Source: Adineta vaga
Taxonomy: Eukaryota; Animalia; Rotifera
Length of the DNA: 64,000 nucleotides
Reading direction: 5' to 3'
NCBI GenBank assembly: GCA_021613535.1
Contig: CP075496.1
Coordinates: forward strand, 10,788,001-10,852,000
Position 1 is the stretch's first letter, and every line of letters begins with the position of its first letter. Shown one piece after another: positions 1-64,000 of this stretch. The translations under genes were made by a program, and so were the position numbers. The notes below the pieces were generated by a model. The model was given only the letters and a program-made list of their open reading frames with translations. It had not been told where the DNA came from and ran no database searches.

Positions 1-156
1 TCCAATTTTTTTCTTTCTTTCCTGTCAACTGATTTTCTCTTCATCGTTCTCCTCTCTCTTTCTGTTTCTCTTTCTCTTATACTTTCCTTCTCATTCTATC
101 ACACTCATTCATTTTCCATTTTCGTTTCAATCAATACATCGTCATATTCTAAGACA

Positions 157-637
157 ATGACAACAAAAACAGCAACTACCTTATCACCTATAAAACGATG
201 TCATGGATCACCTAATCTTAAAAAACGGCGTCTATCATCAATCTCAATACATCGTAAGCAACAAATGAATTTATCATTATCAATTCCAACAATGCTATCA
301 GTACCTAAAACGATCACAGTTACTTACGAAAAACAAATCCTATCATCAACTCAATTGCCTGATCTTATTCATGATATATTCATTGAACAACAACGTCGAG
401 AAACGATTGTTAATATTGCAACAATATTACGAAAAGTTGGTGATCAAATGGATGAACGATTGCAAGTAATAATCCTTGAAAATTCTATAAGAAAGAGCTT
501 TTTTTTTATTATAAATATTTATCTTTTAGATAAACAGCAGTTCATCATCATCGTCATCGTTAATAGATCACGTATTCGGTCAACGATCCATCACATTAAC
601 TCATTGTTTATCTTGTATTCTTCATCTTTTCTTGTAA
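157..637 (+). CDS. Candidate BH3-only (pro-apoptotic Bcl-2 family) protein, 2 exons (157-465, 530-637), 138 aa
   Basis: IATILRKVGDQMDERL fits the BH3 consensus (h-x-x-x-L-R-x-h-G-D-x-h-D). Removing a GT-AG intron at 466-529 gives the tail INSSSSSSSLIDHVFGQRSITLTHCLSCILHLFL*. The N-terminus is Ser/Thr-rich and low complexity. Confidence 0.6.
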
Positions 638-1618
638 TATTTATACATAATTTGTTTTATTCTGTTCACCGGTTCATGGTGCTATACTATGTAGCCCTTC
701 CATGTACATAAAACATTTTCTTATTGTTCAACTACTATTTATTTTTTACAATACAATATTTAAATGCATTAATAATCTATTTCTCATTCATTTGAGTGTT
801 TTTTATTTGTTCAATGAAGAACAACATTTTGTTTTCATTGATTAAGTCAAGATCTGATTAAATAAAGGAAATATGATTTATCACCTTGAAAAATTTTAAT
901 TCGATCAACGATTGTAATGTGATTGACTTATCACTTTTTTTTTCCTTCACGATTGACACGCGAACATATTTATTTTTAGTCGAATGTGTCAAGTATCCAC
1001 TGATTAGGTCATCGGAAATGGTCAAGTAGTGATCATCAACACCTTTTCATTTGTCTTTCTCGTATTCTTTAAAGTACTTATTTGTCTACTAAAGTTAGAC
1101 AATCATTCATGAAAATGTTTTTTTTGTATTTTGAAAAGTGAGACTCTTCAATTGTTGTCGATGGATGAGACGCTCTTCTACCATCAAAATCATTCCCGCC
1201 ATTCTGTTTGATCAACAATCGATAAGTGTCTTGTATTCAATGTCAGATCAATTTCATTGCAGTCGATTGTTCATACACTTCATTTATTTTCTATGGTAGC
1301 GGTAATGGTTGCTTTCCTTCTTATTTTCATGGCATTTTTTAAGTCTTTGTTGATATTCTAGTATTGTTTTGATCTTTTCTTTTTCATCTTTGTCAATGAA
1401 GGGAAATTAAAAGTGGCACGTGCGTTTCAGATTTCAATCCATTTGTAGATATGTACGACAAAACTAATGTCTAGTCAATGGATAATGACATATTTCGATT
1501 TGTATACATGAAATTACCAATTATATCATTGTTGTCGTCTGTTGTTATTGGATATTATCCTGTATTTGATAAGTAATTCATTCTTAAAAAAATTGATCTT
1601 TTTCCTTCTATAAGACTC

Positions 1619-1640
1619 ATATATATATATATATATATAT
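1619..1640. repeat. (TA)n microsatellite
   Basis: Perfect AT dinucleotide run. Confidence 0.9.
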
Positions 1641-3082
1641 GTATAATTAATAAAGTGTTATTCGATTTGTGATAGATGCCTTGCGGCATTCAACGATGCA
1701 GGTGATGTATTTGTCTTTTCGTTAAGTCATTAGAAAAACAAGCTTGTATGATAATGAAGGGATTGATATATGTTATCGCGTGTTTGACGAACAATACTTG
1801 TATATGTATCACGTTGATCGACTGATTACCTCATAGATATGAGTGGTCAATTAAAAATTAGCTTTCGTTGACAGTATGAGGTGTTAACTATCCTGCTGTG
1901 ATGGACAGTGAAATGGAGAATTCTTCTCTCTGCATGTGATAGTTATGCACCTGTATGCTCATGGTAAACTGAACTATTATTCATTTCTTTTTACTTGTTG
2001 TCTTTCTCTCTCTCTCAATTGAGAAAATGAACGCCGGATGTTGACGATAAAATCTAATCAAGTGGATATAAGAGAGAAGGAGAGAGAGAATAAGCTGATT
2101 GACAAATGAATGCTGCATGTGTTTGAGCATATTTGTTGATTATTCTAAACATATTTCTATTCAACAATGTTTACTCGATTGATACAAAATGAATAGACAA
2201 CTTGAGCATTGTTTTTTGACTTATGCATATACTTATCAAGTTAGATACACAATTTATATTTGACAAAAATCGATTTTCTTATCATGAGAATTGACGAGCA
2301 GTCATTGTTGATAAAAATATGAATGATTTACTTAGTAAAATTTATGTTTTCATAAGAATTTTCTTTTCGATAGATTAGAATTTATAGTTGATTATAATGT
2401 CAATATTGAAAGTGATGTATGTTTTAGAGAAAAAAAATGTCTAAAGATATATATATATATATGAGTAAATATATGATCTTAAATAAATAAACAGATTTTC
2501 TCATCAACATACATGTAATAACTTCAAAAGACTATTGAAAGTAAACATCGGTTTGATTTCTTTTCGCTTTTCCTAACAGAAATGAATATAAACATATCAT
2601 TGAATTGCAAGCGAAGCCAATGAAAAATGTTAAGGTTGAACAAGAATTATTGATCGTTTAGAAAAATATTGATAGACAGGTCTGTTGATACGCTGAAAGT
2701 AAATGCGAAATGTTGTATTATTATTATACGTTTTGGTCTGATCAGCGTTTAGTTATTTATTCAATAGACAATGATAAGCATTAATGACAAACATTCTTTT
2801 GGAAAAATCGTTCATCTCCTCATTGTGCTTCATTATTATCAAGTGCTGACATAAGTTATTGACCGAGTTAGTGAAACATTGTCCTTCTCGTGATGCGTTT
2901 GTTATCTGTTATCGATCAAAACGAGGAATTTTTATTTTTCATGTTGGATGTCAACATATTTTCTCGTTGATACCCTCATACTTTTATAAGGTAAAATCAT
3001 GAAAAAGTTTTCTAACATCATCTACATAGAGAATCATATAATCAAGCGATACATTCAAAAGTACCATAAAAACTTCGAAAGA

Positions 3083-4149
3083 TTATTTTTGTTTTCGAAC
3101 AATCAAATGAAGACGTTCTTCGATGTATTGAACATGGCCACGGACTATTCTAGCATTGAATTCTTCAGTTTCATCACGAACTGTGAGAAGTTCAATTGAA
3201 CATTCTGATCCTGTAAATAATACGAGTAAAATAATATCGTTGTTGAAATGTGAACACCCTTTTTTTGAACTTACCAAACAAACGATTGATTTCATCATCA
3301 CGGAGAATATGAGGAGGAGCTAGAATCAAATACTGAAAAGGTATAGGTGTGAAGAGAAGAGAACAAAATATTTACGAGTAAATTTAGGATCTTCATAGGA
3401 AATCGCAACCTCAAAAAGTTGAGTGCGTTCGGGTGTCATCATTTGAAGAAGACAATCACGATATCTACGAAAATTAGTGTGAATTTAGAACATGATGATT
3501 CGTTTTGATTTTGTTTCTTACTGTTCACGGCTTGTTGGTGGACAGCTACAAGTCCACCACGATCCCATATATAATCAATAGGTGGTAAGGATCTGAAAAC
3601 ATCATTCACAACATAAAATATCATTCCTATTCGATTCTCACTTGTTAAATGTAAAAAAGTTAGTACAATAAATAGTCACCGGATGTTTGTTACCCTTTAA
3701 AATGTAAGTTAGTTGGAATATATGAAAATTAATCATCTTGATTTACTTTATAAGTTTGACATTGGTTATTTTCATCATTTTCAATGTCATACGGAATACT
3801 GTTTTCATTAAAAAAAGCTTCTACGGCACTTGTAGAACCTTCTAAACCAATGACTCGATGACCAGCATCTAATACTGCTATCATATCCAATGTTTTGCCA
3901 CATAGAGGAAATACAACACATTTCTGTTGTTCAGCTGAAACTAATTTTGGAATTAAAAACGATTGAAACAAACTTAAGATTAAAAAATTAAAATAAATTG
4001 CATGCAGAAAAACATTTGAAGAGAATGTTATACTCGCTAACAGCTGTTCGATGAAAACCAATTCGATTCGCTTTCCATGACTGAAGCCAGTAACTGAGAT
4101 CTGTATTATCACTTGCTTGAATGTCTTCTCGTTTTGTTGATTCAGTCAT
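3083..4149 (-). CDS. TPMT: Thiopurine S-methyltransferase (TPMT)-family SAM methyltransferase, multi-exon
   Basis: YWLQSWKANRIGFH, VVFPLCGKTLDM...GHRVIGLEGS..AVEAFF, DYIWDRGGLVAV and APPH motifs are typical of TPMT. ATG at 4149, stop at 3083, GT-AG introns. Confidence 0.85.
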
Positions 4150-5691
4150 CTGAGAAATTATTTTCACGTATATCTATAAAGATTAGAAAACAGATATAGC
4201 AAAATCAAACCTCACACACGCTCTTCTTTTGTTAAATAAATCTTTTCGACGATAATTGAATTTTACTATCTTAACATATACTTAAATTATTTATAGAATT
4301 CTTGTTTACAACTTCACAATTCAGTCTTTACTTCCATTGTTTTTTCTTCTTCTTCTCTTCATTTCACTTTAACCGTGAGCGTCGACGATAAGTAACGCAA
4401 GAAAGAAAGAAAATTTTATTTTTCATCATTGTAGCCTCCATATTTAACATACATCGGCCCTTTTTTTCTGCTTAGCGCTTTTGACATCAACAATCGAACT
4501 GAGTCATCATGAATACATACGGATATATATATATATATATGCAAACATACATCAGACGAGAGAAATATTCATCATTACAACATAAAAAATATCGTGGATT
4601 ATTTCACTCGTTCTGTTTATGTATATGTGTTGAAGGCATCAAAAGCATCGATTATGTTAGTCGTCATTTCGTATCTTCTTGTTTCCAATGTAAAAGAGAG
4701 AGAGAGAGAAAGAGATCGAGTGAAAGTAAGGTTTATTAAAGTTATTTTGTCGTTTGATTCAGTGACACCCTCGTCTAAATAGAAAAATAGATAGATAGCG
4801 TGCATTGACTGTAGCCATTAATTTGTGTTAGTCATTCTCGATAAATTAAAAAAAGCTGCTGCTGCATTATATGTATACAATTTTCTTTCTTCGTGTGTAT
4901 CTCTATCCTATCGTTTTTTTCATACAACGTCGTATCTATCTAGAGAAGAGAAACGGATAGAGAATGGATAGAAGGCCAGTAAGGCAAAATAAACTTTGGC
5001 CTTTTTTTTCTTTTTCTTTTATCATTCTTCCATTAACGAGACACCACGCGGGAGAATGATGACGACTTTCCTTAGGAGAGAAGTCAAGGTTAAATGATGA
5101 TCGTATATTTACATTAACCTGTAATAAAAAGGAGTCTTTTTTAGATATGTCGGTTTTGTCTCAGTACATAGTTCACTTCAGGTAATTATTACAAAAAAGA
5201 CAACGAAATAGCTAGTCATTCTATATCATCTTTACTTCTTTCGACATGCCCTCATAATACATATCGACGAATAAAAGAATAAGAGGGTCAATATCAATAA
5301 ATTGCTACTTATTATTTGTTTTTGTTGCTGTAACAAGATAATAAACTAGCTGCCAAAATAATCAGTCATGTAATTATTCATTTCTGTCTCGTCGAAATTT
5401 CTTTTTGTTCTTCTTCTCCTTCTTCTTCTTCTTTTCCTTCATTTCGAACGCGTTCATTCTATATTTTCATCTATAGCATTTCTCCAGGCAAAGAAATCGA
5501 CGATTCTAAATAGATAGATTAGATGAAATACTTGCGCACAGCTGTGTCGTGTGTCAGTCCGAAGAATAGAAATAAAAAATGAATACAAATTGTTGTTAGA
5601 GATACACTTGTGTCGATGATATTTTATGTTATCGATTTATTATTCTTTATATTTTTTATTTGAAGATTTAATTTAATTAAAGACATACGCA

Positions 5692-7833
5692 ATGACTGAT
5701 AATCATCCAACAGAAGTAAATATCTACAAAACTGGTGAAGATGGTAAGATTACATGGTAGAAATAATATACATAAATGAATGAATGTACATTTTTCTTTA
5801 GATAAAACTGTAGTTGTTGAAGGTGAACAAAACTGGACAAATACTGATGATCCAGCAGTGACTGAAAGTCATCATCAAAAAGAACAACTAATCATTGAAA
5901 ATCCTGACGATCCAACTTCGACTGTAACTCATCGTCTTGAAGATGTCCATATTACAGTTCAAAATGAAACCACACCAATAGATACGAAAACTGAAGACAT
6001 CGAAGGTAATTATAGAATGAGTCATCTAATATAATATCGAACGAAAATATGTTTGCTTTTGTAGATAAAACTAACGAAGTGATTGGTACAGTTGAACATA
6101 AAGTAGAAGATGCCACTCATGTTGTTAGCGAAAAAGCAACTGAATTGAAACATGACACAGAAATTGCTGCTCATCATGTTCAAGGTAGATGGATTTGATT
6201 TTGATCAGTTTTATACATGAAAAAATGTACATGTTTTTTTTTTAGAAAAAGCAGAAGAATTAAAAGAAGATACAGTTGCTGCTGCTCATGTAGCAGCCGA
6301 TCATGCTAAAGAATTTGCACATGATGTTGAAAGTAAATTAAAATTTTTTCTTTTTTTCACAGAAACATTTTAAGAATCTATGATGTTTTCTTCTTTCTTA
6401 TAGAGAAAGCTGGTGAATTTAAACACAATGCTGATGAAAAAGCATCCGAATTATCGCATAAAGCTCAAAGTAAGTAATCGTACGCTTTTTCCGCATGAGT
6501 TTTTGCTTTGCATCGGAGATTTTGTTCAGAGAAAGCTGCTAAATTAAAACATAACGCTGCTGTTGCTGCGCGTGATGCTGAAGAAAAATCTAAAGAAGTC
6601 GCTCATGATGTTCATGGTAATATATACGATTAATAAAATCTTTTGCTTATTTATTAATATAATCCTATTTAATGAATAGAAAAAATCGATGAAATTACTG
6701 CTAATACGAAAGAAGCTATTCTAACCGGTGAGAAATTTGCTGAAGAGAAATTAACTGCTGCTAAAGAAACAATAAAAGGTTGGATTTTTCCATTTATTAA
6801 AAAATTTCATTGTAAATTTATTTTGTAATTGATATAGAAACAACAGAAGAAGCAGTTGAAACTGTCAAACATGCAGCACATGATGCCAGTGTTAAAGCAC
6901 AAGAATTAGAAAAATCAGCAGAAGAAAATTTAATTAAAGCTGAAAAAATCGGTAATACTCAAGAAAACAAAGTTCATTATTCTCTTTTTGAATTTTATCT
7001 GTATTCTGATTAAGGTGAAGAAAAACTTGAAGAAACAAAAGCATGGCTCAGTGAAAAGGGATCTGAAGCTGTCGCTAAAGGTAGTGAAATACTCGATGCA
7101 ACACAAGAAAAACTTGCTGCTGGTGCAGCAGTTGTCAGTGAAAAAGTGAAACAAGGAGTTGAAGCCGTAGCTGATACCGCTTCGAATGTTAAAGCAACTA
7201 CTGAACAACTAGCAGCTGATGCAATAGCTAAAACTAGTGCTGCTGCTGATGTTGTTGCAACAAAAACAGTTGAAGTTGTCGAAGCAACAAAATCAGCTGC
7301 ACAAAGTGCTGCTACTACAGTACAAGGTAATTACCCAAAACGTTTTTTTTCTCTTCTTCTAACACACGTAAACTAATATCATTGGTATATTTGTAGAAAA
7401 AACAAGTGCAGTTGTTGATAGTACAAAAACAACTTTATCATCAACATCTACTGCACCTCATGTTGAAGAAGTTACTGTTACAAAACCTGTAACAGCATCA
7501 ACAACGGTGACTACAAATAATATCTCTCAAGAAGCTTATGTTACTAAAACAGCTGCTGAAACTGCTTATGGTTCTAATCCAGTAACTGCTGATCAAGTTG
7601 CACCAGGTACTGCTGCAGCTGCAGCAGCAAAACCAAATAGCGGTCCAATAACATCGATTCGAAACTTTTTCAAAAATCTTTTTTCATCAAATCCATCAAA
7701 GCAACCACAAACTAGCGCACAAAAAACCGACACTACTGTCGTCACATCGACGGTTGCTCCTCAAACAACTGAAACGACGACAATAACAACAACATCTGTT
7801 GCAACAAACAATCTTCCACCAAAATCATCATAA
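5692..7833 (+). CDS. LEA-like / apolipoprotein-like hydrophilic repeat protein, 10 exons
   Basis: Exons 5692-5743, 5802-6005, 6065-6184, 6246-6332, 6404-6469, 6530-6616, 6680-6778, 6838-6951, 7015-7326 and 7397-7833 splice into one open frame. It is A/E/K/T/H-rich with repeats such as EKATELKHD, EKAEELKED, KKAGEFKHN and KKAAKLKHN. Confidence 0.75.
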
Positions 7834-10800
7834 AAGCATTTAAATTTAACTGTTCTCTTTTTTGTTCTTGTTTCATCCATATGGTCTATACACTTTAATC
7901 GTTTCTTTTTCGTCTTGCTTGAAAAATCTACACACTGCTTATACTAAAACAAAACTGCACGTTTTTCTTTTTGTTCCACTCGTGTTCAATCAGGAGTTTG
8001 ACAGTATATTAAAAAGAAGTTATTGCTTTAGTTCATATCTCTGTGCTTTTGTTTCATTTTTTATTATTACTATCATCAGTCTTCAGCTTTATGTTCGTCT
8101 TCTTTTTCTTTTCATTTTATCGTTCATAACATTGATAAAAATTAACGAAAGTATTCTAAAGATTTAATCTGTTTTCAATACTCTCCTATAATGGTAAGTT
8201 ATGACAGTCTCTTTTATATTCCATCAAAAATGACATTTTATTCAATAAATTTACTAAATAAACATAACCATCCAAAGACTTTGGTGATGACGATGGGGTA
8301 ACAAAACACGCTATGTTCCGAATGAGTGATTGGACCATGATTAGTAAGAATAATCATGAATCATATAGAGTTATTTATAGTAAGATTATAGTTACTATGT
8401 GTTCTTGAGGGTGTAGAAATCTTATTGACTTATAAATACAATTGTATTCAATTTTAGAATTCTAATCTTTGATGACTATTCCTAAAGGAAAACATGATTC
8501 ATTCAAAGAACAAAAAATCGAAAGTATAGATTCTATTGTACTCAATCAAAAGAAAGAAAAAAAGCTATCAAAGGATTGTTTGCTACTCATTTATCATAAA
8601 TATTTTCATAAGAGAAATAATTTCACATTCCTATTAGCTTTAGATCGTTCAACAATTGCGATATAAATCACTTTTCATTCTTTAAAAGTATTATTAATAG
8701 CCCAATTACGTTAAAACATATCCATTCTTTGGAAACCTTCATGTATGTGATGATGATTTTGGTGATGAATTTTCAATTTTCCATCTCGTTCGTTTGAGTT
8801 TTGTACCAAAAAAGAAATTTGTAAGCAAGATTTCTAGAAGATCATATTTAATTACCAATGAACTTCATTTTGTCATATAGATACAAGAATAGTACAAAAA
8901 AGAACGTAGGATCTCATTTTATTACTATTTCCATTGTTTATAATATCAATAATATGGACATAATCAATAGATTGTAATCGAACGAAAATTGTAAAATAAA
9001 AGATCATTACACATAAATAAGTCGTAGTTTCTATTGAAAAGCTTTTCTAATTAGATATGTCTGTTATTTCAATAGAAATATGTTTGCATATTTTCTCATC
9101 ATTAACACTTATACCTGTTATGAAGAAAGAAACTCACTCGATACACTTATTAGTTTCTCATCAACGTTATCATCTATTATCCATCAAAAGATTAGGTCGG
9201 ATGTCTATTCTCTTTCACTCAAAGAAGATGATCGCGTAGTGGTATGTTACTTGCTCTTCCGGGCACATATCATCGGTGATGCGCGAATGAACGCGCTAAT
9301 AGAGTCGCCTTTTAACGTGTGGAAAAAGTAAACATTCCATATGTTAATCATATTGAATATGAACAATCGTTTTCCAATATATTTTATTACTATTATTATT
9401 ATAATTTCTGTATGATCAATAGTTAATTGTACTAACTAGTTGATTTTTTTTTTGCTCGCATTAATATTAAATTATTTCGCAATTCAACACAATAGAGAAT
9501 TTCATCCCAAGTGTAATCTTTATTATTATATTCATGCAAGTTGTGCGTGTATTAAAAATGAATTATAGGAGTAAATCAATACTTTTTCTTGCTCTTTTAA
9601 CATTATATATAAATATATGTATGTGTGTATATCGATCACGCCTTATGGTCTCTAATTGCTCGAAACATTCCAACACAACATACATACTCATATAATGATT
9701 GAGAAAAAAAGTTAAGTTAAAATAAGAAGAAGTCACGTACAAACAATGATGAATGATTGAAATAAATACACACACACACACACACTGATTTCAATCTAGT
9801 CTATAAAATGATTCGATGATCGATCGTTCGTAGTTTGTTGATCAGCTGCAAAGATTTTAACTATTATAAACTGAAGAAAATACGAAATCTTATCTGTCCA
9901 CTAACAATTCATTATAAATAAAATCTTTCTCTATAAAAAAATCATAGCTGTAATATTCATTAAATAGATTAATGCTTCAATAATTCAGTTGTTGTATATT
10001 TGTATTCAATGAATTTCTACATCCGTATCTTTTCATTTCATTTCATTTTCATCTGTCTGTTTACTACAACAATATGTATCTAAAGACAACCGTCACACTT
10101 TATTTGATCACTAATTCAGTCAAGGTGAAAAATTAATATTGTTTAATTATTAGTTCTACGATATATAAAACCATCTTTTTCATTTGCTTTGACATTGTCG
10201 AGTGTATGAAAAAGTATTTCATAAGAATATCGTGAGAGAGTGTGTGTGAGAGAGAGAGAGGTGAAATATCAATGATTTTTAAATCATTATTTCTTATCAC
10301 TGATGGTAATGATGATACATAAGCTTAAATGTATATGTTAGTCAATAATATATCTCAAAGTCTCCTCTCTTTAGCCGCTTATGATGATTACAATCACATA
10401 CGTTTCTCTCTTCTCTTTTCTATATGGTGATATTGATTGATGATCAAGCTATCGTCATCATGTTTACACGATGATGATGATGACGAAGAGATATTATTTT
10501 AATCGAGTTAGTCGCCTAACGTTCTTTCGTCTTTTTTTGTACGTGTATGTTCACAGAGGCGTAGTTTCACTTGTCATCAATAGGATACAAACGAGTTGTG
10601 CGCCCTGTCATTTAAGTCGGCATGATGTGTAAACGAGGAACGGCAAAAAGAGAAAGAGAGAGAGAGAGAGGGAGAGAATCTCAAAATGATAAGCAATGAA
10701 ATGGATCAATAGCAAACATGAAATTAGCTCTGATTATCCTGTCAACAACAACAACAACATCAAGATCGTTTTATGATCTTCCGAACTGATAGAATAACTT

Positions 10801-11379
10801 CTTCTTTTAACATATGTGATAATCAATAGCTAACCTTTTCTCTTTGACTTGCTTGATTTCCAAATGATTCTCTCGCCTCATTTGCTTTCATAATCGGTTT
10901 TCCAGAAAAGAAAGTTGTCTGTATATTCATTAAGAGAAAAAGAGAAGATGAAGAAGAAGAAGAGAGTCTATTAACAAATAGAGAAACAGAACTTATTTCT
11001 TATTTTTCTTTTGATGTATCATTACGACTTGATAATAGCAATCGATACTTTCTGCTCGTCGTCTTCATCATCATCATTCATATTAGTTGTGTTTTTCTTT
11101 TCTCTCTCTCTTTATTCTCTTCTCTTCGTTACTTGGTAGACATATCACAAGTATCTTTTTACATGATTGGTTAGAGAAAATGATACGTATGTCTCTCATT
11201 ACACGGATAGAAGGAAAAAAATGGCGAAATGCATGTTGTAGTTGTCCAATCGTATTAAAGAGAAAGAAGCGAGTAGAAAAGAAAGAAAGGAAAAAAAATG
11301 TAATTTGCACTATCATTTAGCTATTTCGACTTGCGCTTGAGAGGTAGTCGTACATTTCATAGTTGTCAAAGGTTCAATT

Positions 11380-12061
11380 ATGGGCGCCAATGACCATCAA
11401 TTGTATTTATCTTCGCCAGATTCAACATATTCAAGATCATCATCAAGATCATCGAGATCATCATCATCACCAACATGTCTAAATAAAACTGCAACATCCA
11501 ATATTAAATCATTTCTTATTTCGGATATATTAAAACCAAATTTTGGTAGTCATCATAATGAAAAATCGAACATTCCTCTATCATCTTCATCACCAACAAC
11601 AACAAATGATTCGTCATCATCGTCATCTAATGCAAATCCTATTCAAGGAATGTTACCAGCATGGGTCTTCTGTACAAGATATTCCGATCGACCTTCAGCT
11701 GGTATATAAATATATAGATGAAAGATGAAATTTCTATATAAGATTTTTCAATCTTCTTTTAGGTCCTCGTGCTCGAAAACCAAAACCATGCGATACAATC
11801 GATTCTAAACGACCACGAACTGCATTTACAAGTAATCAATTAGCACGTTTGAAAGATGAATTTGATCGAAGTAAATATCTAACGGGTGAACGTCGACAAG
11901 TTTTAGCTGATGAATTAGGTTTAAATGAATCTCAAATTAAAATTTGGTATCAAAATAAACGTGCTAAAATTAAGAAAACATCTGGTGTACGAAATACACT
12001 AGCATTACAATTAATGGCACAAGGTTTATATAATCATGTATCGACGATAAATGACTCTTGA
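11380..12061 (+). CDS. en: Engrailed homeobox protein, 2 exons (11380-11701, 11763-12061)
   Basis: EH1 (SFLISDIL), EH2 ([19 protein letters not shown]), homeodomain KRPRTAFT...[15 protein letters not shown] and EH5 ([15 protein letters not shown]). Confidence 0.97.
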
Positions 12062-12797
12062 GACAATGACTAGAGAGGAAAGCAAATTGATTTTCACGCA
12101 AAAACCTTCTAGTCAAATTCTTTTTCTCTTTTGTTACTATTTGTTGTACAGCGATTTAAAAAATACAATATATATATATATAAATATATATCAAAGTGAT
12201 TTTCCTTTCTTTCTCTTATACAGAAGTAACAACTGTTTGTTCTAATCGATCATTGATTGTCGATGTAACAGGTCTTAGTCGGTAGATTTGATTGAAGTAA
12301 TGATATTCACAAAGAATCTTTCTCTTGTTAATTCGATAAATATAGAGTAGAATGTATATTGATTGCACACACAATACGTGTTTATAAGGACTCAGGGGAA
12401 ATTTTAAATTACACTTTGCTCGCTTTTTCTCTCTCTCTATATTCTAGCGGCGGCATTAGTTTGAATAGCATATGAAAGTTTAATGAATGAATGTGATTAT
12501 TTGATTGGCAAGAAAAAGAGATAGTTGAAGGATCAAGATCAGGGCGATTAACTCCACCTCCATCATAGTTATTTTGATCTTTCACAGAAAACAAAAAATG
12601 AGCAGGTGGAAAAATGGGAGTGACCAATCATAATGATGATGAACTTCACGAAGATAAACATGAAAAGTCAAAATGTTTGTCATGCAAACTTCGTATTGTA
12701 TTATCTGATCTTTATAATTAAATAAATATAAATATATATATACGTGAATATATTCAAGAAAATATAGTTGCTAAGTTGCATTGAAAATCAAGAATAA

Positions 12798-14362
12798 ATG
12801 TCTAAATTACATGCTAATCAATCAAGAACTAATTTAAATAGTCTATTACCGATAACTAATGGTAGTAATAATGTGAAAGATTATTCTTCATTTGAAAAGT
12901 ATATTACATTTAATATTTTCGGAAAACTTTATCATGTCAAACAAAGCTTATTCGATGGCACGTCATTTGCTGAACAATTTTATGATAAAAATCGGCAACA
13001 ATATGTTATTGATATTAGTCCATTGATATTTGAAAAAATCTTAGAATATTATAAGACACAAAAATTAGATGAACCAACAAACATTCATATAGATTATTTT
13101 CTTGAAGTCTTAGAAAGCTTTCATATTGATACATCTTTATGGAATATCGATGCAAGATTCGAACGATCAATACCACGACAATCCACTTTTCAATTACTTC
13201 ATGTTCTATTAGAATATCCTGATTGTAAGTCATAAGTTCATCTAGTAAATTAAATTTTAAACAAAAGAAATCGAACTTAGCGTGTCGATTTGCTCGAATA
13301 TTACATTATATTTGTTCAATGGTAGCTCTATTGAGTTGTTTATTAGTTTCTCTTTCATTAACATTTCGTGATCCAAACATGGATCTTCATGTATGGAATA
13401 CAACGAAAATAGTATTGCCAACAAGATCTAAACTAGTCATTGCTCATTTTCAGCATCGTTCATCCAAGCTATTTATAATCGATATTCTTTGTCTTATTTG
13501 GACAATTGGTGAAATAGTCTTACGTTTATTATCAACTCCATCTCTATATACTTATTGTACTACATTAGGTTTATTTGATATTATTGGTAAATCATGAATA
13601 AATGAATAGATTAGATTATAGTTTAGAAATCGAAATTCTAGGTACAATTTTTCATTCTATTCATGTATTTATGATTGGTACTGGAATTAAATCACAGTAA
13701 GGAATAATTCATGTTCATATTCTATTTCTAATTTGTAGATAAAATTAGTCGATGTCATACAAATCCTATTGACGATATTCATCTATTCAGTTGTATCACA
13801 TTTAATCGTCGTTTAATGATTGTAAATGTTTTTCGTAAAGTACGTCTTGTTCGTTATATACGTCCATTGAAACATTTTCTCTTATCATTGTTTACATCGA
13901 AAAAAGAAGTATTACGTCTTATTGTATTAATTTCGTTTATTATCTCATGTCTTGCACCATTGATATTTATTATTGAAAGTATTTCGATACATCAATGTTT
14001 TGTATTAGCACATACACCAGTTAAATACTGTATTCAAACAATAAATGATGCATTTTATTATCTAATTCTTATTATATCAACTGTTGGGTAAAGAATTATT
14101 GGAAATGTGTACTTTGTAATTCCGACCTTTTTTGTCTTTGTATAGGTATGGAGATATATATCCTAGGTCACATGTTGCTCGATTTATTGCTATATTAGCA
14201 CCATTGTCAATGATGATGTTATCGGTACCTTTATCATCGATTTATAGTAAATATATTTCTCAACGAGAAATCTATCGGATGCAATTGATTATGCCAGAAA
14301 ATATACGATATCTTGTTTATAATGATGCTGAGTTTATTGAAAATTTGAAACAGTCGATATGA
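12798..14362 (+). CDS. Divergent Shaker-superfamily voltage-gated K+ channel subunit, multi-exon
   Basis: N-terminal T1/BTB-like region (FYDKNRQQYVID.SP.IFEKILEYY), hydrophobic TM segments, S4-like FRKVRLVRYIR, and pore ISTVGYGDIYP assembled across the intron at ~14089-14145. Confidence 0.8.
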
Positions 14363-14421
14363 CAGAATATATAAATGAAAATCTAAAACGCCTTGGTTAA
14401 ATCCATTGTTAATATTGAGAA

Positions 14422-14886
14422 TTAACAAGAACTCGTTGCTGCTATTGTACAAACAACAGCTCCTGATCTTGCTAAATCTGATGTATTAGATGATGATATC
14501 GAATGATAATCACGACGTGAACAATAACATGTATAACAGGCTTTGAATATTAAACTAAAAATGAATAAGCCAATGACAATGATAAATATTATTCCAGTAA
14601 TCGTTAGTCCATTTGATTTAGTATAACAAAGTCTATCTGTATATGTTCCACATCGATTATTTGCTACAAGAAAAAAGAGCGAAAGACAATAATTTTCCGA
14701 TTTATTGACACAGTATAGATTTTACTTGGACAACAATATGTCTTTGGATATATACCACATAATTTTCCTAAACGAAAGCTACAAATATCGACTATATTCA
14801 TCGTAAATTTCACCAGATAAACATGAATCTGTTGACACTTCAACTATTAATACGAATAGCAATCCAATCAAAATCTGTTGAGACAT
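14422..14886 (-). CDS. Small type I membrane protein with 6-Cys ectodomain (Shisa/WBP1/VOPP1-like architecture), 3 exons, 118 aa
   Basis: Exons 14886-14814, 14767-14726 and 14663-14422 give MSQQILIGLLFVLIVEVSTDSCLSGKLCGIYPKTYCCPTNNRCGTYTDRLCYTKSNGLTITGIIFIIVIGLFIFSLIFKACYTCYCSRRD...SSC*. This has a signal peptide, a C-C-CC-C-C pattern, one TM helix and juxtamembrane cysteines. Confidence 0.75.
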
Positions 14887-15888
14887 ATGAATTCTTCTAT
14901 CTTTCTGACGAGTTTAATAGATAATAAAAATACGCTGATAAAATTCAATGCTGATAAAGATATTCATCTATTATATAATGTCATACTTTATAGTGCGCAA
15001 TTCTATCCTCAATCTCATAAATATGATTTTACAGTTTACATAATAATAATTTTTGAAGCAGACATCTTCTTAAAGTTTGAAGACAGTCATTATTTTTTGT
15101 TTTTATAAGATTTCCGTTTGTTAGCAAATAATTTTTAATTTCGTCGATTACTTTTATGCATTTTCCTGACTATAGAACAATATAAGTCATCTTGAAAATA
15201 CGTCACCTGTTCTTCGTCAAATTATTGAACGTGAAGAGCACTATGCATCGTTAGCTAAGAATACCATTAAGTAATGTACTCATTTGTGTGCTTTACCTGG
15301 TCTAGTAATTATAATTTTCTTTTTGTTTTAGTTTGGAAATAGTAAAAGATCTTATTTATCGTGTTCTTCATCATTTTTTCAAATTTCTCTAACAATAATA
15401 ACAATTGAAATAGAGAATTGCATAGCACTGCCATTGACATCATAATTTTCAATAGAAAGAAAGAAAAGTTATTTACACACTACACACTGGAAGGTAACAA
15501 AGTCCAATAATTATGTACATAAACAAAAAACAAATTGAAAGAAAAAGAAAAGTTGGATAAAAAGAGAAAAACAAAAGACGCACAATATTTTTCTTTTTCG
15601 CTCATTCATACATCACCATCATCATTATTCAAATTAGTTGCCATAAAAGAATTGTTATGTCGAAAAAGTAAACAAATGAATAGGAAGAGATGTTGCTGTT
15701 TTTTCATAATCACCGAGTAAATGCAAGAAAAAATATAAATAATGAGATAGTAATATTGTGCTTATGAAAAGAAAATGTTCTTCTTTGATTTCTCTTTTTC
15801 TTCTTCGTAGCAATTTTTGGGAATTAACATATACGTGTAGCAGACACTTTAATAGTACCTGATGAAGTTGAGGGTGGTGGAGGTTTAG

Positions 15889-17897
15889 TTAATAAAGGTC
15901 TTTTTTGTTGTTGTTGTTGTGGTTGTTGCTGTTGTGGTTGATGAGTTCGAGTGATTGCAGTGTTCGAAAGGCTGTGGAAGAAATAGACGTTGTCGTAATT
16001 GTACGAGTTGGATTTATGGATGATGCATTCATTAAATCTTTAGCAGACGTTATTGTAAGTGGTCTCGTTAATCTTTGTAATTTTCCAACAGTTGTCGATA
16101 ATCGTGGTTTAACAGATACAGATGCGTTTGAGCCAGTACTTGTTCCACTAACAGCTCTTGTTGCTGGTGGAATTGTATCTGTAATGGACGTACTGATTGT
16201 GTTTGATCGAGTATTGATGGATTGTTCGCTACCAAATAAACGTTCAATAGTAATAGGTGGTAAACGTATAGTCGGTTCGAAATTTTGTGTCGAAGAATTT
16301 AGTGTTGTCGCAGAACGGTAACGCCATGCTGGTGCTGCTGGTCTCGCTTGATTATGAGATGTTTGTGGTGTCGATAAACTTAATTGAATTGGAAGATTTC
16401 CAACTGCAGTACCAATTAAAGAGATTTGTTGTTGTTGTTGTGTTGGAATTCGTTTTTCATTTGTTAAAGATGTTGCCGTTCTTTCTATAGACTGTGGTGG
16501 TATTTGAGATTTTCTTGGTGATGTTGGCGCAGTTGCATTATTAGGTATAGAATTTGTTACACGTAGAGGTGTTACACGTAATAAACTCGTTAATTTTACA
16601 TTTGGTTCAGGTGTAGAACGAAATGGTGAGGATGTTATACTTGTTTGATATTGTTGTGATGAATAATTTGTAGATGATCCTACTGGTAAGGATAAACGAT
16701 TTTGTGATAGAGGATGGGGTGGTAATGAAGAAGGTCGTAGTTTTCGTCGAAATACAACAGAATGTTTTGCACAAACTTGTTTTGCATACCGTTGTAATAA
16801 TGATTGTTGATCAGTAAGAAATTGTTGAAGGCAAGCAGATGCTAACGTACTGATTATATTGTCTTTTAAACATTTGATTAGAAATTGTGGATGTTTAGTA
16901 CGACCATATGTTGATCGATCAGACGAACAATCACCATTTTCATCATCATCATCGTCTGTATCAAATGAATCATGAGCATCATCACTAAAACGATCATCTG
17001 GATATGTATTAGCTGCATGAGCATCATCAAGATCATCTTCAAGATCAGAATTATTCGTCAATTCTGAACCTTCAATAGAATCAATTGATGAACGACCGGA
17101 TGCAGCATCATCATGAAGAGTCTGAAAGAAAAACAAAATGAATCTTAAACTCGATATAAAGTTTTTCAAATCATTTAAAAATTTTCTTTTTAACTTTCCA
17201 GTCTCCGAACCAATAAAACCACATCGTTCTATACGATTAATACTAATTGAAAGAAAAACTCGATGTACTCATCTTTCTTCGACTAAACTCAATAAATATA
17301 AATAATTAACATGTTTGTTTTCGGTTGCTAAGATTCCTTAATAGTTTTTTGTATTAGTTTTCTTGAGTCATAGAATGATATTTTACAACAATATTGAGCA
17401 AATTCAAATGAGTTTTTTTTAATAGAATAAAAATCGAAACGAATAGAAATTTTACCTTGAAAAATACTTTGTCGATTTCAACAGTTTTAATCTCTAATTA
17501 AAAGTTTAATAAGTTGTTAGAAAACATTCTCTAAACAACTTAAGTCTTATCTACATAGTTACATGAATTGACGTACTTTTTCTTGACTTTGATTTGTTTC
17601 ATTGAAATTATAACTTGACATTTTCAAATTACTCGATGATTGATCAAATAATAATGAGGATGATGTCGATAATTCTTGTCGATCAATAGGACAAATACGA
17701 CCACGTATTCGAAAATGTGGTTTACTTGACCATTCTTCACAAATTTTTTTTATATTCGAACGTTTAGGTGCTTCTTCACCATAGAGAACTGCAGCGATTT
17801 GATCAAATTCACGTCGTGATCGTCCACTAGTTTCACGAGCATCATCTTCATCATAACCAGACAACAAACTTGATCCACTTACTGAATGTGCACACAT
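15889..17897 (-). CDS. FAM149: FAM149-like (DUF3719) protein, 2 coding exons; C-terminus may extend to 15824
   Basis: SGYDEDD...REFDQIAAVLYGE...CEEWSSKPHFRIRGR resembles the DUF3719 motif (F..ID..LYE...EC..W...PH.RI.G), followed by a long S/T/P-rich disordered region. Confidence 0.65.
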
Positions 17898-19213
17898 ATT
17901 ATTTGCTAATAAAAGTTCTTTTCAATTATTTGAAAACTGAATAACGAAACTATGAAATGATAAAAATAAATAAGAAAATTTCTTCGAGAATAAATCTTCA
18001 TACATTCGTGTATTAATGAATAAAATCATAAATATTCACGACTACATGACGGCATGAAGAAAAAAAGTAATCTAAAGTAAAACCAAATGTGTGCATATAT
18101 TTCATAACAAATAACTTCTTCGAATCAAAGCAGACAAAGTCAGCATAACAATCGAACTACCAAGTCTTTGCTAGAAAAGACAAGAAATACATAGATAAAT
18201 CCAAAGTTAGAAATAGCAACGAATACAATCAAATGCACACAAAATGAAAATGTACGTTTGTATTCCGAGAAAAAATGATAAGAGATGTAAGAATAAAAGA
18301 AGGAATTAAAAAGTTTTGTTATTTAGATAAAAAAAGAATAGAGTTCATTGCGAATAAATTACGAAAGCAATATGGATAATCATTATAGACAAATTTTGTT
18401 CTTTCTGTCTGTTTTCTTTTCTTTTGTTTTTTTCTTCCCTGTCTTTCTTTCTCTCTCTCTCTCTTCACATTAAAATCAAACCTTTCACTCCTCGCTTCTT
18501 ACTCTTCAGTTTCCGAACAGAGAAAAGAAGTATGAGCGAGGTTTTTTCTTCTTCTTTCATTTTTTTATTCCGTAGTTTTTTGTTCTTGTCGTTTTCTACC
18601 GTTGAAATATGTGTTTACTTAATCCAAACAAGCAAGTAAACCATTGTTATGGTTCTTTTTAAAGAGACTACCTAGGACTATGGATGATCGATTTTAATAT
18701 TAGGCAAAACATAGAATATCTAGAAATAAATAAAAACTATAAGATTTACGTACGTTTTTGTTAAGTATTGTCTATCGAAGATTCTGACAATAGAGGTCGC
18801 ACGTTCTCTTGAATTTGTTCAGTTTTTTATTCAGATTCAGATAGTAATATTACTTATATGAATTAATCAGATCAGCATGTATTTTTGTTCGAAAGTATCC
18901 ATGACATAGACAGATTTGTTTGGAATAACATGGTCTGTTGATCTTGTAGGAAGAGCTTATCTGCTGTTCATATTTATTGTTGAACTTTTTACATCCGACA
19001 ATCTATTTCCTGTATATTTTCATATCAGTTATTGAACTATATATGCTTTTCTAACAGAATCTTTTCATCTGTATGTTTCGGAAATGTTTTCATTGATTAA
19101 TTTGATCTGAATAAAAAAACATATTTATTTTCTAATTGAATCAAGAATAGATATAAAAAAATCTTTCAATTTTAAAATTCCTTCTGCAATCAAATGATTC
19201 ATACTGTAAATCT

Positions 19214-21552
19214 TTAGGTTAATAATGCTTTTTGTATGTGTAAATCTAATATTGAATTATCTTTAAAACGAAATAGTGATTTTCCATGATCAAGACATGA
19301 TTCAATGTAGATAATTACAGGTATAAATGCAATAAATTCTAAACGATTGAATTTCATTGTTTTTATTTTTGGTAAAAGTATTTCTAATTCTCTTGTTATT
19401 TGATCATATTTACCATTTGTTGTTCGATTCATAATTAATGCAATAAGATTATCAAAATTTATAGTTGATGTTATAGGTGAGTAACGATTATCAAATTCAT
19501 CAAGTAATTCAAGTATATCATCACGATAATAATTAAAATCAACATCATCCAATAAAGAATTCCATATATGTGAACTAGATAATTAAAGTAAAGTAATCTA
19601 TTTGAATACGATGGATATTTCATCTTACTCTTGTTCTGCTATCATATCGACAAGTACTGCTGTAGTATAGAATTCTTGTAAACCAAAATAAGTAGAATCA
19701 CTCGTTATATCATATAACTACAATGATCAATATTCATTATTTTTCCTTTGGCATTCTTTTGTTCTACTTACGACACGGAAAAACGTTTCTTGTGGACGTG
19801 GTAAATTTGATGGTAAACATTTTTGTACTTGAGAATATGTTAGATGTCTAAACAGAAAACTTGATGAGATTTCATTATATATTCTGTTATATACCCATCT
19901 CGATCAGTATCAAGTTGTTGAAATAATCGTTTCAATTTATTACGATCTGCTTCACTAAGTAATGAGCCAACTATCATATGCTACCATTTCGTAATTCAAA
20001 AACAGTTATATGAATAGCTTTTGAGAAAATTAAAAAAATAAATATATACTTTGAGAGGATTATTTGATTTGATTGGTACTTGAGTAATTGTAGGAGCAAC
20101 AGTAGTTGATCGACTCAGAGAACTATCTGAACGATGTAATGTTGGAGATTTACATTTTAAACTTGCTTTTTGCGTAAGATTAGCTTTGATCATACGATCT
20201 TTAATTAATGGTAAATGTTGCTGATCAGCAAATAATGTAATGGAACGACGAGATGTATAGACTGGTAGAATTGGTGTTGGTTGTAGAACAGGTCGATTTA
20301 CATGAGTAGATGCAGTTGTATGAAATCGTCTAAAAGATAAAAATAAAATCATTTGATTACATACTTTGCAATTGAAACATACGATGTTTGTTGAATGTAT
20401 GCAGATGGCATTGTTCTAGTAACTATTTCCAAAAGAGATTTTATTGATTATTTTATATAGTATCAAGTAATTTACTTGATGATGATGGTTTTTTTGTCAA
20501 TGGAGGTAATTTCAATGGAGTTGTAGTAGACAGTTGTGATACTTTTTTGAATAATCTTGGCGACATTTGATTATTTGATGATGGTGCTTTACGAAGAATT
20601 GTCATAGAGGAATTTAATGGTTGATTTCCTTGTATTCGTTGCCCCATGAATGATTTCTAAGAAAATACAACAGTTAAATGTGATTTTTTGTTCTGTAAAA
20701 AGCATGTAAACACAGATCAAATTAAAGAAAAGTCTAATACACGCTCACCTACATCAACTAATTCTTGTACAGATGCTGTTGGATCATTTGTAGTCGATAT
20801 ATGTGAATTTCGTACTCTAGAATTTCAAAAGCAAGACCTTATTTGACTAGCGATAGTGATCAAAAATATGTAAATGAAGCATTGAATTATTTAACGAAAT
20901 GTACAAGCAATTCCAAGTGTTTTTTTAAATAAATATGCTCGAACATATATTTAAACTAAATATTTTTTATTGACTTTTTCACATAATATAAACAAATTAA
21001 ACTATTGCTTAAAAGATCGATTCGGTATGTAACGAATCAGAATGATTGACATGTCTTTCAATCGATGTTTTATTCTTACCTTGGATATACATTGTCGTAT
21101 ATTTTTCGATTCACATTATGAGTTAGACGTTTTGGTAATTGCAATAGAGTTTGATCAACTCTCGATAGTTTACATTTGGCAATCGCAGATGGGTAAACAT
21201 TTTTTGATAATAATTGTTGATTAGATGTCTTAGGACTAAGTTCAGAGCCGATTATTTCAAGTGCTGGTTTTTCACTTGATAGAATAGGAGGAATAGGACT
21301 TTGTTTATTTGGAGAAAATCGTTGACGATCAGTATTGATAGTAACATTTGAGTTGATCTAATTGAATAAAGAAGAATCAATTTTCGACATCATATATAAT
21401 AATTTTGTTTTGTTATTTACTTGGCTAGAACGTTGAAGATCATTTAACTAAATAAAAGTATTTGATTTTCCGAGAAAATAAAACGGACTTACTAAAGATA
21501 CACCAACAATAAATTCATGTTTAAACTGTTGATGAGAATCAATAACGTTCAT
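19214..21552 (-). CDS. Multi-exon EF-hand-containing protein with long S/P/T-rich N-terminus
   Basis: Spliced model starts at MNVIDSHQQF (21552) and contains KLKRLFQQLDTDRDG|HLTYSQV (EF-hand loop) plus degenerate EF-like helices (FGLQEF, FNRLEFI). Confidence 0.6.
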
Positions 21553-21905
21553 ATTCTTCTTCTTTTTTTTATATTAATGAAAACAATTTTGATCAACTTT
21601 CGATTATATTATCCCTTAATTTTCTTCTTCTTCTTTTCGTTTTTCTGATGTTATTTTATCGGGTACTTAAATAGAGAAGAAAAAGAGAAACGCAAGGTAA
21701 AAAATAGTCGAGAACGACTGAAAAGGAGAAGAAGACGAAGAAGAAAAAACCAATTTAAACATTGAAATTGACACTGATACAGCACACACACACACGCAAG
21801 CGTGAGTACAAACATTGTTAATGAAAAAAAAAAAGTAATAAAAGAAAAAAATCTATAATAACAATAACAATTGTTCGTGGAATAGTTTTTCTTTTCTCTT
21901 CTAAC

Positions 21906-23852
21906 TTAGAGATTCTGCATCATTTCGATAATGTCGTCTTTCTTTGGATTTTCTTCATTGGTTAAAGATGATTCCTTTTGATTTAATGAATCCGATATGT
22001 TCTTATTCGATTCAAGTTCTTTTTGTTTTCTATATTTAATTATTCGACTGCGGATAATATAAATAAGCCAGAACGGTTTTGTTGTTAGAAAAGCAACAAC
22101 AAGTGGTACAACAACTGCTTTCGTTGCATAAGGTTGAGGAAATGAATAGAATATAATCATAAAAGCAATACCAACATTTTGTATACCAGCTTCGATACCA
22201 ATAGTTTTAACATGAGTCCATTCAAGACCACATACATAAGCGAGTAAAGCACCACACAGAAAACCTAAATAAGGTAGTAATGGTGCTGTTAATGCTGTAT
22301 ATAAATCAATCATTTCAAATAAATACCAATTAACAATAGTACCGAAAATGAGAAAAAATATTAAAAGAAATAACATCATTGGTTTAACGAGTTTTTCGAT
22401 AATTGTACGAGTTCGTGGTGAATAATGACTGATAACAATGCCAATACTATATGGTACAACAACAAGTGCTAAAGTACGAATAAGACCAAGAAATGGTACC
22501 CGTATAGCTAATTCATCCATATAGATACGTCCAAATGTATAAAAATAAAGTGGCATCATTACAAAAGATGACGCAGTCGATACAAATGACATCACAGCAG
22601 ATAAATTAACATCACCATCGAATAAAAGTGTCCATTGATTTGAAGCACCACTACCTATGTAAAAAGAAACATTTTCATTTTCTTCTTTTTAGAATACAAA
22701 CAATCGATTCTACCTGGACAACAACCAATCACAAATAGAGCAAGACTATATAATGGTGTATAATTAAATAATTTAGCTATACCCATTGCTAAGAATGGCA
22801 TGAGACCATATTGAGAAATAAATCCAATTAAAACTGCTTTCGGTTTTTTCACTAAATGAATTAAAACTTTCGTATCCAATAATATACCCATTTGTATCGA
22901 AATTAGAATAACTAGAAAAGGCATAAAAATAAGAAATGATTTATCTATAATTCGTTTTGGTTGTATAACAAGAATATTGAGTTTCCATGTTCGTGTCGAT
23001 ATGGAATCATCTTTATGAAAAATATCCAAAATAAAAGTTACAGTTGTTTCATCCATTCGTGTACTTTCGATAGACCATAATAAATCAATTTTTAATTGAT
23101 TTTGTAAATTAATTAATGTAGGCGATGGATAAGCATTAAAAACATGACCAAGTACATTCTTTCTAGGCACTATTAATAAAATAATATCTTATAAACATTT
23201 TACAAGTATACTTTTATAGGCATATTATTTTTTTGAAGAAAATTACATTTACGAGGTCAAATTGTAAAGATAAGAATGCAAAAAGAGTTATGTAGATGTA
23301 TATCGAATTATATCGCACGATCGATCGAAGAAATGAAACTCATCTATCATTTTTGAGAAGAATTGTAATGACAATGAATGTAACGAATAGATTTAATCAT
23401 CGAGAAATGTACCTATACTCATGAAAGGCTTTACATAATCGAAAGTACGTACTCTCAGGTCAAAAGTTCAGTTTTGTCTATATGAAAATGATCAACTTAC
23501 AAATGAATAAATCTTCAAGTAAAATATGACTTGAATTATTTTGATTGATTGTTTTTGTTGGTACAAGAACTTCTTTTTGAATATGAACAACTCGTTTATC
23601 AGTTGATTGAATTTGAAATTTAAATCCTATAATATCTTGATCACTGGTATTTTCTTTTCGATGAAGATCATCTGGATTAATTCGTATTGAAATATAACGT
23701 GTTTGAAAAAGTGGCAATTGATATGTTTTCTTCATATATAAATTCAAATTTTCAATATCTTGATCATTCTTATCATTCGTGTTCTTAATATTGATTTCCA
23801 CACTATGAACATATGTAAGAATATGGATAATTAATATCAAATACTTGATCAT
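21906..23852 (-). CDS. SLC10 sodium/bile-acid symporter family protein with signal peptide and extended N-terminus (SLC10A3/A5-like layout)
   Basis: GFISQYGLMP, IGCCPG|SGASNQWTLLFDGDVNLSAVMSFVST and TIGIEAGIQN are SBF-family motifs. Confidence 0.9.
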
Positions 23853-24603
23853 GCTTTGCTCCTGTATTTCGTTTGATAAATATGTCGTTGCGTCTTTTTG
23901 TCTTACTAGTATCTTATCGTATAATATACTTTCTTTCTGTTTTTTATCCTATTTTGTTTTTTTTTGTTGTAAAGCGAAGCGAAAAAATATGTGCACTGAG
24001 AGAACGACAAGAAGATAATAAAAAGAGGTAGAGTTCTTTTAGCGATATCAAAAGTTCATCGTGTCCGACATAAACAACTTACGTGTCTTTATATATATAT
24101 CAAATTCGTTTGTTATGTATTAAATAATGATGAATATTAACCATCTTTAAATGAATATATGACTAGATATTAAGATAAAGTAACAAATAGTTCAGTAGCA
24201 AAAAAAAGAAATTATAAACTAATGAATGATTTCTTAAATGAATATCTAAAGTGTACGATAGTTTTAACGATATAGTTCAATATATAAGTATTCGGTTTTT
24301 CTATTGTAATTTCATTTCATACCTTCGTGATAGGTTTTCATATTCTCATACGATACTGTTCTTCATCTTTTATTTCAAATCGATCGAATAAAATTATAAA
24401 TATCGAAATTTGTGATGAATATATGTATATGTATATATATATACAGTTTCATACACGATAAAACTAGTTAACAGATAAAATACAAATAGATGATTCATAA
24501 AAATAATTTCCTTGTAAAAATTTGTCATTCTTATCAGTTTGCTTATAAATTCATCGTCGCTTCATTCTCGCTCCTTAGATAAAAAAAGTCGAATCTTGTA
24601 ACA

Positions 24604-26241
24604 ATGGCTACATCAGTTGTATCGAAAGATTCATTAAAAATTCTACTGGTCGGTGATTCTAATACCGGTAAAGATTGCTATGTACGAAGACTTCAACATG
24701 GAGTACTCACCGATTCAGATCCCAAAACAGTAATATCTTCTGTCGTTGTAAATTTACATTGATTAGTTGCATTCTTACTAGAACAAATGTTATACTATAT
24801 CAATTCAAATAAGAATTGTTGAAAATACGAACGTCTCAGTTCAACTGACAGTAATGAAAAGTTATGTAAGCATACTTTTTTAAAATACAATAACAGTTGT
24901 TTGTAGAAAATTCCTGGTTCGAAACGAGGAAGAACTGAGATACAAAAATATTTTAAAACTATGGATGGATTCATTGTAATGTTTGATGAAACTTGTCCGA
25001 CAACTTATGATAATGTAATCGGTTGGGCTACAGACATTCGGAAAATCAATAGTTCCAATGATGCACCTTTTATGGTATTAGCTAATAAGGTTTGTCTAGC
25101 TAAAAGATGATAATTATCCTTTTTTATGTTATTGATTATTTTCGTTTTCACTTTACAGTGTGACCTTGAACAAAATCAAGAGATTGATCTTACAGAAGAT
25201 TCTGTGGCTTTTTATTGTGAGGCAAATTGTTTCCATTAGCATTTTGAAACATCAACTACGCAAAATATCAATATTGAAGAATCCATTAAAACGCTTTGTC
25301 ATGAAGTAAAGATGTCACGATATTAATGTTATTTTCATTCGTATATTTTAGATTATTAGACGAAAACAATTACCTCCAGATCCATTACCCGCACTGGAAA
25401 TTGAAATTCAGGAATATACATTAAAAGTTGTAGTCATCGGAGATGTGAATACGGGAAAGACAGCGATTATTCGACGATATGTAGATAAAACTTTCTCAAC
25501 AGCCTATCGAACAACGGTATGTAATCTTTATCTATTAAATATCCAATTTAATAAATCGATCATTACAGATAGGGATGGATTTAGCTTTTAAAAAGATTCG
25601 GTACAGAGAGAACGTTATCATCAATCTTCACATATGGGTTTATAGAAAAATGTACAGATTACTGTTTACAGTCTGATTTTACTTCTATAGGATATCGCTG
25701 GTGAAGAACGATTTCATGGTGTGATGCCATTGTTCTATCGAGAGACTGCCGGATGTCTAATAGTTTATGATGTTACCAAACCATTGAGTCTAACGAGGGG
25801 TGCAGTAAAATGGAAGAATGATTTTGATCAGAAGATCAATTTTTCTAACGATACACCAATACCATGTTTATTGATTGGCAATAAGGTAAATCGTTTTCTT
25901 ATCATAAAGAAAATAAATTAAATATAATATTTTAGTGCGATTTGACAAAAGACACAATTTTTGAAAGTGATAATCTAATAAATGAATTGTGCCAAACGCA
26001 CAAATTTGATCAATGTTATGTCACATCGGCGAAAAATAATACTCATATTGATGAAGTATTCTCATCTCTTCTCGATAGAGTAAGAAGGTAATACTATAGA
26101 AGAAGATATTTCCTTAATATTCACATGTAGATAATGGAAAATATTGATAGTGGAAAAGTTAGACGACGAACTATTTCTGCTACTTTACAACCAACAGAGA
26201 CATCACCATCGAAAATAAATCTGGCAACTTGTTGCAATTGA
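24604..26241 (+). CDS. Tandem two-domain Rab-like GTPase (degenerate N-domain + Rab32/38/29-like C-domain), 9 exons, in-frame TAG at 25237-25239
   Basis: Domain 1: KILLVGDSNTGKD, KIPG (degenerate G3), LANKCDL, FETST. Domain 2: KVVVIGDVNTGKT, YRTTIGMD, WDIAGEERF, IGNKCDL, TSAK and a C-terminal CCN prenylation motif. All 8 introns are phase 0. Confidence 0.8.
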
Positions 26242-26524
26242 TTATATCCAATAGAAAAGGGAATCATTTTCACATAAATATCAAATTTTAACAGATTGTT
26301 ACTTCTAGCTACTTTATTTTGTATAAATTCTTATCTAATCTTTCCTATCAAAATGTAAATATGAAAGTTAGTCTAACGAAAAATTTTTAAATAAATATTT
26401 TTGAACTGCAAAAAATACTTGCAAAAATAACAATAAGGAAAATTTTTAATGATTTATTTTTCAAGAAAAAACGAACGAATATCAATTAGAAAGAAATACT
26501 TTTCCTATAAATATCTGTTTTTAA

Positions 26525-29360
26525 TCACGAGATCTGATTGTTTCTACATGTTGCACATAGATCGGGTAATAAACTATTAATTTTTATCGCATGTTTACGT
26601 TGATTCAATGAACAATTGAATACTCTTTGAAAGGATTCACTTCCTTTTAATACTCGATTAATATGTAATTCAATAGGATTTTGTTGTTTATTCATCATTC
26701 CAATCATTTCACGATTAATATGTATACATTCAGATTGACCATATGTAATAAAAAATGTTTTCATATTATTCAAGGATATGTTTGTTGGATCGAATTGTTG
26801 TTGTTCTTGATAATTTAGAATTAAATTCAAAGCAATCAAATCAGCAATATGTTCACGATCAGTTAAACTTTCTCCACATGGACATAGTGCATGACCAAGT
26901 TCATGAGCAATGAGTAAAAGTGCAGCTAAACGTGTTGATTCATTTGAATATAATTCAGCGACAGTTGGTTGAAGAAAAATACCTCGTTTAGTCGTGTGAT
27001 GACCATTTATTTCGAAAAATTCATGTGTTGGTTGAAGTAATTCTTCTCGAGAACTTTCAATAATATTCCATGCTGTTGATAAATAGTTATCTTCAATAAA
27101 ATAATATTCATAGGGAAGAATTGATACTGTTGAAGATAATTCTTCGAATAATTTTAATCGTTCTGGTTTAATATGAAATTGAAGAGATGATAAAAATTCA
27201 TTGTTTGAATGAGTTAAACGAAGAAGATCACGGAGTTCATATGCAATAGTATAAAGTTCTTCTGTTTTATTAAACATATAATCTTCATAAAATGATGATA
27301 GAGTAAATGGATAATAATATTCAAGTAAAGTAAGACAGTCACTTGGAATATCTTTTAATAAAATGAAGAAAATAAAAAAGAAATAAACTAATAATATATG
27401 AAAGATTTTACTTATTTGTTTTGAACCATTGTCTTGTAGAATTTGTTTCCAAAGACTTTTTAAACTGATCTGTATACCTTCATGAAATACACTAACAAAT
27501 GGTAATAGTTTTGGTCCATATTTATAAACCATTAAATTGCAATAATGTGCAAATTGATCGGCGAATAAAAATCGAAAGATTGAATCCAATTGAAAGAAAT
27601 CTATTAAACGTATTTCAACTGATATAATTGGTGATGAAAAATCTTTAATTTGATTTTTATTATAATCAAGAAAGATTTTCCAATGTGGAATTAATTCTAA
27701 TTGATTTTGTCGAATTATAGTTGAATATAAACATATATAAGATGCGTCACCTGGCCATGCATGAAGAATTAAATATAAGATTGACGATAAAATATAATCT
27801 AACCATGTTTCATATGCCGTTTCGTTGAATGATCGTAAATGAATATAATAATTAAGAAATAATTGACATTGAAAAGAAATTGTACTACGAAATATCGGTA
27901 CATTGATTAAGTATTGTTCTAAATCAGAAGTAAAATTAGTTAATAGATTATAAAGATCTGTATGATTGACTTGTTGAATGATTTGTTTATCTAATATGAA
28001 TTGAATTAGATCACGTAAATCATTGGAACGTTTTACCGATGAATAAATAAGTGGTAAAGAATATGACTTTGAAATTAATTGATGTAAATCATCGCTAATA
28101 GTTGCATTTGTATATGATAATGAAAATGTCAATAATTGTTTATATTCTTTTAAAGTATTCGCTAACGGTCCAACACGAGATGATTGATAACATAGATTAA
28201 TTCGATTCTTTTGAACGTAATGTTCAAATAAACTAGCTTGTTCAATTTGATGAAGAGAAAATAATGTTTGTTGATCTTGAATTTGTCGCTGAATATGAAT
28301 AATTATTTGTGTATTGAGATTTATTGTGTTCATATTCCATATATGTAATAAGGGATGTTCAATCATTTGTTCGAATAGAAAGTATAAATGATTGGTTGTT
28401 GAGATGATTTCATAATTATTTGTAAACCAAAAACGATCATGTGCTAATTGATTTAATTGTTGAAGAAGAACAGTTTCCGAAGTATGAATACATTGATTGT
28501 AGTAAAGAAACATGTTTGAAATCGATTGATTTAAATCATGTTCAGTAGATGATAATTCACGTTTGACTAGTTTGTGCTGTTCATTGTCGTATTCATCGTG
28601 AAAGGAATAGAATTGTTCTAATCTAAATTATCAAGAATATAGTATATTTTATTATGAAATATTTCAATTCGCAGATAAGAAATTATAACTGACTAACTTA
28701 CTCGTTTTTAATCGATGTTAATCCATCAAAATCGACAATTTCTGTTTCTTTTGTAACTTCTGTCGTTTGATTCTTCTTTATTTCTATTTGATAATTATAT
28801 GCATGATTTATACTGAAATTAGCTAATGTTCGAGCGAATTTCTCTCGAATATCTTGAGATCTTTCTGTTAACCAACTTCGTTTAAATTCAAGCGGTGATA
28901 ATGGATGTTGTATTAACCATTTTCGACATACAAAACTGTAAAAATCTCGACATACAGTTGTATTAAAATCTAATTGACCAATTAAAACTGAATCGAGATG
29001 TTGAAATAAACGATGATTATAATTCGTTACATTATGTTCCCACAATATCGTTCGAAATCGATGTGATGGTAAGGAATGTGTTGGTACGGTAATAATTTGA
29101 GTAACAAGTAAAAGACTGAGAATAAATCCAATAGTTAAAGCAATGAAAAGAGCCAGAAAAAGAATTGTAACTTTAAAACGTACACCTGGCTTTTCTGCAA
29201 TTAATGGAAGTGTTAATGATGTTGTTGAAGATGAAGTTGTTAATAAACTAGTTGATGTAGTTAGTTGCATTGGAATGGCAATTGTATCATTGAAATGAAC
29301 TATTTTGCGTGTTGGACTTTTACTAATAATTATATCCGGAGCATCGTAACGTTCGTCCAT
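26525..29360 (-). CDS. Divergent neprilysin-like (M13) type II membrane metallopeptidase
   Basis: N-terminal TM helix, CRDFYSFVCRKW, IAHELGH (HExxH), EHIAD (ENIAD-like), FFITYGQSEC and FQRVFNC. A probable in-frame intron lies near 27355-27411. Confidence 0.75.
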
Positions 29361-29728
29361 TTTATCTGAAAAGAAGAAGAAGAATGACATAAGTGTTGTA
29401 AGAATGCATTCCTCATGAATTACTATATAGAAGTATGAAATGAATAAAGTGATAATAGATTAACTAATTTGCAATTCACATGAAAAAGAATAAAAAGCTT
29501 TTGTCATGAAGGTTATATTTAACAAAATATAAACTATACTAAGTTACGTAGATTTTAATATCAAAATCAAATTTTTCCGAATAAAAAATTTGAAATATAA
29601 CATTAAACTGCATCTTACATTGTCTATATAAACTTGTAAGAGTATTATAATCATGCCTTCCGAACGACCTTCAAATGCCAAGATGACACTACGAATATAC
29701 ATAAGACCTTGGATGTTTCTATATGATA

Positions 29729-29747
29729 GTGTGTGTGTGTGTGTGTG
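29729..29747. repeat. (GT)n microsatellite
   Basis: Perfect GT run. Confidence 0.9.
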
Positions 29748-31655
29748 TTCACACGTCTATGTATATGATCGTTCCCAAATGAGTTAATTTTCCGATTTTA
29801 TTCTTCTCGTTCTAGTTTATTTTTTTTCCCCATAATCGTTCTATCTATCCGTTACAATTGAATTATATTCATTTCCACATGCATACATATACTCAGTTTT
29901 CTATTTGACTACACATTACATTCTAATCACTATTACTAACGTATCGTACAGTTTTCTCAACATACATGAAGGTCTTCTAATGATAAAAGAAATAATTTTA
30001 TGTACTTTTCTCTTGAGACTAAATAAATTCTCTTGTTTCTCTTTCTTACCCAAATAGATTATATTGATATGAAAAATATTTGGTGTGATTTAATCATATT
30101 TTGTTTCTTACCGAATGCTTTCAATGATCAAACTGTTCTGTAATGAAGGATACCGTAAAACAAAATTCATGTGGATAAAATTCTAATCTAAAACAATACA
30201 AACCATCTGAATTTATTTTCACTTGTTACCATATGTAAATTGATCTTTGTTCTCTTCTATCGGTCATTGCCGATCGTAATTGTCTTTACGAGTTAACCTC
30301 AACGAATGTTGCGACACAACATCGTCATGCATTTTTCTATCTTTCATAGAATAACAAAAAAGAAATATCATTAGTTTTCGTCAATATTCTATTCCTCAGG
30401 GTCGCATAACTCTCACACTTTGCTTTTCTTTTTTCATTCAGTCAATTGTTCGGGGACATTCATTAAAAAAAAGAAACACAAATGATTAATAAATTATCTC
30501 GAGAAGAGAAAGAAAAAGAAAAAACAACGACAAAAATCCATTTAGTATACACAACTAAATTCAATATTATATAAGATCATTATTGAATATCTTCAGTTAT
30601 TACATTGTATGTGTCATTCATAATTGCTTAGATATCAAACGATGAAATTCTATAAAAATGTCAAACGTGTAATGAAAGAAGACAGATCAATAAAGAAAGA
30701 GATTAAAGTCTCAACTGATTCAATTGTAAAAGAATCGTTTATTATCACTTTTATGTATGTATATATATATTAATTGATTATGAAAAACAAACAATCATTA
30801 TCATCTATGGAAAATCGTTCCTAATATTTCGATTTTATATGAAGTATTGAAAAAAATCAAAACATAGATTATTTTTACGGATTAATTCTTCAATGAGATA
30901 TTGGTGATTTAATATTTGAAACTGTTTTCGAGAACGAGAAATGAATATTGGATTGAATTTTTGTTGTGCATAAATAACATTATTATTGACCTGTTTCTCT
31001 TTCAGCTCTGAATCAGATATTTGCGATTGTCGTTTATTCATAGAGAATGATACTAATGAACGATTCTTTTTCTTTGTATTTTTTCATTGAATGAACCATC
31101 GCATAATTTGTATCTCGATCAAAAAATAAAAGAATGACATTTTTATGTACTTTTTTTCTGTTAATATTGTTTTATTTTTACCTTCAGATAATTACCGGTA
31201 TTCTTTTCGATTGAATACCTTTGACAAAGTCTTACGGCAATAATATTTCAGCAAGTTAATACAATTTTAGAATGTTAACAAAATGAAAAAGTGACCTTAT
31301 TATCGTTAGATATTATTTCCTAGATCATTTATTATTAGTATTATAAGCAAAAATATTTAAGTGCATTTGTTAATTAAAATTATAGTTCAGAAATAGAAAC
31401 ATTCAGGTTTGCGTTGATATGACGTCAAACGCTTTACATCAGGTTCATTGTTTTTAGTATAAATTATCTATAGCAAGAGTGGTGATCTGATTATTAGACA
31501 AGAGATTCAACAATCGATTGAACTTTTATATTTGAGTATGTTTGATATTTCTCCGAAAACAGAAATTATATACAATAGCAACACTTCCTTGAAGTGTGAG
31601 CGTTTAAATTTATTTAGACATTTGAAAAGGAAAATCATCGATAACATGAAATGTT

Positions 31656-32108
31656 TTATGGTATTTGTGGTAGAATAATATCAAAACCTTGTTCTGTTGA
31701 TGTAAATATGTAATCACTGATTTTATTTAACATAATATCTTCCATTTGCTTGTTTACATCATGATTCATTCGAAGAGTTTTCTTACCCAATGGACTAGAA
31801 TAAAAATCAATAAGTTTCATAACATCTTCCAATGTATAATAATTCATATAGATTTCAGTAAGATCAGACATATATGCATCATGAGAAAAGTACTCGTTAT
31901 AAAGAGCTTTCAATTTGGAATCTTCAGGTGAATAGACTTTCATATATGTTAAAAAAAGCATATATTCATTTTCCACTCCCATAACATTTAACAAATATTT
32001 GACGTAATCCTTGAATACAGCTGTTGATGGAGTTGTTGCTTTTGCTTGAATAAGATCATTCGTACAGAATAAAGCAGTAATAAATAGTATTAAACGAATG
32101 AGATGCAT
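31656..32108 (-). CDS. Intronless secreted DUF2059-like protein, 150 aa
   Basis: Signal peptide plus LTEIYMNYYTLEDVMKLIDFYSSPLGKK, matching the DUF2059 pattern Y...FT..EL..L..FY.SP.G.K. Confidence 0.7.
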   Translation of the reverse strand: MHLIRLILFITALFCTNDLIQAKATTPSTAVFKDYVKYLLNVMGVENEYMLFLTYMKVYSPEDSKLKALYNEYFSHDAYMSDLTEIYMNYYTLEDVMKLIDFYSSPLGKKTLRMNHDVNKQMEDIMLNKISDYIFTSTEQGFDIILPQIP

Positions 32109-34239
32109 AACGAAAACTAAAATATAAAAAAAGAGAGATGAAGATCGTTGTTATTGATCCAATGAATATCCACTGACATGAAATCCTCTTTCCTGAAATT
32201 TGTATGAGAGAATAGTTAAACTAAATATATTTTACTTTATTCGATGTAGTCTTCACTAGAGAAGTGATAAATCATGTTGAAAGAATGATGCTTTATACTC
32301 TTCTCTCATATCTCTTTCTCTTTTTTTTTCTTCGTTTTGAAAAACTATCGTACGTTACATAGTATTATTCATAAGTTTCTCTACTATAAAATTCTCTCGT
32401 TTTTTTTGTGCAAAGAGTGGTGGCATAGATTTCTATAATTTACTTGATACCAAAGGAAGTGCAACTCCTACACTAATTCAAAGAAGATTTTCTTCATCGT
32501 AAAATATATTCTTTTTTTGTAACTTGTAAAGTCAAGAAAAATGTCGGATTACAGAAACTTAGAGATCAGTTATACATAAATAAATAAGCTTTTATTGAAT
32601 TGAAATCTTTTGAACTCACTAACAGAATGTTTTTCTTTGATTTTTCAACGTCAGATAAAAAAAATTGTAATTAAAGAATCAGGAAATGAAACAGAACATG
32701 TAAACAGTATTTTAACGTCATTTTTGTCCTACTAATTATATGTCTAGTAAAGATTTTTCACTAGCGCAGATATCGAATGTGTCAGAATTAAGAAATTCAA
32801 GTAGTAATTTTTACAACAACAACTAGGAAAATATAAATGAAGGAAGCGGAGGTGTATCCCCAGAACATATCTGAAAATGATTACTTTGATAAAAATTCAA
32901 TCAAAATCCAGATCTTTTATCTCTAAACAAAAACAGAACTTCAGTATTTTCCCATCATTTACAGAAGTATTATTTTGCCCACAATGGAAATTATGTGTTC
33001 TAGCTCAATCTGTCTATTATTTTCCGTTACAGAAGAAAAATCAATTATTTTTTTCATTAACAAATTATAATATTAAATTTGATGAACAATTTGTATCTGT
33101 CAAATAAATATTCATGGTCTATTATACAGATATATTCGTAAAAATATTGAAGAACACCCTATACAAAGTACACTTTATTTGATGCCTTTAAGTTCAATCT
33201 TGAAGTAAATATATGGAGCATTTTTAAACAAATATTCATAATTGATTTTCAAGAAGACAGCTAGGTGATCTTTGTTGAACGTTTTTCAAATAATATATGT
33301 AGAAGTTTGATGTAAGAGAAAGAAAGAAAGAAATAAAATAACAAACTGCTTTATTATTCATCAAGTCGTCTAATAGATAGGTTAAAGAGACGTATTTTAC
33401 AACTTGAAAAGAATAATTGAATCGGTTGTGAAGATTTTTTTATTACTTTCATTACGGAAATTCATTTTCATCGAATTTAAAATCGACATTTTGTTTAGAT
33501 AGATGAATGAGTGGGCTCGTGCAAATAGATCATATTCTACATGATAAATCTAACCAGATCATTAAATAATAATTGAAATCTTATAAATATACATCAAATA
33601 TTCTATCTCATAAATATCTTCTCCGTGAATTGTACTATTTGAATATTCTATAGGCTAATATGATCCCTAGACAGGTTGATACTTGAATGACAGTTATATC
33701 CATTTGCTTTGCACTTAATCTTGTAGTTTTTACAAGTTTGTTGATGAAATATGAATGTCGTTTTAGGTCGCAATTTTCGTTTGTATTGATTTCTCTCACA
33801 AAATCTCACGAGAAAATTATTACTTGATATATTTGTCAAGTAAGTTCTCCTTTGGTTATATGTAACCTTCTATATTGAAGAACTTCGTTTTTACATAAAA
33901 TAAACGTTACATCTAATATCAGATACATCATTTCTTTTGTGGTGTTATACAGAATATATAACCTTAAGATGTTTTATGACTTCCGTTGATATTCGGATTT
34001 GGTTGATGAAATTGTATACCTGGTATTTTTTAATAATAAATTATTTGTGATCATCAAGTCTCATTTCGTTAACATTATATTTATGAGAAATTTTAATTAA
34101 AAACTTAATTTATAATCATAATATCACTTGAAGACATAAAATCTTGGTCTTATAATGTTCTAGATATACGAATAAACTATTGTATTTACATAAAATTTTT
34201 CATATCTTCCTTGAAAATCAATGATTTATTATTCAACGT

Positions 34240-34751
34240 GTCCGATAGATTTTTGAAGTAGCTATATCAACAAATTCATGTATTTACACATTTTGTATAC
34301 AAATTCCAGAAGAAAAGTTTCTGGATAATATTCTCCCGTTTTTTCAAGTAATATATCGCAACATGAAAATGGTAATAAGAAGAAAATTTAATGATAAAGA
34401 TTATCTGAGTACACCGGTTCCATCCTCCAGCAAACCATGTTTAAATGAAAATATCACATCAGCATTTGAAATCGATAATGATAAGATAATCATTTTTTAA
34501 TGTTTCTTCCACGTAATTGCTTGATCGAAAACTAATTTTTTTCGTATAAGAAGTGTACTAAATCATCGAATAAAATTGATTTACATGCAAGTTCAATTGC
34601 GTCAATATTCTCTACTGTTCTTCAAGCTAAAAAATCAATATAAACAACTCTTAATCTTCTTTAAACAAAGATGAAAGCTGATATACTTCATTTAGATAAT
34701 TTTGATCGTGTTTTTCAAATCATGCGAGAATTTGTATACACTGGATCATGA
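34240..34751 (+). pseudogene. Possible degenerate glutaminyl-cyclase / M28-like C-terminal fragment
   Basis: Fragments in different frames (NHFLMFLPR, KIDLHASSIASIFSTVLQA, ADILHLDNFDRVFQIMREFVYTGS*) loosely follow QPCT DDHIPFLRRG / PVLHLIPSPFPEVWHT / NLD...LNKILQVFVLEY. Confidence 0.25.
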
Positions 34752-35527
34752 GATCTATGTATATTTTTCTCAAACTGGTTGCTTGGTCATTGTTTAGAAA
34801 GTTTTAGAGAGAGCATGGTATGTCTTTACTTTTGCCTTTCACTAAGTTTTTCTTCGGAAAGAAGGCAAACGAAATAGATGAAAATGTTAACTCTTGTAAT
34901 ACCGCTCTGTTTTTGAACGTTGTATAATTTCGAATAAACTACGCGAATAAATTGCTATATGACACTCGTCTCACTCAAACATCATCTCTATAATCTGAAA
35001 GTTGTTATTTATATCATTTTCTCCAAGCTTTGACCCACAATTTCTACGTAATATTCTCCTCCATCATGGTTTACATACATTCTATAACCACTTATAGTAC
35101 AAAACATACACCCAATCTTGCTCTACACATATTCGCAAATACGGCGAAATAATAAAAACTTCCGTAGTATTTGTTGAATTTGCTATTAGGAAGGGAGCGA
35201 AAACAATCCCGAATGGTGCTACGAGGACTGAAATGCTCGATGTTGTGCATGCTTGTTTATTATTGTCTAGATATTTTAACAAATGCCGATAAAAAGCACT
35301 GTGAAAACATATTAATTCGTTCGTTTTTCTCATTTCTATAAACGTCGATCTATTATGTATCTTTTTCGTTATCATTTTTTAGAGATACTAAAAATATTCG
35401 ATGACTGCCAAAGTTGTTCAAGCGAAAGTATTTATTGTTTTTTATGTGAATATTTTATTCTAAATTATATAAAAGAAACTACTGAGAACTAGAACGAATG
35501 TAAAAAAATACGAGAAAGAAAAACGAT

Positions 35528-37506
<1,979 letters not shown>

Positions 37507-39599
37507 CTGAAAATAAATTGGAAGATTAAAAGTATCCGTATGTTTAAGAAACAGAATTGTCTGATAGATATACGCAATACATAGAAATGTGTAAGTCAGT
37601 GATATGTATAATAAGTGACTGATTACCTAGAATTTTATCCGTCCGTCTAGGTACTGAGATGTTGTCTTTTTTCTTTTGTGTCTTTGTTCATTTTAAGTAT
37701 ATCTTTCGTTGATTGGAAAGTTCAATCAATCTATTTAAATATAATAGAATTATAATGTTCGATATGTTCGGTTTTGAATGGAGTCCCAATATTACATAAT
37801 AGATGGCGTTAGTTTTGAGATGAATGTAGAGCTCGAAACACTTAACAAATTTGATCTCAATTTTGAAATTGTGCGCATCTCTGTAACAACGATGATGTCT
37901 AAACTAATGCGAATTTATTCTATCTTCTTCATATGTATTTTTTGTTTAAGAAAATGCACGGATTGTACCATCATGATTCTAACTTTAAAGAATATCATTC
38001 TCTTATTATCACATTCAGAAATGGAACTAGACTATCTGATTTTACTTTCACCATTAGAATAATAAAAAAACTATCCTCTGATCAAAACTTGAGTTCAGAA
38101 CTAAACATTCGATGTCTTTTTTATGTCAACTAATAATCTTCATAGACATAAGATAATAAATAACACGCATATATTCATGAATAAGATTCACAAGAATGTC
38201 ATATAAAAATAGAAGGTCAAGTATGATTTCGATAGATATTTATTTCATAATATACAATAGAGTAGAAAGCTTTTTGTTTTGTTGAACATCTTCAAAATAT
38301 CTGCCGTTTGTCAATTAACAAATAATTGAACAATCGAGGTTGACCTTAATTCATAATTTATTATCTTTCACTGTTCTTTCTCGTCTTGGGAACATGCTCT
38401 ATGGTGAATTGCAAAACATCATCAATATTCCAGTAGCGTATATAGATCAGCGACGTCATAGGCAATCTTCTAATAGTTTTCCTTTCTTCTTATTTTTGAA
38501 ACTTCTATTCATATTTTTCATCGTATTTGCATATAAATGTTGCCTCGAGATTCATCATCATTATTATCTTTTGTATTGTACAAAGAAGCAAATTAGGATT
38601 AGAATATATCATGTAAATCTATTAAATTTCATTTCCATACAAAATTCGATTAATTTGTTCCTTTTTCTTCTGAATAAATTCAAACTATGTTCAGAAATAG
38701 AAATATAATCGTAGGTGATTTCATGAATTATGAACCAATGACATATCTGTTTTTACAATCATGAAAATAATGACGATCAAGATCGGAATAATTCTTAGCT
38801 GACATGGCTGTTTTGTCTGTCAAAGGCATAGAACTTTGAAAGAATGAGAAAAAAGAACTGAAAAGAAAGGACCACAGATAAGGAAAACTGCATATATGTC
38901 AGATAAGGCGGACGGAACAATTGTCATTTTTTTTGTTGATCTCCTCCTCTATTTCTTTCTTTTCTTTTCTCCGTTTTTTCTCGCTCGTTCGCACTATATT
39001 TGCCAGTTTCTTCTTCCTTAAGCAATAGAAGTTATGCCATTGAGAAGAGTCGACACTCCATTATACACATATGCATTTTGTCTTGCATGTTTATCTGTAA
39101 ATTATTAAAAAATTTCAGTTAATTAATAGAAGCACAAGAAAAAACAGCAAAAGTATGAAGGAATATGTGAGTGATATCTATTGTTGTTCATATTAGTGAT
39201 GCTATTCGCATGAAATCTTGCACATCAGTTAGTAATTAGAAAATATCCATCTGTATAGGCATATGTTATCCAGATCTTTTTGCGTTTTTTTGTGATGTGT
39301 AATCGACTATGAACTATGGAAGATGATGTTAATGGAATGCGTAGGAGATAATAATAGAAAACGAAGAAGAATTAATGCAATGAAATGTTTTGATTATCAT
39401 TCTTATTCACTAACGAGTTATTGTTTAGTATTTAAAGACATAACGAAGTTTCTTTCTTTCTTATTGACGCATTATTTATTTAGTTATCAACCATGCTAGG
39501 TGAACAAGCATTTGTATTTCTGTCAATTTTGAATTAGAGTTCGAAAAAAAAGGTAAGAAGTCATAAATCAATTCTTGTCATATTTCTATTCTTAAATAG

Positions 39600-40947
<1,348 letters not shown>

Positions 40948-41544
40948 ATAAACAAAATCTTTCTTTCGAATTGTTATCGATTAAAGATTGATTTCTTGTA
41001 CAAAATTTTCTTCATTGTTGTTATCGATGTTGTTCTGTTCCTTGAGAAAATAGACAGATAATTTGATTGTTATAAACGTTCAAAACAAGAAAAAAAACAC
41101 AATCTTTCGGCGAGATAATCATTTTTAGTACATATTGACATTTCTTCAATCTCTGACATAGAACAGACCAATAAATCATTGCAACACATATTTAATGACA
41201 AAAAAAAATAATACCGGAATGATTGATATGAAATTTGTCCTTGAAAGAAATTTTTGTCTAAATATAGATTACTCTAATAAATTATCACAAATGCATATCG
41301 AAGATTGGCATATACTTTATTAAGTTATTTATCAAAAAAATATGTTATTTGAATTTTCTCTTCTTCATAAATTAACTATGATTAAACATCACGTGAGTCT
41401 TCATTTAATTATTTTAAAGATCTTGTTGAATAAGAATTATTATCACGAAAGGAGTTGATTCACGGATCTTACTAAAACTGTTCACTTTATTTTTTCAACT
41501 AGAACAAACAAAAAAAAACTCTAAAACATAACGTAACTGTTTAG

Positions 41545-42742
41545 TCAATTCATCGGTTTGGTTATCACTTGTTCGCGACGTTTATAAACTGCATAAAATA
41601 ATCGTTGTGGATTGGTTGTTTTATTTAAATCATAATCAAATGTTGCTAGATGATCAAATCCAACAATTTCTAATTGATTTTGCCATTCTTGTTGTGTTTT
41701 ATATTGAATTGATTTTGTATATTTGATAATTTTGTTTTTCTGTTCTATCCAGGTTAATTTTTCATTTTTATCAATCAAATATTCAGTACTAAATTCTCCG
41801 ATATGTGCTATAATCATAATTCCATGAATAAAATGAAGATATTTTGTTAATAATGAACGTTCTAATTTACAATCATGTTCACGTATAATTAAATAACCAT
41901 TTGGTTGAATAATACGAGCTAATTCTTCGAGAATTTTCTCGATATTTGGTACATGATGAAGTGTTACAAGACACGTGATTAAATTCACACTTTGATCAGC
42001 TAAATAGAGAGAAAATCTGATTTTAATTTTCGTGAAATAATCGACTAGAATTTATCTTACGAAGATCAATAAGTGATTGATTTTGATCAATAGAAACAAA
42101 GGTTATTTCAGGATTATGACTATTGAAAACATCACCACCGAAGATATTTTCAGGAGATAAATTAAAATAATTACCAATACGTGCTGTTATTAAACCATTT
42201 CCACAACCTAAATCGAAATAATTTGTAATCAAATCTTTTTTAATCAATTTTTCGGCATTCATTTTTGATGAAATTTTAAATCTTGAATTGAAATTTTTAT
42301 CAAAAATTGATCGAATTTCATTCAAACGACTTTCAATTCGAGATGTTTCTTGACGTTTATGTAATGATGTTTTTGCACCTAGAGTCAAACCAATATAAAT
42401 ATCAATAACAACAAAAAAAAGCCAAGACATGTTACCAGGTATTTTTGATATTCGTTCAATCAAGATATTCAATAAATCAAGTTCATCATTGGAATTATAT
42501 AAACTTTCATTCCATAATCGATCGAAATAATGATAAATATTTGCTTGTTGACCAAAGATTTTACCAATATAACCAAGTAAAGCATCAGAATATGCTTGAT
42601 TTGACCATAAAGATAATCGACGATCCCACGTACCCATCCATCTTGTAAAAACATAATCATGTGTAGTTTTCACAGGTATGAATTCTTTTTCTTTGCGAGG
42701 AGATTTATTTCTTAATGAGGATGATGATTGGTGTTTTAACAT
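41545..42742 (-). CDS. Class I SAM-dependent methyltransferase, 3 exons
   Basis: YFDLGCGNG (motif I), IFGGDV, NLITCLVTLHHVPN and PNGYLIIREHDC. Introns lie at about 42380-42436 and 42000-42060. Confidence 0.85.
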
Positions 42743-43698
42743 GATCGGCAGTAAATAGTCTTAGCCGATAAAGAAATTTGTTGCTCATTTGTTTAGATTT
42801 TACGAAAGAGAAAATAGAAAAGAAAGAAAATACGATTTAATCGAGGGTCAGTTTAGACAGTTGAAGAATGAAGAAAAGAATACATAGAAGAATTTGTTCT
42901 AGTAAAGCTTGTCTATTCATATAGACGAAATTTGTTGGAAGGAAAAGAACACGACGAGAAATTATCATTGAACATTGAATTGAAACTTCTTTTTCTAGTA
43001 TTCAATATGTTTAACGAATAGTATTACAGTTAACATTCGCTTGAAATTTCAATGATCTGTTTGTGATTAATAATCGTGAATCAAATTAGAATACATATCT
43101 AATAATTATATTCAGAAATCTCTATGATGATAGGAGATTTCATATTGGAATCATCATATTCTTTTTATGTTTCTCAATCGTACTAATCAAAACACATTTA
43201 ATGACATCCATTCGAAAGTAAGTGATATATTTCGTAAAATAATTGTGTTTACTTGATTTTTTCCTTATTTTATTTCTCAGAAATATTTCGTTATTACAAC
43301 CAGATCTTACAGATCGTTTTTGATTAGAATCCATAAGAAATGTAACTTTCATGAAACACATTGATACTTTCTATTTTGTATTTGTCAGTACAAATTTAAA
43401 AAAAACAAAAACTTCTATATTTTTGAATCTACTAATGTGCCAGAGAAAAATAGTTTCGAATTGGAAATCATGATAATAAGAAAAAAATAAGAAATGAAAC
43501 ACACATTCGATTAAAATATTGTACCGATTGAAAATATATTTGATAGTATTGCCAAAAAGAAATATGTTAGCAAAAAAAAGTCAATAATTCTAAGATCGTA
43601 CGAAAAAGAAAAAGGAAAAGAAAAGTAAAGATTTGTATTTGGTTTCATAATAAAATAATCAAGAAACAAAAAATACAAAATAAAAAGTTTGATTTAAT

Positions 43699-46600
43699 TT
43701 AGGAAAATATTGTAATCACTTCGCGGCCACTACCACGCATTAATAATAAACGATCTAAACCTTCAGTTAGTGCATCAACATATTCCATATAAGAATACGC
43801 AGCTAAACTGGATTGTTTGGAGGGTGGTGATGGAAGATTAATAAGAACTAATTTGGCATCACGGGAACGTTCAAGAATCTCTTGATTAAGTCGAACTGCT
43901 GAATGCATTTTACGCATTGAAGATGTTGTTCTTTAGTAGAGAAAAACAAATTCTTTGAAAATAGAAGAAAGTTTTTCATTTTAAAATTCTTCTTACACAT
44001 CTTTTTTCAAATTTTCTAATTGTTTTGGAGTAAATGTATAATGATATTGACTATTTGTTTCTTCAATACTCGCCTTTCGTTGGTCTTGCTGTTGTTGACT
44101 ACTCATCATTGTTTCCATCAAAATTTGAGGCTAAACAAAAACGTTTTTTTTTAGTGAAATAATCAAAAAGAAAATCATATAAAAACTACAGTGCACGACA
44201 AAGCTAATGAACATTTTAGTGCTAAACTAACTACATGTATGATATGTTAATATATAGAAAAATCACCTTGCTCGTTCGTCGTTCAAATCCTATTGCCTAT
44301 ACATTGAGGATAATTAACATTAAAATCATATTGTGAATCTACTTACTTGAAGTTGAAGTTCTTTATCCGCTAATTTCAAATCTTTCAATAGTTTAACACG
44401 TTCTGCTAATCTCAATGTTCTTTCATGAGCATAAGCAGAGATTTCTTGATCAGCCTAAAAGAATTCATAATTATGATTGTTTGAAAGAAGAAAATAACGA
44501 ACCATTTCCACAACATCAACTTCTGCTTCAATACGTAGTTGATACATATATTGTTCGAGTTCTTTTTTCATTTCAACAGAATTATCTTCCAATTGTGCGA
44601 CAGTAAATAAACGTAAACGACAACGAGACCAAACTTTATTACGTTTTAAGAGAAAAGCAATAAGAAAAAGTAAACCACCATCATGTATAATCCACCAAAT
44701 ATCAATGGTACCCTCTTGAATACTTTTATTATCGGGAAAGTTGTCAATATTTTTTGGAACAATGACAGCACATTGCCGAGCTTCAGCGATAGCAATTGTA
44801 CCTAAGATAAATTTTCATAATTTATTACATTCATCAAAATGAAGATGATCGTCTTACGAATAAATGCATCAGCTGTATAACTATCAAAATCTTTTTTCCA
44901 TTGCGTTGGCCAACAGAGAACGATTGTATTTGGTCGTAAACCACCTAAACCTTCCGTTTGAATTCTATAGATGAAAGTTATATTTCTAATTTGATTATTT
45001 GATTATGAAAATTCTTACAATGCACTGATTCCATCTTCAGCATCTTTTGCAGATAATACTTCAACAAAACCTGGTACTTTTGCTTGTGCCATATTCACTT
45101 TTAATAACTAGAAGAAACGAAAATACAATCATATAATTTTCATATGTATATTTTGAAGAAGAATTCTATCGAAAGAAATATACATACCTCACGAACAGGT
45201 GCAATATGCTGATGGTTATCAAGATAATCACCTTCTAAAATACTTGCAGCTACCACAAAACCTCGTCCTAATACATAGAACAAGAATTTCTTTATGCACT
45301 TCAAATTCATTTGATTTCTTCTTACCTGCTTTCAATTGATAAAGAAAATTCAATACTCTCGTATGATGTAGGATATATGTTTCATTCTCTTCATTTCGTT
45401 GTACATTGACAAAAGCAAGTAATTGTGGTCGCCAATTTTTCGTATGCGGTGGAGCTTCATCAACACGATACAATGCATAGCGAGCTGCAGACATCGATAA
45501 ACCACGTATACCATCACCCCATTCTTTTTCCGCCCTGAAAATAGACTCTCGAAAAATCACGAACCACTTCTCGAAAATGTTTACATTACCCTTTATATTC
45601 AATAAATTTGTATATAACAATAGCAATCAACATGGCAACAAGAGAAAAATACCATGAAGCAATAAACATAATTGAAATACAAAGAAATACACCAATCACA
45701 GAAAGAATCCTAAAATAAAAAACAGATATTGAATACGATATGAATTTTGTTTAATTTTTACCAATGATAAAAACGAAAACGTGGTCGCCAACTAGGTGCT
45801 TTCAAAATAGTTTGTAATGCACATGCTAAATTGACGAATCCATAGCATAATAGAAAGAACCTGAAATAACAAGGAATGAAATGCAACGAAGAAACAGGAA
45901 ACATTTCAGATATTTTACATCGAAAGTAATGCAGTAAGTTTATCGACATCAGCAATTAAAATTCCACATTCACAGATAAGTAATGTAAGAAAAAGTGCTG
46001 GTACTGGTTCACCGCGATAAGATCTAGCGAATGGTTTCAGTATCGGTATTAAATCATCTTTGGCTACAGCTTGTAATAACCTTGGTGCACCTATTTACAG
46101 AGGAAATTTCATAGTTCGAGAAAACAAATCCTTCACAATATCTACCTGTTAAAGTTTGTAAACCTGCTCCAACTGTCGAACAAAATGCTCCGACCATAAT
46201 AACCCATTTACTTGGCCAAGCTAAAACTGCTACAACCAATTGCTTATTAATACTGTCACCGAATTTATCTCTCAATAATGAACTATGTGTGCATGCAGCA
46301 AGGAAAATCACATTAGATAGATCTAAATAAAAATCGAAAATATAAATAGATAAATAAAACAACGTAAATCATACAAATAACTGATGTTGTCAATATAGCT
46401 GCTATAGTTCCACGTGGAATACTTCGACTTGGATCGCGTAAATCACCACTACGATTTGAACCAGCCATAATACCTACAATACAACAAAGAGTTCTTTTTC
46501 TTTCTTCCCGTTATGTATTATAATTAATTATTACCAGTAACAGACGGAAAATAGATTCCGACAAGAATTAGAAATGTTGTTAATTCTTGAGCTACAACTT

Positions 46601-48710
46601 CAAATGTTGAATCTCCTTTGATATCACGTTCAATTTCACCTTTACCACGGTAATGAGAAAAAAGATTTTCTGAAAAAAACAAAACAATTCATTTTTTCAT
46701 AAAAGCATCATAATTTACCTGATAATTGCCATTGTTTTAATCCAGGTACACCTGCTTCAATGCGAACATCATTAATATGTCGTCCATCTGATGAACATAA
46801 TGGATGCATAGTTTTATTACACATAACGGAATAGAGTGGACATAATATCGTTTGATTTCCATCAAAACACGTTCGATTTCCATGACAAAAACGACGTATA
46901 TCATTATTTAGAATATTTGATTTAATTAAATGAGGCGGATCATAACCAACAAGACAAATACTAAAAATAAATAATTAATCCAAAGCTTTCTTTTGTTTAC
47001 GTTGACTTACGGAAGATCAGGTGGACTAAATGAACTTTTAATAACACCGGCATAGATAGCCACAATAGAAATTAATACAGCAAATAATGATAGAGGAGCA
47101 ATCTTTGTTACAAATCGAATACCAATCAATACACATGCTCCAATTAATAGAAGTAGTAAAGTACCATATACTCGATAATGATTAAAAGCAACTTCTGGTA
47201 TTTCGACGTCTTCTCCATAAAAACGACATTTTTCTGGACACATATATTTCTAAATAGATAAATGAAGAAAGACGAAATTCTAAAGCAAAAATATCAAAAT
47301 GACATACAACAATAATTTCTACTGCACCAACAATATACATAGATGCAGCAAATGTATTTCCCAGATAAAATAAAATTCCTACAGCACCACCAAATTCAGG
47401 TCCAAGTGAACGAGATATCATAAAATAAGCTCCACCGGCTGGTACAATTCCATTCGTTGCAATAGCTGCCATTGAAATAGCTGTTAGAAGTGTCTATCAA
47501 GCAAAAATCAAAGTCATAATAAAATTCAAAGAAACAACTCGACATACACATGAACTACAGATAAATACGATTAAAAGTGTTTGAAGTGCACCAGCAATAC
47601 CAATTAACCAAAACAAACGAATAAAAACAATAACACCTGAAAATAGATATTCAATTAAAATGTCTACGATATAAATTTAATTACCAAATATATTTTGAAC
47701 ACACGGTAGATAAACACCGAATATAGTACCAAGATTTGCAGATTTCTATAACAGAAAAATTCATAGTAACTGTTTCAAATTTCTTTTGAAATGCTAAATT
47801 ACCTGTTCATTAACTCCTGGTTTTTCTGCTTCGATGGCATTTGGTACAATTCCACCTTTATAATTATATAATTGATCTAGTACAGTTCGTGGTCGATGTT
47901 CGCGTTCCTTTTCAAATAAATTTTTATTGTTATTCAATAACAAACTATTCTGTATTTCTCTTTCGATACATACTTCATAAATACTTTCATTGAATTTAAC
48001 TGTAGCATCAGATTCGTGTCCACTTTGTAAAGGTATTCTTTCATTGTCTATTAATAGATTTGTGCTATTAACTCCATCTAAAATAGAACAGATATATCTT
48101 ATATAATTATCTCATTAATATCACAAATTTACCATTATCATTACTATCAGGTAGTTCGGATGATTTCACTACAACAAAGCGTCCACTTTTTTCAATTGAT
48201 GACAAAGAATCTAAGTAAAAAGAATTTTTATTTTTTAATGAATCATATGGTATTTATTTTCTCACTCATAGGATAGAATTACTCTTCTTTCTTTATTTCT
48301 TAGACGTTAAAAATTCCAAATGAAACTAATTTTTTATATTCACTCATTTTCACGGTTGTAAAAGAAGAAAAAGAAAATTTCAACGTGCATATAATTGAAT
48401 CTGACATTTTCTATATCTTTATTATTTGCTAAGAATATATCTTTTTAAACACGAAGAAAACAATCACTTCAAATGTATTCAAAGTCTTTGAATCATTAAA
48501 TATTAATACAAATCAAATTTGATTAATGAAAATTTCTATTAGAAAACACGAACCTTTTCTCGAAGTGGATGATGGATCATCTTGAATTATACTCGCTTTT
48601 CGTTGTAAAGAATTCGATATTTCATCGTGAAATTTGACATGATTTGATGATCGATCAAATGAGATTATTGTTTGATGTGGCTGTTCGGTTGAATGTGTTG
48701 GTGTTGCCAT
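43699..48710 (-). CDS. KCC: K-Cl cotransporter (SLC12A4-7 family), many exons
   Basis: [97 protein letters not shown] and C-terminal [12 protein letters not shown]. Confidence 0.97.
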
Positions 48711-50400
48711 TATTTGATCTATTGCAAGAACTATTAATTTACGTGTGATAAATAAACAAATAAACAGAAAAGAAATGTTATCCTTTCTGTGATTTCTTCT
48801 GCTGTTCTCTTCGACTTCTTCTTCTTCTTCTTCTTTTTCTTATTTTTTTTTGCTTGCTTTTTTCTCTCCTACCTGATTATAGAATAGCACGATATACTAG
48901 TCGTAATGACAGTGGTAATCGTGGATATATGAATAGTGATGGTAGTTGTAGAGTTCTTCTAATGCTTCCTTATAATCTTCTTGGACTTGTTGCGTTCTTC
49001 TTGTTTCCTATTTGTTTGCAGTTTGTCGTTCTCAAGCAACTCCTTGTTGTTTGGGATGGTACGTTAATAATGTGCAGATTCTTAATAACATTCGAATCGT
49101 TATTGAACATGGAAGTATATAATGAAAAAAGGACACGACAACAAGCAGATTGTTCTTTGTCTGCAATTAAATAGAAAACAAAAAATCACCAAACAAATAG
49201 ATAGGAAGAAAGAGAACCACACTAACTATCATTATTTCAGTTTTCTCATGTTAGATTTGAATTTTTTATCTGTGCGTATATCTCTAAGTGAAAATATTCA
49301 AATGAAAATATGACACATTCTTAATAATCTCGCATATATAGAGAGCATCAACAAAGATGATGTAGAGGGTCGGTTTTGGCCTGAGGCCACATATAAACGT
49401 CTTACGTAGAAGAGAAAGAAAAAAAATACATTAATTGTGTGGAATATGACATTGAAAACTTCTAGCCATAATCATAATCCTCAAAAATTTTGTGTCATTT
49501 TCTTTACATCCGCATCGTTTCTCTGGTTTTTTCTCTTCTTCTCTAGTTTTTTTCTATAACGCATATTTTTTTGCTCAGACTATTAACTATGCTGATTTTT
49601 CGAGTAGAACTCATGCACTGTCATAGACAGACGCTGCGAAACATATCAGTACTATCAATATGGTTAATAAAAAAGAATTCATTCTTCTTTTTTCGACAAA
49701 AATTTCTAACTTCAATTCAAAAATAACATATCTATATTAGACGACAACTTTCTTAAGTCGAATTTTTTTCCTTATTCGTTTGTTCGTATTATCTAAGAAA
49801 ATTGAATTTATTTCCGAAAAACTTATCTTAAAAAGTCTTATCCGACTTGAATCTATCTCAAGAATGATTGGATCAAATAATTGATTTTCTTGTCAAATCC
49901 GTTTTCTCGCTGTCTATCATCATTTTCTAGTTTCATGCTTTCTTTAAGAAGAAAAAAAAATCTTTCTTATTCAATCTGCTCAATCATACGGTCAAGTGAT
50001 ATTCTATAGAAAACGAAGAGAAAAAAAAAATTGTCTTACATAAAGAAACGGAAAGAGATTACTTTTCTATGCTAATTTGTATATTGTGAATCGCTATTAT
50101 TTATATATAAAAGATTAATTTCTGTAAAATTTTAGAAATCCATTTTCTTTTGCATGTCATAGAATGTAACATACCTAGTTAACGCTACTGAATTTTCTTG
50201 CATTTAGTCTTTCTCATTACATTTAGAAATAAAATAATTAACGGAGCAGAAAATTATTAGAAATGTCTTGACATGCGTATGAGCGTAGATCTATGTTTAA
50301 GTCACAATTAGCATATGGAACTGGTTATAATCAACGTTTTTTGCTGAATTTATACTATTTCGATCAGCACAGTCATAATAACAACAACAACAAAGACATC

Positions 50401-50425
50401 AATAATAATAATAATAATAATAATA
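50401..50425. repeat. (AAT)n microsatellite
   Basis: About 8 AAT units. Confidence 0.9.
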
Positions 50426-51530
50426 AATACCAAGACGCTGTATGACTCGCGATATATATATAAAGCCGATCAAAAGAAAAAGTCAAACACTCAGCATCGA
50501 GCACAAACATTAGTTTTATAAATGCATACGAACTCGTATAGAGATCACAGCTGCAAACAATCGTCTGAAATTGACTTTCTTTTTATCGTCAACAGGAAAA
50601 TGCTCATAGGGTATTGTCAAATTGACATCCACTTGCAACGAAATAGAATAGATAATTCTAATTAAAATAAATAATGAAAAACTCGCATGTTTCTATTCTA
50701 TTCAATTCAATATTAATTTCAATTATATTACGACAAAAAACAGTTCCATCTTTACATACTAACAAAATATTATTAGAACAATTGTTGTTTTTCTGGTCTT
50801 TCCTCTCTTCTATTATCTCTCTGCGTTGTTCTATATATATACACATATGTGTATGTGTTACCCTAACTACTATAATGGCACTCAAACGAGATAATCACCC
50901 ATAAATCTGATGATGATCATAGACATTTATACTCATTTCTATGACCTTGTGTCATGTTTATAGTAATGGTTAAGTCACACTTATCATTCAGTAATGTATG
51001 AAGGGATGAATAGAAATCTCTTCTTTTTCTCAAATATTATTTACAGAGAAAGAAAATACAAAGGACTGGAATACAATCAGTAACTTTAGTATTTATGTCA
51101 ATTCTTTCGATGAAAATCTTTGTTGCTTTGAATAGAAAATGATTTCCTGTTTTTCTAACTAAGTCATAGAAATCAATGAATGAATGTCAATGTTAGTTTT
51201 TCTCTAAACTGAATTTTCTTTTTCAATTGACTTGATCAAATTGATTGAATTCATTGCATTTTTTCTTGAAAACTATTCATAGACAAGAATAGTACCGAAA
51301 CATAGGTCATATAACAATCAAATTAATTATTTAGAACTCGAAGAAAGAAAAGAAAGAAAGAAAGATGTTCTTTTAGTTTCTTCGGATAGATGTAACAAAA
51401 GAGGTCGCTTGTGTTTGTAAAATACGAAGTCCATTGCTTGACGACGATGTTTACAAGTGTTTTTCGCATGCATATAACAAAAAAAACCACTTCATTTCAT
51501 TTACTGTATCAGTTCTTCTATTGATCATAC

Positions 51531-54500
51531 ATGGCGTTACCATTTTTACCTGGCAACACATTCGAACGCAAAGTAATTAAGGATTATTTCATTATGAATT
51601 GGATTTTAAGTAATGTTATATATTGCTTTTTGAAGGTTGGTAAAGATAAATTTCATTTATCACATCAATTTGATAAGTACAATGGAGTGGCTATGCCAAC
51701 AGGTAGTCAATTAGGTGTTGGTGGTGTTCCATTACCAGGAGAAGATCTTCGACCAAAAAATTCTGTTTATCCTCGAGGTAATCATTTGAGAAAACTAAAG
51801 AAATCTACAAAAATTGAAATCGAATTATATAAATAGGTGAAGGACCTGATCGACCAGCATGGCTTGCTTTCGATAAACAAGTACTTTGTTTTGATGCTTA
51901 TTTTCAAGAATCAATAACTGAACGTCCAGAAGAACAATATCGTATTCGAAAATGTCGAGTTTATTTTTATCCAGAAGATGATACAGTTCAAGGTATAACC
52001 TTCATTTAAGATGTAATAATTATTCTCTAAACAATTGTTTTTATTTAGTTGTGGAACAACGTCAAAATAATGTTGGTTTTCCTCAAGGTACAATCTTGAA
52101 ACTCATCGTGTACCATTACCAGCACCTAGTGATGATCGATTTTATACATATGATCAATTTAATGTTGGATCGGAAGTATCATTCTATGGACGTGTATACA
52201 AATTGATTGATTGTGATCCATTTACACGGAACTTTTTAACAAAATTGGGTGTACGTGTACCGCCAGGTATGAAATAAAGATTATTCTTTGCGCCATTTCT
52301 TTATCGATCAATCTTCTACTCTTAGGTTTTTGTGCTCCAGAAGATCCATTTCTTAAACATCGTCAAGGCGTAAGTATAAAGACATTTCAAAATTTATACG
52401 TCCTGAATGAGTAATAGCAAAACATATTCCAAAACAGCAGCTGATATTTTTTGAAACTACTGAAATCTTATAGAACCTTTGCAACCAGACGACTTAGATT
52501 CATTACTGATAGTTTCTTTACGTTCTTTTTTTTTTAGGCTGAAGGTACTCAAAATCCACTTCGACCATATGAAAGAATAGATACATTAAAACAATTTATC
52601 AATCATGATACACACGTTCTTCGTTTCTGGGGTGTTTGGGATGATTCAGAAAGTTTATATGGTGATGTACGAAATTTCGTTGTGCACTATTTTCTTTCTG
52701 GTAAGAAGTGAATTGAATTCTATTTAACAACAAATATAAATTTTCATTTCCTAAATAGATGATACAATGGAGGTTCGTGAAATTCTTCCACCAAATTCTG
52801 GTCGTGATGCACCACCCACATTTCTTTCTCGAAAAAAATTACCAAAAGATTTCGAAGGTTTACGTTTACCAGGTGAAAATGCTTCACGTACTGTTCTCAA
52901 TGTCTTTGGACAATTGAATAAACAACGTTACATTCTTGATAATCTTAAAGTAAATCGACTGAATTACGAAAAAACAAATTTTTCAATATATTCCTGTTTG
53001 ATAATTTCTAGACAGGTGCTCTTAATGAAAACTTTTATACTGATCAAGATTTAGCTATTGGTCAACTGATAAATGTTTTCGGACGAAAAGTTTTATTAAC
53101 AGATTGTGATGATTTTACTAAAAATTATTATCGTACAAAATATGGTATACAAGATTTTACACCAATTAATTATAAGAAAGGAAATGATTATAAACCATTG
53201 AAACAAAGTTATCCATGTAAGAGACTATTCAACAGATTAGAGAAATTCAATACGATTTTCTTTTTTTATTTATAACATAGATACGGGTTTTGGATCCGAA
53301 GAAGATTCGTTAAATTCAACGAAAAAACTTATTGCAGATCCAGTTAAGAAAGATTTCAACAAATTTATGGGTTTCGACCGGTAAGAAAAATATTCGAAAC
53401 TATACTTCACAAAAATTATTACTCACTGCAAAACACTATAATTTCTTTTTGCAAGATATATCGTCCGATTTAGAGGATTGAATTTTTTTCATGGCTTTCC
53501 TTTTCTTATTCGAAAATCTTGAAAACATCGACTAAATTGAGAAATTTTCTTGTTTAGACAAGCTCTTGAAAGTTACATACTTCGTTTTATGGCTAAAATA
53601 ATGACGGACGATCCTATACAATCTAAACGACGTTTTGTTATATCATATTTTCTTGCTGATGAAACCATTAGTATTCATGAACCTGTAACAAGAAATTCGG
53701 GTAAGAAAATTCGATTATCTACAATTCTATTTCCTATTTTTCTTTTGTAACAAAATAGGTATCGGTGGTGGTAAATTTCTTGAACGTCAAAAAATCAAAA
53801 AACCCAATCAACCACGCTATCCTCTTGAAATCTCGGACTATTTTGGTGCAACTGATTTCTTTGTTGGAGCTCGTGTTAACATCAATGGATTTGATTTTTA
53901 TTTATATGATGCTGACGAATATGCATTTAAAGTAATGGAAACAGAATCGTATCTTTTTCCAGTTGCAAATCAAAAATCAATCATTAACAAATTACGATCA
54001 ATTCTATCAAATAATCCTGATGCTGTTACTCAATTTGGACAACATGATCCTCAACATAAAGGTTATTTTGGTTATGAAACATTTTATTATTTAATGAAAA
54101 ATCTTGTTGGTGATCGATTGGTCGATCATGAAATTATCACATTAGCACGACATTATGCACCGAAAACAACACAAGAACATGATATCTATTCACTTGTTGC
54201 GACTGCTCAAGAACATTTAAGAAAAAATAATTATGAACATTTATTACCATTGAAAGAAAATTTAATTTCACGAGATCGAAGGTTTGATTTCTTAATTCCT
54301 TTTCTTTCTTTGTAATTTTATCTGTGTTATCTATCTCTAGTGGAAATGGTCGATTACCTGCTGATGAAGTTCGTATTGCCATACGTTCAGTTCATGTTCC
54401 ATTACCTGATTATCTTATAAACTTACTTATGAATCGGTATAAATTGATTTCAAATTCCAATCTTTCGATTTCTTCTTTTTATCTTCTTTTATTAGTATGG

Positions 54501-54778
54501 CTCAAAGTGATGGTTCAATCGAATACAATGATGTACTCGATGCATTGAATTGGCGGCAATTACCAGTTGCTAAGCCTACACCAACTAGTGAACATCAAGG
54601 AGCTGATTTTGCTTCAACACGTCATACAGATGATCTCGCTATGTTAGATCAAACAACACATGAACGTAAAAAATTCAATGTTCAATATTCTGTGATGCTC
54701 AATGATCTTGGTTTAAGTAATTCATACACAACATCAACACAAGGATCATGTGAAAATTGTGACGAATGTAGAAAATAA
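51531..54778 (+). CDS. EFHC2: EFHC2/RIB72-like DM10-domain ciliary microtubule inner protein (1-bp frameshift at ~52100)
   Basis: MALPFLPGNTFERKVGKDKFH N-terminus, PAWLAFDKQVLCFDAYF, three DM10 domains (YPEDDTVQV, FLSDDTMEV, FLADETISI) and an EF-hand-like C-terminus. Confidence 0.92.
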
Positions 54779-55286
54779 ATTCTTACTGATAATACATGAA
54801 TTCCAATACATATTCCATAAACATTCATAATATTAATACATATAATATCAACTTTTTTTTTCTATTTTCAAATTGAATAAATAAAAAGAAGTGCTTTGAA
54901 CAGAAATACAATTATAGTTACATTGTACAGACGAGACACTTTCATCATTCGATATAATTAATATGTTCGCATACAGTAATAATATGTTATTCCTATGATT
55001 TCTTTGGTATAGAAACTCTTTTTCACAATAATTTACGACTAGCGACATCTATTGCTGAAGTTTTAATTCAATTTCAAATGTTGAAATTTAATTCAAATAT
55101 TAATTCATCATTGAATGAAATTATTTTATTAGAAAATATATTTTTCTAAACGAAACTATTGAATAGAGAGGCTATTACTATAGAATAAGAATTCACATAT
55201 GAGAAAATGAGTTTTCGCTTTATCGAGTCCATGTAAAAACTTAAATTGCTATACATTTCCAAACACATACACAATTTTCCATAGAT

Positions 55287-57173
55287 ATGGCAAGTAAATT
55301 GAATTCAGAATTTAAAATATAATATAATCAGTCTTTCATTATACAGGCATTTACTCGTCAATTAAATCAACAACAAGGTACTAGTACCAATAATGCAAAT
55401 AATTGGTATGCTAATCAATATGCTCGACGTGAAGAAGAAGCTGATCGTGTTCTACGTGAACGACAATTGATGAAGGGTCGTATTGACACGGAAATGCAAG
55501 ACTTTGAGGCTAAAGCAGCAAATAAACGATATATTCGTGAACAGGCTCGTGTGGATCGTGATCGAGCAATGGAAGAAGGTATTATTCGAACACAAAATGA
55601 AAAAAGATTAGCAAGTGAATCGCGTGGTCAAGAAGAACGTTTAGCAAAAGAACTTGAAAGAATAAAACTTGATAAATTACGTGATGAAAAAATGCGACAA
55701 CAAATTCGGTAAAAAAAACAAAGTTATACTATTCAATTCAAAGTTTATTCTTCTTCTTCTAGTGAAACAAGTATTGAATTACGTGATTTAGAATCTAAAT
55801 TACGTGCTGCCTATGTTCAAAAAGAACGCACTGGTCAAATGGCAGAAAAGCAAGCATTAAAATTTGATTCATATTTAGAAGATGCAGAAATTGCTCGACG
55901 TATGCGTAGTGAAACCGATAAAGCGGAAGAAGATCGTCGTAAACGTGAAATTACTCGTCAACAAGAGATGATACGTTATAAACAAGATCTTCAACATCAA
56001 CTTGAAGAACGTGAATTAAATAAACAAAAAGCATATGAAGAATTTCTACGAGAGAAATTAGTTATTGATGAAATTGTTCGAAAGATTTATGAAGAAGATC
56101 AACGGTAAGTTTAATTCGAATGATTTCAATTGCAAAATGAAATAAAATTCCGTACGAATATATTCATATATATTTTCATGAGATTTTTTTCAGAGAAACG
56201 GAACGAAAATTAGAACGTCAACGTGCTACAAGAGATTTTATTGCGGAATTTAAAACAAAACGTGAACAATGGAAGATAATGGAACGTCAACGTATGGAAG
56301 AAGAAAATCGTCGTATCAAAGAATATGCTCGAACGCAGGAACAACGTCAAGAAGTCGCTAAAGCTGAAAAACGTGCACGTGAAAATGCATTAGATAAAGT
56401 TCAACGTGCATTAGGTGAACAAATAAAACGCGATCGTGAAGATCGTGAAGAACAAGAACTAGTACGGCAAGAATTATACCTTGAAGAACAAGAACAAGCT
56501 ATACGAAGACGTGAACGTGATGAAATGGAAGTACGAATTAAACAACGTCTTGAACTACAACGTGAACGTGATGAACAAATACAATTCAAACGTGTACGAG
56601 ACGACGAAGTTAAACAAGAAGAAGAAAGATTTCGACAACAAGTAAGATAGAAAAGAAAACGAATCCATATTCATATAATTATTTATTATCGAATAGTTAA
56701 TGGCTAAATTTGCTGAAGATGATCGTATCGAACAAATGAATGCTCAAAAACGTCGTATGAAACAAATGGAACATAAGAAAGCTGTTGATGCTCTATTAGA
56801 AGAACGTCGTCATCAAATGGCATTTGATAAGGTTAGTTTTGACATGAATAATCTGATGATTTAACTCTATGAAGATATTTCTAATTAGCAACGTGAAGTT
56901 GATGAACGTGCTCAAGCTGAACGTCTTGATCAAATGCGTAAAGATATTATCGAAGAAGAACGTATTAAATTACTTCGTGAACATGCACATCGTTTATTAG
57001 GATATTTGCCAAAAGTAAGATGAAGTAAGAAATGATTATTAAAAATAAATTTTATTGATATTTAGGGTGTTATTCGGGATGAAAAAGATCTTGATCATCT
57101 TGGTAATGACTTCAAAACTGAATTCAAACGACGACATGGAAATATGCAAAATCCCGGTGGTTGGGATAACTAA
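55287..57173 (+). CDS. MNS1: Meiosis-specific nuclear structural protein 1 (ciliary coiled-coil MIP)
   Basis: E/R/Q/K coiled coil with LMAKFAEDDRIEQMNAQKRRMKQMEHKK and IIEEERIKLLREHAHRLLGYLPKGV. The first intron (55290-55346) is GC-AG. Confidence 0.93.
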
Positions 57174-57428
57174 AAATTCTTATTCCTTTTCTTTTGTGGC
57201 CTTCTTTCCTATTTTCTTCTCGACAAAGATGTCATATATATATAGCCATTTATTTTTTCTAATAATACGCACACAGCTGTAAAACGAATTGAAAAGATGT
57301 CTACATTCTGAAGATATCGAATGTTGTTCGAATGGAAAAGTCTAAGGAAAACAAGAGTTTCATGACGATTATTTTCCACTTGTTAGAAATTCATGTGTAC
57401 TTTTATTTCACAAGTAAGAAATAAAAAT

Positions 57429-59158
57429 CTAATAAATTTCTTGATTTTCCAACAACCATGGTGCAAGAATAATCCATAGAAAAAGAGACAAACAAAGTCA
57501 TGATGAAACAACTTTAATCCAATATGCTGGTAATGACATATGAAAGAACGCTGATGACTGTGATGGTTGATATGAATTGATTAATGTCATTATGCCTCAG
57601 AGTGATTCAAGTGCATAAATAATATGAAAGAATGAGTAACTATAATCAACTAAGAATGCATCATCATTATCATTATTTCTGTTATTATCGTTAATGTATG
57701 TGAAACAAAGATTCATTTCATTGATTATATTATTTATCTCTTACTATCTTTATTTTCTATTCATAGTGAAGTAGTATTATCAATCGTTAAAGGGTTCAAT
57801 AGATTCCGATGAAGAATGATCGTTATTAGACAATATGGCTGTTGCCATAGCATTATTGTTCTGTGATGATTGTATCTGTGATCAAACAAGTCTTTCGCTG
57901 AAGATTTGAAACTCTATTTTAATCATGAAAATCAAACGTACTCTTTGTTAATGAATTCTATTTATATAGAATATGTAGATTTCTCTTACCGATTAGACTA
58001 GCCCAATTTATGTCATCTTTTAGAATTGATTCTGGCTGAAACTGTCAGATGATTTTAATTTTATATTGAAAATTAATGAATTATATTATGGAGCTATATA
58101 ATAGAAATTCTTGCTCGTTAGAGATATTAAGAGACTTTTATACTGAGTACGTTGAATAAAATGTTATAAGTGTTGTATGAACGAATCCTGATGAACTAAA
58201 TATAATGAAATAATTATATTATAGTAAAAACAGACAGAGTGCATGGATATGAATACGAATTATAGATTTGAATTTCTGAAAGTATCGCAACAAAACTAAT
58301 AATAAGACCAAAGAGAATATTTACTGCAATCAAAATTTGATTTGACATACATTCTTTTCACTAGAAACAATCGTCATTCAGAGTAGTGCTGACGCAAAGA
58401 ATATTTTGCATGACGATAAATAATAAAGAGAGCGGTAGTAATGCCAATTGCTAACCCATAGAAAACTACAAAGTATGAAATTATTAATAAAGACCTATAA
58501 TTGATAGATATGTTTTCTCAGTAAAAAAGGTCATGATATACAAAAGTACATTATCTATAATTATCAAATGCTTTTTCTAACTATCGCTCAATGATTGTAT
58601 CAATGCAATCGATTAAAAATATCATTTGAAGAAGAATAAACAAAAACCCACCTGTCATACCAATATATAATACAACTAAATTTATTTAACTTTTTGCAAG
58701 TTAGAATTTCGTTTTATTTCGCTCAAATCTCGCTTAAATGTCACTATAGATCATAAGAAATTTGTGAGAATAAATACAACAACAACAGTTATTTCATAGA
58801 ACCAAAATTCATTTTGAAGAGCATTTCGACAATCCCCTTTTGTACGTACTCGATACAAAATCAATGCCATAAATATATAGAACAGTGTGACTGTAGATCC
58901 AATTGGATTATTAATTAAATTTAGCGATCGATTGAAATTATTTCTTTCATATAATTGTAGAATTTTCCTAAGAAGTTTTTCAAACATGTCCAGTCAAACA
59001 TAAGCACGCCACAACGATACCCAGAGTACGTAATAGAGCATAAACAACACTAGTTAATCGTGAATTTGTACAAATTGCTGTTGAGAAGAAACCTTTTCGA
59101 AAACAGATGCATAGTTGCTATGAATAGAAGCACCAAAACAACATGTTGCAATCTCCAT
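57429..59158 (-). pseudogene. SERINC: SERINC (serine incorporator) pseudogene
   Basis: Collinear SERINC motifs: MEIATCCFG, RLTSVVYALL..LGIVVACL, DCRNALQNEFWFY, YIGMTGGFLFILLQMIFLID, VDYSYSFFHIIYALESL*GIMTL and YWIKVVSS*LCLSLFLWIILAP. It carries several stops and frameshifts. Confidence 0.85.
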
Positions 59159-61786
59159 ATTCAAGAAAAATATTATATTCATCGGACAATCTAAGAGAAC
59201 AACAAGACTTATAAGACCATCTAAAACACTGATGACAATATTCGTTTTATGAGTGTATTATATGTTTTCATTCAACTGTGTCAATTTTAATTACAAAATA
59301 AATGAATAAAACATGTTCAATGAACTACTGTTGTATCATTTGTTTGGATAGAAAAATCATGACTGAATTGACGTCGACAAATATTTAAAATATTTTTTAA
59401 CTCATAACAAACGTCAAATTTTCAAATTTTCATTAAAGTATCAACGTCATCGATTAGAATAGATGGCTTCGCAAATGTTTTTTTCACCATGAAATGTAAC
59501 TATATGAATATTTATTGTATCTGACTAATAAAATGTAATATCAATATACTTCAAGCTTATTTTTTAGAAGCGGATACAGAAGATAATTAGCTATTGAGTT
59601 CGGACTATATACATACAGTAGTCCCTGATGAGATATAAAAAAAAGTCCAAAAAGGTAACTATTCATAGAGCTCCTATTCGCTAGTGAAATGTTTGTCTAT
59701 GGTAGGGAATATACCAAAGATCGAATGATTATAATTTGACTCGAACTTTTGCTCATAGAGATAGTTGAAAATATTTCGCGGATTATGAATGATTTTAGAA
59801 CTTTAATATTTCGAAAGAAAACTTCCTTTCGAGCTAAAGTTCTCAAAATACTTCACTCATCAATAAATATCAGGTTAAGTTACAATCCCTCGAGTTTTTG
59901 GTTCATTCTCTGCTGGAGTCAAACATTTCAGTAGCACGTCTATTATTCCGGACAAACAAACTATAAGTATTTATTTTTATAATTCTTTTTATATTTCATC
60001 AGGGTTCATCTTATACGTGTATACAACTTCCTAGAATATTTTTTCAGATGCATCGGCACTCTTATTAGAAGAGATTATTTTAGACGTGTAAGAAGGACTT
60101 TATATTTAAGATCAGAGATTTGTCTTCAGATGTTCAATTGTCGTTTCCATTTTTACATATATAATTTTTCTCTCGTCTGAAATTTTACATTCTAATCTAT
60201 ATAAATCCATTATACTTTTCTTTAATTATTTATTTCTGTTAACTAATCAGTGAAAAATTATTGGTAATTACTTATTTTTCTTTTTATTAGCAACTAAGAA
60301 AATAAATCTCTTCGAAGAAAGAATCTTTCATAATTTCATACCAATCATTAGTTACAACCTTACATAAAATAAGAAAAGGATTGACAGATTTGACTTCTCC
60401 CATATGATTTCTTTCCCGTCATTATTTCACAACAGCATGACAGGTTTATATTTGCTACAACTCATCAGGCTCTAATCATATATCAAATGTCAAACAGTTA
60501 TCAAATAACAATCGTTTCTCAATCTATCCTGTTTTTATCTATGCAATAAAATTCTCTTTTTTTTCTTCTTCTCAATATTGCAAAACAAATTATCAGACAT
60601 AAATAGACTCATTAACTTATAATTTAGGTTAAATAGGTCAAGAAGATATTTCAAATATTGCTGTAGAAAGCAAGACTAATTATTCATTGAGTTACTCTCT
60701 AGGCATTAGATGAAAGAAGAAAACATCAATAACATCTCTCAATTGAGGAACCAATCTACAAACATCATAAAATTTTCTTTGTATTTTTCTAGAAGAGCGC
60801 AAATGAAAGACTTTGATTTCTATTAGCATATTTCTATAAGATACGAGTTTAATACATTATGAGAGCGACGTTTCTTTTCAACATGCAAATGTTTTCCTCT
60901 CATTCTTTTACCTTTTTCCTTTCTAGAGAAATCTTTTTGATCATATAGTATCTCTTATAATGCTTTAGTTTCAATATAGCACTTATAAAGTAAATAGCAT
61001 TAGATAGGATTTAATCATACTAGAACCATTTTTTGCCGAGAAGTTCAGACATACTTTATTTAGTAATATTTTGTTTCTGCGCTCAGACATAAGCCGATAT
61101 ATTAGATCTCCAGAGTAGATTCTTTTTTCCTTTTTATTGAATTCGAATTCATTAGGAACAAAATACATTTGTTCAAAACATGATTGAAATTTCAAATGGT
61201 AGGATTTAAATATAATTGGCATATTCGTTTAGTTTGTTATGCGTCGAGTCTAGCAACGTACCTGATATATAATAAAAACAGGTGAGAAGAATGGAATTTG
61301 AGAACAAAAAAAAACATTATTAATGCCATCGCGTGACAAATCGGGGAGCGAAGTTTTCATGTTTTTTTTATCATCGTTTGACATGCTTTCTATCATTGCA
61401 ATGAATGACAAATAACATACTTCCTTCACATTTAACACTTGGTAAACTAACTAGTTCAATTAAAGAGAGATTGCATAGAAGAAATATGAAACGATGGTCT
61501 GAAGAGAGAGAGAGACAGAGAGAGAAAGCAAGCAACGAAAGAAGTCATTTTAAGGGAAAATAATGAGACGAGTAAGTGCAAAAGATTACATACATGTTTC
61601 TTTTATCGTTAAAAAATAGTTTCTCTTATCTTTCTATAAGCATTCAAGTAGGCAATAGGATGTTCAGAAGAAAAATTTTCTGTCATAAGTCAAGTGTTTA
61701 ATTATATGCGTGATCTCATTGTCTTCTTTTTTCTGTTTTTTTAGACGCATCACTTATTTTTGACATAATTCTGTCAACTTGTAAAA

Positions 61787-63491
61787 ATGAACACAACTGA
61801 AAACAACAGTTCTATATCATCCAATGGTTTCGATCAACAATTAAGATTCGTTGAACAAATCGTTCTAGCTAGTATTTTCGTCCTGGCAGTGATCGGTAAT
61901 ATATTGGTTTTAATTGTTATGTTAAGAACAAGAAATCGTCGGACAACACGCATGGCATTTTTTATACTTCATTTAACCATTGCTGATTTATTAGTAGCAT
62001 TTTTTAGTGTTTTATCCATGTTATTTTGGAAAACCATATCATCATATACTGATGGTGAAATAAGGTGTCGAATGGTTCCTTATCTTATGTTAACATCAAC
62101 CTATATTTCTGTTTATACGTAAGTTCAAAACTCTTCGAGTTCGAAAATATTTGAAATGAAAATACGAATATAATGATATTTTAGTCACTATATGAACAAA
62201 GATAAAAAAAAGCTTCCCAATTAGTTTTAATGTATGCTTGAAAACTATCAACCAAATTCGTTCAACTAGAAATAAAATAATTCATAATAGAACTTCTTTT
62301 GAGCTTCAGAAAATCCCGTATTACTTTAGTTTCACAATTTGTATTTCAATAGCTCGGCTTAAAAATTCAAGAGATTGAATCTTATCTTTTTGTTACGTTT
62401 AATTATTCATAAAAACTAAAATCCAATTACATTTTAGTCTTGTTGTCATGGCAATTGATCGTTATCAAGCTATTGTACATCCCTTATCAATCTATACTTG
62501 GACACAATTGGCAGGTCTATATCATATGATGATTGTTTGGTGCATAAGTCTTTTACTTGCATCACCACAATTATTTATTTTTCATATGGAATACAATTCA
62601 CAAGATGAAAGAAAAGTCTGTCGAGCAAAATTTTTAGAACCAGGAAATACATGGGAACTAATTTATATCGTATGGACTATTCTTGTTCAATTTGGTTTAC
62701 CTGTTTGTATTTTAATTTATTGTTATGGTTCAGTTCATGCTATTGTTAATCGAAGTTATTCAATGTATCGATTAACTGATAATTGTCGAACAATGAGTAT
62801 CACAAATTTACCAACATTAACAATACCAAAAAATCATAGTAATCTATCTTCATCAACATTGACAATCGATCGAAATACAAAAATAACACGAAAAAATCAT
62901 ATTCGTATTCAATATCCGTCCGTCGATTGTTCAAGTGTATCAAACAATGTTACATTTTATAATAAACCTCCGTCACTAATGTATCCTGTAGTCTTTCGTT
63001 TAAGACGTCCATCAACTGAAACACCAACACATCAAAGTTCAATGAGTTTAGATGGACAAAAACTGCAACAACGTTATGGCGCTAGTCATTTTCTATCGCG
63101 TGCACGTCTGAAAACAATTAAATTAACGTTTATTGTGGTTGTAGCCTATATACTTTGTTCTACACCATTCTATATTGGATTATTTATGAAGGTTTCTAAT
63201 CCAAAATTTCTCTCACAAAAAACCATGAATTGGTTAATGACTATTTTTACTCTTCTGTTCAATTTAAATAGTTGTTCAAATCCGATTATATGTTTAACAT
63301 TAAGTAGTGCTTTATTTCGGTAAGTTAATCGATAAAAGTTCTTCTCATTTAATTCAATGAATGATTTTAGACATAAACGTAATCATAAACAACCATTAGT
63401 GGTACCATCAAGAAAAAGTCATAGCAATCAAGAAAAACAAACTCATTATTCAAAAACAAAAATATTGAAAAAACGCTTCTTTTTATTTTAA
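61787..63491 (+). CDS. Vasopressin/oxytocin-type neuropeptide GPCR (class A), 3 coding exons
   Basis: RMAFFILHLTIADLLVAFFSVL, MAIDRYQAIVHPL, LASPQLFIF, SRARLKTIKLTFIVVVAYILCSTPFY and LNSCSNP are characteristic of the VP/OT-CCAP/NPS receptor clade. Confidence 0.85.
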
Positions 63492-64000
63492 ACTCTTCTC
63501 TGTGATATATTTTGTTCGTCTGTTTGTTTCTATTTATATTTTAAAAAAGAAAAACTTGTATATTTTCTCGAAAATGTTTTACTTATTTGTTAATGAGATC
63601 TGAAAATACTATTTTCCCTACCGAGTGGGTCATTATTTTTTTTTCAGGGTTAATTATGAAGCATCAGATGATCTTTAAGAACGTTTTCTGTATAAAATTG
63701 CTTTTAATAATAAACGTATAAATGTCGAAATTTGAGAAGTATGACGTAGATTATAAGGATTATGATTATGTCGAAACATTTTGAGATATATAATCAGATA
63801 ATTCATTTGACTTTTGAATGAGATTTTCCATTTCATAAAATGTACTAGCTACTTTTACATGAATGATTTTGTATCTATCTATGTCATTTATGCATGAATA
63901 ATGTGGAAAGTGAATATACTACAAATAGATGATGTTAAAGTTTATATTTGTACTGCGTTTAGTCTTCATTTTGAAAACTTTTATTTCGTGTCCTGCGTAG

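Follow-up and report, generated by a model that had tools for sequence, protein, structure and literature searches.

The bdelloid rotifer Adineta vaga harbors a real and expressed tandem G-domain Rab gene, a variant, specific to bdelloids, of an oddity that was already known. The gene was found in the window, the 64,000-nucleotide stretch of A. vaga DNA analysed here. The probable reading is a single expressed gene for a protein of about 402 residues, composed of a pseudo-Rab32 domain and a switch domain, with a nonsense mutation in the assembled haplotype.

Gene organization and transcripts

The gene comprises nine exons. The eight introns, read from the sequence, are 46-69 nt long; 8 of 8 are bounded by GT..AG, 8 of 8 are in phase 0, and 16 of 16 splice sites are intact. 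The features are as follows.

24604-24729, + strand: exon 1, with the start codon and the domain-1 P-loop GDSNTGKD (24652-24675); ends after the switch-I Thr
24782-24850, + strand: exon 2, 69 nt, strands beta2-beta3 of domain 1; the Trp before G3 is gone (…QLT)
24907-25089, + strand: exon 3, from the degenerate domain-1 G3 KIPGSK (24907-24924) to the NK of NKCD
25159-25305, + strand: exon 4, domain-1 CD of NKCD, ETST (25246-25257) and helix 5
25237-25239, + strand: in-frame TAG in exon 4 (domain 1) of the assembled haplotype; the alternative allele has TGC (Cys)
25352-25516, + strand: exon 5, chimeric, with the start of the former copy-1 tail (IIRRK…), the linker, the domain-2 N-terminus and the P-loop
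25569-25637, + strand: exon 6, 69 nt, strands beta2-beta3 of domain 2; last residue Trp
25691-25885, + strand: exon 7, from DIAGEE (25691-25708; catalytic Gln to Glu) to the NK of NKCD
25936-26079, + strand: exon 8, domain-2 CD of NKCD, TSAK (26023-26034) and helix 5
26131-26241, + strand: exon 9, hypervariable tail with a CCN prenylation-type end (26230-26238) and the TGA stop

The P-loop encoded by exon 1 has Asp in place of Ser/Thr (GDSNTGKD), and this exon matches the Pfam family Roc (E 0.002). The domain-2 P-loop, GDVNTGKT, lies at 25439-25462 in exon 5, which ends at the switch-I Thr. In each half, one intron follows the switch-I Thr, a second splits W|D (T|K in domain 1), a third splits NK|CD and the fourth follows helix 5. 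An earlier note on this DNA had claimed that both halves share the same four phase-0 intron sites and that their second exons are equal in length. Direct reading confirmed the sites and a length of 69 nt for exon 2 and exon 6 alike. The motifs that the note had assigned to domain 1 (GKD, KIPG, NKCD and ETST) and to domain 2 (W|DIAGEE with its Gln-to-Glu change, and CCN) were all found, the Glu and the CC tail being common to other species as well. Its description of two Rab folds in one frame holds for the folds. It does not hold for the frame of the window's allele, as the TAG in exon 4, which the note overlooked, interrupts the frame of the two folds as assembled.

Contigs of four public runs were aligned to positions 24400-26400. 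Spliced contigs came from three runs of three studies (X9, X14 and X15), which are taken to contain RNA from the splicing alone. All three contain seven of the eight junctions, including 24729/24782 and 25305/25352, and two of them (X9 and X14) contain junction 24850/24907. A 1144-nt contig from X14 spans exons 3-9 and enters the 3' UTR, and a 413-nt contig from X9 joins exons 1-3 and reaches into exon 4. The splice at 25305/25352 joins the two domains; this junction, proposed earlier as a check, is seen in three runs, each of a different study.

In the database entry for A. vaga, UJR33153.1 (hypothetical protein I4U23_020610, 352 aa), the halves are already fused, and the model contains two errors. 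Exon 4 is begun at 25240, which sidesteps the TAG, and exon 6 is left out. Both junctions that flank exon 6 are present in the three runs. An acceptor at 25240, formed by the AG of the TAG, was rejected: the junction occurs in no run, though contigs may miss rare forms, and TAG-bearing contigs use the normal acceptor at 25159. The 69-nt exon 6 is left out of the deposited Rotaria socialis model too. Deposited models of this gene family are wrong in both A. vaga and R. socialis, through a skipped exon and a skipped stop.

Orthologues in bdelloid rotifers

Searches with the A. vaga gene were run exon by exon. Database orthologues were used for whole-protein searches and for structure, and the joined A. 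vaga model was used for local alignment and for trees. An exhaustive protein search with exon 3 of domain 1 as the query retrieved the orthologues, with UJR33153.1 as the top match. The tandem proteins are listed below.

Rotaria socialis: tandem orthologue, 389 aa
Rotaria magnacalcarata: tandem orthologue, 415 aa
Rotaria sp. Silwood1: tandem orthologue, 415 aa
Rotaria sp. Silwood2: tandem orthologue, 408 aa
Rotaria sordida: tandem orthologue, 406 aa
Adineta steineri: tandem orthologue, 366 aa
Adineta vaga: tandem protein, deposited model, 352 aa

The earlier note suggested a search of related genomes for the same tandem architecture, and it is present in A. steineri and in five Rotaria lineages. 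In a word-based search with the R. socialis orthologue as the query, proteins with both domains were found in bdelloids only. Next come Rab32/38 proteins with one domain, from insects, molluscs and protists, which cover 40-50% of the query. A search with domain 1 only returned Rotaria proteins alone, followed by a sponge Rab7L1-like protein at E 1e-9. Pfam annotates Ras twice in the orthologues. All nine exons recur at the R. socialis locus, the 69-nt exon 6 and the junction exon among them, and in both A. vaga and R. socialis the upstream neighbour is a divergently transcribed SBF-family gene. A literature search found no paper on a rotifer tandem Rab.

R. sordida also has a double Rab1-like protein. 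A counterpart of it was sought in A. vaga, where many single Rab exons were found and nothing else.

The nonsense allele

Read data reveal a second A. vaga haplotype in which 25238 A>G and 25239 G>C convert the TAG to TGC (Cys), together with linked changes close by. The two alleles are near 1:1 in DNA run X7, with a depth of 15.2 for TAG and 16.2 for TGC (of 31.4). When the observed variants are applied, the TGC allele has an uninterrupted frame of 402 codons. The alleles differ by seven synonymous changes and four amino-acid changes, in addition to the stop. TAG is the derived state, because A. steineri, R. socialis and R. magnacalcarata all have Cys at this position. An alternative genetic code that reads TAG as sense, as in ciliates, was considered and ruled out; a neighbouring ORF of 662 codons contains neither TAA nor TAG. 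Further against it, the genome is that of A. vaga, and TAG is simply one of two alleles.

The spliced contigs of the three runs have TGC depths of 11.6 of 14.9, 13.5 of 13.5 and 11.4 of 16.5, contig depth being a poor measure of allele-specific expression. Transcripts with TAG appear to be under-represented, as nonsense-mediated decay would predict. The stop sits five junctions upstream of the last exon, and for that reason a scarcity of TAG transcripts fits such decay. Domain 2 lacks an in-frame ATG before its P-loop, so the TAG allele is a probable null with respect to both domains. This putative null allele, heterozygous in the A. vaga reference, would be a handy system in which to study allele-specific decay in an asexual diploid.

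It is possible, but we consider it unlikely, that A. vaga has inherited the fusion and that the gene is now decaying there under relaxed constraint, bound to become a pseudogene and without an important role. Such decay would account for the nonsense codon in exon 4 of the assembled haplotype and for the presence of the TAG haplotype at about half depth in run X7, and the A. vaga terminal branches are the longest of both domains in the tree (domain 1, 2.22; domain 2, 1.27). The A. vaga protein also has additional motif erosion, with KIPG for NIAG and VTSAK…NTHI for ETSA…NINI, and no second (homoeologous) copy of the gene is present in the A. vaga assembly searched, which consists of six contigs with a total of 100.8 Mb. 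However, the intact allele is the majority form in the spliced contigs of three studies, all splice sites are intact, the differences between the alleles are mostly synonymous, and the architecture is retained across Adineta and Rotaria. What the longest branches in both domains and the nonsense allele do suggest is that constraint may be weakening in A. vaga. The preferred reading remains a single expressed gene with one nonsense allele.

Domain 1 as a probable pseudoGTPase

A functional Rab has intact G1 (GxxxxGK[S/T]), G2 Thr, G3 (DxxGQ), G4 (NKxD) and G5 (SAK). In A. vaga domain 1, G1 (GKD) and G3 (KIPGS) depart from these motifs, and G5 is altered (TST). The WDIAGQE motif is lost from the A. 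vaga domain-1 G3, which reads T|KIPGSK, and Rotaria domain 1 has NIAGSQ. Of seven lineages, six have His, Asp or Tyr where the Mg-coordinating Ser/Thr should stand, and only A. steineri retains Ser (GKS). The Asp of DxxG is replaced by Asn, or by Lys in A. vaga; the position of the catalytic Gln is Ser, and the Trp before G3 is lost. The earlier description of domain 1 as degenerate is upheld by these losses, which are conserved across bdelloids. In the sense of Stiegler and Boggon, a pseudoGTPase combines a G-fold with a conserved loss of catalytic motif residues; domain 1 shows such losses and is modelled with the fold. From the motif losses common to seven lineages, we infer that bdelloids have conserved domain 1 as a pseudoGTPase.

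The conservation of domain 1 comes close to that of domain 2. R. magnacalcarata and Silwood1 are 68% identical in domain 1 and 73% in domain 2, and A. steineri and R. magnacalcarata are 55% and 60% identical, respectively. This similarity in conservation indicates that domain 1 is under selection. The domain-1 "switch II" is also conserved and is basic, with NIAGSQRGKTKIK in most species.

Domain 1 may still bind nucleotide, given the GKS of A. steineri and the invariant GxxxxGK and NKxD. A bolder reading is that domain 1 is alive, as an atypical nucleotide-binding and possibly Mg-independent G domain, which would make the protein a two-switch device like Miro or like the active half of EhRabX3. 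In accord with this, GxxxxGK, NKxD and the G5 Ser do not vary among the six orthologues, A. steineri has GKS, and conservation almost equals that of domain 2. It is nonetheless doubtful that domain 1 is a live G domain, given the loss of the Mg-coordinating Ser/Thr in all lineages but one, the replacement of the DxxG Asp by Asn or Lys, and the Ser in place of the catalytic Gln. Under the pseudoGTPase reading, domain 1 most likely would not cycle and would serve as a fixed protein-binding module.

Domain 2 and the predicted protein

Domain 2 has intact G1, G2, G4 and G5. In A. vaga WDIAG is kept and the catalytic Gln is lost (W|DIAGEE). Glu occupies the catalytic position in both Adineta species, Silwood1 and Silwood2, and Asp occupies it in R. 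sordida; the normal Gln is confined to R. socialis and R. magnacalcarata. Because most lineages thus have an acidic residue, Glu or Asp, instead of the catalytic Gln, it seems likely that intrinsic GTP hydrolysis by domain 2 is slow. A C-terminal Cys motif is present, as CCN in A. vaga and as CCHV, CCH, CCQF or CCHI in Rotaria, and the CC end is kept in every model that reaches the C-terminus. The CC tail suggests that domain 2 is prenylated.

A structure model had been proposed as a check in the earlier note. The AlphaFold model of the Silwood1 orthologue contains two confident G domains, with domain 1 (residues 14-184) at a pLDDT of about 85-90, and a disordered linker (188-204) and tail (393-415). 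The mutual orientation of the two domains is not interpretable at a pTM of 0.48. The best structural matches found with Foldseek are Rab32 and Rab38 (TM 0.89).

Judged from its sequence, domain 2 would act as a working switch and as the membrane anchor, tethered to domain 1 by a disordered linker of 20-30 residues. The protein as a whole may be a prenylated, long-lived Rab32-like membrane mark that bears a second, non-switching surface with the shape of a Rab. A more speculative proposal, to which we give little credence, is that the two halves form a built-in heterodimer, in which the "switch II" of the pseudoGTPase docks on domain 2 and controls its nucleotide state or the access of effectors. 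If so, the protein would be a self-contained, GAP-independent switch of the Rab32 type, unique to bdelloids in its evolution and perhaps devoted to a compartment of this lineage that is lysosome-related or linked to stress. Whereas the structural part of the earlier note's interpretation is supported, its suggestions that the fusion may regulate itself or act as a pathogen decoy are conjectural.

Origin of the two halves

The results of profile searches support the descent of both halves from a Rab32/38-type gene. The Ras profile (Pfam PF00071) matches exon 3 of domain 1 with E 1.7e-5 (24.9 bits, cutoff 21.6) and, in domain 2, exon 5 with E 3.3e-6 and exon 7 with E 6.2e-11. In the PDB, exon 7 matches Rab38, Rab7L1 and Rab32 best (52-55 bits), and the family that follows scores 34; Rab32/38 is also best for exon 5 (31 bits vs 27). 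The A. vaga domain-1 exons alone were uninformative in PDB searches. A profile of six domain-1 sequences gave 110 bits for Rab32, 108 for Rab38 and 96 for Rab7L1, compared to 89 for Rab1A. The domain-2 profile gave 208 bits for Rab38/32 and 198 for Rab7L1, compared to 127 for Rab7.

The intron positions point to the same ancestry. The closest A. vaga paralogues, L009 (contig C2) and L010 (contig C5), are canonical Rab32-like genes that carry WDIAGQERFGNMTRVYY and FETSAK[DE]NINI. Exon 4 is 48% identical to L009 over 31 aa. Introns interrupt L009 and L010 at the identical four positions, with exon sizes of 69/192/144, whereas the Rab genes L003 and L004 have no intron across the corresponding region. 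The intron sites shared by the two halves are therefore not due to chance, as the same four are found in both paralogues. Domains 1 and 2 are alignable over their whole length (local score 173).

Exon 5 appears to record how the halves were joined. The 3' end of exon 4 corresponds to the position of the last intron of the parental gene. Exon 5 then begins with I-I-R-R-K (IMKRR in Rotaria), which resembles the start of the last exon of L009 and L010 (IMKH…), and continues, with no intron between, to …EYTLKV, the N-terminal sequence of the parental gene. A plausible sequence of events is that a Rab32-like gene underwent tandem duplication in an ancestor shared by Adineta and Rotaria, and that a deletion then joined the start of the copy-1 tail exon to the first exon of copy 2, which would have created the chimeric exon 5.

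In a maximum-likelihood tree the domain-1 clade has support of 100/100 and the domain-2 clade 99/99, and the species order is the same in both. This congruence indicates that the fusion is older than the split between Adineta and Rotaria. In the free tree domain 1 is basal, on a branch of length 4.4, and because of this long branch its placement relative to the outgroup is unsure. Forcing domains 1 and 2 to be sisters makes the tree 0.67 lnL worse (p-AU 0.28), so that the grouping is not rejected. Of the earlier proposal of an internal duplication, to be examined by phylogeny, the Rab32/38 descent is sustained by the profiles and introns, and the trees do not show the domains to be each other's closest relatives.

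It is highly improbable that two adjacent Rab genes are linked here merely by read-through transcription or by an annotation artefact, because, although tandem Rab genes do get fused by gene predictors, errors are present in both of the family's deposited models and a contig that spans two genes is alone no proof of a single transcript, the 46-nt GT..AG intron at 25306-25351 is spliced out in three runs, the frame is continuous in the intact allele, the same junction exon is found in R. socialis, a search after helix 5 of domain 1 found no tail exon, Cys motif or stop of its own, and a search 5' of the domain-2 P-loop found no in-frame ATG. The earlier assumption of one gene with one mRNA stands on this splice, on the absence of an ATG from domain 2 and on the absence of a tail or stop from domain 1.

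Comparison with known tandem and pseudo-G-domain proteins

Rab32, Rab38 and Rab29 (Rab7L1), known as switches with a single domain, play central roles in cell-autonomous defence, in LRRK2 signalling and at lysosome-related organelles. They are the best sequence and structure matches of both halves of the rotifer protein, and domain 2 shares their WDIAG. Canonical members have a single domain, the catalytic Gln and the switch-II sequence FGNMTRVYY, the last of which is kept in L009 and L010. In the rotifer protein, GEERFHGVMPLFY replaces FGNMTRVYY in domain 2, and domain 1 lacks most of G3.

More than one small-GTPase domain in a polypeptide is not unique to the rotifer gene. Miro is a multi-G-domain GTPase with EF hands and a transmembrane anchor. 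Arl13Triple of Euglena is a multi-G-domain protein that arose by tandem internal duplication (PMC8358228). Both are like the rotifer gene in having more than one such domain per polypeptide, but they belong to different families (Arf-like for Arl13Triple, Rho-like/Miro for Miro). The pG1 and pG2 domains of p190RhoGAP provide an example of pseudoGTPase domains with degraded G motifs that are selected next to a functional module (PMC5593906). They reside within a RhoGAP protein and do not bind nucleotide, whereas the rotifer pseudo-domain, described here as a recent copy of its neighbour, retains the P-loop Lys and NKxD.

The closest parallel is EhRabX3 of Entamoeba histolytica. EhRabX3 is a tandem G-domain Rab (PDB 5c1s/5c1t), one G domain of which lacks several G motifs and is counted among the pseudoGTPases (PMC8514894, PMC5593906). 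The earlier note called the fusion unusual; in EhRabX3 a tandem Rab has a precedent. EhRabX3 resembles the rotifer protein in that a single chain of about 390-400 residues contains two G domains of the Ras superfamily. Its nucleotide-binding half is reportedly the N-terminal one. The rotifer protein, unlike EhRabX3, has its canonical half at the C-terminus, is of Rab32/38 descent and is metazoan. The match between EhRabX3 and the rotifer gene consists of 21 residues of the P-loop alone (E 0.007). EhRabX3 is absent from the 60 best profile matches of both domains, and from the Foldseek matches listed, which are ranks 1-49 of at least 500. Given that there is no specific sequence kinship, it is reasonable to regard the rotifer tandem Rab as independent of EhRabX3, and the two as analogous.

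The pseudo-Rab32/Rab32 fusion would represent an independent evolutionary repeat, within animals, of the EhRabX3 design. Maintained since before the divergence of Adineta and Rotaria, it offers a natural experiment on the use of a dead Rab domain to a live one.

Deposited gene models and haplotypes

The deposited A. vaga model of the tandem Rab gene (UJR33153.1, 352 aa) leaves out 25159-25239, taking the AG of the exon 4 TAG codon (25237-25239) as an acceptor, and likewise leaves out exon 6 (25569-25637). Both omissions are at odds with the spliced contigs. The Rotaria socialis model of the orthologue (A0A820KDS2) also lacks its 69-nt exon 6.

The TAG haplotype of exon 4 and the alternative TGC (Cys) haplotype are both present, at near-equal depth, in the DNA run X7. 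Contigs from this run carry many further mismatches to the assembly across 24453-26336 (e.g., at 25484, 25499, 25992 and 25996) that are absent from the RNA contigs. Either X7 derives from a separate A. vaga lineage in which the two alleles persist, or the contigs are themselves mosaics that combine the two haplotypes. Intron 2 (24851-24906) is unspliced in a 116-nt contig of depth 7 (24821-24936; record 2) from X14, one of the runs with spliced contigs. This indicates that the run contains some retained introns, pre-mRNA or carried-over DNA.

Gene neighbors

The following features flank the tandem Rab gene:

21906-23170, minus strand: sodium/bile-acid symporter family (PF01758) gene, upstream, A. 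vaga
L015:1-1302, minus strand: sodium/bile-acid symporter family (PF01758) gene, upstream, R. socialis locus
26525-28513, minus strand: uninterrupted 662-codon ORF with a HELGH zinc-protease motif, downstream, A. vaga
28698-29390, minus strand: next exon upstream of this ORF, which matches Peptidase_M13_N weakly (E 6.8e-5, under the cutoff)

The two species share this upstream PF01758 gene, in the opposite orientation to the tandem Rab gene, a case of conserved microsynteny at the locus. A Pfam search with the 662-codon ORF returned no match at E<=0.001. Together, the ORF and the exon upstream of it resemble a divergent neprilysin-like gene.

Other Rab genes

A. vaga has two canonical single-domain Rab32-like genes:

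G000:C5:15414636-15417827 (L010): C-terminal end CCGSGGNSDDT
G000:C2:1591054-1594245 (L009): C-terminal end CCGGKS

Rab prenylation ends do not usually have such an extension: in both genes, 4-9 residues follow the Cys pair. The first coding exon of L010 may be only 3 nt, the ATG alone.

Predicted proteins of 396-636 aa with two to three complete Rab1/Rab8/Rab35-like domains are found in Rotaria sordida and R. magnacalcarata (P0011, P0004, P0041 and P0043); these may be genuine fusions or merged tandem genes.
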